A stretch of 64,000 nt of DNA, from positions 1,344,001 to 1,408,000 of the forward strand of contig CAWFQK010000004.1 of assembly GCA_963817955.1 (NCBI GenBank). The letters are read 5' to 3'. Under the pieces are notes generated by a model, which saw nothing but the letters and a program-made list of their open reading frames with translations, searched no databases and was not told the DNA's origin. The translations under genes and the position numbers were made by a program. Numbering within the stretch: the stretch's first letter is position 1; every line of letters begins with the position of its first letter. This document shows positions 1 through 64,000 of this stretch, piece by piece. The stretch comes from an uncultured Gemmatimonadaceae bacterium. Lineage in GTDB: Bacteria; Gemmatimonadota; Gemmatimonadetes; Gemmatimonadales; Gemmatimonadaceae.

Positions 1-105
1 GGCGCAGCTCAAGATGGCGCCATCGGCCTTCGTCTATGAAGAAAAAGGCCGTCCGACCAAGAAAGACCGGCGCGAGCTGTCGAACTTCATCGATCGCAAG
101 CGGCG

Positions 106-801
106 CTAGACCAAATCCGTCTGGAGCCGCGGGAACACGCCGCGATTCACGGCATGTCCGCCTTCGAACCGAATCACGTCATGGGGCAACCCGGCGGCGG
201 CGAGGCGCGCCTGTTCGGCAGCCAGCTCCGGTTCGCCGACGAACTGATCGCGGCTACCGACGACGAGCGTGACCCGCGCGCCGCGCACGGTGTCGGCGCC
301 GCGCGATAAGTCGGTTTCCGGCGGCATCAGGCCACCCCACAGAATAAGTCGGTCAATGCGGGGGTGGCCGTGGATGGCCCACCGAGTCGCCGTTGCGGCT
401 CCCTGCGAAAAGCCGATCACGTTGATGCGGGCACCACGCGCCGCCGGCTCGGCCGCGACATCCTCATAGAGCGCGTCGAGGTACTCGACGTAATCGGCGA
501 CTTCTGATTCGCGATCTTCTCGCGTCATCCATGTGGCGCCCACAGGACGATCGCGCGCCGGCACCTTGACCGGGTTCACCAGATAGAAGCGATTCATCGC
601 CTCCGGCGCCACGAGCAGCGCTTCGTCGCTCGCCAGGTCCGAGAAGTACCGAATGAAATCGCTGGCGAGCTGGCCGTACCCGTGAAGCAGGAACCACACG
701 ACACGAGCCGTCGACGGCGTACCGAGCGTGTAGTACCGCGCGGTGCGTTGGACGCGCAGATGGTGCGTGTGTGGCAGCTTGCCTTCAGTCTGGTCGGTCA
801 C
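106..801 (-). CDS. alpha/beta-hydrolase (phospholipase/carboxylesterase)
   Basis: LHGYGQ motif, GFSQG nucleophile elbow, C-terminal GGH; GTG start inferred. Confidence 0.85.
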   Translation of the reverse strand: MTDQTEGKLPHTHHLRVQRTARYYTLGTPSTARVVWFLLHGYGQLASDFIRYFSDLASDEALLVAPEAMNRFYLVNPVKVPARDRPVGATWMTREDRESEVADYVEYLDALYEDVAAEPAARGARINVIGFSQGAATATRWAIHGHPRIDRLILWGGLMPPETDLSRGADTVRGARVTLVVGSRDQFVGEPELAAEQARLAAAGLPHDVIRFEGGHAVNRGVFPRLQTDLV

Positions 802-837
802 CCCGTCAAGATACTCTCCGCTCGATCGGAGCAAAGG

Positions 838-2424
838 CTAGCGGGCGAATCCCGGCGGCGAGGACGATGCGGCAGCAAAGAGTTGGGCCTGGGATGTCGC
901 GTGCTGGAGTAGCCCGATCGCTCTCGTCAGCTGATGGTCGGACGAAAGGCTGCGCGCCTTCGCCGCTACGTCGCCGAACGCGAGGTGCACCACGCGCTGC
1001 TCGAGATCGCGCATGAGGAACACGCGGCTGGTTGCATCGTATTTGGCGTCGATCTTCACCCCCGCGGCCGCAAGGCGACGCATTAGCTCCGCGGTCCACG
1101 CCGGCGGCACAACGAAGTCACGTGCCACGGTGCCCTTGAGCTCGAGCGCGTAGTCCTGGAGCACCGTGTTGATCGTCTGGCTCTTCGCCGCGACAGAACG
1201 CAGGAAGCCGAGTTCCAAGGCAGAGAGCGTGTCGTCCGCCACCACGATGTCGGGTCGAATGCCGCCGCCGCCATAGACCAGGCGACCGGCATCCGACTTG
1301 TACGCGGGACGCGGCATGGTGTCCGGACCCGCCGAATCAGGATGCACTTCCACGAAATCGCCATTCGGCAGCAACTTGCGCTGGCGATGAATAGAGCGGC
1401 CGCTCGGCGTATACCACTTACCCGTGGTGAGCTTGAGCTGATAGTTGTTCGGGAGCTCGTAGACCGACTGCACGAGTCCCTTTCCAAAGGACGTCGTGCC
1501 AACGACGAGCGCGCGATCATGATCCTGCAGCGCACCCGCGACAATCTCCGTTGCCGAGGCAGAGCCGCCGTCCACGAGCACGACGAGCGGAATGGAGAGC
1601 GCAAGGTGATGACCGGTCGACCGCACCGTTTCGGTGGGCTGATTGCGCGAGCGGACACTCACGATCTCCTGCCCGTCACCCAAGAACAGACTCGACGTCT
1701 CGAGCGCCTGCTCGACGATGCCACCGCCATTGTCGCGCATGTCGAGCACGAGTCCCTTCGCGCCCGCTCGAGTGAGCGAATCCACGGCCGCAGAAACCTC
1801 GTCGGCGGTGTTCTCGTTGAATGTCTGCAGCGGGATGTACCCGACGTGATCGCCGAGGAAGCCTGTGTACGCCACAGCCGGCACATGGACCACGCGCCGT
1901 GTGAAGTGCAGTTTGATCGGTTCCGCGACGCCTGCCCGCGTGTAGGTCACCGAAACCTGCGATCCCACTACACCGCGCAGCAGGTTCGACACCTGCGCTA
2001 ACGACAGGGTGGTCGTGGTAATCGTGTCCACCGAAACAACGTGGTCGCCCTCGCGCACGCCCGCATCCGCGGCAGGCGTATTCGGAAAGACGCGATCGAC
2101 GGCAATCACCCCGGGCGACGGCTCGCCGATCAGCATTCCCGTGCCGCCATAGCGCCCGCCCGTGGCGCGATTGAAGTCCTCTGATTGCTTGGGGGAAAGG
2201 AGTTCGCTGTACGGATCGTTCAGTTCACGCACCAACCCTGCAGCCGCCTTTTCGTACGCCAGTCCGGACGGCAGCGAATCGACGTACCGGTCGCGCACCA
2301 GCGTCATGACCTGATCGAACATCTGTGCGTTGGCGCGAACGGGAGGCTTCTGAAGCAGAAAGCCGCCCGCAACCATAGGAACAACGAGCAGCGTGGCTGC
2401 AGTCGCGGTACGAAAGCGTGGCAT
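838..2424 (-). CDS. S41 family C-terminal processing peptidase (PDZ + S41)
   Basis: DPYS, DMRDNGGG, SASATEIVAGALQD, TSFGKGLVQ motifs. Confidence 0.92.
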   Translation of the reverse strand: MPRFRTATAATLLVVPMVAGGFLLQKPPVRANAQMFDQVMTLVRDRYVDSLPSGLAYEKAAAGLVRELNDPYSELLSPKQSEDFNRATGGRYGGTGMLIGEPSPGVIAVDRVFPNTPAADAGVREGDHVVSVDTITTTTLSLAQVSNLLRGVVGSQVSVTYTRAGVAEPIKLHFTRRVVHVPAVAYTGFLGDHVGYIPLQTFNENTADEVSAAVDSLTRAGAKGLVLDMRDNGGGIVEQALETSSLFLGDGQEIVSVRSRNQPTETVRSTGHHLALSIPLVVLVDGGSASATEIVAGALQDHDRALVVGTTSFGKGLVQSVYELPNNYQLKLTTGKWYTPSGRSIHRQRKLLPNGDFVEVHPDSAGPDTMPRPAYKSDAGRLVYGGGGIRPDIVVADDTLSALELGFLRSVAAKSQTINTVLQDYALELKGTVARDFVVPPAWTAELMRRLAAAGVKIDAKYDATSRVFLMRDLEQRVVHLAFGDVAAKARSLSSDHQLTRAIGLLQHATSQAQLFAAASSSPPGFAR

Positions 2425-2564
2425 GGACAAGTGGAGGGGGAAAATGCTCTTGCGAATCCAGACTACGTTCTTGATGCGCGGATGTCAACGCTAAGATGTT
2501 GTTCTGATTGCCTTTACGAGAAGTTGACAACTCGCCTGGCATCGCTAGCGTCACCAGATGACCA

Positions 2565-3935
2565 ATGCGCATGATCTCGAAACGTAGCGCCGAGCAATCG
2601 GAACTGATCACCACCGTACGGCTCGCCGTGCCGGTGGTTTTCGTGCAGCTAGGCTTCATGGGCATGGGTGTCGTAGACACGCTGATGGTTGGGCGGGTGT
2701 CGGCGCGCGTGCTCGCGGCTGTGGCACTCGGCAATCTCTATTTCTTCAACGTGTCCATCTTCGGCGCGGGCACCTTGATGGCACTCGATCCGATCGTCGC
2801 CCAGGGCATCGGCGCCGGTGACGACAATTCGGTGTCGCGGGCGATGCAGCGCGGTTTGGTCATTGCCGTCGCGCTGAGTCTCGGCACTGCCCTCCTGCTC
2901 GCGCCAGCCGCGCCGCTGTTGCGCGCGCTGCGCCAACCGCCCGAGATCATCCTGGACGCGGCGGCATACGTTCGTATCTCGATCGTCGGCGTGGTGCCGT
3001 TCTTCGCGTTCATCGTGCTGCGTCAGAGTCTTCAGGCAATGCATCGCGTGGCACCGATCGTCTGGACGGTAGTGGTGGCGAACATCACGAACGCGGCGTT
3101 CAACTGGGTGTTCGTATACGGACACCTCGGGAGTCCCGCACTTGGCGTCGCGGGGAGCGCCATCGCCACCGCGATCAGCCGCTGGGTGATGATGTTTCTG
3201 CTCCTCGTCATCGCGTGGCCCACCCTGCGACCGAACCTGTTGCCGGTGCGTCACGACACGTGGCACTGGGCGCCCATCCGGCGCATGCTGCGCATTGGCA
3301 TGCCAATTGGCGCACAGCAGGCATTGGAGGTCGGCGCGTTCGGCGCCATTGGTCTGTTGATGGGCGTGCTCGGCACCATCGAAATGGCGGCGCACCAGAT
3401 CGCGATCACGCTGGCGTCGTTGACGTTCATGGTGCCGGTCGGTGTCGCGACGGCAGGCGCGGTGCGCGTAGGCCATGCGATCGGCGCCGGCGATGACGGA
3501 CGGGCAAAGGAAGCGATCCGCGCGGCGTACCTCTGCGGCGTCGGCTTCATGACGCTCACCGCTGTCCTGTTCCTCTCCGTGCCGCGACTTCTGGCGGCAG
3601 CGTTCACGGGCGACGCGCGCGTCATGGCGCTGGCCGCGGTCCTGATTCCGATCGCCGGCGTGTTCCAGGTGTTCGACGGCGCGCAAGCAGTGGGAGCAGG
3701 CGTGCTGCGCGGATCGGGCGACACGACAGCACCGCTCTTCGTGATGCTCGGTGCGTACTGGATTATCGGAGTGCCGGTGAGCTGGTATCTCGGATTTCAC
3801 ACGCCGCTGGGCGCAGCAGGACTCTGGTGGGGATTCGTCTTCTCCCTCGCCTCTGTCGCGGTCTTCCTCTTCCTGCGCATTCGTGTGGTGTTCGGACGCG
3901 AGCTACGACGCGTTCACGTCGAGAGCCATGTATGA
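2565..3935 (+). CDS. MATE family efflux transporter (NorM-like)
   Basis: About 12 TM segments; VDTLMVG, AAHQIA, FQVFDGAQ, GVLRGSGDT motifs. Confidence 0.92.
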   Translation: MRMISKRSAEQSELITTVRLAVPVVFVQLGFMGMGVVDTLMVGRVSARVLAAVALGNLYFFNVSIFGAGTLMALDPIVAQGIGAGDDNSVSRAMQRGLVIAVALSLGTALLLAPAAPLLRALRQPPEIILDAAAYVRISIVGVVPFFAFIVLRQSLQAMHRVAPIVWTVVVANITNAAFNWVFVYGHLGSPALGVAGSAIATAISRWVMMFLLLVIAWPTLRPNLLPVRHDTWHWAPIRRMLRIGMPIGAQQALEVGAFGAIGLLMGVLGTIEMAAHQIAITLASLTFMVPVGVATAGAVRVGHAIGAGDDGRAKEAIRAAYLCGVGFMTLTAVLFLSVPRLLAAAFTGDARVMALAAVLIPIAGVFQVFDGAQAVGAGVLRGSGDTTAPLFVMLGAYWIIGVPVSWYLGFHTPLGAAGLWWGFVFSLASVAVFLFLRIRVVFGRELRRVHVESHV

Positions 3936-4097
3936 CGGGTCTTCGGGGATTTGTGTGGGTGATTTCGGGAGGCTCGAGGGGGAGGACGACTCTTTCTAAC
4001 GCAGAGTTCGCAGAGAACTGCGCCCCCTTCTATAAGGCAGGCGGCCGGCCAGGGATCGTGATCGGCGACTCTGGTCAGGTCCGCACTATTGACCTTC

Positions 4098-4709
4098 ACA
4101 GACTGTTGAAATACGAGTGAATCGCCAGCAATCGGTTACGCGGCTGCGAAGATCGTGATCTGAGCGACGCCTGTCATCCTGAGCGACGCCTGTCATCCTG
4201 AGCGACGGCCTGTCATCCTGAGCGACGGCCTGTCATCCTGAGCGACGGCCTGTCATCCTGAGCGACGGGCTGTCATCCTGAGCGAAAGCGAAGGATCTCT
4301 GTGACCGATAGACCAGCTTTTGAACGCAGAGGACGCAGAGAACTGCAGGAGGTCGCAGAGAACTGCAAGAGAACTGCAGAGAACCGTGAAGGATTGTCTC
4401 GCCTGGGCGTCTTGGCTGATGCCGTCGTGAGGCTCCGATGGTATCGCCCAGATCGGGATCATCAACGATATGGGCGGAATGATTGTGGACTCGGCAATCA
4501 GGTTCATTCCACCAATACGCCCTTCCCCCTTCCGCACGCTTCCAGTTCTCTTTTGCAGTTCTCTGTTGCAGTTCTCTGTTGCAGTTCTCTGCAGTTCTCT
4601 TGCAGTTCTCTGCGTCCTCTGCGTTCAAAAGCTGTTGCGCCGTTTGCGTTAAAAGACCGTCCGGCCCTCGAAGTGATCTGACTCCTGTTCAGCTATTTCA
4701 ACAGTCTGT
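4098..4709. mobile_element. Composite MITE-like element, copy 1
   Basis: Perfect terminal IR ACAGACTGTTGAAATA/TATTTCAACAGTCTGT. Contains 6 tandem TGTCATCCTGAGCG units ending in GCGAAGGATCT and inner inverted AACGCAGAGGACGCAGAGAACTGCA arms. Homologous to 8738-9291 and 30796-31362. Confidence 0.8.
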
Positions 4710-4824
4710 TAACGCTCGGAGTCCAATCCACGCTGTACCGACCAGCGATCGTGGCTTGCGAGCCAGGGCCACCCGCGCGACTACCCTGCACGATTGATGA
4801 GATTTACTCCGCGTTCCTCCACCG

Positions 4825-5337
4825 CTACCGTAGCAGATCGTCGATCGCGTGCACCGCGAGCGCACGCCGCGCTTGACGGTCGCCACGTATCTCCACGTTC
4901 GGCACTCCTGACAGGCGCACGGCATCACGGAACAGCTGCTGCATCGCGTCCCGCATATGGCCGCGGTCGCGTACGCCGTCCTGGACCCAATCGATGTCGA
5001 TGTCGCAGAGCAGGTACAGATCGGGCTGCCGGGCCGCGGCCGTCTCACGAATCCAATCGGGACAGCGACCGAAATAGTGATCGCAGTACACGACCGTGCT
5101 CAACAAGTCCGTATCCTGCACGATGAGTGGAGACGCTTTCGCGATGGCCGCGTCCTCTAGGGCGAGCTGGCCACGGGTGATCGGCCCGTGGTCGCTGAAG
5201 TCGATCGGGGCGCCTTTCTGCTCGGCGAAATCACGGACAAACTCCGGTACGAGCTCAGCCCCGTAGTGGCGCGTAAGCAGGTGCGCCATCGTGGTTTTGC
5301 CGGTCGACTCGGAGCCGGTGAAAACGACCCGCTTCAT
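4825..5337 (-). CDS. NadR/AAA_28-type P-loop kinase
   Basis: GSESTGKTT Walker A, DTD, W.QDGVR; overlaps pnuC stop. Confidence 0.85.
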   Translation of the reverse strand: MKRVVFTGSESTGKTTMAHLLTRHYGAELVPEFVRDFAEQKGAPIDFSDHGPITRGQLALEDAAIAKASPLIVQDTDLLSTVVYCDHYFGRCPDWIRETAAARQPDLYLLCDIDIDWVQDGVRDRGHMRDAMQQLFRDAVRLSGVPNVEIRGDRQARRALAVHAIDDLLR

Positions 5338-5933
5338 GTGGTCCGCTCCAGGCTTCGTTTCCAGGCAAGATGCCCGAGCACGGCGAGCACGAAATAGATC
5401 CCGTAGTTCGCCGCCGTGAGATACAGCCCCTTGAAGATGAACATGCCCACATACACCACGTCAACGGCAATCCACAGCGCCCAGTTCTCGATCAGTTTTC
5501 GTGTCATGAGGTACTGCGCGACCAGGCTGATCGTCGTGGTCGCGGCGTCTACATAGGGGAGTGCCACGCCAGGAAGCGCCGACGTGATCTTTCCGAGCGC
5601 CGCCCATACGATGACGGCGCTGGCGCCGAGGATCAGCCAGGTGCGAGACGGGGTACGCGACACGTGAAGCTCGGTGTGCCCCTTTCCGCCGTAGAGCCAC
5701 TCATACCAGCCGTAGAGCGACAGCGCGAAGTACACCACCTGCAGGCCCATGTCGGAGTACAAGCCTGACCGATAGAACAAGGCGAAATACAGCGCGACGT
5801 TCACCAGCGCAGTGGGCCAGCTCCAGATGTTCTCGCGCACGCTGAGGAACACGCTCACGATGCCGAACAACACCGCCACGAGCTCGAGACAACTCGAGCC
5901 ATGGGCCGTGAGCCAGGTGCATGCGTGCCACAT
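5334..5933 (-). CDS. pnuC: PnuC family vitamin (nicotinamide riboside-type) transporter
   Basis: RENIWSWP, YGWYEW, ENWALWIAVD motifs. Confidence 0.9.
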   Translation of the reverse strand: MWHACTWLTAHGSSCLELVAVLFGIVSVFLSVRENIWSWPTALVNVALYFALFYRSGLYSDMGLQVVYFALSLYGWYEWLYGGKGHTELHVSRTPSRTWLILGASAVIVWAALGKITSALPGVALPYVDAATTTISLVAQYLMTRKLIENWALWIAVDVVYVGMFIFKGLYLTAANYGIYFVLAVLGHLAWKRSLERTT

Positions 5934-5934
5934 G

Positions 5935-7680
5935 TCAGCGCCCGAGCGTCGCGAGCGTCCGGTCGCCGGCTTGGGCGACCCGCGTTGCCGCGTGGTCGAT
6001 CGCGGCGATGGTTTCCGGCGACGAACCACCCACCTCGATGTCCGTCATCGTTCGCAGCGCCTTCACGTAGTAGTCGGCCCAGGTGCCGAGGATGTCACGC
6101 TCGACTTCCCTGCTGCCGCCCGCCGCGAGTGCGGCCTGGCTCAGCACAAGCTCGCGATCCAGGCGCGCCAGAGCGGCGCGTTCGACCTCGGCGACGAGCG
6201 CGCGCGCCGTTTCTCCATCGGCCGAAGTCAGCGTCAACACCGCGGCCAACCCTGCTGTGCCGACATTGGTGAGCTCCGCCACGGACACGTTGCCGAGCCG
6301 GTCGCCATCGGTGTGGTAGTAGACGTCGGTGAAATGCCAGAACAGCGCGCCGGGCTTCTTGAAGTCGAGGAATGGCGTGTGATCGCTTCCGCCCTCGAAT
6401 GGATTCGTGCGCACCAGCCAGCCAGTGACCGCGGCCTGGTCGAGGCAGCGGGCGAGCAGGAAATCGTTGTAATAGTGTGGCGCGAGTTGCGCCTTCGTGA
6501 TCGGACGTCCTCCCCATTCGCTGTGGTGCTCGTCGCCGCGCGTCCAGATCGCCGACGGGTCGGGCATCTTCTCGATGAGAAATGTTCCGCCCGTTTTCTT
6601 CGTGTCCTCACCCGTCATGTCGAGACTGAGACCCCAGCGCACCCCACGCGTGCGCACAGAGTCGTCGGCCAGAAAGTTGCGCGTCTGTGTAATCTCGAGG
6701 CCAAACAGCATCGTGATCGTACGCTTCGGGCGCACCACGCCCGTCTTGACGAGCGCACCGAGCACGCGCGCCATCTCGGTCAGGTCGCCGACGCCAGTGG
6801 CGTTGTCGTTCGTGCCCGGTTCCTGTACATGCGCGCTCAGGACGTAGCGCTCGGCGGGAGCCGTGGTGCCATGCACTTCCGCCACGAGCGTCATCTCGTC
6901 CGCGGGGTACATCGTCGTTCGCGTGCGCACGCGCACGTTCGTTGGCCCCTTCGCCAACGCCGATCGCAGGCGCACGACCGCGTCTCTCGACAGCGGAATG
7001 CCCCAGCTCTTCTTCGCGCTGTCATACGCGATCGACCCAAACTGGATGGAATGGGGATGTGTCTCCGGTTGCGTATACGCTGGCATGTTGTACGTCAGCA
7101 CGCCGAGCGCGCCACGCTTCTGCACCGCCTCGGCAAAGACGCGGCCCACGTTGCCGTCGGCCAGCACGATCTTCCCGGCAACCGGAGCGCGATCGTACTC
7201 GGCAGGCGTGCCCTTGCCGACATCGACGAGCGGCGCAAGGACGCCGCTGTCCGGCGTGGAGAAGGAGCTGATCGCCAGCATGTTGCGATTCGTCGCGAAG
7301 CGCAGCACCGGCTCGGCATCGCCGGCGATCGCCACGCTCGCGTCTACTGGCTCCCACGCCGGCTGGCGCATCGCCCGATGCTCAATGCGATAGGTGAGGA
7401 CGTTCGCCGGAGTCGCCGCCGACTCTTCGACGTACCCGGCTTCTTTTAGAATATCCTCAACGCGCCGAATGCTGGCGTTGAAGCCGGCATTTCCCGGCCA
7501 GCGGAAGTACTGATCCATGAACGCCACCTGATCGTACGCACGCTGGCCCGAGAAGAGGGGGCGGACCAGAGCGAAGTAGCGCTTGATGGCTGGCGGCGTA
7601 TCAGGCCGTTGCGCATCGAGGCGCGGCGAGACGATGGCGGCTGCGACCGTGATTCCCACGGCAACATGTTTGAGCGACAC
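5935..7680 (-). CDS. Secreted M28 family metallopeptidase with PA domain
   Basis: Signal peptide; SAHVQEPGTNDNATG, GLEI, LDMTG, GSDH, YYHT motifs. Confidence 0.82.
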   Translation of the reverse strand: MSLKHVAVGITVAAAIVSPRLDAQRPDTPPAIKRYFALVRPLFSGQRAYDQVAFMDQYFRWPGNAGFNASIRRVEDILKEAGYVEESAATPANVLTYRIEHRAMRQPAWEPVDASVAIAGDAEPVLRFATNRNMLAISSFSTPDSGVLAPLVDVGKGTPAEYDRAPVAGKIVLADGNVGRVFAEAVQKRGALGVLTYNMPAYTQPETHPHSIQFGSIAYDSAKKSWGIPLSRDAVVRLRSALAKGPTNVRVRTRTTMYPADEMTLVAEVHGTTAPAERYVLSAHVQEPGTNDNATGVGDLTEMARVLGALVKTGVVRPKRTITMLFGLEITQTRNFLADDSVRTRGVRWGLSLDMTGEDTKKTGGTFLIEKMPDPSAIWTRGDEHHSEWGGRPITKAQLAPHYYNDFLLARCLDQAAVTGWLVRTNPFEGGSDHTPFLDFKKPGALFWHFTDVYYHTDGDRLGNVSVAELTNVGTAGLAAVLTLTSADGETARALVAEVERAALARLDRELVLSQAALAAGGSREVERDILGTWADYYVKALRTMTDIEVGGSSPETIAAIDHAATRVAQAGDRTLATLGR

Positions 7681-7754
7681 TGACGACTCCGGTGGCTGGA
7701 AAAGCGGTGCGGCTAAGATAGCGCTCTGTCTTCGCCGCCGACTACCTTCTCCGC

Positions 7755-8738
7755 ATGCCACGCGTCGAAGTCGATCCGCTCACTCCTGATCCGCAGGTCA
7801 TCGCCGAAGCAGCCCGCCTATTGCGCGCGGGCGGACTCGTGGCGTTTCCCACTGAAACGGTGTACGGCCTCGGTGCGAACGCGCTCGACGCCGCCGCTGT
7901 GGCGCGGATCTACGCCGCCAAGGGCCGCCCAGCGTACAACCCACTGATCGTCCACGTGGCGCAGGCTGAACAGGCGCTGGACGTGGTGCGAGAATGGCCG
8001 GATCGCGCGGCACGGCTCGCCCACCGGTTCTGGCCCGGTCCGCTGACGATGGTACTGCCAAAGCGTCCGTCCGTTCCGGATTCAGTGACCGCCGGACTGG
8101 ATTCAGTGGCGGTGCGCGTGCCGATGCACCGAGTGGCCCATGCGCTGCTCCTGGCGGCGAACATTCCGGTCGCCGCCCCGAGCGCAAACATTTCGATGAG
8201 TCTGTCGCCCACCACCGGCCGCCACGTCGCCAAGTCCCTGGGCGACAAGGTGGACATGATCCTCGACGCCGGTCCCACCCCGGTGGGCATCGAGTCGACC
8301 GTGGTCGATCTGACGACGCCCGTAGCGACCCTGCTGCGCCCCGGCACGATCGCGTTGCCGGAGCTCGAGGCGGTGCTTGGTCCCATGGCAGTGGGCGGTA
8401 CGTCGGACGACACCGGCGCGCGGCGTTCGCCGGGCATGCTCGATCGACACTACGCGCCGAGGGCACGGCTCATTCTGTCATCAGCCGGCGATCTCGAATC
8501 CGCGATCACCCGCGAGCGCATGGCCGGCCGAACTGTTGGCGCATTGGTCATGACCACCGCACTGCCAACCAGCGACACGGTGCAGTTGCCACATGAGCCG
8601 CACGAGTACGCGGCGCAGCTCTACGCAGCGCTCCACGCGCTCGATGACCGAGGATACGACGTCATTGTCGTTGAACGCGTGCCCAGCGGCCCCGAGTGGC
8701 TCGGCGTGCGCGACCGGCTGGAGCGCGCGGCGCAATGA
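7755..8738 (+). CDS. tsaC: L-threonylcarbamoyladenylate synthase (Sua5-type)
   Basis: FPTETVYGLGA, KGRP.YNPLIVH, AAPSAN, SPGM motifs plus Sua5 C-terminal domain. Confidence 0.93.
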   Translation: MPRVEVDPLTPDPQVIAEAARLLRAGGLVAFPTETVYGLGANALDAAAVARIYAAKGRPAYNPLIVHVAQAEQALDVVREWPDRAARLAHRFWPGPLTMVLPKRPSVPDSVTAGLDSVAVRVPMHRVAHALLLAANIPVAAPSANISMSLSPTTGRHVAKSLGDKVDMILDAGPTPVGIESTVVDLTTPVATLLRPGTIALPELEAVLGPMAVGGTSDDTGARRSPGMLDRHYAPRARLILSSAGDLESAITRERMAGRTVGALVMTTALPTSDTVQLPHEPHEYAAQLYAALHALDDRGYDVIVVERVPSGPEWLGVRDRLERAAQ

Positions 8739-9291
8739 CAGACTGTTGAACTACGAGTGAATCGCCAGCAATCGGTTACGCGGCTGCGAAGATCGTGATC
8801 TGAGCGACGCCTGTCATCCTGAGCGACGGCCTGTCATCCTGAGCGACGGCCTGTCATCCTGAGCGAAAGCGAAGGATCTCTGTGACCGATAGACCAGCTT
8901 TTTAACGCAGAGGACGCAGAGAACTGCAGGAGGACGCAGAGAACTGCAGGAGGTCGCAGAGAACTGCAAGAGAACTGCAGAGAACTGCAAAAAGAGAACT
9001 GTAAGCGTACGGAAGAGGGAAGCGCGTATAGGTGGAATGAACCGTGATTGCCGAGTCCACAATCATTCCGCCTATGTCGTTAATGATCACGACCTGGGCG
9101 ATACCATCGGAGCATCACGACGGCATCATCCAAGATATCGGGATAAGATCTACTCGGTGTTCCTCTGCGGTTCTCTGCGTTCTCTTCAGTTCTCTGCGTC
9201 CTCTGCGTTGAAAAAAAGCCCTCCAACCCTCGAATTGATGCGCACGCCCTCGAGCTTCTGACTCGTGTCCAGCACTATTTCAAAAGTCTGT
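8738..9291. mobile_element. Composite MITE-like element, copy 2 (core inverted)
   Basis: Ends ACAGACTGTTGAACTA/TATTTCAAAAGTCTGT; 3 TGTCATCCTGAGCG units; core is the reverse complement of the copy 1 core. Confidence 0.78.
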
Positions 9292-9317
9292 CCGGAAGAC
9301 GCAAGTGATCTAACCGC

Positions 9318-10388
9318 CTACCAGACCGCCTGGAACGCGGTGAGCAACACCGTGCCGGCGGGCACGTTGGGAACGTTGGGGAAGGTCTGGCGCACCACGT
9401 TGACGGCGAACTTGGCGATGCCACCGTCGATCAGATAGCTGCCGCCCGCCACGATCTGTTGCTCGAAGGCGTTGGAGAGGGACGTCTCGGCGCCGCGGTC
9501 GCGATCCCACGAATCGTACCGGGCGACGAACTGCAGATTCCGCGTGGGGCGCACGGCGCCGAGCGTGTACCAGCCGAATCGGCGTAGCGATCCATCGCGC
9601 GCCGACATCGCCTCGGCACGCAGCGTGACGCCTTCGCCACGGTATTGCACCTCGCCACCGGCCCGCTCCCTTCGTTGGAGTGTGGGGCCGCCCTCAAACG
9701 CGCCGGAACCGCCGAACTCGAGCTTCGGCAAACCCCAAGGGTGCATGACTACCCGGCCAATGATTGCCTTCTGGTCATTCGGGTCCGTGGTGCCCTGGCT
9801 CTCACCGGTCTCGTTGAACAGGCCCACGTGATACTCGACCACGTCCAGCGCGCGCCCATTGGCGGACACACCAATGTCGCGCACATCGCCCAGGCCAGTG
9901 CCGCGCGAACGCTCGACGATGAACATCGATCGCTCGATCGTTTCCACCTGCGACGTCGGAATGGCTCCTTCCAGGCTCAACGGCACGAGTTGCTGACCGA
10001 TGTCGAGTTGCAGATCGTGCGCCGCGAGGTAGGTCAGCGCCGCGTCCTGCAGAATTCGCGACCGCTGATCGATGTTCATGTCAGTCAACATCGATGACGA
10101 GTCGTCGACCGTCTTGCTGAGCGTCAACGCTTTGGCCGCATCGAACCCGATACGCCACCGTAAGTGCGGGGATAGATCGCCGCTGAACTTGAGGTCCGCC
10201 TTGCGAAGGCGGAAACCGTCGTTGATGGTGGGATCGCCGGCGCGGTAGTACACCTGAAGAAATCCGTGGATCTCTATAGGCGGCAGCACGCGCGCTGCTG
10301 ACGAGTCCTGCGCATGCAGCGCGCTACCGGTGGCGAAGGACGTTATGAGAGCGAGGACCCAAGGAGCGCGGACGCGACGGCGGGGCAT
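9318..10388 (-). CDS. Outer-membrane porin (phosphate-selective OprO/P-like)
   Basis: Signal peptide; FRLRKADLKFSG, GQQLVPLSLE, RDIG motifs; C-terminal W. Confidence 0.7.
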   Translation of the reverse strand: MPRRRVRAPWVLALITSFATGSALHAQDSSAARVLPPIEIHGFLQVYYRAGDPTINDGFRLRKADLKFSGDLSPHLRWRIGFDAAKALTLSKTVDDSSSMLTDMNIDQRSRILQDAALTYLAAHDLQLDIGQQLVPLSLEGAIPTSQVETIERSMFIVERSRGTGLGDVRDIGVSANGRALDVVEYHVGLFNETGESQGTTDPNDQKAIIGRVVMHPWGLPKLEFGGSGAFEGGPTLQRRERAGGEVQYRGEGVTLRAEAMSARDGSLRRFGWYTLGAVRPTRNLQFVARYDSWDRDRGAETSLSNAFEQQIVAGGSYLIDGGIAKFAVNVVRQTFPNVPNVPAGTVLLTAFQAVW

Positions 10389-10511
10389 TGAGGCGAGATC
10401 TTCGAAATTTGGGAGAAACAGGCCCGGGAGGTTTCGCCGCGGCCGCAGGAAGGCACAGTATCTTACTCAGACGATCACCCTCGCCGAGAGCCACCTTTAC
10501 CCCCCTTCCAA

Positions 10512-12995
10512 ATGCTCCGGTCGGTCCTTCGCGCCGCCCTTCCCGCGCTTGCCATTGCCGCCTGTCGCCAGCCAACGCCGCAGGCGATCCGCGCCGGCGA
10601 CTCCTTGTTCACCGCGCTTCAGCCGCGTCTTCCAACCGGCGTGAAGCTCGATCCGGCGGCGCCACTCGCCACCATCGGTCCCATGCCGCTCACCGCCAGG
10701 CTTGCCCCAGAGGGCGACCGAGTGGTGTTGTCGCTCAGCGGCTATCGCGAACAAGGGGTGCAGGTGGTGGACGCAGCCACCGGACGCGTGTTGCAGGATC
10801 TTCCGCAGGCGTCGGCGTTCGTCGGTCTCGCTTTTTCGCCAGACGGCCACGCGCTGTACTCCTCTGGCGGTAACGGGGATGTCGTGTATCGCTATGACTG
10901 GCGAAACGGACGCGGTACGCTGCGCGACAGCCTCGTGCTCGCATCCAAGACGCCGAAGGCCAACGGCACGCGTTATCCCGCAGGCATCGCGTTGTCACCC
11001 GATGGGCGCTGGCTCTATGTGGCCGAAAATCTGGCTGACTCGCTGGCGGTGATGGACGTGGCGAGCGGGCGTGTGGTCGCTCGATTTGCGACGGAACGGT
11101 ATCCCTACGACGTCGTCGTCGATACGGGCGGCACCGTATACGTCTCGGCGTGGGGCGGCTATACGGTATCGATCTTCACGTCCGCCCCAGAGGGGCTACG
11201 CCCGGCTGGAAGCCTCTCCGTGGCGCGCCATCCGTCAGCCCTCGCGCTGAATCGTGACGGTTCGCGGCTGTTCGTCGCATCGGGGAGCACGGATCACGTT
11301 GCCGTCGTGGACACAAAGCGCCGGCGCGTCATCGCACGGCTGCTCGATCCGCCACCGGCCGGCCCAACGGAAGGCGCAACGCCGAACGGTCTGGCCCTGT
11401 CCGCCGACGGCACGCGCCTGTTCGTGGCCGAGGCCGACGCGAACGCGGTAGCCGTGTTCGATCTCTCGCCGGGCACGGCAAACATTACGACGGCAACTGG
11501 TACGGATCGATTGAGCGGTCGCATTCCAGCCGGCTGGTATACCTCCGCGGTGTTGCCCGTCGGCGACGCGCTCCTCGTGGCGAGTGGCAAGGGACGCGGC
11601 ACCATCGCAAACCCAAAGGGACCGCGGCCGGCGACATCGCTGCTCAACCAGGGTCGCGGCGACTACTACACGTTGAACCTGGTGGACGGTGGTCTGATGC
11701 GCGTGCCTCTCGCCGCAACGAGCGGCGAGGCGCTGACGCGCTTCTCGGCGCGCGTGTCGGCGGCGAACGGCTGGAACGACGCGTCGCGCCTGCACCGCTA
11801 TCCGCCGTTCGAGCACGTGGTCTACATCATCAAGGAGAACCGCAGCTACGACCAGATGCTCGGCGACATGCGCCAGGGCGACGGCGACACATCGCTCGTG
11901 TTCTTTCCCCGTCCGAACACGCCAAACCATCACGCGCTCGCCGAGCGCTTCGGGCTCTTCGATCGATTCTTCGTCAACGCCGAAGTCAGTCCGGACGGAC
12001 ACAACTGGTCGACTGCCGCGTACGCAACCGATTATCTGGAAAAGACGGTGCCGTCCAACTACTCCGGCCGCGGGCGTAGCTATGACTACGAGGGCACGAA
12101 CCGGGGCAACGGCATGTCGGCCATTCCCGAGGATGACGCCGCCGAACCGGCCAACGGGTATCTCTGGAACCTGGCCGAGAAGAAGGGGCTAACCTACCGG
12201 AACTATGGCGAATTCGTCGTCCCGGCGCGGCGCGGCGCCGCCGATGGCCTGCCCGCGGGCTATCGCGGCGACAAGCCATTCCTGTTCGCTAATACCAATC
12301 CTGCATACCCGGGGTTCGATCTGGCGATCACGGATCAGCATCGGGCGGACATCTGGATCGCCGAGTTGCAGGAATATGCCCGGCGCGGCGCCATGCCGGC
12401 GCTGGAGACGGTACGCCTGCCCAATGACCATACCTCCGGCGCCCAGGCCGACCGGCCCACGCCGCGCGCCGCCGTGGCAGACAATGATCTCGCGCTCGGG
12501 CGCATGGTCGAGGCGCTGTCGAAGTCGCCGTTCTGGAAGAACACCGTGGTGTTCGTACTCGAGGACGATGCGCAGAACGGTCCCGACCACGTCGATTCGC
12601 ATCGATCGCCGATGTTCGTCGTCTCGGCGTACAACCGTCCCGGCGCCATTCATCGTTTCGTGAACACCACGGATGTCTTGCGCACCATCGAGGAGATCCT
12701 CGGTCTGCCGTCGATGTCGCAGTTCGACTACTATGGACGCCCGTTGCGTGACATCTGGTCGAATGAGCCGGACCTGCGACCCTATGCGCTCCTCACGCCG
12801 GCGGTGCCACTCGACGAACTGAATCCCCGCGGCACGCGCGGCGCACATGAGTCGGCCCGTCTCGACCTGAGCATCGAGGACGCGGCCGACGAGTCGCTGT
12901 TCAACCACATTCTGTGGCGCGAGATCAAGGGGAATGGCGTGCCGTACCCAGGACCGCGGCGCGCATCGGCCCGGGAGCTTCGCATCGAGCCGTAG
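10512..12995 (+). CDS. YncE/YVTN beta-propeller fused to a phosphoesterase domain; lipoprotein
   Basis: Lipobox AAC; propeller repeats; YIIKENRSYDQ, LPNDHT, EDDAQNGPDHVDSHRS motifs. Confidence 0.85.
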   Translation: MLRSVLRAALPALAIAACRQPTPQAIRAGDSLFTALQPRLPTGVKLDPAAPLATIGPMPLTARLAPEGDRVVLSLSGYREQGVQVVDAATGRVLQDLPQASAFVGLAFSPDGHALYSSGGNGDVVYRYDWRNGRGTLRDSLVLASKTPKANGTRYPAGIALSPDGRWLYVAENLADSLAVMDVASGRVVARFATERYPYDVVVDTGGTVYVSAWGGYTVSIFTSAPEGLRPAGSLSVARHPSALALNRDGSRLFVASGSTDHVAVVDTKRRRVIARLLDPPPAGPTEGATPNGLALSADGTRLFVAEADANAVAVFDLSPGTANITTATGTDRLSGRIPAGWYTSAVLPVGDALLVASGKGRGTIANPKGPRPATSLLNQGRGDYYTLNLVDGGLMRVPLAATSGEALTRFSARVSAANGWNDASRLHRYPPFEHVVYIIKENRSYDQMLGDMRQGDGDTSLVFFPRPNTPNHHALAERFGLFDRFFVNAEVSPDGHNWSTAAYATDYLEKTVPSNYSGRGRSYDYEGTNRGNGMSAIPEDDAAEPANGYLWNLAEKKGLTYRNYGEFVVPARRGAADGLPAGYRGDKPFLFANTNPAYPGFDLAITDQHRADIWIAELQEYARRGAMPALETVRLPNDHTSGAQADRPTPRAAVADNDLALGRMVEALSKSPFWKNTVVFVLEDDAQNGPDHVDSHRSPMFVVSAYNRPGAIHRFVNTTDVLRTIEEILGLPSMSQFDYYGRPLRDIWSNEPDLRPYALLTPAVPLDELNPRGTRGAHESARLDLSIEDAADESLFNHILWREIKGNGVPYPGPRRASARELRIEP

Positions 12996-13052
12996 GCGGT
13001 CAGAATCTGTTGCCGCGGACGGCGGACAAGCTGTTTCCCGCAGACGGTGCAA

Positions 13053-13306
13053 CAGCTTTTGAACGCAGAGGACGCAGAGAACTACAAGAGGTCGCAGAGA
13101 ACTGCAAGAGAACTGCAAGAGAACTGCAGAGGAACACCGCGTAGTCGCATCCGGATGTCTTGGATGATGCCGTCGTGACGCTCGGAGTCGCGAAACTGGG
13201 GGATGGGATTATCCGAATGGTGAATCGCCTCCAGTGTTCCCCCCTTCAGTTCTCTTTGCAGTTCTCTGCAGTTCTCTTGCAGTTCTCTGCGACCTCTGCG
13301 TTAAAA
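13053..13306. repeat. Stand-alone inner module of the composite repeat (inverted GCAGAGAACT arms plus diverged core)
   Basis: CAGCTTTTGAACGCAGAGGACGCAGAGAACT ... AGTTCTCTGCGACCTCTGCGTTAAAA; core shares TTGGATGATGCCGTCGTGA. Confidence 0.75.
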
Positions 13307-13459
13307 AAACAAGCCGTCCCGCCCCCGACCCCCTGCAATGCGGTAAACAAACAAGCCGAGACGCCCGAGATCACCCACACCGACCCCCCATAAACAACAA
13401 ATCCGGGCTCGACTCGAGCCCGGATCACCAACGTTCATTCCACGGTCGTGGATCGCTCG

Positions 13460-13681
13460 TCAGGTCTTGTGGCGGAAGATGATACGTCCGCGCGTCAGAT
13501 CGTACGGAGACACTTCGATCGTCACCCGATCGCCCTGAAGGACGCGGATGCGGAAGCGTCGCATGTTGCCGCCGAGTGTCGCGAGCACCGTGTGCCCATT
13601 GGTCAACTGAACCCGGAAGGTTGCATTCGGCAGCACCTCGGTAACGGATCCTTCGAGCTGTATCGGTTCTTCCTTGGCCAT
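13460..13681 (-). CDS. infA: Translation initiation factor IF-1
   Basis: [22 protein letters not shown]...[17 protein letters not shown]. Confidence 0.97.
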
Positions 13682-13787
13682 GAATACTCGGGGAAAGGGG
13701 ACGAGAACCTACGAAGTATATGCCCTACGGGCGCCGGGAGCAAAACATGGCCTTCCTGGCATCTGCGATTGCACATCCACAAATGAC

Positions 13788-13826
13788 AAAAGACCGAGGC
13801 TCGGACGACGCCGGCCTCGGTCCTTC
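13788..13826 (-). terminator. Probable intrinsic terminator
   Basis: Stem GACCGAGGC/GCCTCGGTC followed by a U-tract on the minus strand, just after the 13846 stop. Confidence 0.55.
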
Positions 13827-13845
13827 TGCGGTCTCGCCAACCGAA

Positions 13846-14337
13846 TTACGGCTTCTTCGTCTTATCGACGTTGTTGCCAATCACCCCGCCGAGGATTCCG
13901 CCGACGGCCGCGCCAATGACTCCACCTTTCACCTTGTTGTGGCTCGTCGTCGCGCCTATGACGGCACCGGCCACAGCCCCGATCTCGGCGTCACGCTTCG
14001 TATGCTTGACCACCGTTTCACGGCTCGTCGTGGTGGTCCCAACGGTCGATCCCGCGCTGCTGCCGGTGCGCGATCGGCTGCTCGAACGTCTCCTGTGGGG
14101 CACTGGCCGGGCCGACGATGAGTGAGACGCTGCCGTATCCGCGGTGCCGTTCAGCGCGTTGGGCGCGGCGGCGCGTTCCGCGGCCGACATGCTGTCCAGC
14201 GGTTGATAGGACCGCTGCTGGGCCGCGAGCGAAAGATCGGTGTTCAACGACGTATCCGCCGAGCGACTGCTCGTTCGGCTGCACGCGGCGCTTGCTGCCA
14301 TCAATGCAAGCGCGGTCGCGGAGATTATGCGGTTCAT
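13846..14337 (-). CDS. Glycine-zipper lipoprotein
   Basis: Lipobox SAAC; C-terminal IGAVAGAVIGA..GGVIGAAVGGILGGVIG. Confidence 0.75.
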   Translation of the reverse strand: MNRIISATALALMAASAACSRTSSRSADTSLNTDLSLAAQQRSYQPLDSMSAAERAAAPNALNGTADTAASHSSSARPVPHRRRSSSRSRTGSSAGSTVGTTTTSRETVVKHTKRDAEIGAVAGAVIGATTSHNKVKGGVIGAAVGGILGGVIGNNVDKTKKP

Positions 14338-14461
14338 GTGCGCCTCCCGGCTCAAAAGCGTACTCCGCACCTATCAAAGGCAGGGCCCGTGCCATATCGC
14401 CGATCTCAGGCACAGCGTCGTGCGGCCGCACTCAGGCGCACGGGCAATTAGATTCTCTCTG

Positions 14462-14545
14462 CGACCGGGGTGCCTGCCCACTGAGGGTGCAGGCTGAGAG
14501 AGACCCGTAGAACCTGATCCGGTTCATACCGGCGTAGGGAGTCGG
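14462..14545 (+). promoter_or_regulatory. TPP riboswitch
   Basis: GGGGTGC...GCTGAGAG.GACCC.TAGAACCTGATCCGGTTCATACCGGCGTAGGGA matches the TPP aptamer consensus. Confidence 0.93.
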
Positions 14546-14549
14546 AAAA

Positions 14550-16643
14550 ATGCTTTGTTCAGTCTCGCCGGCGGTGCGTCGCCGCGCCCGGAGCGTCGCG
14601 CTCGCGACGTCCGCACTCGTCATCCTCACATCCGTCACACAGGCCCAGGTCGCGTCAAAGGACAGCGCGCGAGCTGATTCCAGTCGCGCCCAGCGATTGG
14701 AGCGCGTGATGATCTCCGCGGTCCGCGGATCCGGTACCGCGCCAATTTCGCAGAAGACGATCACGGCGGCAGATATCAAGCCGCGGTATTTCGGACAGGA
14801 CGTTCCGCTCCTGCTGCAGGGCGCGGCCCCATCGCTCACGTCATACGCCGAAACAGGCAATTATTGGGGTTATAGCTACATCCGTCTGCGTGGCATCGAC
14901 CAATCGCGCATCAACCTCACGCTGGATGGGATTCCGCTGAACGACCCGGAAGACCAGGTCCTCTACTTCGCGGACTTTCCCGACCTCGCCAACAGCCTTG
15001 GGTCGGTGCAGATCCAGCGCGGCGTGGGAACGACGAGCAACGGTACCGCGTCATACGCCGGCTCGATCAACATGGAGACGATCCCGCTGGCGGCAACGGC
15101 ACGCGGCGGTGAGGCGCAATTCGAAAGCGGTTCGTTCGGCTCCAGGCGGGTGAGCGCCGAATACACGACGGGACTCCTCCCGAGCCGGTTCGCCGCGTAC
15201 GCACGCCTCTCGGCGCTGCACACCGACGGCTATCGCTATCACTCCGGCGTGGAGGGACGCTCGGCGTTCCTCAGCGCCGGGTATTTCGGTGACCGCGACA
15301 TCGTGAAGTTCACGACGACGACTGGCACCATGCAGGACACGATGGCGTACCTCGCGGTGGCGGCGTCGGACCTCGCGACGGATCGGCGCATCAACCCCCT
15401 CACGCCACGGGAGCGTGACGGGTTCACCGAGCGGCTGGCCGCGCTGTCGTACGTCCGGTTACTCTCGCCGTCGTCATCCTGGTCCACGACGGCGTATCGC
15501 ATCTCGTCGAGCGGCGACTATGACGTGCTCGTCGACTCGCTCGACAACTTCAATCTGAAGTTCGTCTGGTACGGCATCACGAGCGACTGGAACTACCGTC
15601 ACGACGGTGTTCAACTCGACGTGGGCGTGAACGCAAACACCTACGCGCGCGATCATGCAGCGTACCAGCAGCCCGACATCACGGATCCCCTGTACGTCAA
15701 CACGGGCCACAAGCAGGACGCCAGCCAGTTCGCCAAGCTGGCGTATACCGCCGGCGCCGCCACGCTGTTCGGCGACGTACAGACGCGCCAAGCCGAGTTC
15801 CGCTACACGCCCGATGCCCACGCGGGAATCCCCGAGCGATCCATCACGTGGACGTTTCTCAATCCGAAGGCCGGCATCACGTACGTACTCAGTGCCCCGC
15901 TGTCGCTCTATGCGTCCTACGGCAAGAACACGCGCGAGCCGGCGCGTAGCGACATGTTCGCCGGCTTTGATAATCTCGATACGTCGAATGTGGCGTTCGT
16001 CGGGGATCTCAGCCGCGTGAAGCCGGAGACAGTGCACGATCTGGAGACCGGCCTCACCTACCGCGGCACGGCGTTCGACGCGCAAGCGAACGTGTACTCG
16101 ATGGACTTCCGTAACGAGATCGCTCCGGTCGGAGCACTCAGTTACATCGGCACGCCCCTGCGAAAGAATGTTGCATCGAGCTATCGCCGCGGTGTCGAGG
16201 TGGACATCACCTATCGCGGCATTCCCCGTCTTCTCCTGTCGGGGAACGCTACGGGGAGCACGAATCGCATCCGGCAGTACACCGACTCGAGCGGGGACAC
16301 CGTCGCCACATACCACAATGCGCAGCCACTGCTCACGCCCCGTTTTCAGACATTCGCCCGCGGGGCTTTCACTGCCACGCGCGCACTGACGCTGGCGCTC
16401 GAATCTCGCTATCAGAGCCGCTCCTTTCTCCAGAACACGAGCGACCCGCAGTACGTGCTGCCGGCCGCGTTCAATCTCGACGGCAGCGTGTCGTGGCGCG
16501 TGGACCGTTACGAGTTGCTCGTCCGCGGAAACAATCTCACGAACAGCAAACGGTACGGCAGCGGCTACGGTTACGGCGGAATCTCGTACTATTATGTCGT
16601 GCCGCCGCGGAATGTATTTGTCACGGCGAAGGTGGACTGGTAG
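14550..16643 (+). CDS. TonB-dependent receptor, probably for thiamine
   Basis: Plug motifs IRLRGID.SRIN.TLDGIPLND and VQIQRG; C-terminal W; directly after the TPP riboswitch. Confidence 0.88.
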   Translation: MLCSVSPAVRRRARSVALATSALVILTSVTQAQVASKDSARADSSRAQRLERVMISAVRGSGTAPISQKTITAADIKPRYFGQDVPLLLQGAAPSLTSYAETGNYWGYSYIRLRGIDQSRINLTLDGIPLNDPEDQVLYFADFPDLANSLGSVQIQRGVGTTSNGTASYAGSINMETIPLAATARGGEAQFESGSFGSRRVSAEYTTGLLPSRFAAYARLSALHTDGYRYHSGVEGRSAFLSAGYFGDRDIVKFTTTTGTMQDTMAYLAVAASDLATDRRINPLTPRERDGFTERLAALSYVRLLSPSSSWSTTAYRISSSGDYDVLVDSLDNFNLKFVWYGITSDWNYRHDGVQLDVGVNANTYARDHAAYQQPDITDPLYVNTGHKQDASQFAKLAYTAGAATLFGDVQTRQAEFRYTPDAHAGIPERSITWTFLNPKAGITYVLSAPLSLYASYGKNTREPARSDMFAGFDNLDTSNVAFVGDLSRVKPETVHDLETGLTYRGTAFDAQANVYSMDFRNEIAPVGALSYIGTPLRKNVASSYRRGVEVDITYRGIPRLLLSGNATGSTNRIRQYTDSSGDTVATYHNAQPLLTPRFQTFARGAFTATRALTLALESRYQSRSFLQNTSDPQYVLPAAFNLDGSVSWRVDRYELLVRGNNLTNSKRYGSGYGYGGISYYYVVPPRNVFVTAKVDW

Positions 16644-16697
16644 ACTGGTACACATCCTGCCGCGAGAACGGCGCACCCTTTTTTGATCGGAGTAACC

Positions 16698-17105
16698 ATG
16701 GCCACCAGCGACCGTCGTGACAGCACCGAAACCCAACAAGAGATTTCGGACGAGCAGCAGCACGATGAGATGCAGGAATGCATCGAGGAGTGTCTGAACT
16801 GCCATGCCGTGAGCACCATCACGCTGCAGCACTGTATTGCGAGTGGCGGGGGCGAGCTCACGGAGGTGAACCTCGTCGGCATCCTGCTGGATTGCGCGGA
16901 AATTTGTCAGACGAGCGCCAACTTCATGCTCCGCGGATCGCCATATCACGTCATCACTTGCGCCTCGTGCGCTGAGCTGTGTCGTGCCTGCGAAGAGGCA
17001 TGTCGAACCGTGGCGGGAGACGAACAGCTCGCACACTGCGGCGATGTGTGCGCTGCCTGCGCGGAGGCCTGCGACCGCATGGCTCAGATGGGAAGCGAAG
17101 AGTAG
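16698..17105 (+). CDS. Cys-rich four-helix bundle copper storage protein (DUF326/Csp3-like)
   Basis: Repeated CxxxCxxC; LLDCAEICQTSANFM. Confidence 0.85.
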   Translation: MATSDRRDSTETQQEISDEQQHDEMQECIEECLNCHAVSTITLQHCIASGGGELTEVNLVGILLDCAEICQTSANFMLRGSPYHVITCASCAELCRACEEACRTVAGDEQLAHCGDVCAACAEACDRMAQMGSEE

Positions 17106-17125
17106 TACTCGGTGTACAACTCAGT

Positions 17126-17641
17126 GTGAGAGTCCGCATCCGAGCTCTGCTGTGCCCCGTGATTGGCTGTCTTGCGCTTGCGCCTGTGCCCGTGCATGCT
17201 GCGCGGGCGCAATGGTCGCGCCTGTTGCGGGGGAATGAGCCACTGACTCCATTCAGCGTCGCCGAGTTCAGCAAGCTCCGTTGGCTCGAGGGTTCGTGGC
17301 AGGCCGTGGCCCCCGGCGAAGCGCCGCTCTTCGAGCGCTACCATTTCGTGAGCGATTCCGCCATCGAGATCACCTACTTCAGGGACTCGACGCTCTCACG
17401 GCCTACGGGCACGGGGCGCATGTACCTCACGGTCGGGCGGATCTACTTCACATTCGGTCCCAACCGCTGGGGTGCCACGAACGTTGACGGTCGCGGGGCG
17501 TACTTCGTTCCCCAGCTGAACGCACACAATTCGTTCGAGTGGAGCGTTGAGTCGCCCGACGCTTGGACGTCGACGCTCCGAACCGGGATCAGCGGGCGCG
17601 AGCGTGTCACGGTCTTCCGAATGACCCGCATCAAGCACTAG
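17126..17641 (+). CDS. Hypothetical exported protein
   Basis: Signal-like N-terminus, LRWLEGSW; start uncertain. Confidence 0.55.
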   Translation: MRVRIRALLCPVIGCLALAPVPVHAARAQWSRLLRGNEPLTPFSVAEFSKLRWLEGSWQAVAPGEAPLFERYHFVSDSAIEITYFRDSTLSRPTGTGRMYLTVGRIYFTFGPNRWGATNVDGRGAYFVPQLNAHNSFEWSVESPDAWTSTLRTGISGRERVTVFRMTRIKH

Positions 17642-17702
17642 GCTCGGATCCCGCGTTCGCGAGACGCCCACCAAGGCGCTTCTCTTGCACTACTCGGAGT
17701 CG

Positions 17703-18584
17703 ATGTCCGAGCGTGCCTCCCCCACCGTCGTCGCGAACGAATCGCTGGTCGTCGAGCGCCGCCAGGCGGCGGACCGGCGCACCGAACCCGCCCCGGAGCG
17801 CCGGGGGTTGCAGAACAGCCCCTGGATGCGCTGGGTCGGGGCGGCCGGGCGCGATCTCCTGGTGATCGTGATCACGGTGAGCGCGATCGTTTTTTCTGTC
17901 CGGAGAATCCATCCGATCTTCGCCAACCAGCCGACACTGGCTGCCCGGCTCACCAAGGCGTTGCCGGTGGCACAGGCCGCTCTCCCCGCGTCACCAGCCG
18001 ACACGTCAAGAGTGGCAAAGCTCATCGCGTCGCCGCAATTTGCGCGCGACCGCGCCGCATTCGCGGCCGATCTCGTGAAGACCGGCCGCATGTCACAGGT
18101 GCGCGCCGACTCGATTTCGTTCTACGCGGTGCGCGAGGCGTATCTCAACGGCGTTCCCCCCGCAGTGGTGTTCGGGGTGATGCTCACCGAGAACGCGCTG
18201 TTCGTGAGCGGCGCCATGTCGAACGTCGGCGCGGTCGGCCTCATGCAGGTCTACCCAAAGGTGTGGCTCAAGGCGCTGAGCGCGAAGTTCGGGAAAGACC
18301 TGGCGAGCGATTCGACGAATTTGAAGTACGGCATCTTCATCCTCAGCCACTACATCAAATCCGACTCGGGCAAGGTGACGGCGCGCGACGTGAGCACGGG
18401 GCTGCTGCATTACAACGGGTGCGTGCGCGGCACGAACACGCCCAACTGTCGCACGTATCCAAACAAGGTGAAGACCTTCGTGGAGCGTCAGGGCAATGCG
18501 ATCTGCGGCGATAAGAGTTTCTATGATTGCATCGCCAAGCCGTTCATCACGGGATTGTTCGGCGGGTCTGCGCGGACGAAGTGA
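17703..18584 (+). CDS. Lytic transglycosylase SLT-domain protein
   Basis: TM anchor; MLTEN, S.VGAVGLMQV, NLKYG, YNG motifs. Confidence 0.82.
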   Translation: MSERASPTVVANESLVVERRQAADRRTEPAPERRGLQNSPWMRWVGAAGRDLLVIVITVSAIVFSVRRIHPIFANQPTLAARLTKALPVAQAALPASPADTSRVAKLIASPQFARDRAAFAADLVKTGRMSQVRADSISFYAVREAYLNGVPPAVVFGVMLTENALFVSGAMSNVGAVGLMQVYPKVWLKALSAKFGKDLASDSTNLKYGIFILSHYIKSDSGKVTARDVSTGLLHYNGCVRGTNTPNCRTYPNKVKTFVERQGNAICGDKSFYDCIAKPFITGLFGGSARTK

Positions 18585-18626
18585 GACACGGGACACGAGA
18601 CACGACAGGGAGCGGACGGAGCATCC

Positions 18627-18941
18627 CTATCGCGCACTCCGTGTCCGTCGCTTGGTCACCCGGGCCGGTTTCGGGGCTTCGCCCGCGTCGAGCTTCGCGC
18701 ATAGGCCGGCCATCGAGTCTTCCCTGACCACGCCACGGCCGGTGCGAGCATCATCCATGGCGCGCACGGTGGTGGCGTTGGGCACGCGAAGATCGAACGG
18801 CAGACCGCGCTGCTGAACGATCTGCTGGTAGAAGAGCGTGATGGCGGTGGTAGCCGTCAAACCGAGTTGCTCCAGCAGCGCCTCGGCGCGGTCCTTCAGG
18901 TCTGGGGTTATGCGCGCACGGATCATGGCGCTCTTGGACAT
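18627..18941 (-). CDS. RelB/DinJ family antitoxin (orphan)
   Basis: IRARI...LK..AE.LL..LGL....AI.LF..QIV...GLPFDL.VPN.TT..AM; no adjacent toxin ORF recognised. Confidence 0.85.
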   Translation of the reverse strand: MSKSAMIRARITPDLKDRAEALLEQLGLTATTAITLFYQQIVQQRGLPFDLRVPNATTVRAMDDARTGRGVVREDSMAGLCAKLDAGEAPKPARVTKRRTRSAR

Positions 18942-19081
18942 CGCATCCTCAGCAAATGAGACAGGATGCAATGTATCTCATATGGGGCACAGATGCAATT
19001 TTCGCGACCCAGAGGTGATCTCGCAACGTAGCCGGAGCGGCGCGCCGGCCGCCGTGCATCGGCGGGCGCTGATTCACATCG

Positions 19082-19597
19082 TCAGGTCTTCGCCTTGTCC
19101 TTCTGGAACGGCACCTTCAGCTTCGTGCTGAGCCTGGTGAGGTCGTTGTCGCTCACCCGACGTCCGCTGGCGAGGAAGAGCGGGTTGAGCACGGCCTGGA
19201 CGTCCTTGCTCCACTTCATCTTGTCGACGCCGCCCGCTCGTCCGCGGTCGATCACGGCCTTGAGGGAAGCCTGTTCAGCGGGCGTCGTGAAGACAAGCGT
19301 GTGCGAGGTGCCGTTGACCACGAACACCGCGCCGCGTTTGCCGTCGACCTGGAGCAGCGTGCCCGGACTCATGGGCACACCCGCGAAGAAACAGATCACG
19401 CCATCAGGCAGGGGCTGGAAGGCATTTCACCCCAGGTCGTTATTCGTGCCCATCGTGACGCAATGCCCCGGCGCGTCGCAGAGCACGACGTCGGCCAGTG
19501 CCCGGCGCGGCGCCAGCGCGAGCGCGGCAACGGCGAGGGTGACCGCCAAGCCGATGTGAATGAAGCGGGCGAAAACGCGATTCGTGTGACCTGCCAT
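19082..19597 (-). pseudogene. Secreted hypothetical protein interrupted by one in-frame TGA (19427-19429)
   Basis: GGAG RBS and signal peptide ending ALA; the frame continues past the TGA into the 19082..19399 ORF. Confidence 0.6.
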
Positions 19598-19801
19598 GCG
19601 TACACTCCGTGGTGAGACGGACTGGGTGAGTCGAGCGCCCCGCCGACAGGTGAGCCCTACAATGACGGAGCGGTTTCCCTGACAGTCGTATGGGGGTGTG
19701 CCGCTACATTCGCGGCACTTCCGCAATTGACCCGCGGGCAAACGTCGGTCGTTGCGGGGTGGTGCGCCTGACCGCAACGCCGCTCCTGGAGACGAACGGT
19801 C

Positions 19802-20322
19802 ATGGCCCCTGACATTGCCGAGTCCGGCCCACGCGGGATCATTGCTCGCCTGAACGAGCAGCAAGCCCCCAGTTGTCCGCGCTGCGCCGCAGGATCGGCA
19901 CTGCCGAGATGCAGTCGACGTTGCGAGCGGTCGCCGACTTTTATGCCGCGGTCACTGCCGCACCCGGCGCCGGAGACATTCGCGCCGCCGGCGCACGTGC
20001 GTTCGTGACGCTCCTCCGCGAGCATCCCGCATTCGCTACTGGCGCGCCGCCGGTCGTCGCCCTGCCGGTGCATGGCGGGGCCGCGGATCCGGTGAGCCAG
20101 GACTACCGCACGGACGCGGCCGAGATACTGGTGATGGGCGCGGCGGCGCTTCGCTTCACCGGCGACGCCGGGGTCGGCGACGACGTCAGCACCTTGCAGC
20201 ACGTCGCTGTGGGAGCCGGCGCCTTCAACGCAACCCTGCGTGACATCCTGCGGGTCACACGGTGCGCGACGCCATCATCTGGCGCGTGCCGACGGTCGAA
20301 CTCGAAGTACGTGTCGACCTGA
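19802..20322 (+). pseudogene. Hypothetical protein, possibly frameshifted
   Basis: RBS and ATG at 19802; protein-like sequence continues in another frame from about 19873. Confidence 0.3.
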
Positions 20323-20420
20323 GCGAGGTGTTCGCGGGGCTCGAGGAGTGTCAGCGAGATCCGCGCTGAGCCAACGGCTGCGGGCTGCTGAAGAGTGCTG
20401 CGCGGCTCGCCCGACCATCA

Positions 20421-22181
20421 TCAAGCGATTGCGATCTTCTTCCATGAGAGCACGGTGCCGCTCCGGTCGTGTGGCCTCTCGATCGCACAGGCGCTCGCGC
20501 CGAGCACCCGCTCCACTTCCTCGAGCGACGTATCGCCCATCCGGACGCGATCGAGCGCCGAATCGCGCAGCGTGTGCATTCCCTGCCGATCGGCCTCACG
20601 CCGGAGATCAGCCGCGAGACCGCCATGTCCGATGATGTCGGAGAGCTCGGGCGACACGTCGAGAATCTCCATGATCGCGATCCGACCCAAGTATCCGTCG
20701 CGGCACTGATCGCACCCCGGCGCGGTGCGCCCCGGCAAGACGTCGTAGGCATCGGCAAGGGCCCGCTCGGCCTCCGGTAGATCGTCGAGACACGTCACCG
20801 GCCTCGCGCAGTGCGAACATAACCGCCGCACGAGCCGCTGAGCCACAACGCCCCGAAGGGTTGCGGCGATGCTCGCGCAATCGAGGCCGATGTCCATCAG
20901 GCGATGCGTAGTGCCGATAGCATCGTTCGTGTGCAGGGTAGTGAGAACGAGGTGTCCGGTCATGCTTGCTCGTACCGCCGTTTCCGCCGTCTCCAGGTCC
21001 CGCATCTCACCGACCAGGATGACGTCTGGATCTTGACGCAGGAGCGCGCGCAGCGCGCCGGCGAACGTGCGGCCCTGCTTCTCGTCCACCTGGATCTGCG
21101 TGATGCCGTTCAAGAGTTGCTCGACCGGCTCCTCGACGGTAGAGACGTTGAGCGCACCGATGGCGAGGTCCTGGAGCGCGGAATACAGGGTGGTGGTCTT
21201 GCCCGACCCAGTCGGTCCGGTGATGATGACGATGCCGGTCCTGTGTTTGAGCAGTGCGCGGAGGCCACTGATCTCGCGCGGCAGTAGGTCCAGTGCATCG
21301 AGCGAGAAGGAGTGCTGCGAGCGAGAAATGCGCATCACGCACTTCTCGCCGATCGTTGTGGGAACCGTCGACACGCGCAGATCGAAGGTCTCGGTGCCGA
21401 GCGTTATGCGAATGCGGCCGTCCTGCGGTCGCATGTGGTCGGCGATGTCCATGTTCCCGAGCACCTTGATACGCGATACGAGCCGCACGAGCGCCGCGAG
21501 CGGGAGGCGCATGAACCTCTCCAGCACGCCGTCCACGCGGAAGCGCACACGCCCACCATCCTGATCGGACTCGATGTGGATGTCGCTGGCGCGCGCCTTT
21601 ATCGCTTCGGCGATGACGAGGTTCGTGAGCTTGATGACGGGACCTTCCTCTGCCGCCTTCTTGACGTCGGGAACAAGCTCCGACCACTCGACGACCCGCA
21701 CCTCGGGTTCAGGCGCGTCGGGCATGCTCCTCAACAGCTGATCGACGACGTCGGTATTTCCGTAGGCGAGAGCAATCGCTTCCTCGATACGACCAGGCGA
21801 TGCCACTTCCAACATCACGCGCCGCCCGCAACTGAACGCGATCGCTTGCTCCGCCCCGAGGTCGACCGGATCGGAAGATGCGACGACGAGTGTTCCCTTG
21901 GTGGCCCGGAGTGGAAACACGTGGTATTTCCGCGCGACCTTTTCCGGAAGCACCTTGATCGCCGATGGCTCTCGATCGGCGAAGTTGGCTACTGGTAGCT
22001 TGAACTGCGCGGCGAGGCGTTTGGTGACTTCCTCCTCGCAGCTGCCGGACCTCGCCATCGCGTGCCACCCCGCCATGACGGGCGCCTCGGCGCCGGCGGC
22101 CAACGGTCTATCGGTGCCGCACGCAGCGTTCATCCCGTGCGTACCAACGGAGGCGGCAGTTCCAATCGCGGGCGACGCCAT
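20421..22181 (-). CDS. GspE/PulE/PilB family secretion ATPase
   Basis: ASDIHIE, PQDGR, GPTGSGKTTT, LRQDPDVILVGEMRD, TGHLVLTTLHTND, two CxxC; start uncertain. Confidence 0.92.
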   Translation of the reverse strand: MASPAIGTAASVGTHGMNAACGTDRPLAAGAEAPVMAGWHAMARSGSCEEEVTKRLAAQFKLPVANFADREPSAIKVLPEKVARKYHVFPLRATKGTLVVASSDPVDLGAEQAIAFSCGRRVMLEVASPGRIEEAIALAYGNTDVVDQLLRSMPDAPEPEVRVVEWSELVPDVKKAAEEGPVIKLTNLVIAEAIKARASDIHIESDQDGGRVRFRVDGVLERFMRLPLAALVRLVSRIKVLGNMDIADHMRPQDGRIRITLGTETFDLRVSTVPTTIGEKCVMRISRSQHSFSLDALDLLPREISGLRALLKHRTGIVIITGPTGSGKTTTLYSALQDLAIGALNVSTVEEPVEQLLNGITQIQVDEKQGRTFAGALRALLRQDPDVILVGEMRDLETAETAVRASMTGHLVLTTLHTNDAIGTTHRLMDIGLDCASIAATLRGVVAQRLVRRLCSHCARPVTCLDDLPEAERALADAYDVLPGRTAPGCDQCRDGYLGRIAIMEILDVSPELSDIIGHGGLAADLRREADRQGMHTLRDSALDRVRMGDTSLEEVERVLGASACAIERPHDRSGTVLSWKKIAIA

Positions 22182-22515
22182 GAAAGGTTATTAGTAAAGA
22201 TATGGTAGCGAACGGTCGCTCGCATTTTCCGAGCGACGTGTGCTGATGAGAGTTCGATCCCGTGGAAAGCACTTGTCATGCGAGGCGCTGACTGCTTGCA
22301 ACACAGGAGTCAAAGCCCGGCTGAGCAACGGGTTAGAGCAGCCGGGTGCAGGACAACTGGGAATGCAGTGCGGCGGGTGTGCCACGATGGGTGCGGCACG
22401 ATGGGCACAGTAAGCACTTGATTCCCACAGCTCCGAGGGGGCCTTCGAGGGCCGGACGGCCTTCTTTAATCCTGCTTTGTCAGTGATACCTGCGGACGAC
22501 TGCCGCGCAGTCGGC

Positions 22516-22774
22516 GGATGATCGAGCGGGGGCTGGCGGGGGCTGGCGCAAGCGATCGGGACGACGGGTGACTGTGATCAGTCATCAGTGCGTGGGTCGT
22601 CAGTCCTCAGTGACTGAGGACCCCGACAGCCCTCGATCGGGCGAAGAGATCCGCGACCATCCACCACCAAAAAAGAACGCGCGGCCACGGAGGCTGGCCC
22701 GAGCGAGAACCCGTCGCGTAGCCGCGCGACTGATGACTGAGCACCGCTGACTGATGACTGATCACAGTCACCCG
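22516..22774. repeat. Dispersed intergenic repeat with a 25-bp inverted repeat
   Basis: IR CGGGTGACTGTGATCAGTCATCAGT at 22565-22589 and 22750-22774; 22516-22664 recurs at 47023-47170. Confidence 0.75.
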
Positions 22775-22873
22775 CCGTCCAGATCGCTTGACCTCGCGTG
22801 GCGCCGCCGGACCCAGCCGAAGAGGTTCGCGTCGTTACCGCCGGGATCTTCCTGGGCGTGATGACGGGGCGCT

Positions 22874-23308
22874 TTGACTGAGCGGCCGCGCGCCCAGCAG
22901 CAGCGTCCGCTGCACGACGCACCCGTCGCGCGCAGCGCCATCGCAACCAGTCTTCGGCCCGTTGCCAACGGGCTCTTCGCCTTCGGCCTGAGCGAGTGGT
23001 CGCTGCTGGCGCTCCTCGTCGCGACGTGGATCAGTCCGGAGTTCGTCGAGCGCCTTCGCCCCGCCTTCGTCGCCGGCCTGCCGATGCTGTTCGTGACGGA
23101 GTTCGTGTTCAGTCATGCAGCCGCCGCCATGGGCGTGTCGGCGATGTTCAAGGGAATCGGTCGGTCGCTTTTTGTGGTGTTCCTGCTGCTCATATACGGC
23201 CTGTGGTTCTTCCTGCTGGTGAAATGGGGGTTCGGCATACAAGCCGCCTTTTTCCTGGCGTTCGATACGCTGCCCGGACCAGCCAGTAAAGTCGCCCTGG
23301 TGCGCTAG
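22874..23308 (+). CDS. Hypothetical membrane protein (possibly a fragment)
   Basis: 3-4 hydrophobic segments; start uncertain. Confidence 0.4.
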   Translation: MTERPRAQQQRPLHDAPVARSAIATSLRPVANGLFAFGLSEWSLLALLVATWISPEFVERLRPAFVAGLPMLFVTEFVFSHAAAAMGVSAMFKGIGRSLFVVFLLLIYGLWFFLLVKWGFGIQAAFFLAFDTLPGPASKVALVR

Positions 23309-23333
23309 CCGGCGAGCCGTGGCGCCGCCGCAT

Positions 23334-24323
23334 TCAACTGATTCGCAGCACTACCTTCCCGAACGTTGCGTTGGTGGCCAGTCGCTCATGCGCGGCGCGA
23401 ATCTCCTCCAGCTCGAAGACGCAATCGACCGTCGGCGCCACAACACCGCGCTCGATCAGTGGCACAACGTCGCGGGCGAAGGCCGCCGTCGCCGCCCGCC
23501 GTTCGCCAATGGGTCTGGCGCGCAGCACCGTGCCTTTGAGTGTGAGTCGCTTGCCGAGGACCACACCGATCGGGATGGTCGAAGTGGCGCCGGCGACGGT
23601 GCCCACCAGCATGATTCGCCCGTGCGCCGCGGACGCGCGAATGCTCGCCCCAACGTACGGTCCGCCGACGAGGTCGAGCGTCACGTCAATGCCCTTCCCT
23701 GCCGTCCACTGCTCCACGGCAGCAAGGATCACGTCCGTGTCATCACGTACGACGATGCCGTCGGCGAGACCAGCGGCGCGTGCGCGTTCGATCTTCTCAG
23801 GAGTGCGCGCTGTGCCGAACGGTGTCGCCGCATAGGCGCGCACGAGCTGCGTGGCCGCGAGCCCCACGCCGCTGCCGACCGCGTGAATGAGCACGTGTTC
23901 GCCGGCGCGGAGTCCAGCCTGTGTCACCATGGCGTCGTGCGCAGTGATGAACGCTTCGGGAATCGCCGCGGCATCGGTCCACGTCAGGTTCTCCGGCACC
24001 CGCACGATCGCATCGGCATCCGCCACGAGATACTCGGCATTGCCACCGCCGGCGACGATGCCGAAAACGGAGTCGCCCTCGCGCCACCTCTGCACATCCG
24101 ACCCGATCTCGGCCACTTCACCGGCGAACTCGAGGCCGGGAATGTCGGCCGGCGCACCGGGGGGCGCAGGATAACGCCCTTCGCGCTGCAACAAGTCGGC
24201 GCGATTGAGCGCCGATGCGTGGACGCGCACCAGTACCTCGCCCGGCCCGGCCTTGGGCGTGGGGCGCTCTCGCACCTCGAGGACGTTCGGGCCGCCGGGC
24301 CGAGTGATTACGGCAGCGCGCAC
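23334..24323 (-). CDS. NAD(P)H-quinone oxidoreductase (PIG3/zeta-crystallin MDR family)
   Basis: LNRADLLQREGRYP, PGLEFAG, IPEAFITA, HAVGSGVG, GKVVL motifs. Confidence 0.9.
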   Translation of the reverse strand: MRAAVITRPGGPNVLEVRERPTPKAGPGEVLVRVHASALNRADLLQREGRYPAPPGAPADIPGLEFAGEVAEIGSDVQRWREGDSVFGIVAGGGNAEYLVADADAIVRVPENLTWTDAAAIPEAFITAHDAMVTQAGLRAGEHVLIHAVGSGVGLAATQLVRAYAATPFGTARTPEKIERARAAGLADGIVVRDDTDVILAAVEQWTAGKGIDVTLDLVGGPYVGASIRASAAHGRIMLVGTVAGATSTIPIGVVLGKRLTLKGTVLRARPIGERRAATAAFARDVVPLIERGVVAPTVDCVFELEEIRAAHERLATNATFGKVVLRIS

Positions 24324-24324
24324 G

Positions 24325-27300
24325 TCACGGCACGATTGCCGGCGCCGGCATCGTCACTCCCGGTACATTGAGCTCGCGCATGAGCGCGTTGAACGCAGCG
24401 AGATCGCGGGACTCGAACGCGTGCAGCCGCGCGATCTGCTGGTCCACCTTGGGCGCGATATCGCGATAGATGGCGCCCTCCTGCGCCGTCGGCGCGGCAT
24501 CAGCCGACTGCACCATGCCAGCGAGCGACAGCAGCATGTTGTAGTACCGCACCGGATAATGCAGCGTGATCTGATCGGCGTGCGAGTGGCTCTCGACGAG
24601 TGAATCGCGGATCGCGACGAGCTTGTCGCGCATGGGCTTCGCCGCATCCGACAGGCGCTTGGCGTACGACTGGCCCTTCGCCGCGCCGGTGCGCTCGCCG
24701 AGTGCATTCTCGATTGTCACAATCCGCTCGACCGCGTCTGACAATTCGTTGGTCTTTGCTTGCACCTCGAGTGCCAGCGCAAGCTGCGCATCGTACTCTG
24801 CCTGTGTCGTGTTGAGTCGCGGATCACCGCGCACGATGAACGGCTGCGTGTACGTCTTGCCGCCGGCAGTGAGGCGAACGGTGTACGCTCCCGGGGCAAT
24901 GACCGGGCCGCGCGTAGACCCTTCGTCATTCACGACATCCTTCACCTCGCGCGTATCCGGATAATGCAGATCCCAGACGAAACGGTTGAGTCCAGCGCGC
25001 ACGGTGACCGTGGAATCGCTCGGGGCAAAGGCGAGCGTGTCATCCTCCACGCTGCGCATACCGCGTGACTTCTCGGCCGCGGCAGAGGTGATCGAATCGG
25101 GTGCCGGCGCACTGGAGAAACTCCGAAGCACTTTGCCGGCTGCGTCGATGTATTCAATACGTGCACTGTCGTGCGGCGCGAGCGCGCGCTTCAGCCAGTA
25201 GTCCACGATCACGCCATCGGGCGGATTCTCGCCGGCCGTTTCCGTCCGCGCATGACCGCCGGCGAACCGGACGACGGTGTCGGGGGTGAACAGGTGTACA
25301 CTTTCGCCGCGCACGCCGTCGGTGAGCTGACGGAGCGGGGTGATGTCGTCGAGCAACCACATGGCGCGTCCGTGCGTCGCCGCGATCAGATCGCTGCCGT
25401 GGATATGCAGGTCACGCACGGCAGCGCGCGGCAGATTGAGCTGCAGCGACGTCCAATGCGCGCCGTCATCAGTCGAGTAGTAGATCCCTGTTTCCGTGCC
25501 GGCAAACAACAGCCCCCGACGTGCCGGATCTTCGCGAATGGTGCGTGTGTAGGCGCCGTTCGGAATGCCGGTCGTGATCTTCGTCCAGGTATGGCCGTAG
25601 TCAGTCGTCTTGTAGAGATACGGAGCGAAGTCATCCTGTTGGAATCGGTTCGCAGCCACGTACGCCGTGCCGGCATCGTAATGCGACGGCTCGATGATCG
25701 AGACACGTGTGTACGTGCCAAAATTTGGAGGCGTCACGTTGATCCACGTCTTGCTGCGATCGCGCGACAGGTGAATGAGCCCATCGTCCGAGCCGGCCCA
25801 GAGCACGTCGGCGGTGAGCGGCGACTCGGCGAACGCAAAGATCGACGCGTACCACTCGGTGCCCGTCATGTCGTAGGTGATCGGTCCACCGGCCGGGCCG
25901 AGCGTCTTGGGGTCGTGCAGTGTGAGGTCGGGGCTGATCGCCTCCCAGCTGTCGCCGTCATTCATCGAACGGAAGACTCGATTCGCCGTCGTGTACAGCG
26001 CGCGCGGATCGTGCGTCGAATAGAGAATGGGATACGTCCACTGGAAACGGTTCGGCACGTCGCGCGCCGCCCAGCCGTCGTAGTTGTTCAACCAGACCGA
26101 GATGTCCTTCGCCTGTTTGGTGCGCACGTCGTAGCGCGTCATGGTGCCGGTGTACGTGCCGGCAATGACGATGTTCGGGTTGCCGGGCTTGGGCGCGATG
26201 TATCCCGCTTCGCCGCCTCCAACCGCATACCAGTCCATGGCGGTGATCGTGCCGTCATCGGAGCGGCTGGCCATGGACAGGGTGGTATTGTCCTGTTGCG
26301 CGCCGAAGATGCGGTATGGCCACTGGTCGTCGGTCGTGACGTGATAGAACTGCGCCGTCGGCTGGTTCATGATCGACGACCAGTTCGCGCCGCCGTCGAG
26401 GCTCACCGTGGCACCGCCGTCGTTGCCGCTGATCATGCGACGCGAATCATGCGGATCAATCCACAGGGCGTGCGTGTCGCCGTGTGGTAAGCGGATGCGC
26501 GAGAAGGTATGGCCTCCGTCCGTGGACTTCCACGTCGACAGATTCATGACGAACACGGTGTTCGTGTCCGAGGGATCGGCGGTCACGACACTGTAGTACC
26601 AGGGGCGCACCATCCACTTCTGATCGCCGCTCGTGCGGTGCCAACTGGCACCGCCGTCGTCGGAGCGAAAAATGCCGCCGGTGGAGTCTTCCGGCGGACA
26701 CTCGATCGTCGCGTAGATGCGCTCCGGATTCGCCGGCGACACCGATACACCGATGCGGCCGAGCGGATTCTTCGGAATGCCGGGATTGGCGGTGAGATCA
26801 CGCCACGTGTCGCCCCCATCGGTCGTCTTCCACACGCTGCCGTGGCCGGCGGTGAACCCCCAGGGTGTGCGCTGCATGTGCCACATGGCCGCATACACGA
26901 TGCGCGGATTGCTGGGGTCCATGGCGAGGTCGATGGCGCCGGTGGAATCATCCACGAAGAGCATGCGCTCCCAGGTCCGGCCGCCGTCCTTGGAGCGATA
27001 CACGCCGCGCATGCCGTTTCGGCCGCTGGCATGTCCCATGGCCGCAACGAGCACGCGATCCGGATCGCGCGGGTCGATGACGATACGCGCAATGTGGCGT
27101 GCGTCATCGAGCCCAAGGTGCGTCCAGGTGCGGCCCGCATCCGTCGAGCGGTACATGCCGTCGCCGTACGTCCAGTCTTCGCGCAGATCCGCTTCACCGC
27201 CGCCGGCATAGATGACGTTGGGATCGGACGGGGCAACGGCAATCGCGCCGACCGACGAGATGTTCGATGTGCCATCCGTGATGTTCCGCCAGCTCGTGCC

Positions 27301-27591
27301 GCCGTTCGTCGACTTCCAGACGCCGCCATTCACCGAGCCGAAGTAGAAGACGCTCGGCTTGGTGGGATCGCCGGTCACGGCGACCGCGCGTCCGCCACGG
27401 AACGGCCCCACCAGCCGCCAGCGCATTCCGCGCAGCTCGCGCGGCGCGCTCGCGTACCGCGTCGAATCGAACGCGGCGGCCGGCGTCGGCGCCGGCGCCG
27501 GCGTGCGTTGCTGCGCGAGGCCAAGCGTTGGGGCGAGCAGGAAAGACACCAGCGCGAGCGGGCGGAGCATATGAATGCGGGTGAGGGTCAT
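24325..27591 (-). CDS. VPS10/BNR-repeat glycosyl hydrolase-like secreted protein
   Basis: WRLVGPFRGGR; many S.DGG.TW Asp-boxes; start moved to the signal peptide. Confidence 0.85.
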   Translation of the reverse strand: MTLTRIHMLRPLALVSFLLAPTLGLAQQRTPAPAPTPAAAFDSTRYASAPRELRGMRWRLVGPFRGGRAVAVTGDPTKPSVFYFGSVNGGVWKSTNGGTSWRNITDGTSNISSVGAIAVAPSDPNVIYAGGGEADLREDWTYGDGMYRSTDAGRTWTHLGLDDARHIARIVIDPRDPDRVLVAAMGHASGRNGMRGVYRSKDGGRTWERMLFVDDSTGAIDLAMDPSNPRIVYAAMWHMQRTPWGFTAGHGSVWKTTDGGDTWRDLTANPGIPKNPLGRIGVSVSPANPERIYATIECPPEDSTGGIFRSDDGGASWHRTSGDQKWMVRPWYYSVVTADPSDTNTVFVMNLSTWKSTDGGHTFSRIRLPHGDTHALWIDPHDSRRMISGNDGGATVSLDGGANWSSIMNQPTAQFYHVTTDDQWPYRIFGAQQDNTTLSMASRSDDGTITAMDWYAVGGGEAGYIAPKPGNPNIVIAGTYTGTMTRYDVRTKQAKDISVWLNNYDGWAARDVPNRFQWTYPILYSTHDPRALYTTANRVFRSMNDGDSWEAISPDLTLHDPKTLGPAGGPITYDMTGTEWYASIFAFAESPLTADVLWAGSDDGLIHLSRDRSKTWINVTPPNFGTYTRVSIIEPSHYDAGTAYVAANRFQQDDFAPYLYKTTDYGHTWTKITTGIPNGAYTRTIREDPARRGLLFAGTETGIYYSTDDGAHWTSLQLNLPRAAVRDLHIHGSDLIAATHGRAMWLLDDITPLRQLTDGVRGESVHLFTPDTVVRFAGGHARTETAGENPPDGVIVDYWLKRALAPHDSARIEYIDAAGKVLRSFSSAPAPDSITSAAAEKSRGMRSVEDDTLAFAPSDSTVTVRAGLNRFVWDLHYPDTREVKDVVNDEGSTRGPVIAPGAYTVRLTAGGKTYTQPFIVRGDPRLNTTQAEYDAQLALALEVQAKTNELSDAVERIVTIENALGERTGAAKGQSYAKRLSDAAKPMRDKLVAIRDSLVESHSHADQITLHYPVRYYNMLLSLAGMVQSADAAPTAQEGAIYRDIAPKVDQQIARLHAFESRDLAAFNALMRELNVPGVTMPAPAIVP

Positions 27592-27626
27592 GAGCACCGT
27601 CGTAAACGGCGTCGTCGTAGACGGCG

Positions 27627-29186
27627 TCAAGGTGCAATCAGCGCGGGTTGACTCGCAACGCCAGTGGCGCTGATCGCCGTGACGGCCACTTCGCTCGGGC
27701 CGGATGTGCCGATTGCCCCAGCGAGCAGATGCCCTTCGCCAGTCGGCGTCAACGAGGTGTTCCAGCGACCGTCGCGCCCCAGAGTTTGGACAAGCCACCA
27801 GCGAACGGGAACGGAATCTCCTGGGGTGATGCTCAGGGAGATTGGTTTGTCGCCGCTGACGACGGTCAGGAACGGCGGGGCGGGCACGGTGGCACCGAGC
27901 CACGGAAAGGACGGGACCATCGCGCGCTGCTGGTACATGGCCGACGCGAGACCCGCGCCAAGGCGATCGTTGTCGGCCAGCAGCGCGCTGAGGCGAAAGT
28001 GCACATGCCCTGGCGCGTCCGTGGTGCCGATACGCGAATCGCGAATCGATTCGATCTGCGTACGGATTGCGTCCGCGGGCCACGCATCGCGGCCGCCGTA
28101 GACGTGCGCCGTGTACAGGCCCGGCCACACATAGCGTCCAAGCGGATTCTCCGAGCGCCACCAGGCGTCGAGCACGCGGAATCGGTCCTCCACGCCGCCT
28201 ACCTCCCAGTAGAGCTGCGGCGTGATGTAATCGAGCCAGCCCTGCTCGAGCCAGCGCCGGGAGTCGGCGTAGATCTCGCTGAATGCGTCGAGCCCGGTGA
28301 TGCCGCGCGGCGTGCCGGAACGCCAGATGCCGAAGGGCGAGATGCCGACGAGCATCGCCGGCTTCTCGGCTTTCACACTTTTATAAAGTGATTGAATGAA
28401 CTGGTCGATGTTATCGCGCCGCCAGGCGTCGCGATTCGTAAAGCCCTCGGCCTTGCCGTACTTCTTCCAGGTCTTGTCGTCGGGGAATGGAATATCCTCG
28501 TGGACGCGCACACGCTTCCGGTGTACGCGCCGCGTGACCGTCCGCGACTCGCGATACGGATAGAAGTAGTCGTCGAGGTGGACGCCATCGATGTCATAGC
28601 GTTTCACGACATCGAGAATAGATGCAAGGACAAACTGGCGGGCCGCGGGGTCGCCTGGATCAATCCAGGTCTCCGACCCGTACTTGCGGATCCACTCCGG
28701 ATGACGCTTGGTGACGTGCGACGCCGCGGCCTTGCCGGCAAACACCGGCAGCATGGCGCGGAATGGATTGAACCAGGCGTGCAGTTGGAGCCCGCGCGCG
28801 TGCGCTTCGGTGACTGCGAACTCGAGCGGATCGTACGCCGGCGACGGTGCCACGCCAGACTTTCCGGAGAGATACACCGACCAGGGCGCGTACGTCGTCG
28901 GATACATTGCATCGCCGGCGAGGCGAACGTGCAGGATGATGGTGTTCAATCCAATCGCCGTCGCCTGATCGAAGAGCACGCGCAACTCGGCGCGTTGCGA
29001 GTCGGGCGACAACCCCGGGGCCGATGGCCAGTCCTTGAAGCCGCGGTCCCAGATGGGCGTGACCCACGCGGCGCGAAATTCACGGGGCACCGGTGGCGGC
29101 GGCAACAGAGGCACCCGCGCCGGCGGCTTTGGTGTGCCGTTGGTGCCGAAGGCGATGGCGAGAGCAAAGAGGGGCAAGAAACGCAT
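27627..29186 (-). CDS. GH10-like glycoside hydrolase (YddW/DUF187 family)
   Basis: REFRAAWV, LHAWFNPFRA, YDIDGVHLDDYFYPY, GISPFGIW, DYITPQLYW motifs. Confidence 0.88.
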   Translation of the reverse strand: MRFLPLFALAIAFGTNGTPKPPARVPLLPPPPVPREFRAAWVTPIWDRGFKDWPSAPGLSPDSQRAELRVLFDQATAIGLNTIILHVRLAGDAMYPTTYAPWSVYLSGKSGVAPSPAYDPLEFAVTEAHARGLQLHAWFNPFRAMLPVFAGKAAASHVTKRHPEWIRKYGSETWIDPGDPAARQFVLASILDVVKRYDIDGVHLDDYFYPYRESRTVTRRVHRKRVRVHEDIPFPDDKTWKKYGKAEGFTNRDAWRRDNIDQFIQSLYKSVKAEKPAMLVGISPFGIWRSGTPRGITGLDAFSEIYADSRRWLEQGWLDYITPQLYWEVGGVEDRFRVLDAWWRSENPLGRYVWPGLYTAHVYGGRDAWPADAIRTQIESIRDSRIGTTDAPGHVHFRLSALLADNDRLGAGLASAMYQQRAMVPSFPWLGATVPAPPFLTVVSGDKPISLSITPGDSVPVRWWLVQTLGRDGRWNTSLTPTGEGHLLAGAIGTSGPSEVAVTAISATGVASQPALIAP

Positions 29187-29402
29187 GCGATGATCGATGA
29201 GGCGATGGGCGACGGCTGCGGCGCGCGCGTCTGTATCGAATATACGCCCGCGTAACGGTCGGTGATCCACGTCACGTCGCCCGCCTGCCCGTCACCTCAT
29301 GGCACGAAGACTGCTTTACGAATGGCCGGCGACACCGCGAAAGGGAGAGCCGCGCAAGCGGTTGAAGGTGGGGCGCGGGTCGCCAGGTGGGGGGAGAGGA
29401 TG

Positions 29403-29438
29403 AGCTACGGGCAGCGGCGTGAGCCGCTGCCCGTAGTT
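29403..29438. promoter_or_regulatory. Strong stem-loop upstream of intI
   Basis: AGCTACGGGCAGCGGC-GTGA-GCCGCTGCCCGTAGTT. Confidence 0.5.
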
Positions 29439-29551
29439 TCATGGCAGCCGGCCTCGGCAAGGCAGCCACAGCCGTGGGCCCACGAGTTTCGGTGGTGGCG
29501 TTGGCGGTCGAACGGTCCCAGCGGCCAGACTCTATCGCGGATATTCCCGAC

Positions 29552-30565
29552 ATGTCCCAGCCGCCACTCATTCCGCTTGCGCATCTCACGGCCCTCCCCG
29601 ATCCGGAGCGCCGGTTCCGGTTGATGGAAATCGTGCGGCGGCGGTTGCGCGAACGTCGATACAGTCGCCGGACTGAGGAAGCCTACGTCCATTGGATCCG
29701 TCGATACATCATCTATAACGAGAGGCGCCATCCGCGGGATCTCGGGGAAACGGAGGTTCGACGCTTTCTCTCTTCTCTCGCGACCGAGGAGCGTGTCGCG
29801 GCATCCACGCAGAACCAGGCTCTTTCGGCCGTGACGTTTCTGTACGACCGCGTGCTCGAGCGACCGCTGACGCGCATCGAGGGCATTCAGCCGGCGCGGC
29901 GATCCCGGCATGTGCCCGTCGTGATGAGCGTGGCCGAGGTCCGCGCGATCCTGACGAAGCTCGAGACTCCGGTGCGACTCTGCGCCGCTATCATGTATGG
30001 AAGCGGCCTCCGGCTCATGGAGTGCATGACGCTGCGGGTCAAGGATGTGGACCTCGATCGTCGAGAGATCGTCGTGCGGGATGGGAAAGGTGGCAAGGAT
30101 CGCCGCACGCCGCTGGCGGAACGCTGCGTGGCACCGCTCATCCGGCTATTGGCCGCGGAGCAGGATTGCTTTCGACGCGACACCCGCGCTGGGGTGCGCA
30201 CCACCGACCTGCCGGCTGCGGTCTCGAGAAAGTATCCGAACGCCGAGGCGGAGTATCGGTGGCGGTATCTCTTTGCCGCTTCCCGTACCTTCACCGACGC
30301 CAACGGCGTCCGCCGGCGTCATCACCTGCACGAAAGCGCCGTGCAGCGTGCGTTCAAGAACGCAGTGACTGCGGCGGGGATCACCAAGCGCGCGACCTGT
30401 CATTCGCTTCGTCATTCCTTCGCCACCCACCTGCTCGAATCCGGCGCTGACATCCGGACAGTGCAGGAGTTGCTTGGCCACAGCGATCTGCGCACGACGA
30501 TGATCTACACGCCTGTCCTCAATCGCGGCGGCTTGGGCGTACGCAGTCCGGCGGATGCGCTGTAG
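29552..30565 (+). CDS. intI: Integron integrase
   Basis: [33 protein letters not shown], the IntI-specific insert KYPNA....W.YLF...[32 protein letters not shown]. Confidence 0.96.
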
Positions 30566-30764
30566 GGGACTGTGCCCATCCTGAGCCTGCTCATGAGTTT
30601 TCTGTCCGTTTCTGCGTGTTACGCCGCGACCGCACGCAGCATAGCGACGGAGGTGCCGTTGGCTATCGAGGGGCAAGCGGTTGGGGCTGCGCAACATCCA
30701 ATGTGCAACCTCATATGTCGCCGTTGCTACGCCGCAAGCGTCGCGGTTGTCTTGTGCGCTTCTG

Positions 30765-30797
30765 CAGCGTATAGTGACCACCTACTTGGTGTTGGGC
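30765..30797 (+). other. Candidate attI site
   Basis: GTTGGGC core at 30791-30797 at the end of the intI-array spacer; assigned by position only. Confidence 0.5.
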
Positions 30798-31362
30798 CGA
30801 CTGTTGGAATACGAGTGAATCGCCAGCAATCGGTTACGCGGCTGCGACGATCGTGATCTGAGCGACGCCTGTCATCCTGAGCGACGGCCTGTCATCCTGA
30901 GCGAAAGCGAAGGATCTCTGTGACCGATAGACCAGCTTTTTAACGCAGCGGACGCAGAGAACTGCAGGAGGTCGCAGAGAACTGCAAGAGAACTGCAGAG
31001 AACCGTGAAGGATTGTCTCGCCTGGAAGGCTTGGATGATGCCGTCGTGAGGCTCCGATGGTATCGCTCAGGTCGGGATCATCAACGATATGGGCGGAATG
31101 ATTGTGGACTCGGCAAGCACGGTTCATTCCACCGATACGCGCTTCCCTCTTCCGTACGCTTCCAGTTCTCTCTTACAGTTCTCTGCAGCATTCTTTTGCA
31201 GTTCTCTTTTGCAGTTTTCTGTTGCAGTTCTCTGCAGTTCTCTGCAGTTCTCTTGCAGTTCTCTGCGTCCTCTGCGTTCAAAAGCTGTTGCGCCGTTTGC
31301 GTTTAAAGGCCGTCCGGCCCTCGAAGTGATCGGACTCCTGTTCAGCTATTTCAACAGTCTGT
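30796..31362. mobile_element. Composite MITE-like element, copy 3, at the attI/first-cassette junction
   Basis: Ends GCCGACTGTTGGAATA/TATTTCAACAGTCTGT; 2 TGTCATCCTGAGCG units; right end runs into GTTAGGC at 31361. Confidence 0.8.
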
Positions 31363-31388
31363 TAGGCGCACCATCGAGCACCTCTATC

Positions 31389-31709
31389 GTGAAACTCTCC
31401 CACATCGCCAGCGGTTTCAGTCTTAGTGCGCGCATCCTTCAAGGAGCCGGGATTTGCCTCGTCTGGACGGCATTCAATCTCGTCACACGCGGCGGCCGCG
31501 ACTTTTTTTCGGGCGGGATTTTTACGGCAACACTCATGCTTCTTGGTATGACGTTCAGCCTGGGCGGCGTCGCGGGAGCGACCTATTACTACACGGAGGG
31601 TTGGCGCCTCCGCGGTGGAGGGTGGCGAACGCTGGCAAACGTTACCTCCCTTTTGGTTCCGGCCCTGCTGTTCTTTGTCGTACTTGGCGTGATGAGTACT
31701 CACGAATAG
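31389..31709 (+). CDS. Cassette 1: small membrane protein
   Basis: 3 hydrophobic segments between GTTAGGC (31361) and GCCTAAC (31725). Confidence 0.6.
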   Translation: MKLSHIASGFSLSARILQGAGICLVWTAFNLVTRGGRDFFSGGIFTATLMLLGMTFSLGGVAGATYYYTEGWRLRGGGWRTLANVTSLLVPALLFFVVLGVMSTHE

Positions 31710-31724
31710 ATCTGTATCCGGGGA

Positions 31725-31819
31725 GCCTAACACACGCTGAACCTGACAGCCGATTTGTTGTGTGCTCGCTGCGCTCGCCCTTATTTGACTCGGCTGCAGG
31801 TTAGCTGACCGCGTTAGGC
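31725..31819 (+). other. attC site
   Basis: GCCTAAC...CTGAACCTG...CAGGTTAG...GTTAGGC imperfect palindrome. Confidence 0.9.
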
Positions 31820-32001
31820 CGCGCCAAGCATCGTGATTAGCAATTGCTAGTCGCCCGCGAGCATCTTTAATTTCGGGCACCTCAGTCCGCGAAGCTCCGG
31901 ACCAGGTTTCGGGCACCCTTTCATTGATTGGACCTAGACCGGCGCCGCCTCCCAAAGGACATCGACCGGAACATTTGGATTCCATGCGAGCTCTGCCGTT
32001 C

Positions 32002-32054
32002 TTGCTAATATCGGAACCGGTCGCCATACTTAGCGGTATAACGCATGCGTTATA
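32002..32054 (+). promoter_or_regulatory. Cassette-internal promoter and operator of the TAC operon
   Basis: TTGCTA-17bp-CATACT; perfect 18-bp palindrome TATAACGCATGCGTTATA over the start codon. Confidence 0.6.
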
Positions 32055-32491
32055 ATCGCGAGGCCGCCGCCGACGACTGGCAATTATTTGAGATTGTCCT
32101 CCGCAACGGTGCTGAGAGGCCGTGCAGCGACGCTTACGCTACCGCGAACGACGAGGAATTGGCGGACGTCTTCGACGCTTTGAGAAAGCTTCGCGCCTCC
32201 GGTTTCCCCCCGGACCGAAACCGAGGCAATCCGGAGCTTGAGACCGTTAAGTACAAGTGCCATGGAGCGCATAAGAGCACAGCGTTTATTGTCCTCAAGG
32301 CGAAGCCGAGCGGCTGGCGTCTTTACTTCTACATCAAAGAGCGTGAACACAAGCAAGCCGAGTTCCTCCACGCGGTCCACAAGAAAAAGTGGAAGCGCGA
32401 CGATGACGACTTCAACCGCTGTTGCGCCTTACTCGCCGCCGCTCAAGGAAGGAATGGAGGTTGCGCCCCACTCTTCATCCCTGATCGCTAA
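32045..32491 (+). CDS. RelE/HigB (Gp49-like) toxin, putative
   Basis: LKAK..GWRLYFY......FLHAVHKK pattern; precedes the HTH gene. Confidence 0.6.
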   Translation: MRYNREAAADDWQLFEIVLRNGAERPCSDAYATANDEELADVFDALRKLRASGFPPDRNRGNPELETVKYKCHGAHKSTAFIVLKAKPSGWRLYFYIKEREHKQAEFLHAVHKKKWKRDDDDFNRCCALLAAAQGRNGGCAPLFIPDR

Positions 32492-32969
32492 GCGGCTGGG
32501 TTCAGGAGCGAGAGGCTTCTGGCTTACATGGCTTCGTCGACCGGCGTCTGACGTCGCCGAGGCTGTTATGCGCCTGCGTCGGCTGCGCGGCCTGAGTCAG
32601 AACAGTCTGGCGAAGCGAATGGGGACGCAGCAACCAGCGATTGCCAGAATTGAAGCTGGAGACGGGAACCTTCGTCTGACAACACTCGTTGCGCTGGCAA
32701 AAGCACTGGACGCTACAGTACGCATCGACATCGAACCGACCGAACACCTAGAACAACAACAGCGGGCGGCACGGTGGTGGGAAACAACAAAAGCGCTCGA
32801 CGTTTCTCACGTCACAAACTTCTTCGTGCACGCAACAATTAATCTGACTTTTCAGCCGCCTCCGGCGGCACAGCTCGGAGTCGCAAGAATTCTTTCTGAG
32901 GAACACGTGCCGATCGCCGACTTTGATATCGAACGTGCAGCCGAAGCGTGCCTACTGGCGAAGGGCTAG
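32454..32969 (+). CDS. XRE-HTH (HigA-like) antitoxin with C-terminal extension
   Basis: LRRLRGLSQNSLAKRMGTQQPAIARIEAG; about 70-aa tail; RBS AAGGAAGGA. Confidence 0.8.
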   Translation: MEVAPHSSSLIAKRLGSGARGFWLTWLRRPASDVAEAVMRLRRLRGLSQNSLAKRMGTQQPAIARIEAGDGNLRLTTLVALAKALDATVRIDIEPTEHLEQQQRAARWWETTKALDVSHVTNFFVHATINLTFQPPPAAQLGVARILSEEHVPIADFDIERAAEACLLAKG

Positions 32970-32978
32970 GATAGAAAG

Positions 32979-33482
32979 GTGTCGAAGAAGACCAAAGACA
33001 AACCGCAGGCGACGGCCGCGACTGACTTGAGCAAACTGCCGGTGCGCCTCGACCGGATCGCGCTGCGTGCCGCAACTTACGAAGAGAAGGAGATTAGCTC
33101 GCCGCCACTTCCGGTCGCGCTTGGGCAGTCGGTGGCAATGGCTGTTGATGTGCAGGGAGGAGTTGGCACTCGAGGCGAATTTCTTGAATTACAGCTGCGA
33201 TTAACCATCGAGCCCGATTCGAGATACATCCCTGTGAAAGTGGCTGTGACATACAGTGCGTTCTTCGTAAGGCCGCCCACGATGGCAGACGACACTGCCG
33301 TCGACTTTCTGCACGGCGCCGGAGTGAGAATACTCTTTCCATACATACGCGAGACCGTCAGCAACTTGACGAGCCGCGGAGTCTTCGGGCCAGTCTGGCT
33401 TGACCCCATGGACATTCAAATCATCCAGGCGAAGAAGCAGAAGGCAAGCAGCGATCCCGACCCGCGGCCTAACGAACGCTGA
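32979..33482 (+). CDS. SecB-like chaperone
   Basis: V.VTYSAFF...G..ILFPYIRETVSNLTSRG.F.PV.L.P SecB signature. Confidence 0.85.
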   Translation: MSKKTKDKPQATAATDLSKLPVRLDRIALRAATYEEKEISSPPLPVALGQSVAMAVDVQGGVGTRGEFLELQLRLTIEPDSRYIPVKVAVTYSAFFVRPPTMADDTAVDFLHGAGVRILFPYIRETVSNLTSRGVFGPVWLDPMDIQIIQAKKQKASSDPDPRPNER

Positions 33483-33559
33483 AGCTGACAAGCGATCTAT
33501 TGATTGCTCGCTGCGCTCGCTCTATCTGACTCGCTTGCAGCTTCGCTGGGGCGTTATAC
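33467..33559 (+). other. attC site
   Basis: GCCTAAC...CTGAAGCTG...CAGCTTCG...GTTATAC. Confidence 0.9.
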
Positions 33560-33589
33560 GGCAACCTGACCACATGTTACATTAAGAGC

Positions 33590-33811
33590 ATGACTCTTCA
33601 ATTCACGGCGGTGTTCCGCCAAGTCCCCGAAGGGTATATCGGCTTCGTCGAAGAGCTTCCCGGCGCCAACACGCAGGGTGCGACTCTCGAAGAAGCGCGC
33701 TCGAATCTGCCTGAGGCCGTCGCCCTCGTCCTGGAAGCCAACCGTGCACTCGCCGAGGAAGATCTTCGCGGCGCGGACGTTATTCGCGAGCCGCTGCGCC
33801 TGACCGCGTAA
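33590..33811 (+). CDS. hicB: HicB family antitoxin
   Basis: GYIGFVEELPGANTQGATLEEARSNL.EA. Confidence 0.88.
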   Translation: MTLQFTAVFRQVPEGYIGFVEELPGANTQGATLEEARSNLPEAVALVLEANRALAEEDLRGADVIREPLRLTA

Positions 33812-33817
33812 CGTCGT

Positions 33818-34003
33818 GTGAAGCGGATCGATCTCATTAGGCACCTCGAGGCCCATGGCTGCTCTCTTCTTCGTGAAGGCGGCAGCCATTCAGTTTTCGT
33901 GCATCGCGCGAAGCGAAAGAGTTCCGCCGTGCCTCGGCACCGTGAGATCAACGAATACTTAGCTCGACAGATCTGCCGCGATCTCGAAATTCCAGAGCCT
34001 TGA
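33818..34003 (+). CDS. hicA: HicA family toxin
   Basis: LREGGSHSVF...VPRHREI. Confidence 0.88.
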   Translation: MKRIDLIRHLEAHGCSLLREGGSHSVFVHRAKRKSSAVPRHREINEYLARQICRDLEIPEP

Positions 34004-34017
34004 TCCCTCGACCTGCC

Positions 34018-34049
34018 GTATAACGAACGCTGAAGCTGCGGCGTTAAGC
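34018..34049 (+). other. Collapsed 32-bp attC
   Basis: GTATAAC-GAACGCTGAAGCTGCGGC-GTTAAGC; central stem missing. Confidence 0.75.
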
Positions 34050-34076
34050 AGCAACAGAAATGGTTTAAGATCAGGC

Positions 34077-34334
34077 ATGCCTGTCATCTCTCGGTTCCTC
34101 GGCATCGCGATCGCCATCCTCTTCCGCGATCACGATCCGCCGCACTTTCACGCCACCTACGGCGAGTTCGAGATTACCGTCACCATCCGAGACGGGCAGG
34201 TGCGTGGTGAATTCCCGAAACGCGCCCGCGCGCTTGTGCTCGAATGGCTTGAGCTCCACCGCGACGAACTGCTGGCGGACTGGGACCGCGCCCGCGCCGG
34301 CCAGCCGCTCGCGCCGATTCCTCCGTTAGAGTAG
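34077..34334 (+). CDS. DUF4160 protein (putative TA component)
   Basis: MPVISRFLGI.I...F.DH.PPHFHA.YG. Confidence 0.85.
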   Translation: MPVISRFLGIAIAILFRDHDPPHFHATYGEFEITVTIRDGQVRGEFPKRARALVLEWLELHRDELLADWDRARAGQPLAPIPPLE

Positions 34335-34357
34335 TTTCCCCTCGAGGAGCGCAAGAC

Positions 34358-34609
34358 ATGCTGAACGTCCGCAAAGTCGAACATCGGGGCGGCCACCGCC
34401 TCTGGGTCCAGTTGAGCGACGGTACCGAAGGCGAAGTGGATCTCCAGGCCTACCTTGACGGAGCCGTCTTCGAGCCGCTACGCGACGTCAGCTTGTTCGC
34501 GCAGGTGCGCATCGATCCGGAGATTCGCACCGTCGCGTGGCCCAACGGCGCCGATCTCGCTCCGGAGTTCTTGCGCGACCTGCTCGGCTCCGGCGTCGCT
34601 GCTGTTTAA
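34358..34609 (+). CDS. DUF2442 protein (putative TA component)
   Basis: L.V..SDG..G.VDL...F.PLRD..LF...TVAWPNGADLAPEFL. Confidence 0.85.
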   Translation: MLNVRKVEHRGGHRLWVQLSDGTEGEVDLQAYLDGAVFEPLRDVSLFAQVRIDPEIRTVAWPNGADLAPEFLRDLLGSGVAAV

Positions 34610-34626
34610 CGAACGCTGAACTTGCC
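34604..34626 (+). other. attC left half (remainder lost)
   Basis: GTTTAAC-GAACGCTGAACTTG followed by unrelated sequence. Confidence 0.6.
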
Positions 34627-34662
34627 ACGCTGCGGATGGGCGGCTCACGACCATCACGACCA

Positions 34663-35092
34663 TCATGGACATCTAAGCATGCGCTCCGTATCCGTCGCTG
34701 CTGTCGCGCTGGCGCTCCTCGGTTCGGCGGCGTGGAGACCTTCGCGCCGGAGCAGCGCGCCCAGCTCATTCTCGCTCAAGCCGCGCGCTTCGGTCACCAC
34801 GCGGAGCTTCTCCGCGCCCGTCCACCGCTTCTTCTTCTTCTTCGAGGAACCCATGCCCTCGACGTTACGCGCTTCCCGCAGCCATCGCGAGAGAGAGGCT
34901 GACCGACACCGACCTCGTGCGCGAGGGCGTTGGCACTCATCGCCGACGGCCCGATCAAGCGACGCAGCATTCGGTCCTTGAACGCCGGACTGTATTGCGG
35001 CATGACACTACCCACCTTTGACCCCCGAGGATGCTCTACGTTTGACCGCTTAAGCTACTGCGGTCGTACGACAACTATCCTGACACCGGGGG
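34663..35092 (-). pseudogene. IS3-like transposase orfA remnant with one IS end
   Basis: MPQYSPAFKDRMLRRL.GP...SA.ALA.EVGV, then frameshifted W...EKLRVV.EA..L...ELGALLRREGLH; end CCCCCCGGTGTCAGGATAG. Confidence 0.65.
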
Positions 35093-36248
35093 GTCCGGGA
35101 TCGCGGACGTTAGGTCGCTTGCACCGTCAGTTGCCTTGGATCGTAGCGTTCTCCTCGTTTCCACAGTCGTAACGTGATCGCCGCGAGCTTCCGCGCGAGC
35201 GTCACCCGCGCCAGTTCCTCTCGCATGCCGCGGCTGACCAATCCCTGATACCACTCCCGCAACGCGGCCGTGGCGGCACCTTTGAACACATCCTTCACCA
35301 CGCGGGAGCTAATGTCGAAAGGTGTGGAAATAGACGGAAGGCGGTGACACCTTCTCGGGTGAGCCAATCACCCCCGGGAGAATCCCGGCAACGAAAAGGA
35401 GCCACCGCCCATGAAGAAGATGAAGGATGAGCCAGCCACGTCAAGCGCGACGTGGGACACATTGGAATCCTTTGCCCGGATGCATGTCCAAGGATTCATT
35501 CAGCAGCTGTTGGAAGAAGAGGTGACCGAGCTGCTCGGTCGAGCGAAGTCCGCGCGCCGTGGCGCGGTGGATGCGCCGGCCGGGGCGCGCAACGGGCACG
35601 GGAAGCCGCGGACCCTCGCGCTCATGAATGGGACCATCGTGGTGCGCCGGCCACGGGTGCGCGACCTGGATGAGCTGTTCGTGAGCCGCCTGCTGCCGCT
35701 CTTTCAGCGGCGCACCAAGGAACTGAGCACGCTGTTGCCCGAGCTGTATTTGCATGGCCTCGCGCTCGGGGATTTCGAACTCGCGCTCCGCGGCCTGTTG
35801 GGCGACGGGGCGCCGCTGAGTGCGAGCTCGCTTGTGCGCCTCAAGGCGACGTGGCAGGCGGAGTATGCGGTGTGGCAGCGGCGCGACCTGAGCGCCCTCA
35901 AGCTGGTGTATCTCTGGGCGGACGGCGTGTATGTGAAAGCGGGGCTTGAGCATAGCAAGGCGGCGCTCCTGGTGTTGATCGGCGCCGACGCGGAGGGGCG
36001 GAAACACGTCCTCGCGGTGACCAGTGGCGAGCGGGAATCGGTGGTGAGCTGGACCGCCGTGCTCCGCGACCTGAAGGCGCGCGGGCTCTGCGCCCCCAAG
36101 CTCACGACCCCGGCGGCCACCCAAACTCCCCCACCTGTGGCCACCTCAAAATCCCCCACCCGCTGATGGGTAGCGGCGCCTAATCCGAGGCGCCGAAACG
36201 GCAGGACGTACACTCCTCCTCGACTCTTTTTCGGGGAGTAACCACGGA

Positions 36249-37841
36249 GTGAACGTCTTGAAACCGCATCGACGCATCATGGTCGAGACGCTGCTGGCCA
36301 GCGGCGCGACGCACCGAGAGATCGAACGACGCACGGGCGTGGATCGAAAGACGATCCGCCGGTACGCGCGGGGCCCGGCCCCCAATGCGTCAAACTCCCC
36401 CACCCCGGCCACCGGCTTTGACGAGGCGGTTGCGCAAACTCCTCCACCCCGGCCACCGGCTTTGGCGGAGCGAGACGTCGTCGCGCAGGCGACGGTCACG
36501 GCGCCGACGCCCCGATGGACGCCCTCCGCGTGCGAGCCCCATCGCGCGTGGCTCGAGACCCAAGTCCAACTCGGGCGCAACGCCGTGAGTCTCTACCAGG
36601 AGCTCGTGGACGAGCACGGGTTCACGCATCACTACAACTCCGTCAAACGGTTCGTTGCCACGCTGCGACGGCGCGAACCGGAGCGATTCGATGTCTTGGC
36701 GTACCTGCCCGGCGAGGAGGCCCAAGTCGACTACGGCCAAGGGGCGTTGACGCTGTGGAAGCCCGATCACTACAAGCGACCGTACCTGTTCGTGATGACG
36801 CTCAAGTATTCCGGGAAGAGCTTTCGCAAGGTCGTCTGGAAGACGAATCAAGAGATATGGGCGCGGTTACACGAGGAGGCCTTCCGCACGTTTGGCGGCT
36901 GCCCAGCGTACGTGGTATTAGACAACTTAAAAGAGGGCGTACTCCGACCCGACCTCTACGAGCCCGAGCTGAACCCGGTGTACGCGGCGATGCTCGCCCA
37001 CTATGGCGTCGTGGCGGATCCGTGCCGCGTGCGGGATCCCAATCGCAAAGGGACCGTCGAAAGCGCGATCCAGCACACCCAAGGCACGGCCCTCAAAGGG
37101 AAACGGTTCGCGGCGATCGACGCGCAGAACGTGTATCTCGCGACGTGGGAAGAGCGCTGGGCCGCGACGCGCATCCACGGCCGCAAGAAGCGGCAAGTGC
37201 TCGAGATGTATCGCGAGGAGCAGCCGCACCTTCGCGCGCTCCCGGCCATGCCCATGCAGTACTTCACGCAAGGCACCCGCACTGTCGACGATAGTGGGCT
37301 CGTGCAAGTCAGCGCGTCGTACTACTCGGCGTTACCGGCCGCGCCGACGAGCACGGTCACCGTCCGCCTCTACGCGCGCGAGATCGAGATCCTCGATGCC
37401 GCCGGCCAACTGCTCCGCCGACACGAGATCGCCCCGCGCAAGGGGACCTTCACGATGGACGAGACGGATCGGCTCTTCAATCCCTCGCGCGAGACGGCTC
37501 GCTTGCTGAACAAAGCCGCGCGGATCGGTCCCCACACCGCCGCCTTCGCGCAGCATCTCTTTGCCCATCTCGGCCGGCCGGGCCAACGCGCGCTGTACGG
37601 CCTGACCAATCTCGTCCGCACCTACTCGTGCGCCAACATCGACGCCGTCTGTGCGCGCCTGGTTGCGGCCGAGTGTGTCACCTATGCCGCCGTGAAGCGC
37701 GCCCTGGAACGCACGTGCGCCCCGGACGCGTCGCCCACCCGGCCCATGCTGACGCAGACCGGCCCGGCGATCCGCGCCATCGCTGAGTACCAGGACTTCT
37801 GGGATACGCATTCACACACTCTCCTGCCGGAGCCCCGCTGA
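36249..37841 (+). CDS. istA: IS21 transposase IstA
   Basis: PGEEAQVDYG, VVLDNLK, P.RKGTVE DDE motifs. Confidence 0.93.
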   Translation: MNVLKPHRRIMVETLLASGATHREIERRTGVDRKTIRRYARGPAPNASNSPTPATGFDEAVAQTPPPRPPALAERDVVAQATVTAPTPRWTPSACEPHRAWLETQVQLGRNAVSLYQELVDEHGFTHHYNSVKRFVATLRRREPERFDVLAYLPGEEAQVDYGQGALTLWKPDHYKRPYLFVMTLKYSGKSFRKVVWKTNQEIWARLHEEAFRTFGGCPAYVVLDNLKEGVLRPDLYEPELNPVYAAMLAHYGVVADPCRVRDPNRKGTVESAIQHTQGTALKGKRFAAIDAQNVYLATWEERWAATRIHGRKKRQVLEMYREEQPHLRALPAMPMQYFTQGTRTVDDSGLVQVSASYYSALPAAPTSTVTVRLYAREIEILDAAGQLLRRHEIAPRKGTFTMDETDRLFNPSRETARLLNKAARIGPHTAAFAQHLFAHLGRPGQRALYGLTNLVRTYSCANIDAVCARLVAAECVTYAAVKRALERTCAPDASPTRPMLTQTGPAIRAIAEYQDFWDTHSHTLLPEPR

Positions 37842-38608
37842 TGCCGATGTCCATCCCCGAGCTTGAACGCGCCCTCACCAATCTCCGCCTCTCCGGCATG
37901 ACGGCCACGCTGGAAGCCCGCGCGCTGCAAGTGGCCAGTCACGAGATGGGCTTTCTTGAGGCCTTCTCCTGGCTCGTGCAAGATGAACTCGACCGTCGTC
38001 GCTCCCGGCTGCTCGATCGGCGCCACACCCTCTCGGGACTCCCCGACCGCAAGGACCTCACGAGCTTCGACTGGACCTACAATCCGCGCCTCCCGAAACG
38101 CGACGTCCTCGACCTCGCGACGCTCAAGTTTCTTGACGCCAAGGAAGACGTGCTCGTCCTCGGTCCGCCCGGCACCGGCAAAAGTCACGTCGCCAAAGCG
38201 CTTGCCACCACCGCCGTTAGTCGAGGCTACAAGGTGCTCTATCGCGAAGCGCATCAGCTCATCGAAGACATCACCGAGGCGCGCGAGCTGGGAGAGATTC
38301 GGAAACTGCGTGCCCAGATCGCCGCCGCAGACCTACTCCTGGTCGACGATCTCTTTCTGCGCAAGCTCCCGACGACGGCCGGTGACGAACTCGCCGACGT
38401 CCTCATGGCTCGCCACGAAAAAGCGTCCACGATGATCACGTCCAACCGACCACTCGAGGACTGGACGCGACTCCTCGGGGATGTCGTCGTCGTCACCCCG
38501 CTCCTCGACCGCCTGATGCACCATGGCCATTTGCTCAAGTTTGATGGCAAGAGCTGGCGGCTGAAAGAGGCTGCCGCTCGGGCAGCCAAACAGAAGGCAG
38601 CGAACTAA
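37841..38608 (+). CDS. istB: IS21 helper ATPase IstB
   Basis: GPPGTGKSH, LLLVDD, ITSN, LLDRL.HH, G.SWR. Confidence 0.93.
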   Translation: MPMSIPELERALTNLRLSGMTATLEARALQVASHEMGFLEAFSWLVQDELDRRRSRLLDRRHTLSGLPDRKDLTSFDWTYNPRLPKRDVLDLATLKFLDAKEDVLVLGPPGTGKSHVAKALATTAVSRGYKVLYREAHQLIEDITEARELGEIRKLRAQIAAADLLLVDDLFLRKLPTTAGDELADVLMARHEKASTMITSNRPLEDWTRLLGDVVVVTPLLDRLMHHGHLLKFDGKSWRLKEAAARAAKQKAAN

Positions 38609-40265
38609 CTTCCCCTCGTCCTGCCGGCCATCAAGTGGAGGAGTTTGACCCGGCCACAGGTGGGGGAGTTTGAGGTGGCCACCGGGGCTCACGATCGCCG
38701 ATGGGCATCTCGGCCTCTGGGGCGCTCTCGCGGCAATCTATCCGACGAGTGCCGAGCAGCGGTGTTGGAATCACAAGCTGCGGAACGTGCTCGACCTGGT
38801 GCCGACGAAACGCCAAGCCGAAGTCACCGTGCAGCTCCAGCAGATCGCCGCGGCGGAGACACAGCGGGCGGCGGAGCGGCTGCGCGACGCGTTTGCCCGC
38901 ACGTACCGTCGCGTGGTGCCCAAAGCCGTCGAGTGCCTCGAGCGGGATTGGGACCGCCTGGTCGCGTACTACGCCTTTCCGCAGGAGCACTGGAAGCATC
39001 TGCGCACGACGAACGTGATCGAGTCTCCGTTTGCCGCGGTGCGGCTCCGCACGACCGCGGCGAAGCGCTTCAAGAAAGTGGAGAACGCCACGACGTTGAT
39101 CTGGAAGACCTTACTCGTCGTCGAACAACATTTCCGCAAACTGAACGCCCCGCACCGCTGCACCGACGTGTACGATGGCGCCGTATTTCACGACGGAATC
39201 TGCACCGTGACCCCGACCCGGGAACGGATCGCCGCCTGACGCCTATTTACACACCAATTGACAAGAGCTCTCACCCGGTTGTGATTGCGATTGAGGCCAC
39301 GCGTCTGCACATACCGCCGCCGGCGGCGCACCGGCCGCTGACCGTCGAGCTCGTACTCGGCACTGGTCCGGGTGACGACCGCGAGGCCCGCGTAGGCCCA
39401 GAGGTGGCGCTTCGTGCGGAAGCGCCAGGGCGTCTGCAGCGTCGCGAGGAGGAGCGCGACCCGCACCGGTCCGAGATACGGAATGCTGCGCAGCCCGGCC
39501 CACGCCGGATCTCGTTTCGCTTCCGCGAGCATCGCCGCCTTCGCCTTGGGGCGTAGCTGCTGCAGGACCGCGAGTTCGTCGTACAATGTCGCGGCCCGGA
39601 ACCGCACGCCCCGCTCCGCCAACTGCTGCAGCCACGTCCGGCGCCGAGCTGTTTGATAGACGGCGGTGCCGGGCGTCTTGATGCCGCGCGCCCGAAACAA
39701 CGCCTTGAGCCGTTGCATCACGCGCGTCGAGTCCTCGACGAGATTGGCATAGGTCCGCGCCAGCTCTTTGAGCGTGGCCCGATCGGCACTGCCATGATAG
39801 ACAGCCCGGAGCCGCCCAGAGCGCAGCAATTCCGACAACTCGTCGGCATCCGGCTGATCGCCCTTGTTGCCTTGCGGGGCTTGTCCGCGCCGGTTGCACA
39901 CGAGGACCCGGTCCACCACGGGCACGAGCAGATCGTGCAGCCACTGCGCCTGCGTGCCTTCCTCAAACGCGACGTGGACGGAGCCACGCATGCCGCGGAA
40001 CCAGTCCACGATCGGCGCGGCCTCCGTTGGCAAAATGGTCCGCGCGATCACGCGTCCCGTCTCCTCTCGCACCGTCGTCCCCGTAGTTGCCTGGTGCACA
40101 TCGAGCCCGACATACTTCAGCGTCCGTTTCATGAGAGCGCCTCCTGGCTGGGAGCTGTGGTTGCTCAACAACTCCACATGACCCGTCAGGGGCGCGCGCT
40201 CAATATCCGTTAGCTCGCCACCTAGTAACGCTTTACGTTATGGGCGGCCAGCGTTATTATTGCAG

Positions 40266-40653
40266 GTGATCAAGAGCTTCGCGAGTCGTGACACCGAGCG
40301 CCTCTTCCAGCGGGAGCGTGTGCGGCGCTTTCCGGCCGAGCTCATGCTCCGAAAGCTCGTGGTGCTCGACGCGGCGTCCCGGCGAAATCCTCGCCGCCGA
40401 TTTTCTTGAGCCGCTCGGCCTGTCACAGTATCGTCTGGCGAAGGACATCAGTGTGCCGGCGCGTCGGGTGAACGAGATCGTGCATGGAACGCGAGCAATC
40501 AGCGCTGACACCGCGCTTCGGCTCGCGCGGTACTTCGGCACAAGCGATCGCTTCTGGTTGAATCTGCAGGCTCGCTATGACCTTGAGGTGGAGCGCGATC
40601 ATCTCGGTGCTCGGCTGGAGAAGGAAGTTCGAGTCCTCGACCGGGCGAGCTAA
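40266..40653 (+). pseudogene. higBA cassette with an internal deletion (HigB N-terminus joined out of frame to start-less HigA)
   Basis: MIKSFASRDTERLF...RKL..LDAA stops at about 40376, then PGEIL..DFLEPLGLSQYRLAKDI...FWLNLQARYDL; R'' AGCTAAC at 40648. Confidence 0.85.
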
Positions 40654-40717
40654 CGTACGCCGCAGCCGAACGGCGCGCCGCTTGACCACCGCCAGCCGCC
40701 ATCGTACTCTCCAAATC

Positions 40718-40954
40718 ATGGTGGCTCCCAATTACCACGACCGCATTGTCAGCGATCCGAACGTCCGGTTTGGCAAGCCGGTCGTGCGCGGAACGCGCAT
40801 TTCCGTCGGAGATGTGCTCGGTTATCTCGCCGGGGGAATGACCGAACCCGACATTCTCACCGACTTTCCGCAACTCAGCCACGAGGACATCGTGGCCTGT
40901 CTCGCGTTCGCTGCCGACCGCGAGCGACGCCTGGCGACCGTACCGGGCCTCTGA
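40718..40954 (+). CDS. DUF433 antitoxin
   Basis: DP.VRFGKPVVRGTRISV; promoter-like TTGACC-17-TACTCT upstream. Confidence 0.88.
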   Translation: MVAPNYHDRIVSDPNVRFGKPVVRGTRISVGDVLGYLAGGMTEPDILTDFPQLSHEDIVACLAFAADRERRLATVPGL

Positions 40955-40978
40955 CATCGGCGTCGAGCCGTCTCACTC

Positions 40979-41311
40979 GTGAAACTGCTCTTCGACGAGA
41001 ACTTGTCAGGCCAGCTTCCGCGCCTGCTCGCTGATCTCTTTCCCGATTCAGATAGCGCCCTGCGCCTTGGGCTCGGTGGCGCCTCCGACGATGCAGTCTG
41101 GGAACACGCGAAACGCGCCGAGTTCGTTCTCGTCACGAAGGATGAAGACTTTCAACGCCTCAGTGTCTTGCGAGGCCCGCCGCCCAAGGTGATTTGGATT
41201 CGCCTCGGCAATTGTGCCACCGCCGATGTTGCACGAATGGTCCGCTTTCGGGTCGAGCAGATACACGTCTTTCTCACCGATTCGGAGGCCGCGTTCCTCG
41301 CACTCGGCTAA
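40979..41311 (+). CDS. DUF5615 PIN-like (VapC45-type) toxin
   Basis: MKLLFDENLS, SD..VW, VTKDEDF, PPKVIWIR.GN. Confidence 0.88.
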   Translation: MKLLFDENLSGQLPRLLADLFPDSDSALRLGLGGASDDAVWEHAKRAEFVLVTKDEDFQRLSVLRGPPPKVIWIRLGNCATADVARMVRFRVEQIHVFLTDSEAAFLALG

Positions 41312-41329
41312 CGAGCATCCCGGCGCCCC

Positions 41330-41427
41330 GCACAACGATCATTGCAGCAGACGGGCGAGCTATGGATGCAGCGGCTTCACCGCTGCATCCTAATGTGTTC
41401 GCCCGCAGCTGAATTCGAGCGTTCGCC
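41330..41427 (+). other. attC site
   Basis: GCACAAC...TTGCAGCAG...CAGCTGAA...GTTCGCC with a long central hairpin. Confidence 0.75.
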
Positions 41428-41478
41428 ACGCCACCAAAGTACGGTGTAAGTTGAAGAGGGCCTTCATCGGAGCGCCGC

Positions 41479-41703
41479 ATGCAGACCGATCAGCTTCCCA
41501 TTCATAGCGATCCCGAGATCATGGGCGGCACGCCCGTGTTCGTCGGTTCCCGCGTCCCCGTCCAGACGCTCCTCGATTATCTCGAAGCGGGCGATCCCCT
41601 CGACGAGTTTCTCGACAATTTTCCGAGCGTCTCGCGCGAGCAAGCCGTCGCGGTTCTCGAGCTCGCGAAGGATCTGCTGCTCGCGCGGGCCACGGCGGCG
41701 TGA
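41479..41703 (+). CDS. DUF433 antitoxin
   Basis: SDPEIMGGTPVFVGSRVPV. Confidence 0.88.
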   Translation: MQTDQLPIHSDPEIMGGTPVFVGSRVPVQTLLDYLEAGDPLDEFLDNFPSVSREQAVAVLELAKDLLLARATAA

Positions 41704-41910
41704 CCTCGGAGTCCGGCCTCGCTCGTCGCGTTCTGCTGGATGAATGTGTACCGCGGCTCCTCTTGCGCGAATGTCGCCGCCAGCGGCATCGCGGTGATCG
41801 TTCTTCACGCCCGATCAAATCGCGTTCCCGATTTGTCGCCGTTGTTACCCGCACTTCGAGAGCAGCTTGCGGGTGCCAAGGTCGGCACGGTCGCGCATGT
41901 GGGTGGCTAA
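41700..41910 (+). pseudogene. DUF5615 PIN-like toxin, internally deleted and frameshifted
   Basis: RVLLDECVPR N-terminus; C-terminus IAVIVLHARSNR..DL.PL lies in another frame and ends at the attC. Confidence 0.72.
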
Positions 41911-42004
41911 CGGTGCATGAAGCTGTCGAGCGGGCTATGGATTGCGCCGCCCGACGCGCGGCGCTTTTATCTGATCCGCTCGCAGCTTCTGCTCGGCGTT
42001 AGGC
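41905..42004 (+). other. attC site
   Basis: GGCTAAC...TGAAGCTG...CAGCTTCT...GTTAGGC. Confidence 0.88.
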
Positions 42005-42062
42005 CGCACCGGCACTTCTCTCTCGAGTTAGTAAGATCAGTGTCAAAGGGCTTCGAGGGCTC

Positions 42063-43361
42063 ATGCACCGACCATCCTTGATCTCCACGCTGGCAGCAGC
42101 CTTGATTGCCACCCCCACGCTGCTCGCGGCACAAGACGCCCTCGGTGCGTGGCAAGGAACCCTCGCGACACCGGCCAGACCGTTGCGTCTCGTCGTCGAC
42201 ATCGCGCGTGACAACGGTCGCGTGAAGGTCGTGCAGTTCAGCATCGACCAGGCGGGTTTCCAGACCCCAGTCACGGCCGACACGATAACGATCGCATCCC
42301 GCACGATCCGGATCGTCTTCAGTCGGGCTCGCACCACTTTCGATGGCACACTCAACCCACGCGCCGACACGATCACCGGCACCTGGACGCAATCCGGAAC
42401 ACCCCGGCCGCTCGTCTTGGCCCGAGCCGATGCGAAGACGGCGTGGCGCGATTCGTCAGCGCACTCGATTCGACAGGTTGCCGTCGACACGAGCGTCTCG
42501 ATCGAGGTGCTCGATTGGGGTGGAAGCGGACGACCGGTCGTCCTGCTTGCGGGCGCCGGCAATACGGCACATGTCTTCGACCAGTTCGCCACGAAGCTCG
42601 TCGGCCGCTACCACGTCTACGGAATAACACGACGCGGATTTGGACGCTCGAGCGCGCCGATGTCCGGCTACTCGGCCGACCGACTCGCCGACGACGTGCT
42701 CGCGGTACTCGATTCGCTGCATCTCGTGATGCCTGTACTCATCGGGCACTCGATCGCGGGCGAAGAGATGAGCTCAATCGGATCACGACACGCGGAGCGC
42801 GTGGCCGGGCTCGTGTATCTCGATGGTGGCTACGCCTACGCGTACTATGACTCGACCCAGCAGAACACGCTGATCAACCTGTACGACGTCCAGCGGAAGC
42901 TCGCTCACCTGTCACCGGCGCTCAGCCCGCGTGCTCTCGAGAGCCTCCTCAAGGAGCTACTCACGACGAGCCTCCCGCTCATGGAGCGCGATATGCGGGC
43001 GTGGTCACAGAGTCTCGCGATGCGCCCAGACCGCGATGTCACGCCGGCTCCGTTCGCACGGGACTTTGTCGCCGATTCGCTGTTCGCCGGCGAGCAGAAG
43101 TTCACGGCGATTCGTGGACCGGTGCTCGCGATCTTCGCCGCGCCGCGTGAGCCGTCGCCCGCATTGCTCAAGGACTCCGTGGCCCTCGCACGGTCAGATT
43201 CAACGTATCTCGCGGATGTGATGCCGCAGATCACGGCGTTCGAGCGCGGTACACCGGGCGCGCGCGTGATCCGCATCCCGCACTCCAATCACTACGTCTT
43301 CCGGTCGAACGAGGCGGAGGTATTGCGTGCGGTCTTCGCGTTCATCGATGGCCTTCGCTAA
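42063..43361 (+). CDS. Cassette: secreted alpha/beta hydrolase
   Basis: Signal peptide; TRRGFG.S, GHSIAG, VYLDG, HSNH motifs. Confidence 0.85.
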   Translation: MHRPSLISTLAAALIATPTLLAAQDALGAWQGTLATPARPLRLVVDIARDNGRVKVVQFSIDQAGFQTPVTADTITIASRTIRIVFSRARTTFDGTLNPRADTITGTWTQSGTPRPLVLARADAKTAWRDSSAHSIRQVAVDTSVSIEVLDWGGSGRPVVLLAGAGNTAHVFDQFATKLVGRYHVYGITRRGFGRSSAPMSGYSADRLADDVLAVLDSLHLVMPVLIGHSIAGEEMSSIGSRHAERVAGLVYLDGGYAYAYYDSTQQNTLINLYDVQRKLAHLSPALSPRALESLLKELLTTSLPLMERDMRAWSQSLAMRPDRDVTPAPFARDFVADSLFAGEQKFTAIRGPVLAIFAAPREPSPALLKDSVALARSDSTYLADVMPQITAFERGTPGARVIRIPHSNHYVFRSNEAEVLRAVFAFIDGLR

Positions 43362-43429
43362 TGCCTCGCAGCGATGAAGCGGCAATTGCTTCCCCCGAAG
43401 CATTCGCACGTAGTCGATCTCGACCTGCG

Positions 43430-43491
43430 GCCTAACGACCGTTGCTGCTGTCGAGCGGTCTGTCGGACTGCAGCTGCTCGCCTACGCTCGC
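43430..43491 (+). other. attC left half (right half deleted)
   Basis: TGCGGCCTAAC complements the cassette start GTTAGGCCGCA; runs to GCTCGCCTACGCTCGC. Confidence 0.65.
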
Positions 43492-43914
43492 CGACGCCGT
43501 TCTCGTTCACGGTGCTTGTCCGCGAGAACGCGATGCTCATTTATTGATGCGTCGTCCTGGCGCGCCACTGGCCAGCAACTGATTGCCTCCCGCGAGCTCC
43601 GTCCACCTCTGGACGGAGCTCTTCGTTTTCCGGCAAGGCGCCGACTATTGCGGAGACGGTGATGCCACATAGCATCTGGCACGAGCATTTGCTTCTGGGG
43701 ACAGTCGATTTGCCGCGTGGCCAATTTGTCGCCGGTCGCCCTCGTCGGGCCGCCGGATACCCTTCGTTGCCGAGGTGGTGAAACGATCAACAGTCGCGTT
43801 TCTCCATCTTGGGCTGTTCTACCGGGATTCCACCGGCCACACACTGCAGCCCGGCGCCGACCAGTGGTGACCGCACCCCCGACTACACCGCCGATGTTGT
43901 CCGGTGCGCCTGCC

Positions 43915-43946
43915 GTATAACGAACGCTGCAGCTGGGGCGTCAAGC
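43915..43946 (+). other. Collapsed 32-bp attC
   Basis: GTATAAC-GAACGCTGCAGCTGGGGC-GTCAAGC. Confidence 0.7.
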
Positions 43947-44195
43947 GGCAGCATCGATTCGCGTTGAGGCAAGAAGATGCGTGTCGACAACGGGCGCTCA
44001 CCGCCCTGGTCAGCCAGATTCCCAGAGACGGAGTTTCGAGCCGCGATCAAGAACGTCTCATCGGCTCGGTGACGGCTTCGGAAGGTCGATGGCGTCGCAT
44101 GCCACGACCACGGATTGAGCTGCCCGTCGGTGAGGCGTAGAGGCCGGCTACCTAACCGGTTGCCTCGCGACGGCCATCGAGCCAACTTCAGGCAC

Positions 44196-44438
44196 ATGCC
44201 CACGGTGCTCGGCGTTGGCCCGTATCGCTTCTTCTTCTACGCGAGTGATCGGCCAGAACCGGCGCACATTCATGTGGAGCGCGACGCCTTTCGATCCAAA
44301 TTCTGGTTGGACCCGGTTCGCCTTGAACGAAGCGGTGGCTTCAATCGCTCGGAGCTGGCTCGGATCACGAGCCTGGTCATCGAGCATCGAGATACCCTGC
44401 TGAGGAGCTGGCATGACTTCTTCCGCGAGAACGATTGA
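44196..44438 (+). CDS. DUF4160 protein
   Basis: MPTVL..GPYRFFFY..D..EP.HIHVE.D....KFWL. Confidence 0.85.
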   Translation: MPTVLGVGPYRFFFYASDRPEPAHIHVERDAFRSKFWLDPVRLERSGGFNRSELARITSLVIEHRDTLLRSWHDFFREND

Positions 44439-44736
44439 CTCCGAGGAGCACCGACCGGAGCCGCTCGCGACCAGCGCCACGGTCACGGACGACTCACTCG
44501 TCGTAGAATTGAGCGACGGGCGGACGATCTCGGTTCCACTCGCGTGGTACCCACGACTGCTCCACGGATCGCCCACCGAGCGGGCGCATTGGCGGTTGAT
44601 CGGCGGTGGTGAGGGAATCCACTGGGCCGACCTGGATGAAGACATCAGCGTGGAAGGTCTCCTTGCGGGTCGACCCTCCGGCGAGAGTCAGCGATCTCTC
44701 AAGCAATGGCTCACGTCGCGCGGGGCTGCCGCTTAA
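44413..44736 (+). CDS. DUF2442 protein
   Basis: L.VELSDGRTISVPLAWYPRL...GIHW.DLDEDISVEGLL. Confidence 0.85.
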   Translation: MTSSARTIDSEEHRPEPLATSATVTDDSLVVELSDGRTISVPLAWYPRLLHGSPTERAHWRLIGGGEGIHWADLDEDISVEGLLAGRPSGESQRSLKQWLTSRGAAA

Positions 44737-44822
44737 CGAACGCTGCACCTGACGGTCGAGCTTCGGATGGCGCGCGCTTCGCGCGCGCTTCTATTTGGCC
44801 CGCCCGCAGGTGAGTTATGGCC
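44731..44822 (+). other. attC site (degenerate right end)
   Basis: GCTTAAC...CTGCACCTG...CAGGTGAG-TTATGGCC. Confidence 0.7.
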
Positions 44823-45062
44823 AGCACACGGTCAACGATGTACGGAGCGATCGCAGGCATTCCGGGCGCCACCGCCCTTGCCCCTACCCCACTCTCCGGC
44901 CAAGCGCGAGCGCAGACGGATAGTGCGCAGCCACGGCGGGTGGTACACGTTTATGCGACTTGAGGCCGACTCAGGCCGTCGTGGTTTGTATGAACGGTGC
45001 AGGTCACGTGCCTTTTGGACAGCTTTAGCGAGAGCTCGAACCTAAGTGTCGAGAGCGCAATC

Positions 45063-45515
45063 ATGAGCCGGACGCTTTTCCTGATCGCACTGGCGATCGT
45101 ATTCATCGTCCTCGCACCGCTGCAGACCGCTCTGGTGCTCGGTATCGCCGCGGTGGTGATCCTGGTCGGGGGGTACGTCGCCGTCGCCGCGCTGACCGCG
45201 GCCCTCATGTTGCCCCTATTCATTGCCGGGAGCACTGGCGTTCGCGCGCCGGTTCTGGCGGCAAGCATCGTGGCGGCCGCAATCGTGTTCTCCATCCATC
45301 GCGCGAGCATTCGCCGACTGCGCACCGGGCAGGAACCTCGACTCGGCCGCTTCGGAAACGCACCACTGGCGCCGGGCGAGCGACCAGGCGTCGGGCTGTG
45401 GGCCAAGCCGGCGCCGCACGGGCTTCTTGGGCGAAGCGCGATGAGCGCCGGTGCGGCTCTGGTGATCATCGCTGCACTCGCCATCAGCGTCGTGGTGGCG
45501 GCGCGCTTCGGCTGA
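45063..45515 (+). CDS. Cassette: membrane protein resembling the C-terminal half of PlsY
   Basis: GYVAVAALTAA and IHRASIRRLRTGQEPRL resemble the PlsY motifs RYVSLAS and RHxxNIxRLxxGxE. Confidence 0.5.
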   Translation: MSRTLFLIALAIVFIVLAPLQTALVLGIAAVVILVGGYVAVAALTAALMLPLFIAGSTGVRAPVLAASIVAAAIVFSIHRASIRRLRTGQEPRLGRFGNAPLAPGERPGVGLWAKPAPHGLLGRSAMSAGAALVIIAALAISVVVAARFG

Positions 45516-45589
45516 TGTACGACCGGGAGAAGAACGACTCGTTTGGATACCACGACGGCGATCCGACCGTAGAGATCACGGCCCGTGCT

Positions 45590-45688
45590 GGCTAACGAAC
45601 GCTGAAGCCGACGGGCGACTTATTGATTTATGATGCCTGCGGCATCACTCTTATCTGACTCGCCCGCAGCTTAGCTCGGGCGTTATAC
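45590..45688 (+). other. attC site
   Basis: GGCTAAC...CTGAAGCCG...CAGCTTAG...GTTATAC. Confidence 0.9.
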
Positions 45689-45825
45689 GGCGCCCCGTCT
45701 ACCGAGCGAACGAAATGAATCCGAGTGTCATCCTGCTTGGTTTCATAATTCCGATCAGCGTTTTGGTCTGGTTAGATCGGCGCCTCCGGCGCGAGCCCCC
45801 CTCGACAACGGCGAGCTAAGATCCC

Positions 45826-46328
45826 GTGTACGTAGGCCACTTCGCCCTCGCGCTCGCCGTGAAGGGTCGGCGCCCAAAGTTACCGCTCGCGACATGTTTG
45901 ATTGCGGCGACAGCACCCGATCTAGCAATGGCGATCATGGGCATATTTGCCAACAGCACAACTGCCGACGCCTACTCGCACTCGCTGATCGCGGTCGTCG
46001 CGCTCGCGCTAATCGGTGGAATGCTCGCGTGGAGTTGTCAGCTAGGTACGGGGGGAGCGCTCTGGATTAGCGCGTTGGTTGCGAGTCATCTTCCGGCGGA
46101 TTGGGTGACCAGCCGTCTCGCGCTGTGGCCGCACGGCCCCGTCTGGGGGCCGGACTGTACGCGCATCCTGGCATCGATCTGGTCCTTGAAGGCGTGCTCG
46201 CGATCGGCGGATGGGCGATCTATCGTCGAGGACTTCCGCGAGCCATGGCCATGCGTGCGCTGGCATGGGCGCCGCTTGGCGTTCTGCTAGCCTTGCAGGC
46301 CGTTTGGGATATCATGAGCTGGCACTGA
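45826..46328 (+). pseudogene. Cassette: membrane-bound metal-dependent hydrolase-like protein, frameshifted near 46145
   Basis: GH, PD, SHSL, SH..AD motifs; continues as G.GLY...LE in another frame. Confidence 0.65.
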
Positions 46329-46359
46329 GTCTCAGGCCGCTCCGCCCGCGCCGTATAAC

Positions 46360-47025
46360 GAGGATGTAGGAAAACCCTAATTGGCTGGCGAGCCGACCGC
46401 GCCGCGTCGTCGATGCGCGGCGGCGGAACTGGTCAGGCGTGTGGCGGCGGAATGCCGGTGACGACCGTGTTTCGGCGCGTTGTACCCCTCGGAACGGTGC
46501 CCCGCACCTACGCCGCGTACCCGTAGTGTGCGAGTTTCTCGATGTTGTGCACGAGACAGAACAGCTTCCATTGCGTCTCGACTTTGCGGCGGCCGCGCAG
46601 GGTGAAGCGATCGAGCCCTTTGTTGTAGCACAGTTTGCCGAACACCGGTTCCACGGCGCCGATGCGTTCCGCATACCGCCGCCGCCCCTCCGGCGAATCA
46701 ATGCGCCGTTTCATGCGGGCGGTGTGCGACTCGGGCAGCGGGGCCGTCTTGCCCTGGAAGAACATGACGGAGCGCACCTTCGTGGTCGACGGCGTCTCGA
46801 GACACCGGGCGCGCAGGACGCACGGGCCACAGTCGCGTTGCTTCCCCTGAAAGCGCGTCCAGATGTTGTCGCGATTCACCCACTGGGCGCCGCTCCGGTT
46901 GAGCACCTTGCCCGCCGGGCAGATGCACGTCCGCGCCTCGGCGTCGTACGTGCAGGCACTCGCCGGAAACACGGCGGCTGCCTGCACCGGAGCAGGATCC
47001 GCCTTGTCGTGCAGCGGATTGTGGA
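46360..47025 (-). mobile_element. IS1182-family element, truncated copy (3' part only)
   Basis: IR GAGGATGTAGGAAAA directly after attC R'' GTATAAC; C-terminal CPAG, C..C.LR..C, VEPVFG, RF.LRG, HNI.KL. Confidence 0.85.
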
Positions 47026-47170
47026 TGATCGAGCGGGGGCTGGCGGGGCTGGCGCAAGCGATCGGGACGACGGGTGACTGTGATCAGTCATCAGTGCGTG
47101 GGTCCTCAGTCCTCAGTGACGGAGGACCCCGACAGCCCTCGATCGGGCGAACAGACCCACGACCATCCAC
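47023..47170. repeat. Second copy of the 22516-22664 repeat
   Basis: About 148-bp near-identical direct copy. Confidence 0.8.
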
Positions 47171-47497
47171 GCCAGGCGACACCGCGATCCGTTTCTACTG
47201 CCACTCACGATGTTCGCGGTGGTGTTCGTGGCAGCCGGCCTCGGCAAGGCAGCGACGGGCGCCGGCATCCTCAACCTGGACCTGATAGCGGGCGTCCTGG
47301 CGAGCGTCGGCTTCGCCCCCGCTCTGGATGCGGGCTTCGGCGGCGATGCGGGCCTCAGCGCCGAACGGGACACGTCCAGAGGTCTAGACGGTGTTCGTGC
47401 GGAGTGTGGGCGTTGGGCCCGCGCTGTCCAACCTACGCTGCCCGTTGACGGCAGCCAGCCGAGCGGAGACCTTACTGGTAAGACTTCAGGAGATCCC

Positions 47498-47761
47498 ATG
47501 AGCGAGGCTGCAACCACGACTCTGTCTTCCAAGGGTCAGGTCGTGATTCCCGAAGAAATCCGAGCGCGGCTCGGCTTGAAGACCGGCGCGCAGTTCGTCG
47601 TCGTCGCCGACCGAGACGTCGTGATCTTCAAGGTCCTTGATCCGCCCAGCCTGAGTGAGTTTGCCCCCCTTGTGACCCATGCTCGGCGCGTCGCAAAGGC
47701 CGCTGGTCTGCGGCAGGCGGATGTTGGCAAGGCCCTCGCCAAGGTTCGCCGGTCGCGGTGA
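47498..47761 (+). CDS. AbrB/MazE/SpoVT family antitoxin
   Basis: LSSKGQVVIPEEIRARLGL; palindrome CTTACTGGTAAG upstream. Confidence 0.88.
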   Translation: MSEAATTTLSSKGQVVIPEEIRARLGLKTGAQFVVVADRDVVIFKVLDPPSLSEFAPLVTHARRVAKAAGLRQADVGKALAKVRRSR

Positions 47762-48174
47762 AGGTTATTCTCGATACGAACGTCGTTGTTTCTGGCGTCT
47801 TCTTCGGTGGCGTGCCGGGACGGATCCTGGACGCGTGGGCCGCAGGCCGTCTGGCGCTGGTTCTGTCGCCCGAGATCCTCGCTGAATACCAACGCGTCGG
47901 CGCTGAACTGGGAGCACAGCATCCGGAAGTCACCGAGGCGTGGGAGCCGATTCTCGCGCACATCACGATACATGCAACGATCGTTGACGCGCCGCCGCTT
48001 TCTGAGCCCGTGAGCGACGATCCGGCAGATGACATGTTTCTTGCCGCCGCACTCGCGGCGCGCACTCATGTGATCGTCTCGGGGGATAAACACCTATTGC
48101 GAGTTTCTGGATGGCGCGACATCGTGGTATACACGCCGCGACAATTCTACGCGCAGCATCTCGCCACCGGTTGA
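47758..48174 (+). CDS. PIN-domain (VapC-type) toxin
   Basis: MKVILDTNVVVS, DP.DD.FL..A, IVSGDKHLL. Confidence 0.9.
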   Translation: MKVILDTNVVVSGVFFGGVPGRILDAWAAGRLALVLSPEILAEYQRVGAELGAQHPEVTEAWEPILAHITIHATIVDAPPLSEPVSDDPADDMFLAAALAARTHVIVSGDKHLLRVSGWRDIVVYTPRQFYAQHLATG

Positions 48175-48182
48175 CAGCTAAC

Positions 48183-49802
48183 GAGGATGTAGGAAAACCC
48201 TAATTGGCTGGCGAGCCGACCGCGCCGCGTCGTCGATGCGCGGCGGCGGCGGAACTGGTCTGGCGTGCGGCGGCGGAATGCCGGTGACGACCGTGTTTCG
48301 GCGCGTTGTACCCCTCGGAACGGTGCCCCGCACCGACGCCGCGTACCCGTAGTGTGCGAGTTTCTCGATGTTGTGCACGAGACAGAACAGCTTCCACTGC
48401 GTCTCGACTTTGCGGCGGCCGCGCAGGGTGAAGCGATCGAGCCCTTTGTTGTGGCATATATTGCCGAACACCGGTTCCACGGCGCCGAAGCGTTTCGCAT
48501 ACCGCCGCCGCCCCTCCGGCGAATCAATGCGCCGTTTCATGCGGGCGGTGTGCGACTCGGGCAGCGGGGCCGTCTTGCCCTGGAAGAACATGACGGAGCG
48601 CACCTTCGTGGTCGACGGCGTCTCGAGACACCGGGCGCGCAGGACGCACGGGCCACAGTCGCGTTGCTTCCCCTGAAAGCGCGTCCAGATGTTGTCGCGA
48701 TTCACCCACTGGGCGCCGCTCCGGTTGAGCACCTTGCCCGCCGGGCAGATGCACGTCCGCGCCTCGGCGTCGTACGTGCAGGCACTCGCCGGAAACACGG
48801 CGGCTGCCTACACCGGAGCAGGATTCGCCTTGTCGTGCAGCGGATTGTGGAAGGCTTTGTGGTGATCCTGCGTGGCGAAGCGCTCATCTCGGCGGCGCAT
48901 GTCGTTGTCCGCGATGAGCGCGTCGACCGACATCGCGGCGAGTTGCTGCACGTTCGCGTCGCTGTGGTAGCCTGCATCGGCCGTGATCAATGACTCCGCC
49001 GTGAGCAGTCCTTGCATTGCCGCGACGAAGGGATTCTGCTGGAGCCACTCCCGGACCTGCGCCGCATCGTTCTCCAGGCGCTCGACGCGTTGCTTCTCCT
49101 TCTCCAGCAGCGTCGGCTCCGCCGACAGCTGATCCGCTGCGCGATGGCGCGCGAGGATCGTCTGCGCGGCAGCTTCGAGCTTCGTCGCCTGTCGCTCGAA
49201 GTCGGCGCGCGTCCCGCTCCGTCGCTTCGCCGCGTTGCTGGGGAACTTCACCCCATCGATGGCGAACAGCTCGCGACCGATCAGTCCCTCGGCATCGCAG
49301 GTCGCCACCACGGCCGCGAACACGCGAGCGATGTCATCGCCCACCGTGCTCACGAAGTGCGCGATCGTGGTGAAATGCGGGGCCGTGTCGCCTGAGAGCG
49401 ATGAACGTGACCTGCTCGCGACAGGCGCGCTCGATGCCCCGGCTGCTGATGATCCCATGGGCGTAGGCGACGAGCACGACCTTGAGGAGCATCGCCGGTG
49501 GATACGCGGGCGCGCCGGTGTCGTCGTTCTGGAATCGCTCATCGAAGCGTGGGAGGTCGATCGCGTGATCCAGCAGGTGATTGACCGCGTGTTCGAACGT
49601 GCCCGGAAGCAGTTGGCGCGCGAGATCAATGGCCAAGAACTTCGGATTGGTGTCGATGTACTTGTAGCGAGCCATGGCAGGACACCGGAGGAGGGTCAAC
49701 CGCGATGTGCACAGCGCTCCACGCCCGACGCTTCTTCAACCCGCCAGTTGCTTCGCGAGTCACCTCACCACAGACTCTATCGCAGGCTTTTTCTACAGCC
49801 TC
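48183..49802 (-). mobile_element. IS1182-family element with both ends; transposase is a pseudogene
   Basis: IRs GAGGATGTAGGAAAA/TTTTTCTACAGCCTC with 3-bp DR AAC. The ORF from 49675 has a frameshift near 49395, an apparent internal deletion and a TAG at 48808 (CAG in the other copy). Confidence 0.88.
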
Positions 49803-49896
49803 AACGAGCGCTGAACTTGACAAAGGGGCCATTGAATACGCTCGCTGCGCGAGCGTTCTTATATGATCCCTTTGCAGGTTAGCTCAAGCGTTATGC
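49803..49896 (+). other. attC (remainder after IS1182 insertion; original R'' AGCTAAC at 48176-48182)
   Basis: AACGAGCGCTGAACTTG...CAGGTTAG...GTTATGC. Confidence 0.85.
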
Positions 49897-49917
49897 TGAA
49901 TCCTTCCCTCCGCTGCT

Positions 49918-50673
49918 ATGACAGTCGGTAGCCAACTCGACCTACGCCACTTCGCGCTGAGTGTTCTCGCATGCGATGCACCAGATGCGACACCTACGCA
50001 GATCTGCGGAACGGCCTTTGCGATAGGAGGCGGCTATTTTGTCACAGCCGCGCACGTGCTTGACACCGTGCTCGAGTCACGCGCTCCCTCTCTTGGCTTT
50101 CTACCAGATCAAGCCCCGCTCGGACCAGTAGCATACTACCAGGCTCCGATCACCCGGCATGAGATCGTGCGAGGCCTTGACCTCGGAATTATCGCGTGTG
50201 CTGGTGGACCCTACGGCACTTTTCAGTGGTTCGGCAGAGATGTTGCCCTCCTGACAAACGTCTTGGCTGGCGGCTATCCGTACGCGCTCGAGCGCGATCG
50301 TTTGCAAGTGTTTGTTCGCGCCTATCGTGGTTCCATCGCCTCAGCGCATCAGATATATCAGCTTCCCGACGAGCCTGGCGGATACGAACTTTCATTTCCG
50401 GCGCCGCGAGGGTTGTCCGGGGCACCGCTGCTACTTCAGCAAATGCCGCCAATTGTGGTCGGCTATATCGTAGAGAATGGCCGCTCTGGCATGCTGGTCA
50501 TGAGCCATCGTGAATCGATTGCTGAATCGTCCTCGGAGACGGTTGTTGAGCAGTATGAGTACCTGACTTACGGGATTGCCGTGAGCTCAAGTGCAGTGGT
50601 AGAGGTTCAGAGTGAGCTGCTGGGCGGGACGATCAAAGATCACTTGAAGCGTCACAACCTATTCATAGATTGA
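49918..50673 (+). CDS. Cassette: trypsin-like serine protease
   Basis: GTAF, VTAAHV, DLGII, GYP, GLSGAP catalytic triad motifs; no signal peptide. Confidence 0.82.
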   Translation: MTVGSQLDLRHFALSVLACDAPDATPTQICGTAFAIGGGYFVTAAHVLDTVLESRAPSLGFLPDQAPLGPVAYYQAPITRHEIVRGLDLGIIACAGGPYGTFQWFGRDVALLTNVLAGGYPYALERDRLQVFVRAYRGSIASAHQIYQLPDEPGGYELSFPAPRGLSGAPLLLQQMPPIVVGYIVENGRSGMLVMSHRESIAESSSETVVEQYEYLTYGIAVSSSAVVEVQSELLGGTIKDHLKRHNLFID

Positions 50674-50690
50674 TTTCGATCCGCGATGCA

Positions 50691-50780
50691 GCATAACGTG
50701 CGTTGCACCAGCCGGGCGAGCTTTGGTAGCTCGCTGCGCTCGCATTTTGTTTGATTCGCCCCCAGGTAAACTCGGGCGTT
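50691..50780 (+). other. attC site (R' split by IS110-B)
   Basis: GCATAAC...CAGGTAAA-CTCGGGCGTT|IS|AGACC. Confidence 0.85.
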
Positions 50781-50849
50781 GATATGACTGGGCTGGTGTC
50801 AAACGCTTAGTTCATTCGACGGTCACTGCGTTGGTAGTTGTGATGTAAG

Positions 50850-51070
50850 TGGATCGTGGAACGACGGGGGGCCGAGGCAGCATCGACGATGAATCCTGCT
50901 GATATGCGCCGGTTGCCGCGACGCGGCAGAGCGGCAAGAATTGGATTCGTCGGGAGCTGGCTCATTCTAGGCTCGGGGATCCCGCTATCACATGGAACGC
51001 ACGGGCCGCCATAACGCCGTCGAGAGTACTCGCACATCGAGCCTCGGCACCGCACGTCGGACCACGATCA
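50850..51070 (-). ncRNA. Putative bridge/seek RNA of IS110-B
   Basis: Minus strand carries CGGCGTTA and GCCTA (attC core flanks), then CATATCAG (own circle junction); boundaries approximate. Confidence 0.6.
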
Positions 51071-51076
51071 CCTGGG

Positions 51077-52226
51077 TCATGCCGCTTGCACCGGCTCGAG
51101 CTCGCGCATCACGGCCCACAGGAAGCCGACGAGTTCGCGCGCCACGGCCACGACGGCGATCTGTGGGCGCTTCCGATAGCTCAGATGATTGTATCGTTGG
51201 TGCAGCCGCTGCTGCGCTTTCCAGGCGTGGGTGAGCACCGCGGGCGGTAGCCCTTGCTGTCGCCGCTTGAGATCGACGCTGATCTGCGGACGATGCCGAT
51301 AGCTCCACGCCGCCTGCACGAGCACATGGCGGCAATGACTGTTGGCCGCCGTCGTGATCGAACCAAGCCGCACCTGATTGCCACTCGAGTCTTCGCGTGA
51401 GACGAGCCCGAGGTAGCAGGCGAGTTGGCGCGGATGCTCGAACCGCCGCCAGCCGACGAACTCCGTGGCCTGCACCATAGCGGAGTACACCGAGATGCCG
51501 CGGAAGCACTGCAACTGCCTCACCATCGGGACGAGCGTTGGGAGTTCGGCGAGCCGCTCGATCTGTCGATCCAACTCCTCGCGCCGCTGCAGCTTGTACA
51601 GCAACAACGCGTGGAACTCTCGATAGATGAGCCGGTCATCCGAGGCGAGCGGCGACCCGTCCGTCGTGAGGTGCTGGAGCCATTGGAGGTGCGGCGTGCA
51701 CCAATTGGTGCCCTCGGGAAACACAAAGCCGCGACGCGCGAGGAACTTGAGGATGTAGTGCCGCGACTTGAGGATCTCGCGTTGAAAGATCTCACGACAG
51801 CGGACGACATCACGGACGCGCTCCTCAGCTTCACTGGGGATGCGCACGGGGACCAGCTCGCCCGCGCGATAGAGTCGCGCCAGGTCTGCGGCATCGCGCT
51901 TGTCATGTTTCCGTTGGACCCCGGGCCGCTTGGGAATCAGCGAGGGCGCGATCACGTCACACGCGTAGCCCCACTCGCGGAGCGCACGATGCAGCACGTA
52001 GCCCGTGCCACTCGCTGGCGTAACAGGCGCGCAGATCGCCGGCCCGGGCTGTCCGTGCCAGCCATTTCTTGAGGACCGGCAAGTCGTTGGTCAGCTTCTC
52101 GAGCCGGGTCGGCGTTGTCGCCGCCGCGGGTAAGACCGCGATGGTGATCGAGTCCTTGTGCACATCCATCCCGAGATGGATGATAGAGGGAGCAGCAGGC
52201 AGCACGACCGAAGGCAGTGATGACAT
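51077..52226 (-). pseudogene. IS110 DEDD recombinase, frameshifted near 52017
   Basis: GMDVHK, CY-(frameshift, E lost)-ASG.GY, KHDKRDA, EDSSG, VAVAREL. Confidence 0.85.
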
Positions 52227-52364
52227 GGGTTGGTCGCCGTGTACGACACGTCGGATCGTCGCAGGTGGCTCTGGGAACTCCGTCTCAACGCGTGAGGAAC
52301 TAATCCACGCTAAGATCGGAGGCCAGCCAGTCATAACTTCTAGACCAACAGAACAGATTCTCCC

Positions 52365-52973
52365 ATGTCTCAGCAGCGCTGTTCCCGGTGCGGAGCCGAT
52401 GTCACGACGCGCGAGCTCCCCGGTTTGGGAGTGCGCGAAGTGCTCGTCGATCGTCCTCGTGTGCTCCACCTGTGCACCGGCACCCCCGGATCATCGCGTC
52501 CGGGGGGTAGGTTAGCGCCCGCGTCAGTCGCCCAGCTCGGTGAACCAAAGGGCATCTCCACGCCCGCCAATTCCGATCCCACAGTTCGCAGGCCAGTGGC
52601 AAAGCAGTGCCGGGAGTGTGGCTACCCCATACTCCTGGTCTGGGACAAGACACGTGACTGCTACATGCCCGTGGATCAGGCCACGCGCCAGCCCCATTCT
52701 TGCCGCGCGAGTGATCTAACCAGAAGTGCCGTTGACTGCCCGACATGCGGAGCGCGGGTGAATTCGATGTTTCATCGTGCATCCGGGAAACGTCGCCTCT
52801 TCACCCCGGATGATAGTACGAAGCTGCATCACTGCATCCCGCCCGAGATCGCCGTTCGTCGAAGCGGCGGCGGCAGCCGGTTGGGGTCAGCGGACGGACT
52901 GCAGTCGTATCAGCGTCCTTCCTCCATCGACTGCACGTGTGAGGGCAGCGGTTGCGCCTCGTGCCGCCGATAG
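52365..52973 (+). CDS. Cassette: Cys/His-rich multi-zinc-ribbon hypothetical protein
   Basis: Three CxxCG...HxC units plus C-terminal CxCxxxxCxxC. Confidence 0.6.
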   Translation: MSQQRCSRCGADVTTRELPGLGVREVLVDRPRVLHLCTGTPGSSRPGGRLAPASVAQLGEPKGISTPANSDPTVRRPVAKQCRECGYPILLVWDKTRDCYMPVDQATRQPHSCRASDLTRSAVDCPTCGARVNSMFHRASGKRRLFTPDDSTKLHHCIPPEIAVRRSGGGSRLGSADGLQSYQRPSSIDCTCEGSGCASCRR

Positions 52974-52985
52974 CGTGGCGAGGTG

Positions 52986-53075
52986 GTCTAACGAGCGCTG
53001 AACTTGTCGAGCGATCTATGGAAGCTCGCTGCGCTCGCAGCTTATTGAATTCGCTCGCAAGTTAGCTTTGGCGTT
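52986..53075 (+). other. attC site (R' split by IS110-A)
   Basis: GTCTAAC...CTGAACTTG...CAAGTTAG-CTTTGGCGTT|IS|AGCC. Confidence 0.88.
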
Positions 53076-53229
53076 CTATGAGAGTGATTGTCAAGAGCGC
53101 TCTTCGTGCCGGCTGATCGTTTCACCTTTTTCTTCTTGGCAATCAGCCCCGACTCTTTCCTGGCGCGCGAGACCTTCCGCCGGGCAGTCTGCTTTGGCAT
53201 CGTTGTCCTCCCCGTCACTCCAAGGGTTC

Positions 53230-53470
53230 GATCGGACGTGTGCAAGCGATTGGGTCGCGCGGAGGCGAACCATGGTTCTATCTGAGACTCGGCCGCACGG
53301 GCCGGCCTGTCGCTTATTCGGGTTCTGCGGAAGGGCCTATGGTTAGCCGAGTGCCTCGGCGGGACTGCTTGGCCGGGCGAACGCCCAAGATGAGACTGTC
53401 TTCCGCACCCACGTCCCGAATCCTGGAGCCGAGCGGGGGGCAAACGCCCACCTCACGGCGTCCGGGATCG
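53230..53470 (-). ncRNA. Putative bridge/seek RNA of IS110-A
   Basis: Minus strand carries TTGGGCGTT and GGCTAAC (target flanks), then ATAGAAC (own end junction); boundaries approximate. Confidence 0.65.
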
Positions 53471-53476
53471 CGGACG

Positions 53477-54544
53477 TTAGGTCGCTTGCACCGTCAGTTG
53501 CGTTGGATCGTAGCGTTCTCCTCGTTTCCACAGTCGTAACGTGATCGCCGCGAGCTTGCGCGCGAGCGTCACCCGCGCCAGTTCCTCTCGCATGCCGCGG
53601 CTGAGCAATCCCTGATACCAGTCCCGCAACGCGCCCGGCCGCACGGACGCGGCCGTGGCCGCCCCTTTGAACACATCCTTCACCACGCGGTTGTGATTGC
53701 GATTGAGGCCGCGCGTCTGCACATACCGCCGCCGACGGCGCACCGGCCGCTGACCGTCGAGCTCGTACTCGGCGCTGGTCCGGGTGACGACCGCGAGGCC
53801 CGCGTAGGCCCAGAGGTGGCGCTTCGTGCGGAAGCGCCAGGGCGTCTGCAGCGTCGCGAGGAGGAGCGCGACCCGCACCGGTCCGAGATACGGAATGCTG
53901 CGCAGCCCGGCCCACGCCGGATCTCGTTTCGCTTCCGCGAGCATCGCCGCCTTCGCCTTGGGGCGTAGCTGCTGCAGGACCGCGAGTTCGTCGTACAATG
54001 TCGCGGCCCGGAACCGCACGCCCCGCTCCGCCAACTGCTGCAGCCACGTCCGGCGCCGAGCTGTTTGATAGACGGCGGTGCCGGGCGTCTTGATGCCGCG
54101 CGCCCGAAACAACGCCTTGAGCCGTTGCATCACGCGCGTCGAGTCCTCGACGAGGTTGGTATAGGTCCGCGCCAGCTCCTTGAGGGTCGCGCGATCGCGA
54201 CTGCCATGATAGACGGCCCGGAGCCGCCCGCAGCGCAGCAACTCCGACAACTCGTCGGCATCCGGCTGATCGCCCTTGTTGCCTTGCGGGGCTTGTCCGC
54301 GCCGGTTGCACACGAGGACCCGGTCCACCACGGGCACGAGCAGATCGTGCAGCCACTGCGCCTGCGTGCCTTCCTCAAACGCGACGTGGACGGAGCCACG
54401 CATGCCGCGGAACCAGTCCACGATCGGCGCGGCCTCCGTTGGCAAAATGGTGCGCGCGATCACGCGTCCCGTCTCCTCTCGCACCGTCGTCACCGTAGTT
54501 GCCTGGTGCACATCGAGCCCGACATACTTCAGCGTCCGTTTCAT
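53477..54544 (-). CDS. IS110 DEDD recombinase
   Basis: YVGLDVHQ, VAFEEG, KGDQPDA, WAYAGL...TS, LARKLA; uninterrupted 355 aa. Confidence 0.92.
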   Translation of the reverse strand: MKRTLKYVGLDVHQATTVTTVREETGRVIARTILPTEAAPIVDWFRGMRGSVHVAFEEGTQAQWLHDLLVPVVDRVLVCNRRGQAPQGNKGDQPDADELSELLRCGRLRAVYHGSRDRATLKELARTYTNLVEDSTRVMQRLKALFRARGIKTPGTAVYQTARRRTWLQQLAERGVRFRAATLYDELAVLQQLRPKAKAAMLAEAKRDPAWAGLRSIPYLGPVRVALLLATLQTPWRFRTKRHLWAYAGLAVVTRTSAEYELDGQRPVRRRRRYVQTRGLNRNHNRVVKDVFKGAATAASVRPGALRDWYQGLLSRGMREELARVTLARKLAAITLRLWKRGERYDPTQLTVQAT

Positions 54545-54652
54545 GAGAGCGCCTCCTGGCTGGGAGCTGTGGTTGCTCAACAACTCCACATGACCCGTCA
54601 GGGGCGCGCTCTCAATATCCGTTAGCCTGCAACCCTGCCTCCCAACGGCTCC

Positions 54653-55009
54653 ATGACCACTCGCCTTTCTCTCGTGTTCGCCGTGCTGATCGCCGTAGGT
54701 TGCACCAGCGATTCGGCAGACTCGCATGTCGTTCAAGCCGCGGCCCCCGCCTACTCGGCGGAGCAGCGAGCTTCGACGGAGCTAGTCATGAAAAACGCGC
54801 GGGATATCTGCGCCATCCGCGTCGAAGATCCCCACCTAGTCGTTGAATGCAAAGCTGACATTTCTCACGAGAATCAGCTCGCCTTCGCGCGAGCTATCGC
54901 GGATGCGGATGTCGTCCTCAATGGTTCGCCACGCAACATCTATTTCTACCTTCCTGGCGGAGCACAGTTTGCCCAGGCGGACCCAGTAAACGGGATAAGG
55001 CTGAAGTAG
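54653..55009 (+). CDS. Cassette: hypothetical lipoprotein
   Basis: Lipobox AVGC; bounded by GTTAGCC and GGCTAAC. Confidence 0.7.
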   Translation: MTTRLSLVFAVLIAVGCTSDSADSHVVQAAAPAYSAEQRASTELVMKNARDICAIRVEDPHLVVECKADISHENQLAFARAIADADVVLNGSPRNIYFYLPGGAQFAQADPVNGIRLK

Positions 55010-55027
55010 GACGCATCTCGATCTGCA

Positions 55028-55052
55028 GGCTAACGAACGACGCAGCTGTCAA
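55028..55052 (+). other. Last attC, left half only
   Basis: GGCTAAC-GAACGACGCAGCTGTC followed by an IS end. Confidence 0.6.
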
Positions 55053-55230
55053 GGGACTGTCCCACTCGCAGCTGACATTCAGGGGATACCGCGCGGTGAG
55101 TCGGCTTACGCCGCGGCGGATTTCGTGGTGGTGAGGTTGTGCTGAAGCGCCTGCTTGAGCAAGGGCAAATGGCGATGGTTCTTCGCCCGGCAATACTGTC
55201 GCTCCACGGCCCACAAGGCCGCGGCACCGC
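55053..55230 (-). pseudogene. IS256-like transposase C-terminal remnant with IS end
   Basis: AAALWAVERQYCRAKNHRHLPLLKQAL; end GGGACTGTCCC. Confidence 0.55.
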
Positions 55231-55263
55231 TTGAATTGCAGCTAGCCCTGGGACTCCACTGCT

Positions 55264-56814
55264 CTATCGACGCGCCACCGCCGCGGGCTCTCGGCGCCAC
55301 TTGGTCGCCTGCTCGTAGCCATACGCCAGCCTGATCAGCCGCGGCTCATCGAACGCCCGGCCGAAGAACGTCATGCCGGCCGGGAGTGTGTTGTCGCGCG
55401 TATACCCCATGGGCACCGTGATGGCCGGCATGCCGGTGGTCGGCGAAAAGACCTGGCTATTGTCTCCTGCGGGGGTGTTCAGGTCGCCAATCAAACGCGG
55501 CGGGTTGCTCCAGGTGGGATAGATCAGCCCGTCGAGCCGCTCGCGATCCATCAGGCGCGTCACTGCTTCGCGCAGCCCGTCGCGGACGCGCTGCCGCGAC
55601 TGACAACCCGGCGTGGAATCGGGAGGCGTATCGACGCGGTTCGCCGCCTCGAGCCGCGCCTGAATGGACGGATGATAGCGACCGCTGCGTACGATCTCGT
55701 CGAGCGACTTCACCGGCACGCCCGGCCCTTGCGATGCCAACCAGGCATTGAACTCGAACCTGAATGGGTTGCAGCCGCCGCGTCCCGAACGCTGAATCGA
55801 ATCGAGCTCGGGCACGAGAACCGTGTCGATGACCGTCGCGCCGGCGCGGCGCAGATCCTCCACGGCTTTGGCAAAGACTCGCGCAACTTCTGGATCCAGC
55901 GTCGGCCTGTCATACGCCTGGCGAAGGATGCCGATGCGTGCACCCTTGAGCCCGTCGCGCACCAACGAGGCGGCGTAATTCGGCAGCGGCTTGTCCTTCA
56001 CGGCGGCCGTGACCGGGTCGGCGGGATCGTAGCCGGCCACCACCTGCAGCACGGCGACGGCGTCGGCCACCGTTCGGGCCATTGGACCAGCCACGTCGGC
56101 AAAGAGACTGAGAGGAGCCACGCCGCCGCGACTCGTCAGACCCATCGTCGAGCGAATGCCGACGAGGGCGTTGTGCGCACTCGGGCCGCGGATGGAGTTG
56201 CCGGTATCTGTTCCGAGTCCCACTTCACCGAGATCGGCGGCGACCGCCGCCGCCGTGCCGCCGGAGGAGCCGGCCGTCACTCGGTCCAGCGCGTACGGAT
56301 TCTTGGTGTAGCCCGGCAGAACCGAATTCACGGTCTCATATGGGCTGAAGGCGAATTCCGCCATATTAGACTTTGCTAGTACGATCGCCCCGGCCTCTTT
56401 CACGCGTTTCACCAGAAACGCGTCACGCGACGGCGCATACCCTTTGAGGGCGATGTTGCCGACGGCCGTCTGCAGTCCGATCGTCTCGAAATTGTCCTTC
56501 ACGATCATCGGAATGCAGTGCAGCGGGCCAACGAGTTGCCGTTCGGCGGCGAAGCGCCGGTCCAGGGAGTCGGCGATCGCCAGCGCATCGGGATTCACCA
56601 CCGTGATGGCGTTGATTGCCGGGCCATGTTTGTCGAACGCCTCAATCCGACGCAGGTAGTCGTCGACGAGGGCGCGGCAGGTGAGACCACCGCCGCGCAT
56701 GGCAGCATGAATGTCGGCGATGGTCGTCTCTTCCACTGGGAAGGGACGCTGTGCACCGAGAGGCACTGCCGCGGTCGCAAGCAGGGCGAGGGCTGAGAGG
56801 TGGCGTCGAAGCAT
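55264..56814 (-). CDS. Amidase signature family protein
   Basis: VKDN, AGSSGG, GTDTGNSIRGP motifs; signal peptide. Confidence 0.9.
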   Translation of the reverse strand: MLRRHLSALALLATAAVPLGAQRPFPVEETTIADIHAAMRGGGLTCRALVDDYLRRIEAFDKHGPAINAITVVNPDALAIADSLDRRFAAERQLVGPLHCIPMIVKDNFETIGLQTAVGNIALKGYAPSRDAFLVKRVKEAGAIVLAKSNMAEFAFSPYETVNSVLPGYTKNPYALDRVTAGSSGGTAAAVAADLGEVGLGTDTGNSIRGPSAHNALVGIRSTMGLTSRGGVAPLSLFADVAGPMARTVADAVAVLQVVAGYDPADPVTAAVKDKPLPNYAASLVRDGLKGARIGILRQAYDRPTLDPEVARVFAKAVEDLRRAGATVIDTVLVPELDSIQRSGRGGCNPFRFEFNAWLASQGPGVPVKSLDEIVRSGRYHPSIQARLEAANRVDTPPDSTPGCQSRQRVRDGLREAVTRLMDRERLDGLIYPTWSNPPRLIGDLNTPAGDNSQVFSPTTGMPAITVPMGYTRDNTLPAGMTFFGRAFDEPRLIRLAYGYEQATKWRREPAAVARR

Positions 56815-56908
56815 GGCAGGATAGAGCCTATGCAAAAGGTGCGTCTGAGCCGGGGCGCCCATCGTGCTGCTGTGCCGGCCTCGCCGTATCCGGCGATGGC
56901 GAGGTCGG

Positions 56909-57367
56909 CTACTTGGTGACCTGGAGGCTCGCGGCGTCGTTTCGCACCAGTTTCACCCCGGGCAGGTTAGCTCTGATGAAGTAGGTGCCAGGCGTCAGCG
57001 TATCAGAAGCTGCACCGGCGGGGTTGATGCCAATGTGATCCCATCGCGTCTGTACTGTAAACGCCTCGCCAGCGGCCAATGTTTTCGCCGTCAGTGTTAG
57101 GAGACATCCCTCGTCCGCTGGCCGCTGCGGTCCGACGACTTGAGAGTCTGCGGCAACCACTTGAAAGATCGGGGTGGGGCAATCGCCAAAACCGACATCT
57201 TGCGCCGCGTCACCGACGTTCTGGATCGTGAAACTGACGGTGATCGTGTCGCCGAGCCGCACGCTCGGCCGGGGGACGCTCGCCGATACGACAAGGCTTC
57301 CAGACGGCCCGGTCTGTCCTGAACACGCAACAATGCTGATCGCCCCAATTATCGCGCGGATACGCAT
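56909..57367 (-). CDS. Hypothetical lipoprotein with an Ig-like (BsuPI-like) domain
   Basis: Lipobox IVAC; F.I.N.G, L.AGE, WD, L.PG.Y. Confidence 0.6.
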   Translation of the reverse strand: MRIRAIIGAISIVACSGQTGPSGSLVVSASVPRPSVRLGDTITVSFTIQNVGDAAQDVGFGDCPTPIFQVVAADSQVVGPQRPADEGCLLTLTAKTLAAGEAFTVQTRWDHIGINPAGAASDTLTPGTYFIRANLPGVKLVRNDAASLQVTK

Positions 57368-57444
57368 TGCTGTGACCTCCTTACGGTCTGACCAGACAGA
57401 AGGTCAAGGATACGTATGGCACGACGGATAAGTAAGGGGGATCT

Positions 57445-59148
57445 TCACTGCTTGACCGTCTCCATCGCCCGCAAGGCCTGCTGCGCCTGCACGGTTTGTG
57501 GACTCGAGATGGCGGCTCCGCTCAACCCCTGAACGAGCGTGCCGTCGCGGGCGTAGAGATCGTTGCCGAAATACAGCGACCCGCCTTTGACGTACGTCGT
57601 GAAGTACACGATGTACACCGGAATCTTGCGCGGCAAAGTGACCTGGTGGTTGTCGGCGCCGTGCATGGCGCTGTCCACTTTCTCCAATGGCCAACCGAGT
57701 ACCCACTGCGCGAGTTGGTCCGCCTTCGCGACACGGATGCAGCCGTGGCTGAATGCGCGAATGTCCTTCTGGAATAACTCGTGGTTCGGCGTATCGTGCA
57801 GATAAATGTTGTAATCGTTTGGGAATATGAATTTCACGAACCCGAGCGCGTTCTTCGGGCCGGGACGCTGCCGCACCGACCGGCGACCCTGGTCGTAGTA
57901 AATCTCCATATCGTTCGCCGCGAGGTAACCAGGTCCCTTGGGGAACACTTCTTTGGCCGCGATGTCCGGGGTGACATTCCAGTAGGGCCGAAACACGACG
58001 TACTCCATGGAATCGCTGAACACCGGCGTCGCCTTGTCCTCGTACTCCTGGCCGACGATCACTTTCATCTCCAGCGAGGCCTGTCCACTGTCATACGCCG
58101 TGAGCTGAAACTGCGGCACGTTGACGATGATGTAGCGGTCGCCGAGTGACCGCGGCATCCAACGATAGCGCTCGAGATTGGCCGCGATCTGCGCGAGCCG
58201 GTATTGCGCGGGGACGTTCATCGCGTCCACCGTTTCCTTGCCGAGCATGCTGTCGACGTTGATGCCGTGCCGCGCCTGAAAGGTCGCGACCGCCCCGGCG
58301 AGCGCCGCGTCGTACACGCGGGGTTTCGTCGCCGAATCGACGGCATAGCCCTCTACCCGGAGTCGCGCGCGAAGCGCCTCGAGGCGTGCTGGCGACTCGG
58401 CGTCGCCGCGGCGAAGCTGCTTGCTGATCGACACGGTATCCCAGCCACCGTTCGTCACCAGCGTGCGGTACCGCTCCAGTTCCACGCGGAGCGAGTCGTA
58501 CCCGGAATCCTGTGGACGCATGCGCACGAGCCCGGCGCCGAGGTCGTCCTCGCGTAGCGTGAACGTGAGCGCGCTGTCCACGTGCTCTTCCAGCGGGTTG
58601 ATGTGCCACGACTGCCCAAGCGACACCGGACTCACCTGTCCGGTGAGCATGTTCTCTCCGTACGTGGCAAATGCCGCCGAGAGAAGGACGTCGGCATTCG
58701 CGAGCTGTTCGGCGGTTGGAGGCGTTCCGCCGAGGGCGTTCAATGCCCGTCCGAGCGCCGCCAACGGATAGCTGTCGAGGCGGAGTGCATCGCTGTCGGC
58801 ATTGGCGACCGTATTGAGCAGCGCCGCGACCCGAGGCTCGTGCACCCCTCGGTCGTTGAGCCAGAGCAGGTTCTCACCGAACGCCGCATAGAGCTTCTTC
58901 ACGTGCTTCCACACATCGGCAGTCACCGGCGGCGGGGCCGAATCGCTCAGCCGCTTCTGGATGGCTTCGTGTACAGTTGCCGCAGGCACGCCCAGGTACT
59001 CAGCCTGCTGCGGCGGCTGCCAGTTGCGTGACACCTCGCCGCTGGCGCGGCCGCCCTGCTTGCATCCGGATACGAACACACCGGCCACAGCGGCAGCGAT
59101 GAACGCGAGCCGGAGCGGGCGATCACAGTTCATCGTCAATTGTCTCAC
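57445..59148 (-). CDS. L,D-transpeptidase (YcbB/LdtD-like)
   Basis: PG-binding AV..FQARHG, NLER.RW, NALG.VKF.FPN, YLHDTP, SHGCIR. Confidence 0.92.
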   Translation of the reverse strand: MRQLTMNCDRPLRLAFIAAAVAGVFVSGCKQGGRASGEVSRNWQPPQQAEYLGVPAATVHEAIQKRLSDSAPPPVTADVWKHVKKLYAAFGENLLWLNDRGVHEPRVAALLNTVANADSDALRLDSYPLAALGRALNALGGTPPTAEQLANADVLLSAAFATYGENMLTGQVSPVSLGQSWHINPLEEHVDSALTFTLREDDLGAGLVRMRPQDSGYDSLRVELERYRTLVTNGGWDTVSISKQLRRGDAESPARLEALRARLRVEGYAVDSATKPRVYDAALAGAVATFQARHGINVDSMLGKETVDAMNVPAQYRLAQIAANLERYRWMPRSLGDRYIIVNVPQFQLTAYDSGQASLEMKVIVGQEYEDKATPVFSDSMEYVVFRPYWNVTPDIAAKEVFPKGPGYLAANDMEIYYDQGRRSVRQRPGPKNALGFVKFIFPNDYNIYLHDTPNHELFQKDIRAFSHGCIRVAKADQLAQWVLGWPLEKVDSAMHGADNHQVTLPRKIPVYIVYFTTYVKGGSLYFGNDLYARDGTLVQGLSGAAISSPQTVQAQQALRAMETVKQ

Positions 59149-59234
59149 TCTCTTGTTCGGGGACCCCCGGTCCCATAGGGCGAAATACGGGCCAGAGTGG
59201 CCGAGCGCGCTTCATGTCGTCACATTTCGCGCTA

Positions 59235-60071
59235 ATGACTACCCTGACAGTGGCGCTCTTCGTCGCCATCGGTTCGTTCGGCGCCGGTCTACTCGGCGCA
59301 CTCACCGGCCTTGGCGGCGGCATCATTGTCGTGCCGATGCTCACCCTGGTCTTCCACGTCGACATACGGTACGCCATCGGCGCGTCTCTGGTATCGGTCA
59401 TCGGTACCTCGTCCGGCGCGGCGGTCGCCTACGTGCGTGAAGGATTCACCAACGTCCGCGTCGGCATTCTGCTGGAAGTGGGAACGACGCTCGGGGCGCT
59501 GCTGGGTGCCTCGCTGGCGGGGTTCATTCCAACGAGCGCGCTCGCAGTGCTCATGGGGGTGGTACTCCTCTTCACTGCATATCGCTCCATTCAGCCGCGC
59601 GCCGAGCACGCGCTACTCGACACGCCGGACAAGTGGGCAGCGAAGCTGCGCCTCGATTCGACGTATCCAACACTGAACGGACTGCAGCCATACTCCGTGC
59701 AACAGGTGCCGGCCGGCCTGTCTCTCATGTTTCTGGCCGGCATTCTCTCGGCGCTGCTCGGCATCGGGTCGGGGATCATCAAGGTGCTGGCGATGGATCA
59801 GATGATGCGACTGCCATTCAAGGTCTCGACGACGACGAGCAACTTCATGATTGGCGTCACCGCGGCAGCGAGCGCAGGCATCTACCTCCACCGAGGCTAC
59901 ATCGATCCCACACTCGTGTTCCCGGTCATGCTCGGCGTGCTCGGCGGCGCGCTGCTCGGAGCGCGCATTCTCGGGCGCGCCAACACGGGCGTGCTCCGTC
60001 AGATCTTCACGGGCGTCGTGGTGATCATGGCATTGGAGATGTTGTACAAAGGCATCACGGGAGCGGTCTGA
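59235..60071 (+). CDS. TauE/SafE family sulfite exporter
   Basis: GALTGLGGG..VP, LGIGSG..KV.AMD, TTSNFMIGVT. Confidence 0.88.
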   Translation: MTTLTVALFVAIGSFGAGLLGALTGLGGGIIVVPMLTLVFHVDIRYAIGASLVSVIGTSSGAAVAYVREGFTNVRVGILLEVGTTLGALLGASLAGFIPTSALAVLMGVVLLFTAYRSIQPRAEHALLDTPDKWAAKLRLDSTYPTLNGLQPYSVQQVPAGLSLMFLAGILSALLGIGSGIIKVLAMDQMMRLPFKVSTTTSNFMIGVTAAASAGIYLHRGYIDPTLVFPVMLGVLGGALLGARILGRANTGVLRQIFTGVVVIMALEMLYKGITGAV

Positions 60072-60457
60072 TGGCCAACACATCACGGTGGAGCGATCAC
60101 GAGGTGGAGCAGCTCATCAGCCGGTTGCTGCTGGTGGGCGTGATGACGTCGGCCGTCATCGTGCTGATCGGCGGGATTCTCCTGCTGATGCAGCACGGCG
60201 GCGAGGTCGTGTCCTACTCGGTGTTCCACGGACAGCCAGCCGAGCTGCGTTCACTGGCGAGCATCGTCCGCGGCGCCGCCACCATGAACAGCCTGGCGAT
60301 CGTTCAGTTGGGCCTGCTGCTGCTCATCGCCACGCCGGTGGCGCGGGTCGCGTTCACCCTCGTCGCCTTTCTGATCCAGCGCGACCGCATGTATGTAGTA
60401 CTCACGACGATCGTGCTGGCATTGCTTCTTTTCGGACTGATCTTTGGCAAGGCATGA
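60071..60457 (+). CDS. DUF1634 membrane protein
   Basis: GLLLLIATPVARV, RD..Y; follows TauE. Confidence 0.82.
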   Translation: MANTSRWSDHEVEQLISRLLLVGVMTSAVIVLIGGILLLMQHGGEVVSYSVFHGQPAELRSLASIVRGAATMNSLAIVQLGLLLLIATPVARVAFTLVAFLIQRDRMYVVLTTIVLALLLFGLIFGKA

Positions 60458-61152
60458 AGCGTCATCATGCAGTGGTCCGCATCACCCATTGGGTGAATGT
60501 CGTCGCCCTGACGATCATGGTCGGCAGCGGCCTGCGCATCTTCAATGCGTACCCTGCATTCGCCCGGCGCGGTGACACGTTCTGCTGCTACCCGTTCGCC
60601 GGAAAGTCGATTCCCGCCAGCCTGACGTTCGGTGGCTGGCTGGCCGGCGCACGGAACTGGCACTTCGCCATGATGTGGCTGCTCGTTGCCAACGGCCTCG
60701 TGTATCTCGGCTTCATCTATCTCCACGGCGAATGGCGTGACCTGGTGCCGCGCCGCGGTATTGCACGGGATGCCTGGGAGATGGTGCGGTTCTACGTCAC
60801 GGCGCGGAAAGACCATCCGCGACAGGGCAGGTACAATGCACTGCAACGTCTGGCGTATTTCTCCATGCCGGTCGTGGGCGCGCTGGCAGTGCTCACAGGC
60901 ATCGCGATCTGGAAGCCAGTGCAGCTTGCCCCGCTGACCAATGTGTTGGGCGGCTATGTGTGGGCGCGGTACTGGCACTTCTGGGCCATGCTGCTGCTCG
61001 TGGCGCTGACGATCGGCCACGTGTTCATGGTGTTCACTGTCGACCCGTACTCCATTCCCTCGATGATCACCGGCCGCTACCGCGAAGACCGATCGCCGGA
61101 AGCGCGCAACGCGCGGCCGTTCATTCACCTGCGGCCGCGCAGACGAGCATGA
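60454..61152 (+). CDS. Cytochrome b/b6-type membrane subunit
   Basis: RITHWVN, WHFAMMW, YNALQRLAY, ARYWHF, GHV heme His motifs. Confidence 0.85.
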   Translation: MKRHHAVVRITHWVNVVALTIMVGSGLRIFNAYPAFARRGDTFCCYPFAGKSIPASLTFGGWLAGARNWHFAMMWLLVANGLVYLGFIYLHGEWRDLVPRRGIARDAWEMVRFYVTARKDHPRQGRYNALQRLAYFSMPVVGALAVLTGIAIWKPVQLAPLTNVLGGYVWARYWHFWAMLLLVALTIGHVFMVFTVDPYSIPSMITGRYREDRSPEARNARPFIHLRPRRRA

Positions 61153-61925
61153 GACCACGAGACGCCGAGCGGCTGGCCGCTGCTCTCTCGGCGGGACACG
61201 CGGCGGAACGACTGGGACTCGACCGCCGAGGATTCCTGCTGGCGGCCGGCAGCGCCTTTGGCTTACTGCTCGCCGCCGCCTGCGATTCCGAAGGACCACG
61301 ATCGGCGCAGGGCCTTCTTCAATTCGCGATGCGCGAGAACGAAGGCGTGGAGCGCGCGCTGTTCCGGCATACGTCCATCGACACACCACCCCGCGGCGCG
61401 CCGGCGGCCGGGCAGCACTTTCCGTCGTACTTCGTGTCGGACAGCGTGCCAGTGTGGGACGAAGGCGCGCGTGGCGTATGGCGGCTCGAGGTAGACGGCA
61501 TGGTGCGCAAGCCGCTGCGGCTGACGCTCGCCGATCTCGCGTCACTGCCGCGCGTCGGATACAAGCTCGATCACTTTTGCGTCGAGGGGTGGACGGCGGT
61601 CGCCACACGCACCGGTGTTCGTCTGGCCGATCTCGCGCGGCTCGTGGGCGTGCAGCCGGGCGCGAGATACGTGGACTTTACCTCGTTCGACTCGGGCTAT
61701 CACGAAAGCTGGGATATCGAGTCGGCGCTGCACCCTCAAACGCTCGTGGTTTACGCGCAGGACGGCCGGTACCTGAATGCCGCATGGGGAGCGCCGGCAC
61801 GCATCTACTCGCCGGTGAAGCTGGGGTACAAGAACACGAAATACCTGACGCGTATCACGTTCTTGCCGGAGCGTACGGGAGGGTACTGGAGTGATAAGGG
61901 GTACGAATGGTACGGGGGGGTGTGA
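61149..61925 (+). CDS. Molybdopterin-dependent oxidoreductase (sulfite oxidase/MsrP-like)
   Basis: Tat motif RRGFL, HFCVEGW, LHPQT, GAP.R..SP.KLGYK..K, GGYW. Confidence 0.88.
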   Translation: MRPRDAERLAAALSAGHAAERLGLDRRGFLLAAGSAFGLLLAAACDSEGPRSAQGLLQFAMRENEGVERALFRHTSIDTPPRGAPAAGQHFPSYFVSDSVPVWDEGARGVWRLEVDGMVRKPLRLTLADLASLPRVGYKLDHFCVEGWTAVATRTGVRLADLARLVGVQPGARYVDFTSFDSGYHESWDIESALHPQTLVVYAQDGRYLNAAWGAPARIYSPVKLGYKNTKYLTRITFLPERTGGYWSDKGYEWYGGV

Positions 61926-61950
61926 GGCGCGTGGATTGCGGACGATAGTA

Positions 61951-61994
61951 CTGAGCGACGCGTGTCATCCTGAGCGACGCGAAGGATCTCTGTG
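61951..61994. repeat. Solo REP-like unit
   Basis: TGTCATCCTGAGCGACGCGAAGGATCTCTGTG, the same unit as in the MITE. Confidence 0.7.
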
Positions 61995-62180
61995 GGCCGG
62001 CTGGATGTCGCTGGCTGCTCCGTAGCGGTCGGCCCACCGGTCGGCGAGTTTCGAGTTTCCAGTTGCGAGTTGTGCGTTGTGAGTTTCTCGTGTCGCGTGT
62101 CGCGTGTCGCGTATTCCCGAACCTTCGCGAAAATCATTTGTAGAGCCAACGATAGATATCCAGCTAATAGAAGGGGAGGA

Positions 62181-62214
62181 ACGCGAACGGCCGCCCTCGG
62201 GCGGCCGTTCGCGT
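62181..62214. terminator. GC-rich hairpin, probable terminator
   Basis: ACGCGAACGGCCGCC/GGCGGCCGTTCGCGT stem between convergent genes. Confidence 0.6.
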
Positions 62215-62247
62215 GTACTGCGGATTGTGATCTCCTGGTGCGACGAA

Positions 62248-62650
62248 CTACGCGGCCGGCACCTCACTTGCCGGTGGAGGAGTCACCGATGGCGTGGTGG
62301 CTGGTAATGTGGTGACCGGTGGGATGATGACCGGCGACGGCGTCGTCGCAGTCGTCGACCCGATCTTGATGCCGGGTTTGCGCTGGATGCGTTTGGCGGT
62401 CTGCCAGGCGGCGAGCAAGGCCTGGTCGGCGCCGATGAGCGGCAGGAGTTGCGAATCGAGCTGCGCGATAAGATTGGTCGGCAGTCCGCCGTCGATCAGC
62501 ACGGCCTCGTGCCGCCGCGACGCCTCGGCCATTGCCGCCGCCGAAGCGAGCAACGGCTCCGTCGAGACATTGGCTCGCGGCAACGTCAGCGAGCTGAAGT
62601 CGGGGACTGCCTTGAGCCGGATCTTCGCGACCGCCGCGATGCCTTCCGTA
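62248..62650 (-). pseudogene. Remnant of a helical hypothetical protein
   Basis: Protein-like frame (AAVAKIRL...AWQTAKRI, Pro/Thr tail) with no convincing start. Confidence 0.4.
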
Positions 62651-62859
62651 GCATCGTCGAGCCGTTCGGGGCGGCGAACGAGACGGGGCGTGCCGCGACA
62701 AAATCTGCGCTGCGGCGGAGCGTCGCCAAGGTACTGCCTTCACGGTATTTCGTATGGCCTTCATGTGGCCACGGGGACGCTGAAAAAGAGCTGCACCACG
62801 CCGAGCGCCGGATGCGCCGGAGGAAAGAGCGAACAACCGACGTGAGACGTGTCGCGATC

Positions 62860-64000
62860 TCCATCGGAAGCGACGGACTCGTCGTCGGAAGCGACGGAAG
62901 GGTCGTCGGGAGAGACGGAATGGTCGTCGGGAGAGACGGAAGGGTCGTCGGGAGAGACGGAATGGTCGTCAGAACCGACCGAGTCGCCTTCGGAAGAGTT
63001 GGAGTCGCGTTCGGAAGAATCGGAGCCTCGTTCAGACCGGTCGGTGTTTGCGTGAGAAGCGATGGTCTTGCGTGTCACGCGAGGAGTCCGTCCTCGACGC
63101 GAGCGCCTGCGCGCTTCACGATCGGGCGTGGGGCCTGCACAAGAGACGATTCCATCGGCTAGGTCAGCCATCCCTGCTGTTACGTCAGCCATCCCTGCTG
63201 AACGCGAGCGACTGGGTCCTGAACGCCGAGCCATTGCCTGTGGACGCGGACCCATTCCAGGTTGACCAGGATCTATTCCACGTCGACACGGGTCTATTCC
63301 ACGTCAATGCGGGTGAGTCCCTCGTGGCATCGCGCGAGAGAGGCCTCAACGGCCGAGAGTCTGACGTTGACGGCGACGACTCCTCACGTGACGCCCGTCG
63401 ATCCCTCCGGCACGGCGCGCAGTTGGTGGTGAGCACGCGGGCATCCGAGCTGAACGAGCCGGAAAGCCTCCTGGACGACCGCGAGTCCGATGTTGACTGC
63501 GAGGAGTTCGTGCTTGCACGCGAGCCGTTCGTGCTTGACCGCGAGGGGTTCGTGCTTGACCGCGCGCCGTGCCATCTCACCACGGGCGAGTCACCCCTCG
63601 ACACGCGTGGGTTCCCTCTCGACCGGAAGGACTCCGCCCTGACCGAGACGCACTCTCAGGTGGACGTCATGGCATCCCAGCGAACGGAGCGAGGATTGTG
63701 GGTGGACGCGCGGGAGAGGGGTGTTGACGAGAGACGGTCCGATGTGGGGCGAGCGGCATTCGGGCTTGACACCGGGGTGTTCCCTCTTGACCGGAGTGAC
63801 TCCACCCTGAACAGCGGCTGGTGCGAGCTGGACGCGCCGGAGTCCCTGCTCGACCGGCGCTCATTCCGTCTCGACCGCGAGGGATTCCTCCTGCACACGC
63901 GTCAATTCGGTCGAGACAGCGAGGACTTCCACCTTCACACGCGTGAATTCGGTCTCGACCGCGAGGACTTCCACCTGCACACGCGTCAATTCGGTCTCGA
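62860..64000 (+). repeat. 21-bp periodic degenerate repeat region; + frame open from 63072 to the window end
   Basis: Units such as GTCGTCGGGAGAGACGGAAGG and TTCGTGCTTGACCGCGAG; translates as [LV]Dxxx[FS]x heptads. Confidence 0.7.

Follow-up and report, generated by a model that had tools for sequence, protein, structure and literature searches.

Two decayed copies of an IS1182-family insertion sequence lie in an integron cassette array of an uncultured Gemmatimonadaceae bacterium, and we consider it very probable (about 0.85) that they represent a deep clade, spanning many phyla, whose members insert site-specifically into the conserved attC core. In the papers searched, the only attC-targeting elements described are IS1111-attC elements and group IIC-attC introns, and the analysis points to an apparently undescribed third kind of mobile element homing on integron cassettes. 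The join falls after the C of 5'-(G)CCTAAC↓G-3' (arrow, junction), with the 3 bp AAC (GTT on the other strand) on both sides; it lies in the R-box core, 1-2 nt from the integron integrase crossover. The GAGG.../...CCTC termini of the element and the duplicated AAC rebuild a full R box, and an attC model therefore reads a complete site starting 4 nt inside the element.

Two insertions in one cassette array

The 64,000-nt stretch of DNA analysed here (the window; Table 1) carries an integron integrase gene, intI, with an adjoining cassette array in the same orientation. The attC sites agree with the attC definition: the R'' (RYYYAAC) and R' (GTTRRRY) boxes and the L box are present, and the R''-L'' arm has extrahelical bases. 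In the consensus fold, an unpaired spacer separates the R box from the L box, and two extrahelical bases of the 5' arm bulge out at columns 15 and 22; 8 of the 21 pairs show compensatory changes. An IS110-family element, of the IS1111-attC-like kind, is also present in the window (~50781-52337).

Both IS copies begin GAGGATGTAGG, which in each case follows the TAAC of an attC R'' box without a gap; the two share one orientation and lie in different cassettes, as the first-pass annotation had read them and as sequence and alignment confirm. Identity between the copies starts exactly at the G of GAGGATGTAGGAAAACCC; copy 1 directly follows the last C of GTATAAC and copy 2 that of AGCTAAC, and the upstream flanks are unrelated by alignment and Pfam, being a YdjM-like cassette (Pfam match with E 3.5e-6, below the gathering score) and a MazE/PIN cassette, respectively. 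Copy 1 (~666 nt, 98% identical to copy 2) keeps the B end, which is the element end adjoining the 3' end of the transposase gene, and the place of its remainder is taken by a short dispersed repeat with more than 20 other matches on contigs C1, C2, and C4. Copy 2 has both inverted ends (GAGGATGTAGGAAAACCC against the reverse complement GAGGCTGTAGAAAAAGCC, matching at 15 of 18 positions) and is bracketed by AAC, of which uninterrupted attC sites have only one. Five other attC sites of the window served to build covariance model R1, which detects a full-length attC (E 9e-19) restarting 4 nt inside the end of copy 2; it is composed of CCTC of the element and then AAC ... GTTATGC, and the AAC duplication and regenerated attC proposed earlier are borne out for this copy. 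The same model gives no match at GTTGGGC downstream of copy 1, which may be an R' remnant.

Table 1. Integron, cassette, and insertion-sequence features of the window
Feature	Position	Strand	Basis
Integron integrase gene intI, same orientation as cassettes	29624-30562	+	TIGR02249, 414.6 bits (cut-off 265)
Cassette array	31725-53079	+	Model R1 hits, 44-103 bits
attC sites	31725-31819, 33467-33559, 41330-41427, 41905-42004, 44731-44825	+	R1
Further attC sites, plus weaker ones	45590-45688, 49799-49896, 50691-50784, 52986-53079	+	R1
R'' box GTATAAC, attC of YdjM-like cassette (ORF 45826-46290); copy 1 target	46353-46359	+	Sequence
IS copy 1; B end and codons ~351-519 of intact homologue kept, stops at 47025	46360-47025	-	98% identity to copy 2; tblastn vs P0001
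Short dispersed repeat in place of rest of copy 1	47023-47170	.	blastn vs genome; repeat family D15
GTTGGGC, possible R' remnant of interrupted attC and next cassette start	47411-47417	+	Sequence
Toxin-antitoxin cassette: MazE/AbrB-type antitoxin 47498-47761, PIN toxin 47758-48174	47498-48174	+	Pfam PF04014, PF13470
R'' box AGCTAAC, attC of toxin-antitoxin cassette; AAC 48180-48182, left duplication copy	48176-48182	+	Sequence
IS copy 2, both inverted ends, broken transposase gene	48183-49802	-	Pfam, NF033551 partial matches, tblastn
Right copy of AAC target duplication	49803-49805	+	Sequence
Regenerated attC: CCTC, AAC, and original attC; R' GTTATGC at 49890-49896	49799-49896	+	R1, 68.9 bits, model positions 1-94

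Copy 2 had been called complete, which holds for its ends but not for its gene: comparison by tblastn with an 87%-identical, 520-aa homologue (P0001) shows that about 63 internal codons are lost (P0001 residues 228-290), that the frame shifts near 49394-49401, and that a TAG stop stands at 48808-48810. Two more remnants, of 92 nt and 14 nt, lie in the same orientation on contig C1, directly 3' of GGCTAAC or GAGCTAAC. Truncation or disabling mutations affect each of the four remnants, and the element is extinct in this genome. TAACG occurs 2000 times on the two strands of the 4.53-Mb genome, with only 28 occurrences inside the 24 attC hits, and only 12 of the 341 CTAACG words (3.5%) lie inside attC hits; because so few of the genome's TAACG words lie in attC hits, and because the two further remnants also follow TAAC boxes, chance is excluded.

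Family assignment

Pfam searches of the three ORF pieces of copy 2 return DUF772 (PF05598), DDE_Tnp_1 (PF01609), and DDE_Tnp_1_6 (PF13751), and the homologues have the same domains. On NF033551 (IS1182 family, cut-off 270), intact P0001 reaches 277.8 bits and the window's broken transposase pieces 101 and 57.8 bits; the terminal inverted ends are conserved across 66 loci. Judged by these matches, the element is a member of the IS1182 family with a predicted DDE transposase. It works like the IS1111-attC group, yet is not a member of it, as its ORFs match DDE families only and not DEDD_Tnp_IS110 plus Transposase_20. An Rfam scan of positions 29000-56000 gave no family at the gathering score, group II ribozymes included, and Pfam found no reverse-transcriptase domain among the scanned ORFs.

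Targeting of attC across relatives

We collected 80 loci from reference genomes (of 583 candidates passing tblastn) and 79 from metagenomes (of 436 candidates); the relatives are not independent, several loci coming from one genome. Where both junctions could be read, the flanks are AAC/AAC or GTT/GTT in 112 of 118 loci of the two samples together. The 55 unique reference-genome sites have AAC/AAC in 52, with a logo of GCCTAAC↓G that is strongly informative only from -5 to +1, and the three mismatched pairs all differ on the outer side; the 63 metagenome loci have AAC/AAC in 53 and GTT/GTT in 7.

For scoring the flanks we used covariance models. R1 proved too narrow as a general model for betaproteobacterial attC, and R2, for which 28 attC sites not in contact with the element were used, was better and still missed some. 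Two simpler detectors were discarded. An attC finder that required R''/R' complementarity returned zero sites, the rule being wrong since the R' tail belongs to the next cassette; a hairpin-plus-bulge rule was passed by 35 of 51 element sites but also by 109 of 1500 random TAACG sites.

Of the 80 genome loci, 40 have an opposite-strand R2 match exactly 4 nt within the B end (39 of the 64 whose flank reaches 100 nt or more), and 2 others have a match 4 nt within the A end, for a total of 42. Among the 79 metagenome loci there are 34 B-end matches at the 4-nt offset, 6 A-end matches, and 1 at offset 0 (total 41). No fewer than 64% of the informative loci directly adjoin an attC at a constant offset. 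The flanks contain more same-strand attC hits at cassette spacing; intI scores above its family cut-off in 4 of 5 genomes checked and, in three of these, lies 2.5-14 kb away on the contig that bears the number of the locus record. The 23 of 64 genome loci with no abutting R2 match sort by eye into ~11 attC-like betaproteobacterial types missed by R2, 3 that are reverse-oriented, ~3 that are unclear, and ~6 that look like non-attC CTAAC↓G (L041, L043, L058, L064, L068, and L072). Core sequence alone can therefore suffice.

A third sample, 151 genomes of the phylum, contains 6 elements 61-72% identical to P0001, all of which share the ends and flanks and 4 of which have an abutting attC. The other IS1182-family elements of the phylum also match NF033551, but they are only 20-38% identical and have different inverted ends (e.g., CTAGGAGTCTG...), and 0 of 23 such loci in the same genomes abut attC. 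Pseudoalteromonas relatives at 42% identity also read ...CGTT↓IS↓GTTA.... Within the order, a C-terminal query matched in only 2 of 60 genomes besides the window's own, and a plasmid collection yielded three distant relatives only.

The sequence comparisons in reference genomes, in metagenomes, and within the phylum support attC targeting as a property of the clade that generalises over the three independent samples. The first-pass annotation had suggested that a DDE element of the IS1182 family selects attC and comes to lie within cassettes or at their edge, and this stands in all three. It had asked that homologous insertions be scored with attC covariance models, and most of them abut a full-length attC at a fixed offset in cassette arrays; its contrary case, insertion mostly at generic TAAC sites, is not what we see, as arrays hold most insertions and several are near intI.

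Arm and orientation

Most lineages use R', where the element separates an attC from the cassette that follows, and carry their transposase gene in antisense relative to the cassettes. Antisense insertion is seen in the window's sublineage (75-91% identical) as well, but at R'', a site between a cassette gene and its own attC, which places the element inside the cassette. Six metagenome loci with an A-end attC (L125-L128, L131, and L150; 75-91% identical to P0001) repeat the window's arrangement, and a smaller sublineage inserts at R' in the sense orientation. The R'' site reported in the first-pass annotation is thus the habit of this sublineage, whereas the clade as a whole mostly uses the R' core. 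A model-independent ORF test of 48 sites assigned 33 to R' and 2 to R'', with 13 undecided. Orientation is clustered on the transposase tree, with 4 changes against 7.8 in shuffles, and 0 of 500 shuffles were as low; the tree is a quick search, with 17 of 84 rows being mis-extracted ORFs on a very long branch, and we use it for orientation clustering only. In an alignment, read by eye, of 18 uninterrupted Gemmatimonadota-like attC sites, TAACG is present at roughly 13 of 18 R'' boxes and roughly 13 of 18 R' boxes.

Discussion

We propose that the transposase itself captures the target, and that it would recognise, besides the core sequence, other asymmetries of the attC arm, whether in adjacent bases or in DNA structure. 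Such recognition would explain why a given lineage keeps to one arm and one orientation. We take the 3-bp repeat for a duplication produced by a staggered cut, although a true duplication and an element-borne AAC look the same because the target always has AAC. Integration into a cruciform or hairpin stem, which we considered for the polarity shared by R' and R'', is hard to square with simple two-strand integration.

It is unlikely that a mere preference for (C)TAAC↓G accounts for these insertions, with attC over-represented as a harmless intergenic landing place and insertions within genes purged. Such a preference would fit the narrow logo, the ~6 genome loci that look non-attC, and locus L176, where a second copy is inserted at the AAC↓G made by the junction of the first, and selection against in-gene insertions could indeed inflate the attC share. 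However, attC hits hold 3.5% of CTAACG in the window's genome and yet are abutted by at least 64% of informative loci, and TAACG is about equally frequent at R'' and R', yet each lineage uses one arm and one orientation, which survival bias does not predict.

Mobilisation by the integron integrase as a pseudo-cassette is far less probable still. A circle with the junction CCTC-GTT-GAGG would recombine at G↓TT and leave GTT on both sides, and both the identity of the flanking triplet with the integron core and the GTT↓GAGG junctions, close to GTTRRRY, would suit this; but the R'' insertions (the window, L125-L128, L131, and L150) are where the integrase does not cut, both orientations and non-attC CTAAC↓G sites are seen, the AAC of abutted ends would be looped rather than paired as an R box, and the element has a DDE transposase gene of its own. 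As to the two window copies, we give almost no credence to a single insertion followed by local duplication, another contrary case of the first-pass annotation: the copies are 1.8 kb apart, in the same orientation, and nearly identical, but their identity reaches no further upstream than the element end, the cassettes preceding them are unrelated, and the two remnants on C1 follow other TAAC boxes. Site-specific insertion into the attC core by the element's own transposase is the reading we prefer.

IS1111-attC elements are not known to leave a target duplication. Their DEDD transposase is guided by a seeker RNA, whereas the element described here is of the DDE type (IS5/IS1182), with inverted repeats and a 3-bp flanking repeat. 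The likeness lies in their insertion, since the IS1111-attC elements (ISPa21, ISPst6, ISKpn4; IS110/IS1111 family) are described as a monophyletic subset inserted at one end of attC, antisense to the cassettes (PMC3001079 and PMC11187229). Group IIC-attC introns such as S.ma.I2 are described in PMC3001079 as entering the attC bottom strand, antisense to the cassettes, in the space that separates a gene from its attC. As retroelements, they have a ribozyme and a reverse transcriptase, unlike an element with DDE transposase ORFs. For IS1272, a Staphylococcus member of the IS1182 family, PMC5678879 reports inverted-repeat, hairpin-forming targets and an 'inverted-repeat-replacing' mode with no target duplication; those targets are not attC, whereas insertion here occurs at a single base position within the integron core, and AAC flanks the element.

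More tentatively, the clade may have evolved to ride on integrons, its GAGG ends and AAC mimicking an R box so that the invaded attC stays recombinogenic, and its transposase reading the attC arm and polarity and not a 6-bp word. If so, the element would lead the next cassette (R' lineages) or sit inside a cassette (R'' lineage), the integrase could excise, shuffle, and export it, and its transposase would be the first of the DDE type to target integrons specifically and in a specific orientation.

Integrons are the main gene-capture platforms of bacteria, and a widespread, DDE-based third kind of attC-targeting element would matter to them, since it hits the core 1-2 nt from the crossover and yet rebuilds it. 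Annotation of cassette arrays would change, transposase 'cassettes' being common; in one survey, 49% of cassette-associated transposases were assigned to IS5-type families (PMC11089894). Such elements would account for part of the decay and rearrangement of arrays into integrase-less attC clusters, and would offer a natural system for site- and orientation-specific insertion by a cut-and-paste transposase.

Integron and cassette array

The window holds an integron whose integrase gene, intI, is followed by an array of attC sites (see the table). The gene is transcribed codirectionally with the cassettes, an arrangement termed the "inverted integrase" layout, as opposed to the usual divergent one. 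The attC sites follow the pattern ...YTAAC GAACGCTGAAGCTGAC ... GCAGCTT.GCT.GGGC GTTRRRY, in which the outer boxes are R'' (RYYYAAC), preceded by the cassette gene, and R' (GTTRRRY), bordering the next cassette. Five sites show the canonical attC shape: an R box, an unpaired spacer and an L box follow one another, and the 5' arm carries two extrahelical bases. Their consensus fold has 21 pairs, eight of them with compensatory changes. A covariance model built on these five folded sites, R1, discriminates well between strands (for example, 103 versus 21 bits at one site) and finds ~12 attC sites in the window, on the + strand only and in the same direction as the ORFs.

Several repeats accompany the array. 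One of four composite repeats rich in AGAGAACTGCA and TGCAGTTCTCT units lies between the end of intI and the first attC, where attI is expected. Two 32-nt sites of the form GTATAAC GAACGCTG.AGCTG.GGCGT.AAGC, 89% alike and scoring only 23 and 19 bits with R1, look like attC sites without their centre. Two stretches from the middle of the array recur at 97-99% identity in the region just beyond the last strong attC, which suggests duplicated cassettes or rearrangement, and the tandem repeats near the window end are probably coding repeats. Five more clusters of attC matches lie outside this integron in genome G000, on contigs C4 (480-490 kb and 720-725 kb), C3 (122-125 kb and 177-191 kb) and C1 (50-53 kb); the cluster at C3:122-125 kb adjoins a partial integrase-like match (C3:120673-121065).

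Features of the integron and of the elements inserted in it, in window coordinates
Feature	Position	Strand	Remarks
Composite repeats	4101-4711, 8741-9214, 13053-13307, 30799-31364		
Dispersed repeat, ~150 bp	22516-22664, 47023-47170		
Integron integrase gene intI	29624-30562	+	TIGR02249, 414.6 bits vs cut-off 265
Cassette array	31725 to at least 53079	+	attC sites
Mini attC-like sites	34018-34049, 43915-43946		
Duplicated stretches	39272-39571 = 53684-53983; 35090-35270 = 53457-53637		
IS copy 1	46360-47025	- (transposase)	After GTATAAC, downstream of YdjM-like ORF
IS copy 2	48183-49802	- (transposase)	After AGCTAAC, 2 nt past stop codon of MazE/PIN toxin-antitoxin pair
Regenerated attC	49799-49896		68.9 bits (R1)
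Untouched neighbouring attC	50691-50784		
IS110/IS1111-family element	50781-52337	-	ORF 51077-51997: Transposase_20 and partial DEDD_Tnp_IS110
Tandem repeats	62843-63010		21 nt, 7 units
Tandem repeats	63839-63996		42 nt, 3 units

Insertions at one base of the R'' box

The first-pass annotation described two IS1182-type copies that start directly after TAAC in two different cassettes, the complete one having duplicated AAC and regenerated a near-complete attC behind it, and this description is confirmed, although the copy with both ends is not intact. Both copies begin with GAGGATGTAGGAAAACCC; their common part is 98% identical, and their upstream flanks are unrelated. Copy 2 terminates in ...GGCTTTTTCTACAGCCTC, which as an inverted end agrees with its left end in 15 of 18 positions, and directly after it come a second AAC (49803-49805) and the remaining attC, which R1 reads as a complete site scoring the same as the untouched neighbour; the match starts with the final four bases of copy 2. 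Behind copy 1, R1 detected no attC remainder. Two further remnants (92 and 14 nt) lie on contig C1 inside another attC cluster, directly after GGCTAAC or GAGCTAAC and in the same orientation as the window copies. Since the upstream flanks of the window copies are unrelated and the C1 remnants sit at other TAAC boxes, this genome has four independent insertions, all at the identical base of the R'' box.

The ORF pieces carry the Pfam domains DUF772, DDE_Tnp_1 and DDE_Tnp_1_6, and an intact 520-aa homologue, P0001, is 87% identical over the C-terminal piece of the window element. P0001 scores above the cut-off of the NCBI IS1182-family model (277.8 bits versus 270), several homologues are labelled IS1182-family transposase in their source records, and the element is a member of that family. 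Compared with P0001, copy 2 has a frameshift near 49394-49401, has lost ~63 codons (P0001 residues 228-290) and carries a TAG at 48808-48810 (CAG in copy 1); copy 1 retains only the final third of the gene and breaks off at 47025. Because copy 2 carries these three gene defects and copy 1 is truncated, the element is extinct in this genome. The break point of copy 1 is a ~150-bp dispersed repeat, which has more than 20 other matches on contigs C1, C2 and C4 at 75-98% identity. This repeat contains an inverted repeat and may be a miniature transposable element.

attC targeting across relatives

Homologous IS1182 insertions were collected and their flanks scored with attC covariance models, and attC targeting was supported in three samples. 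Sample A comprised 80 loci of 583 candidates, on contigs from one genome per species, chosen by transposase similarity alone; they are spread over Gemmatimonadota, Beta- and Gammaproteobacteria, Myxococcota, Chloroflexota, Planctomycetota, Actinomycetota and others. Both element ends were located in 66 of the 80 listed loci, and AAC stands on both sides in 52 of the 55 unique sites with enough flank. The empty-site logo is GCCTAAC/G (slashes mark the insertion point), with almost all of the information at -5 to +1. A second model, R2, built on 28 attC sites without contact to the element, finds a full-length attC at the B end (beside the 3' end of the transposase gene) in 40 of the 80 listed loci, or 39 of the 64 whose flank on that side reaches 100 nt or more, on the strand opposite the transposase gene and starting exactly 4 nt within the element; in two loci a same-strand attC ends 4 nt within the A end (beside the 5' end of the gene). 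Because the R' box is that edge of the R2 match, the element sits in R' (...C GTT/element/GTT RRRY-next cassette), and a model-free ORF test agrees (R' in 33 of 48 loci, R'' in 2, undecided in 13). The flanks hold more attC matches, on the same strand and at cassette spacing, and intI was found above cut-off in four of the five genomes checked, lying 2.5-14 kb from the element in three, on the same contig as judged from contig and locus numbering.

Sample B covered 151 genomes of the window's phylum, in which the IS1182 family model yielded 30 loci, one of them, from an unpublished genome, being left out. Six loci are 61-72% identical to P0001, and all six have GAGGNTGTAG ends, with ...[CT][TC]AAC on one side and, read as the reverse complement, ...CGTT on the other; an attC match abuts the element in all four that have enough flank. 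The 23 other IS1182-family loci are 20-38% identical or unalignable and have different inverted ends, and an abutting attC was found in none of the 23.

Sample C, queried with P0001, comprised 79 metagenome loci of 436 candidates. Both junctions are present in 63 of them, of which 53 read AAC/AAC, seven read GTT/GTT and three are mixed. R2 puts an attC against the B end in 34 loci (offset -4) and against the A end in six (offset +4). Among the listed loci, these six (L125-L128, L131 and L150) stand nearest to the window's element, being 75-91% identical to P0001, and they are arranged exactly as in the window, with the attC interior towards the A end and R'' as the match edge. Relatives on Pseudoalteromonas secondary replicons, only 42% identical, show ...CGTT/element/GTTA..., then a start codon. 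Insertion in this clade is specific to attC, at a point fixed to the base. What was noticed in the window is genuine and well outside what chance would give. The attC targeting proposed from the window alone is thereby supported and widened to a cross-phylum clade.

Arm and orientation by lineage

Which arm is entered, and in which orientation, is a habit of the lineage. Insertions of the main group lie in R' and those of the window's sublineage in R'', each with the transposase gene antisense to the cassettes; a smaller sublineage (L051, L056, L062, L070, L089 and the Pseudoalteromonas copies) uses R' in sense orientation, and G002, a relative of the same genus, uses R'' in sense orientation. 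On a quick transposase tree, in which 17 rows are mis-extracted and the support values are unfinished, the orientation label changes four times, versus a mean of 7.8 in shuffles, none of 500 being as low. One metagenome locus, L125 (111-1918), has GTT at one flank and AAC at the other, with attC interiors outward on both sides (matches - and +), as would be expected from inversion between two copies.

Core word, wider sequence or hairpin

The element clearly reads a core word. About six loci resemble CTAAC/G sites without attC, and in the metagenome locus L176 a second copy lies directly after AAC behind the B end of the first, a tandem insertion at the AAC/G that the first copy regenerated. 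The core word alone is insufficient for the insertion pattern, because only 12 of the 341 CTAACG sites in the window's genome, and 28 of its 2000 TAACG sites, fall within attC matches, and because any one lineage keeps to a single arm and a single orientation though TAACG is about equally frequent in both arms of Gemmatimonadota-type attC (alignment judged by eye). The first-pass annotation had left open recognition by sequence or by hairpin. An extended asymmetric target sequence could be enough, since the arms in use are not alike at the base that follows the conserved G: the R' lineages have a pyrimidine there (43 of 55), the R'' sublineage a purine (GAACGCTG-type spacer); as an alternative reading, the element may recognise the hairpin.

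Relation to known elements and the rebuilt R box

The papers searched describe attC targeting for two kinds of element: IS1111-attC elements, which have a DEDD transposase, are guided by seeker RNA and lie antisense to the cassettes, and group IIC-attC introns, which insert into the bottom strand, also antisense (PMC3001079, PMC11187229). A 2024 survey attributes 49% of cassette-associated transposases to IS5 and cites the IS1111 group alone for targeting (PMC11089894); a 2025 Xanthomonas study likewise cites that group alone (PMC12444791). For IS1272, of the IS1182 family, the reported targets are inverted repeats, entered without duplication (PMC5678879). In the literature searched, no IS1182-type element specific for attC came up. 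The element described here acts like the IS1111-attC group but is not a member of it.

An IS110/IS1111-family element also lies in the window's array, antisense to the cassettes, beginning right at the GTT that opens the R' box of the untouched attC and having the ends GTTGATATGACTGGGCTGG ... CCAGCCAGTCATAAC. At L011, L014, L041, L049, L053 and L109 the IS1182-type element is bordered on its outer side by this IS110/IS1111-family end, cccagtcatatcaac, so that the two attC-seeking elements stand back to back.

In every abutting match the model assigns the four terminal bases of the IS1182-type element to the R box; 82 of the 83 abutting loci in samples A and C have an offset of ±4; GTT plus GAGG approximates GTTRRRY, and CCTC plus AAC approximates RYYYAAC. 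These insertions are of interest to researchers on integrons and on transposition, and if the rebuilt attC sites still recombine, the element belongs to the cassette and could travel with it.

Follow-up and report, generated by a model that had tools for sequence, protein, structure and literature searches.

A cassette array belonging to an integron was identified in the window, a 64,000-nucleotide stretch of DNA from an uncultured Gemmatimonadaceae bacterium (GCA_963817955.1, CAWFQK010000004.1:1344001-1408000). The array is a real integron. The integron integrase gene (intI) is located at 29441-30565 on the plus strand (TIGR02249, 414.6 bits; cut-off 265), and nearby an imperfect palindrome of the R''...R' type follows each cassette. 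The corresponding repeat families, whose consensus is GCCTAACGAACGCTG on the R'' side and GGGCGTTAKRC on the R' side, occur repeatedly between about 31.7 kb and 55.1 kb. The gene intI shares its strand with the cassettes and the attC sites, whereas the classical layout is divergent. Other features of the array include a broken DDE transposase gene at 48808-49699 (DUF772 and DDE_Tnp_1 pieces in two frames) and a 300-bp direct repeat (46400-46699 and 48226-48525; 94% identity), which is possibly a duplicated cassette. Repeats of 100-600 bp that are rich in GCAGAGAACTGCA-like short units (D1, D5, D6, D8, D10, D11 and D13) are present at 4100-4710, 8740-9215, 13050-13310 and 30800-31365, and one copy of them sits between intI and the first attC. 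Elsewhere in the window, a TPP riboswitch (RF00059, 76.6 bits) was found at 14456-14557 upstream of an open reading frame at 14550-16643, and coding-looking sequence at the window end contains tandem repeats with periods of 21 nt and 42 nt (62843-63010 and 63839-63996).

Two insertion sequences of the IS110 family interrupt attC sites of this array. The first, element B, is a 1560-bp IS1111-type insertion sequence at 50781-52340 on the minus strand, whose ends were set by the junctions of 55 relatives and whose type was assigned with Pfam and NCBIfam. The second, element A, occupies 53076-54620 on the minus strand, likewise in an R' site, with AAC at both junctions. The attC that is split by element B belongs to the cassette at 49918-50673. 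It extends on the plus strand from R'' (GCATAAC) to the GCGTT of the R' core at 50686-50780, as seen from alignment with four intact attC sites and from repeat families D4, D16 and D20, and the 3' remainder of the core (T-AGACC) lies at 52341-52346 in the attC alignment. On the plus strand of the window, the left junction reads CTCGGGCGT-T|GATATGACTGG and the right junction reads CCAGTCATAACTTC|T-AGACC, and the T at 50780 is the base common to both. When aligned with the four intact attC sites and the site of element A, the site of element B is an ordinary attC with about 95 nt from R'' to GCGTT, where the end of the insertion sequence starts. After GCGTT the intact sites go on with ATAC, AGGC or ATGC, whereas this one goes on with the element. 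The attC column broken by element A in its own site is the column broken by element B, and element B is inserted antisense to the cassettes.

The C-terminal piece of the element B transposase matches DEDD_Tnp_IS110 (PF01548) and Transposase_20 (PF02371), and the NCBIfam model NF033542 scores 164.5 bits against a cut-off of 140. The element therefore has the N-terminal RuvC-like DEDD domain and the C-terminal Transposase_20 domain of the IS110 family. A subterminal inverted repeat is present at each end. The right-end arm, CCAGCCCAGTCAT in element orientation, is 13 bp long and lies 3 nt from the end (50784-50796, minus strand), and the left-end arm, ATGACTGG-CTGG, is 12 bp long and lies 6 nt from the end (52323-52334, minus strand), so that ATGACTGG is found at 50784-50791 and its complement at 52327-52334. 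The inverted repeat of the relatives is 13 bp (ATGACTGGGCTGG), within the 7-17 bp of the IS1111 group, and the window copy is short of one G in the left-end arm. The transposase gene begins with an ATG at 52226 and stops at 51077, which leaves 114 nt upstream and 296 nt downstream of the gene; such a long 3' non-coding region, with a structured RNA downstream of the transposase gene, is also a character of the IS1111 group. Element B reads GLVSREDSSG at the IS1111 motif GL-P----S(t)G, with Ser where the motif has Pro, and its intact relatives are mostly 375-402 amino acids long (n = 34 with the element sequence recovered), versus 330-350 amino acids stated for the group.

The recombinase of the window copy is frameshifted, as the first-pass annotation had reported. 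The N-terminal part is encoded in a first frame (52019-52226, minus strand; MSSLPS...GMDVHKDSI...) and the C-terminal 306 codons in a second (51077-51997, minus strand). Comparison with five intact relatives (75-80% nucleotide identity) places one extra base near 52018, inside the codons of the C-Y-E-A-S-G motif (52016-52022), where the catalytic Glu codon is gone. Because of the frameshift, the lost Glu codon and the indel in one inverted repeat, this copy is a dead fossil that cannot move by itself. It is the only copy of element B in the 4.5-Mb genome, and its guides remain those of the main attC-targeting group described below.

Relatives of element B were collected from species-representative genomes using the 306-amino-acid C-terminal piece as query. 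The search recovered 78 loci with 48-89% identity, nearly all labelled Gemmatimonadota, and the element B protein was found in 35 of 301 sampled genomes of the family at E<=1e-60, a tally that includes the unpublished genome G033. Anchoring on the conserved inverted repeats gave 56 right ends (55 relatives and the window copy) and 33 properly paired left ends. The first-pass annotation had derived an attC target from the window copy, and the flanks of the other copies bear this out. The right flank starts with AAC in 52 of 56 elements and with AACG in 48 of 56, and with AACGCC in 35 of 55, and the left flank terminates in TA in 32 of 33 (CTA in 28, ATA in 4). The pattern of the lineage is thus ..YCTA | element | AACGCC.., and since the two flanks joined, YCTA-A-CGCC, are the complement of GGCG-T-TAGR, the site is the attC R' core. 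A motif complementary to R'' occurs 46-106 nt away, mostly at 71-82 nt (about 75 nt), in 30 of the 54 right flanks that are at least 120 nt long, versus 7 of 55 left-side control flanks. An ungapped inverted-repeat test for attC was passed by 2 of 54 right flanks and by 27 of 1080 shuffles; it was too insensitive, and the motif test was used instead. The specificity for attC is typical of the lineage and is not absolute, because the strict R'' motif is absent from 24 of the 54 long right flanks and several relatives, a minority that includes L025, L036, L037 and L062, lie clearly outside attC.

A bridge/seek RNA of 195 nt is predicted at 50865-51059 on the minus strand, in the 3' non-coding region of element B. 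The 3'-terminal 330 nt of each of the 56 elements were aligned, and a subset of 33 sequences was folded with RNAalifold. The fold is composed of an outer stem and a pair of domains, in each of which a variable hairpin closes an internal loop, and a covariance model built from this alignment (R1) gives the window copy 197 bits. Compensatory changes are present at 12 of 34 pairs in an alignment that was made by sequence and then folded on itself, and strong covariation is seen in the outer stem and in both hairpins. Pairing is preserved by changes on both sides in, for example, 13 and 15 sequences at two outer-stem pairs and in 10-17 sequences in the first hairpin. The arms of the target loop are GACGGCGTTATG on the 5' side and CCCGAG-CCTAGAAT on the 3' side, and those of the donor loop are AATTCT and CATATCAGCA, respectively. 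Rfam yielded no family at the gathering score in element B. At a relaxed threshold, RF01668 (Pseudomonas sRNA P10) aligns weakly over the donor loop (50886-50955, minus strand; 15.5 bits, E 0.54; the gathering score is 37), and this sRNA family may itself be a guide RNA domain of the IS1111 type.

Three short motifs had been picked out in this region by the first-pass annotation, and all are present on the minus strand at the positions given there: CGGCGTTA (51019-51012), GCCTA (50972-50968) and CATATCAG (50906-50899). They are not chance matches, because GGCGTTA, TAGAA and ATATCAG are kept in 40, 42 and 50 of the 56 aligned right ends, respectively, and because they are placed in the internal loops of a fold that is supported by covariation. 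They are loop arms of this bridge-RNA-like structure, with AATTCT as the candidate fourth arm. The right-target guide CGGCGTTA (51012-51019), on the 5' side of the target loop, is complementary to the top strand TAACGCC across the insertion point. The left-target guide, GCCTA followed by GAA (50965-50972), is on the 3' side of the same loop and reads in the sense of the left flank and of the bases that open the left end. Within the donor loop, the candidate right-donor guide AATTCT (50937-50942) on the 5' side is complementary to A and GAA of the left end, and the left-donor guide CATATCAG (50899-50906) on the 3' side has the sense of the right end CATATC, the shared A and the left-end G. The region thus has the two internal loops of a bridge/seek RNA, with arms that match and covary with both strands of target and donor, the right-donor arm being weak in this respect.

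The right-target guide covaries with the right flank of its own element. Contiguous complementarity was counted from the shared base, and the flanks were permuted 10000 times. The summed match was 286 versus 237.5 +/- 4.5, and none of the 10000 permutations reached it (n = 52; of the 56 elements, two with short flanks and two with unalignable guides were excluded). Among the 19 elements with a flank other than AACGCC the sum was 87 versus 55.7 (permutation maximum 73), and again none of 10000 permutations reached it; since the relatives are kin, these permutation counts overstate independence. The guides of L025, L037, L044, L045 and L056 are quite different from one another and have 7-8 contiguous matches to their own flanks. 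L036 has 8 matches by eye, its row having been mis-anchored in the scripted count, and in L048, L061 and L022 the match does not go beyond 1-4 bases. Retargeting has therefore taken place inside lineage B at >60% identity. The left-target guide is associated with the left flank more weakly than the right-target guide is with the right (101 versus 86.7; 17 of 10000 permutations reach it, n = 32), and in the window copy the guide GCCTA has one mismatch to the site GTCTA. The left-target arm runs on into GAA, with which the left end begins, and in the distant relative L111, where the arm is TAGAC, the left end starts with GAC; the arm thus resembles a guide that may also read the recombinant joint.

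The donor guides partly follow the ends of the elements. CATATC forms the right end of 52 of the 56 elements. In two of the four variants, L036 and L056 (both CATAGC), the guide has a matching TATAGCA, whereas in the other two, L016 and L020, it has no such change. The right-donor guide measures only 4-5 nt, and its covariation with the left end is incomplete: GC-TTCT occurs with GAAGTT in 9 of 9 cases and AC-TTCG with GAAGTT in 3 of 3, whereas AA-TTCT occurs with two left-end variants, GAAAAT (11) and GAAGTT (6).

Selection of the site by protein or by recognition of DNA structure, with the RNA matches being incidental, would be in keeping with the nature of attC, which is a structured and conserved site. 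The retention of the left-flank CTA in the non-attC relative L111 also allows that part of the site is fixed otherwise than by a free guide. The guides, however, change with the flanks in many independent relatives, non-attC sites included, and members of the IS110 family are RNA-guided in experiments, according to PMC11187229 and PMC11208160. We regard recognition without the RNA as very improbable, and guidance by the RNA is the reading followed here.

In essentially all copies of the lineage the two junctions have exactly one base in common (A when read along the element, T on the plus strand of the window). The single shared base is probably the normal exchange geometry of the lineage, and not a tolerated mismatch, because it is constant across the lineage; the tolerated core mismatch suggested from the window copy is not needed. 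An active element B would excise as a circle that joins CATATC-A-GAAG. This predicted junction matches the donor guide CATATCAG, as had been proposed. The hexamer TTGACA at 50797-50802 (minus strand) is -35-like and is conserved as CTTGACA in the right-end alignment. The predicted circle junction would set it 17 nt from the GAAGTT of the left end (GAAAAT in many relatives), and the TTGACA-17-GAAGTT arrangement, split between the two ends in the inserted element, would be assembled as a putative junction promoter. A junction promoter is reportedly known in the family from ISEc11.

For insertion, the RNA would be made, bound by the recombinase and needed for movement. The 5' arm of the target loop (..GGCGTTA) would pair with the top strand TAACGCC, and the 3' arm (..YCTA and GAA), which matches the left flank, would pair with the bottom strand. 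The 5' arm of the donor loop (..TTCT) would pair with the start of the left end, and the opposite arm, CATATCAG on the 3' side, corresponds to the right end and the shared base. The circle would then recombine with duplex attC at the single shared A:T pair, just after GCGTT, in antisense orientation to the cassettes. In our judgement, element B is very probably a decayed copy from a Gemmatimonadota lineage of IS1111-type, RNA-guided DEDD elements whose natural target is the attC R' core.

Element A belongs to a different lineage with the same target. Its transposase is 23% identical to that of element B over 176 amino acids (E 0.005) and scores 117 with NF033542, under the cut-off of 140. Relatives of element A were found in 13 of 300 other sampled genomes of the family (14 of 301 counting its own genome). 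Their left flanks end with YCTAAC and their right flanks start with AAC, so that AAC is duplicated. One relative, L091, is inserted in the R'' side of an attC, which bears the same CTAAC word. The 3' region of the element A relatives contains an arm of 9-10 nt that is perfectly complementary to right flanks that are quite different from each other (L087/L101, L089, L091 and L096), and a second arm, (G/C/T)CTAAC, tracks the left flank in all 6 of 6. Element A thus has covarying guides of 9-10 nt in the order of those of element B, in agreement with the guide order given in the first-pass annotation. The circle junction predicted for element A would likewise place TTGACA 17 nt from GATATT. A second copy of element A is present at 35090-40213, in pieces that are 97-99% identical and are split by an IS21-type element (istA 36249-37841, istB 37841-38608); this copy adjoins a Mutator-family transposase fragment at 35411-36166. 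At an attC in a genome of the same genus, some 160 nt away from an A-type element, lies a B-type bridge RNA reduced to a 3' fragment (L091:3158-3227, minus strand; 52.8 bits with model R1).

A maximum-likelihood tree of 32 rows was constructed with a midpoint root only; the window copy of element B is represented in it by the 306-amino-acid C-terminal piece, and the row A_L095, a wrongly picked 671-amino-acid open reading frame on a very long branch, is to be ignored. Lineage B (16 rows) and lineage A (7 rows) are recovered with support values of 100/100 and 100/99, respectively, and ISPa21 groups with IS4321 (96/94). Lineage B is joined by three non-attC plasmid elements of rhizobial and actinobacterial origin, which are about 42% identical to it (98/95). 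The search for the ends of these outgroups by inverted repeats was noisy, and the ends of L111 were read from the guide matches. Model R1 detects the RNA scaffold in the 3' regions of two of the 42% relatives (L109, 23.8 bits; L111, 20.7 bits) and found nothing in the 3' regions of element A and ISPa21. In L111, an element of a Pseudonocardia plasmid that is 42% identical to element B, the scaffold and the donor guide TATATCAG are kept (1846-2140), and the target guide matches the non-attC flank CTA|GCTGT of that element.

Inheritance of attC targeting by A and B from a common attC-targeting ancestor would account for their common membership of the IS110 family, for 3' guides in the same order, and for the same attC column and orientation. 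It is opposed by the 23% identity (E 0.005) and the separate, well-supported clades, and by the nearest outgroups of B (42% identity), which are outside attC. The junctions also differ, as A duplicates AAC and B shares a single A; the subterminal repeats differ, and the RNA of element A is not detected by model R1. Because retargeting is frequent inside B, even at >60% identity, and the proteins are only 23% identical, descent of the target from one ancestor is much less likely than convergence, and we consider it quite unlikely. The first-pass annotation had described two unrelated lineages that were independently programmed to attC R'. The programming of a second, very distant lineage, with its own guide set for the same R' core, is borne out by the flanks, the covariation and the separate clades. 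The word unrelated goes too far, as both lineages are DEDD elements of the IS110 family, and the independence of the two programming events is drawn from parsimony. We infer that A and B converged on the attC R' core, independently also of the IS1111-attC elements, and this convergence is well supported.

The IS1111-attC elements were compared with element B through one representative, ISPa21 from plasmid pME-1a (named on that plasmid in PMC7232449). PMC3001079 describes these elements as a monophyletic subset whose members are inserted close to the 5' end of attC and in antisense orientation to the cassettes. Element B, too, has the antisense orientation, and the broad family, the subterminal repeats, the 3' guide region and the attC target are common to both, as would be expected if B were a plain member of this subgroup (ISPa21, ISPst6, ISKpn4 and ISPa25). 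The comparison with ISPa21, however, places element B apart. The two transposases are 24% identical over 268 amino acids (22% between ISPa21 and element A), and in the tree, the comparison with known IS1111-attC elements that had been proposed, A, B and ISPa21 fall into separate, well-supported clades, ISPa21 with IS4321 and B with the rhizobial and actinobacterial non-attC elements. ISPa21 sits 5 nt after the R'' AAC of its own attC and leaves R' (GCGTTAGAT) intact, whereas element B breaks the R' core. Model R1, furthermore, finds nothing in the 3' region of ISPa21. Membership of element B in the described subgroup is hardly credible on these grounds, and a separate lineage with its own R' target is preferred.

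It is possible, and we propose it tentatively and with some doubt, that IS110-family elements were programmed onto attC at least three separate times, namely in the IS1111-attC elements at the 5' end and, at the R' crossover core, in each of the lineages A and B, with the Gemmatimonadota guides tracking the local attC consensus and B exchanging strands at one shared base pair instead of an identical core dinucleotide. If this is true, the single-base-pair exchange in B would be a variant recombination geometry within the bridge recombinases. The two lineages are natural, covariation-rich RNA-guided recombinases that appear to be aimed at the most conserved bases of the integron site, and they show integron arrays to be a recurrent landing pad for this class of elements beyond the proteobacterial IS1111-attC elements. 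With an insertion right at G|TT-A, excision of the cassette at that site should be disabled or altered, and parts of chromosomal cassette arrays may become frozen in this way. The reading of targets by IS1111-type bridge RNAs can now be studied on about 50 natural guide/target pairs, handshake-like extensions and a one-base overlap included.

The class of elements to which these lineages belong is already known: IS1111-attC elements were described in 2008-2009, and seek/bridge RNAs, including ones that match attC, in 2024. New here are two further lineages and the R' crossover core as a sub-site, in chromosomal integrons of Gemmatimonadota and backed by a rich natural record of covariation. 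No description of the lineage was found in the literature searched. Among the nearest known elements are the IS1111-attC elements (ISPa21, ISPst6 and ISKpn4; also ISPa25), which share with element B a DEDD transposase, subterminal repeats, a target-matching seekRNA at the 3' side, the attC target and the antisense orientation. Element B differs from ISPa21 in its protein sequence and clade, in its inverted repeat (GGACTCTCCCC in ISPa21) and in an RNA scaffold that model R1 does not detect in ISPa21. The IS1111-attC elements insert near the 5' end of attC in proteobacterial and clinical integrons, whereas element B is inserted at the R' core, the 3' end of attC, in a Gemmatimonadota chromosomal integron.

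The IS1111 seekRNA elements ISEc11 and ISPa11 (Siddiquee et al. 2024, PMC11187229) also have the RNA downstream of the transposase gene. The order of the matches is the same, with the top-strand match on the 5' side of the bottom-strand one; the two overlap where the element inserts, and natural retargeting takes place by guide replacement. Element B has other target and donor sequences, and its lineage has transposases of about 380 amino acids versus 330-350. The bridge RNA of IS621 (Durrant et al. 2024, PMC11208160) has target and donor loops with one arm per DNA strand and an overlap at the crossover, as predicted for element B. The RNA of element B, however, is at the 3' end and that of IS621 at the 5' end, the order of the arms is reversed, and one base is common to the donor and target junctions of element B, whereas IS621 has an identical core dinucleotide. 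The group IIC-attC introns, described in PMC3001079, are another attC-specialised mobile class that inserts antisense to the cassettes; they are retroelements with a ribozyme and a reverse transcriptase, and their mechanism is unrelated to that of element B.

Follow-up and report, generated by a model that had tools for sequence, protein, structure and literature searches.

The window, that is, the whole 64,000-nt stretch of DNA analysed here, contains a chromosomal integron whose cassette ORFs and attC sites lie on the + strand, and an intact IS1111-type insertion sequence (IS) which splits the 3' (R') core of one of these attC sites and runs antisense to the cassettes. The features identified are listed in Table 1. 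The interrupted attC follows the stop codon of a + strand ORF (52365-52973) and is similar to the remaining attC sites in the array; when rebuilt without the element, it forms a 94-nt hairpin with 6/7 R-box pairs (z = -4.6). The rebuilt hairpin and the integron array context bear out the placement of the insertion in the R' core of an attC, as proposed in the first-pass annotation.

Table 1. Coordinates of the IS element, its RNA segments, and the integron features in the window
Feature	Position	Strand	Remarks
Integron integrase gene	29441-30565	+	Head of the cassette array; TIGR02249, 414 bits (cut-off 265)
Second copy, 3' end of transposase gene	35090-35305	-	RNA region missing
Second copy, 5' part	39272-40214	-	98% identical to 53684-54626
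Interrupted attC	52986-53074	+	R'' (GGTCTAAC) at the 5' end; remaining R' (TAGCC) at 54623-54627
Core dinucleotide, right-end junction	53073-53074	-	AC in element orientation, GT on +
IS element body	53075-54620	-	1546 bp; bounds from homologue comparison
IS right end	53075		Element orientation ...CTCTCATAGA
Subterminal inverted repeat	53079-53084 (right-end arm); 54608-54614 (partner)		About 7-8 bp, TGAGAGC(G)
Candidate junction promoter, -35 half	53089-53094	-	TTGACA; right end
Hairpin with A-rich loop near right end	53112-53147	-	GCUGAUnG...CnAUCAGC
Two-module RNA	53406-53267	-	Inside the region downstream of the transposase gene
Donor-binding module	53267-53325	-	Outer stem 53325-53321 with 53271-53267; inner hairpin 53308-53285
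Left-donor guide	53275-53281	-	AUAGAAC; last 5 nt of the right end plus core
Putative right-donor guide	53309-53320	-	CGAAUAAGCGAC; tentative assignment
Target-binding module	53327-53406	-	Outer stem, inner hairpin, internal loop with both target guides
Left-target guide	53342-53348	-	GGCUAAC
Right-target guide	53380-53390	-	UCUUGGGCGUU
Transposase (recombinase) gene P0001	53477-54544	-	355 aa; ORF runs 54544-53477
Candidate junction promoter, -10 half	54614-54619	-	GATATT; left end
IS left end	54620		Element orientation GGATATTGAGAGC...
Core dinucleotide, left-end junction	54621-54622	-	AC in element orientation, GT on +

Element anatomy

Two constant points bound the similarity to 80 homologous loci and fix the ends of the element at 53075 and 54620; the earlier description of an intact element stands, with bounds narrower than the 53067..54627 it had given. 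The ends are identical across 54 copies, and the right end (...CATAGA) is invariant, with the core AC next to it. AC is present at both junctions in 51/51 copies, with no ordinary target duplication, and the base preceding it is variable at the left junction only. In the window the flanks read ...TTTGGCGTT/CTATGAG... and ...ATATCCGTT/AGCCTG, the slash marking the junction. CGTT, reported earlier on both sides of the element, is indeed found there in the window copy, but this repeat is partly coincidental, the junctions having only 2 nt (GT) in common and the base that follows the core at the left end being the element's own conserved G.

The subterminal inverted repeat is maintained by concerted change: left-end TTGA[G/A]AGC pairs with right-end GCT[C/T]TCATAG, with G/C in 39 copies, A/T in 15, and discordance in 0/54. 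A hairpin close to the right end is likewise conserved, its two arms changing together in the alignment of 54 sequences. A scan of the integrated element for sigma-70 promoters returned 0 promoter-like sites. When the ends are joined, 53/54 copies present TTGAC[A/G/C], a 17-nt spacer, and nAT[A/G/T]TT, suggesting that a promoter (TTGACA-17 nt-GATATT in the window copy) would form only on a circle with joined ends. In the element, 76 nt of non-coding DNA precede the transposase gene and 401 nt follow it.

The element is the only whole copy within the window, and the rest of its own genome contains fragments only. The second copy in the window is not intact: it has lost the entire non-coding RNA region and consists of two pieces, between which other insertion sequences occupy about 4 kb, the insert at 35306-39271 encoding IS256-type and IS21-type proteins. 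As noticed previously, it adjoins a cassette core, ending in ...ATATCC/GTTAGCT, where GTTAGCT (40209-40215) is the start of the next cassette.

The transposase

The protein encoded by the element, P0001, matches PF01548 (DEDD_Tnp_IS110; E = 1e-10, 42 bits, cut-off 29) and PF02371 (Transposase_20; 38 bits, cut-off 21.3). In 20 relatives, residues D11, E57/E58, D92, and D95 never vary and S257 hardly does, the latter aligning with the serine of the SG (ESG) motif in IS621. The motif around S257 is GLAVVTR(S/T)S(A/S), with Ala or Ser rather than Gly after Ser257; compared with the IS1111 motif GL-P----S(t)G, this motif has no Pro and ends in SA. Against NCBIfam NF033542 it scores 117 bits, under the cut-off of 140, while an ISKpn4-type protein scores 294; this cut-off is a naming threshold and not a mechanistic feature, and the shortfall marks clade divergence. 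P0001 alone found no match among PDB chains at E <= 0.01 (phmmer); the family profile matches the IS621 transposase (8wt6) at E = 4e-6.

A predicted RNA of two conserved modules downstream of the transposase gene

When analysed with RNAalifold and by pair counting, an alignment of 53 homologous sequences revealed two consecutive modules, each built of an outer stem, an internal loop, and an inner hairpin. Over 33 pairs, 97.1% of alignment cells are paired, compared with 36-47% when the partners are slid; compensatory changes on both sides are found at 20/33 pairs, and 0/500 shuffles reach any of five measures. In the target-binding module, the outer stem (53406-53400 with 53333-53327) is 99% paired with compensation at 4/7 pairs, and the inner hairpin (53378-53353) is 99% paired with compensation at 6/7. 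In the donor-binding module, 99% pairing is likewise seen in the outer stem, two of whose pairs have changed on both sides in 18-19 sequences. Folding of the single sequence 53259-53415 is no better than shuffles (z = -0.2), and an E-value scan of 52500-55000 against Rfam returned no match. Among public sequencing runs, at most 0.14 of the sampled words matched. Coverage of 53233-53400 in four metatranscriptome runs comes only from short contigs of relatives at 90-95% similarity, with no usable ends; because these runs were chosen with that same stretch, this coverage is biased and does not constitute evidence of expression here.

Guide segments follow the flanks of each copy

The segments on which the first-pass annotation had based its proposal of an attC-programmed RNA, namely TTGGGCGTT (53388-53380), GGCTAAC (53348-53342), and ATAGAAC (53281-53275), were all verified on the minus strand, and the alignment places the first two on opposite strands of the internal loop between covarying helices. 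The right-target guide is complementary to the core and the 8-9 nt following it in element orientation, which are the last bases of the attC body. The left-target guide is of the same sense as the core together with the 5 nt to its left, a stretch complementary to the R' core GTTAGCC. When the 401-nt non-coding region was shuffled 5000 times with dinucleotides preserved, 41 shuffles contained the exact 7-mer, 66 contained a match of at least 8 of 9, and none contained both.

Both segments follow the flanks of the individual copies. Across 51 copies, the right-target guide matches its own flank at a mean of 7.86/10 positions, compared with 5.19 for the flanks of other copies, and the left-target guide matches at 5/5 positions in 38 copies, 4/5 in 11, and 2/5 in 2; on either side, 0/10000 permutations reach the observed value. 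Many of the 51 copies are related and do not represent independent events, and since the commonest left flank, GCCTA-AC, is common to 21 of them, some guide-flank matching is expected from common descent. Among the 24 copies with unusual flanks, 17 carry an exact 7/7 left guide (e.g., GTTTCAC, GCTTGAC, CGGACAC, GGATGAC, and TCCCTAC), and outside the alignment 10/11 further copies match at 8/11 or better, including the most distant one (48% protein identity). At least 19 different left guides exist among about 60 natural copies. Some copies occupy sites with no relation to GGCGTTAG, and in these the guides have changed along with the flanks, as an RNA guide predicts, so that they do not contradict the proposal.

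The agreement is not uniform. The right-target guide has 2 mismatches to the flank of the window copy itself, matches only 5-7/10 in several other copies, and does not match the flank in L074 and its duplicate L075. In L049, L055, L064, and L074, the left guide fits and the right guide does not, a pattern that would fit a swap of the upstream cassette after insertion; because GCCTAAC is so common, this asymmetry is not significant.

As for the donor-binding module, ATAGAAC had been linked to the element's own end, and it indeed corresponds to the right end plus core and is located in the second loop. This left-donor guide is invariant in 53 sequences; the right end is invariant too, leaving no variation to covary. 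The putative right-donor guide shows partial complementarity to the core plus left end; it reads GA in the window copy and GU opposite the core in most relatives. No covariation was visible for it, the donor ends hardly varying, and it does not track the G/C difference at left-end position 2. The weaker partner AATAagCG, previously suggested as the second donor segment, received no comparative support.

Targets and hosts of the relatives

The empty sites of the relatives were rebuilt and examined with a home-made, R-box-anchored attC test, in which 15/48 sites were attC-like, compared with 0/44 control stretches. As only about a third of the rebuilt sites pass, the family is attC-associated rather than attC-exclusive. 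Three other searches were set aside: a first, too strict one returned no sites; a simple test of the partner and L-box scored 16/47 sites and 6/47 controls, its L-box score failing on the window's own attC; and a free-length hairpin search scored 17/48 sites at z < -2 but picked over-long structures. To the right of the relatives' attC, the minus strand carries the longest frame in 12/15 cases, a noisy measure in GC-rich DNA. The hosts are environmental Gemmatimonadota, Acidobacteriota, and Myxococcota genomes, and 4 of five host genomes of relatives contain an integron integrase above cut-off, counted genome-wide and anywhere relative to the elements.

Proposed mechanism

The anatomy of the element, the conserved RNA structure, and the covariation of guides with flanks across about 60 natural copies are seen in the sequences themselves. 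On their basis, we consider it highly probable that this intact IS1111-type element encodes an RNA-guided DEDD/serine recombinase of the IS110 family and that its insertion site is determined by a guide RNA which the element carries downstream of this gene. The suggestion that this seek/bridge RNA is programmed for attC is strongly supported by comparison, since the structure is conserved with the guides in its loop, the guides covary with the flanks, and retargeted copies exist.

The RNA, presumably transcribed and bound by the protein, would fold into two stem/internal-loop/hairpin modules. The two target guides would together spell the 3' end of attC, namely the last bases of L', the conserved G-TT, and AGCC, whereas AUAGAAC in the second loop would recognize the right end plus core in a donor with joined ends. 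This donor is most likely the circle carrying the junction promoter. Strand exchange would take place at the AC core, which would leave one core copy per junction, and the element would land antisense to the cassettes in the R' triplet, which is also the crossover point of the integron integrase. The window copy itself may well be active.

Since the element uses the AC/GT of the R' triplet as its core, G-TT is left at both junctions, and the upstream junction retains the whole attC hairpin plus GTT. If the integrase still crossed over at this junction, the element would become the first gene of the downstream cassette and could be excised, shuffled, and transferred with it, and its own precise excision would restore the attC. 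We regard such hitch-hiking on cassette exchange as improbable.

Alternative explanations

The element could simply be a plain member of the described IS1111-attC group, with nothing to distinguish it. This group (ISPa21, ISPst6, ISKpn4, and ISPa25) is reportedly treated by Tetu and Holmes in 2008 and by Post and Hall in 2009. It has in common with the window element a DEDD transposase, a long downstream non-coding region, subterminal inverted repeats (7-17 bp in the IS1111 group according to PMC11208160), integron attC as target, and insertion antisense to the cassettes. The target kind, the orientation, the non-coding layout, and the segment order would all agree with such membership, as far as these are described in PMC11187229 and PMC3001079. 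For ISKpn4, ISPst6, and ISPa25, seekRNAs with matches to attC have been described that are recovered together with the purified transposase (Siddiquee et al., 2024, PMC11187229), so the concept of an attC-programmed RNA is not new. The rule given there, which places the top-strand match on the 5' side of the bottom-strand match, also applies to the window RNA, in which 53390-53380 lies 5' of 53348-53342.

The relationship is nevertheless distant. P0001 aligns with the transposase of a locus carrying the ISKpn4/ISPst6 non-coding motif at 22% identity over 167 aa, less than half its length (E = 6e-4), while ISKpn4 and ISPa25 are given as 46% identical and identities inside the group as 46-86% (PMC11187229), which argues against placing P0001 in the ISPa21/ISPst6 clade. 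Its best tblastn match among 72,556 plasmids reaches 27%. The covariance model of the window RNA family (R1) finds every family locus containing the region, including the relative with 48% protein identity (L084), but 0/53 ISKpn4/ISPst6-type loci at E up to 1. These 53 loci, retrieved by the ISKpn4/ISPst6 non-coding motif, define together with PMC3001079 the insertion position of the known group: they have the whole attC on the other side, 5-7 nt from the far core, in agreement with insertion "near the 5'-end" of attC as worded in that source. The known elements thus lie a few bases inside the 5' (R''/L'') end, whereas the window element has entered the conserved R' triplet, at the 3' end; the known group is found mainly in clinical class 1 integrons, the window lineage in environmental genomes. 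By protein identity, RNA family, and attC end, the window lineage is far from ISKpn4, ISPst6, and ISPa25, and plain membership appears very unlikely. In the literature searched on attC-targeting IS110/IS1111 elements we found no description of this lineage, and PMC11208160 was the only publication found that joins bridge RNA with attC.

Alternatively, the conserved block might act as DNA, either through transposase-binding sites or as an internal attC-like integrase site, the flank-like segments having been gained by recombination with targets. As DNA, the first module does resemble an attC end in permuted order (...GCGTT, followed by a hairpin and GCCTAAC), and the window RNA is known from sequence alone. 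Yet the helices contain G-C to A-U and G-U changes that preserve pairing on one strand, the segments track non-attC targets as well, and RNAs of the family have been established experimentally, as reported in PMC11187229 and PMC11208160; we give this explanation even less credence than plain membership. Least probable is recognition of the attC core or hairpin by the protein alone, the non-coding matches reflecting chance or shared descent, because, although the GCCTA-AC flank recurs in 21/51 copies and the single-sequence fold is uninformative, guides and flanks co-change in retargeted copies, including at sites without attC features, no permutation on either side reaches the observed match, and no shuffle of the window's non-coding region contains both matches. 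An RNA guide acting on the attC 3' end remains our preferred explanation.

Significance

Targeting of attC by an RNA guide has so far been described for one clade, mainly in clinical class 1 integrons. The elements reported here represent a second, very distant lineage, found in environmental phyla and large chromosomal integrons and directed to the other attC end, where the integrase crosses over. The approximately 60 natural copies provide a ready series of guide/target pairs and document natural reprogramming in the IS1111 type, and the lineage offers orthologues remote from both IS621 and ISKpn4 for work on bridge recombinases. The present result is also relevant to the effects of IS1111-group insertions on integron function, for which "limited experimental evidence" is noted in a 2024 publication (PMC11616780). 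Should the improbable hitch-hiking occur, the element would be excised, shuffled, and transferred inside the downstream cassette.

Comparison with known RNA-guided mobile elements

IS621 and ISCro4 of the IS110 group are bridge recombinases that use a bridge RNA (Durrant et al., 2024, PMC11208160; PDB 8wt6, 9t56). As far as they are described there, they resemble the window element in having an RNA with two loops whose strands each pair with a single strand of a single half-site, a 2-nt core included in every guide, and a junction promoter on the circle, the latter being predicted for the window element; a DEDD domain combined with a Ser-bearing C-terminal domain is likewise common to them. 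In contrast to these systems, the window RNA is located downstream of the gene, the order of its guides is reversed, and its core is AC instead of CT. Group IIC-attC introns are likewise mobile and enter attC antisense to cassette transcription by RNA-DNA pairing, but according to the description in PMC3001079 they are retroelements that combine a ribozyme with a reverse transcriptase and insert near the attC 5' end.

Structure of the element, its ends and its core

The transposase gene of the IS1111-type element (IS110 family) encodes a protein, P0001, with both Pfam domains of IS110-family recombinases and is accompanied by 401 nt of non-coding DNA downstream and 76 nt upstream. All strings and coordinates reported in the first-pass annotation were correct when checked against the window sequence, and the whole element is indeed present as a single complete copy within the window. 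On the left side of the element, the sequence reads ...TTTGGCGTT followed by CTATGAG, and on the right side ...ATATCCGTT followed by AGCCTG.

Relatives were sought by scanning one genome per species, which yielded 107 stretches encoding relatives, of which the best 80 were retained. Similarity to the window element ends at the same two points in every locus with a whole copy, and 54 sources, counting the window itself, retain both ends. Along the element, the left junction reads flank...AC followed by G(G/C)AT(A/G)TTGA(G/A)AGC, and the right junction reads ...CT(C/T)TCATAGA followed by AC and the flank. AC was found at both junctions (51/51 copies), while the preceding base varies at the left junction only; therefore, the core is a dinucleotide (GT on the plus strand), which delimits the element proper. 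The arms of a subterminal inverted repeat covary, with 39 G/C copies, 15 A/T copies, and none of the 54 discordant. Joined ends would give TTGAC(A/G/C), a 17-nt spacer, and nAT(A/G/T)TT in 53 of 54 copies; a promoter scan found no sigma-70-like site in the integrated element. The stretch separating the guide RNA from the right end contains a conserved hairpin; its loop is A-rich, and its two arms covary among relatives.

Coordinates of features in the window
Feature	Position	Strand	Remarks
~550-bp repeated element	4100-4710, 8740-9215, 13030-13335, 30800-31365		four copies, both orientations
Integron integrase gene	29441-30565	+	TIGR02249, 414 bits vs cut-off 265
Second copy of the element	35090-35305 and 39272-40214		97-98% identity to the intact copy
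Nested insertions in the second copy	35306-39271		
IS256-type transposase gene, two pieces	35411-36166 and 38670-39239		split by IS21-type element
IS21-type element	IstA 36249-37841, IstB 37841-38608		inside IS256-type gene
Repeated segments of the array	46356-46699 and 48179-48525		94-100% identical, 1.8 kb apart
Element proper	53075-54620	minus	
Transposase ORF	54544-53477	minus	355 aa; PF01548, PF02371
Target-matching segment TTGGGCGTT	53388-53380	minus	read from sequence
GGCTAAC	53348-53342	minus	read from sequence
ATAGAAC	53281-53275	minus	read from sequence
Hairpin with A-rich loop	53112-53147	minus	
Tandem repeats near the window end	62843-63010 and 63839-63996		21 nt (7 copies), 42 nt (3 copies)

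The second copy is broken: it is split by an IS256-type element, which in turn is split by an IS21-type element, and its entire downstream non-coding region is gone. The reported adjacency of this copy to GTTAGCT at 40209 holds for its surviving end. Outside the window, the genome contains nothing of the element beyond one decayed remnant on another contig (L005, ~1500-1790), comprising three pieces (86-97% identical), with the right end adjoining an attC-like ...TTCGGACGTT junction that ends ...GGACGTT.

Integron context of the insertion

The integrase gene is co-oriented with the cassettes of a downstream array (~31700-55100) that spans at least 23 kb. The array has at least 13 attC-like sites, of which those at 34021 and 43918 are very short (~32 nt). 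The attC-like sites are repeated on the plus strand from ~31.7 to 55.1 kb, each directly 3' of the stop codon of a plus-strand ORF. The interrupted attC begins with GGTCTAAC at 52986, immediately after ORF 52365-52973, and with the element removed in silico it folds into a 94-nt hairpin (z = -4.6); therefore, the element lies in the 3' (R') core of an attC, and its gene runs antisense to the cassettes.

The ~550-bp repeated element ends in tandem runs of a ~20-nt, GCAGAGAACTGCA-like unit, and one copy separates the integrase gene from the first attC, at the expected attI position. The two nearly identical segments within the array (46356 and 48179) suggest duplicated cassettes.

A predicted, conserved two-module RNA

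The only strongly conserved portion of the downstream region is 53415-53259. Single-sequence folding of the RNA region of the window was uninformative, and no Rfam family matched the RNA of the element. A consensus from 53 distinct aligned sequences comprises two modules, in each of which an internal loop connects an outer stem to an inner hairpin; the first module occupies 80 nt (53406-53327). Standard pairs are formed in 97.1% of cells on this structure, compared with 36-47% in controls with partners shifted by 1-3 columns, and both sides have changed at 20 of 33 pairs. None of 500 shuffles matched any of five structure measures, a result inflated by the relatedness of the sequences; despite this relatedness, the shifted controls and the numerous swaps among G-C, A-U, and U-G pairs in both outer stems lend clear support to the predicted structure.

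A covariance model built from this alignment found one copy in the window and all family loci holding the region, even that of the most distant relative; of 151 genomes sampled from the phylum, it matched 6 (own genome counted). Short metatranscriptome contigs (90-95% alike; four runs from four studies, chosen with this region) extend over 53233-53400, but relatives can match the conserved part only and the contigs carry no transcript ends, so they were not counted as evidence of expression. Public sequencing runs contained small shares of the stretch only.

Predicted target guides follow the insertion flanks

In the consensus, the two target-matching segments of the first-pass annotation make up the opposing strands of the first internal loop. 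The comparison of guides and flanks covered 51 copies flanked by at least 12 nt on each side, many of which are kin and thus not 51 independent events. The left guide (5 nt preceding the core) matched its own left flank at 5/5 positions in 38 copies, 4/5 in 11, and 2/5 in 2, with a mean of 4.67 compared with 3.04 for flanks of other copies. The right guide (reverse complementary to the core and 8 further nt, with the best-scoring offset used) showed a mean of 7.86/10 for its own flank and 5.19 for those of other copies. In permutation tests, 0 of 10000 reached the observed value for the left guide, and likewise 0 of 10000 for the right. Within the window itself, shuffling never produced the exact 7-mer together with the 8-of-9 match (0 of 5000 shuffles).

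The left flank differs from the usual CCTA-AC in 24 copies, and the exact own-flank 7-mer is found in the RNA of 17 of them, including copies at sites without attC features; these retargeted copies are the strongest part of the guide evidence. Among eleven loci outside the 51-copy set, ten match at 8/11 or better (L071 being read at its second right end). The match is 10/10 in L084, a relative with 48% protein identity, and is lacking in L074 (duplicate L075). The predicted covariation of guides with insertion flanks is thus borne out by the permutation test and ten further loci, and chance or descent is an inadequate explanation given the number of different guide/flank pairs. Strong comparative evidence therefore supports the main interpretation, an attC-programmed guide RNA.

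The right-end region is tandemly duplicated in L071 (3981 and 4270) and L073 (3990 and 4077), where the right guide matches the sequence flanking the outer right end; L071 has an additional second, partial RNA match. Four copies in a single genome (L038, L039, L057, and L076) have identical guides, four sites, and a loose right-guide fit, a pattern that resembles mismatch tolerance or off-target insertion; two of them have a right-flank repeat in common.

Putative donor guides and proposed mechanism

Guides are named after PMC11208160. In the first loop, the left and right target guides both include the core. In the second loop, AUAGAAC on the 3' strand is invariant, equals the last five right-end bases plus the core, and fits a putative left-donor guide. 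The weaker partner proposed as a donor segment, on the 5' strand of this loop, is only partially complementary to the core and left end and does not change in step with the G or C at position 2 of the left end; it would be a weak right-donor candidate.

The proposed steps comprise transcription and processing of the RNA, protein binding, a circular donor, and activity of the window copy. In cassette terms, the RNA spells the last 8-9 nt of L', G-TT, and AGCC. The integron integrase crossover occurs between G and TT of R'; therefore, the two recombination systems share the same few bases. The element might also ride with the downstream cassette, as suggested in the first-pass annotation.

Host range and attC specificity of the family

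The best 80 of the 107 relatives show 47-77% protein identity and come mostly from Gemmatimonadota, also from Thermoanaerobaculia and other Acidobacteriota, and in a few cases from Myxococcota metagenome-assembled genomes. A hairpin test anchored on the R boxes scored 15 of 48 rebuilt sites and 0 of 44 control stretches as attC-like; several more sites were marginal and others clearly non-attC. An integron integrase exceeded the cut-off in four of five host genomes tested. By a noisy measure, the longest frame beyond the attC is opposite in strand to the transposase at 12 of the 15 attC-like sites, with a stop at -15 to +40 nt from the attC end in 9 of them, and antisense insertion appears to be the rule among relatives. 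The family is reprogrammable and associated with attC sites without being restricted to them.

Comparison with known attC-targeting IS1111 elements

IS1111 elements aimed at attC have been in the literature since 2008-2009, and according to PMC11187229, seekRNAs of those elements with attC-matching segments were demonstrated experimentally in 2024; therefore, the concept is known. According to the same paper, the top-strand-complementary segment comes first in IS1111-type seekRNAs, the order also seen here, and the first module of the element is about the size of the 82-96-nt seekRNAs described.

A 24-nt motif from the non-coding region of ISKpn4/ISPst6 was used to fetch a comparison set of 53 metagenome loci, none of which was matched by the covariance model. 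The ISKpn4/ISPst6-type transposase and P0001 share 22% identity over 167 aa; the former scores 294 bits with NF033542, compared with 117 for P0001 (cut-off 140). In these loci, the whole attC lies to the left of the element (gene orientation), with the far core GTTAGG 5-7 nt past the right end, which agrees with the statement in PMC3001079 that IS1111-attC elements insert antisense and "near the 5'-end" of attC. In contrast, the window element has the attC body on its right and lies within the 3'-end core. It would function like the IS1111-attC group, yet it is probably no member of that group. It adds a new and distant lineage to an established type of element, one that lands at another point of attC.
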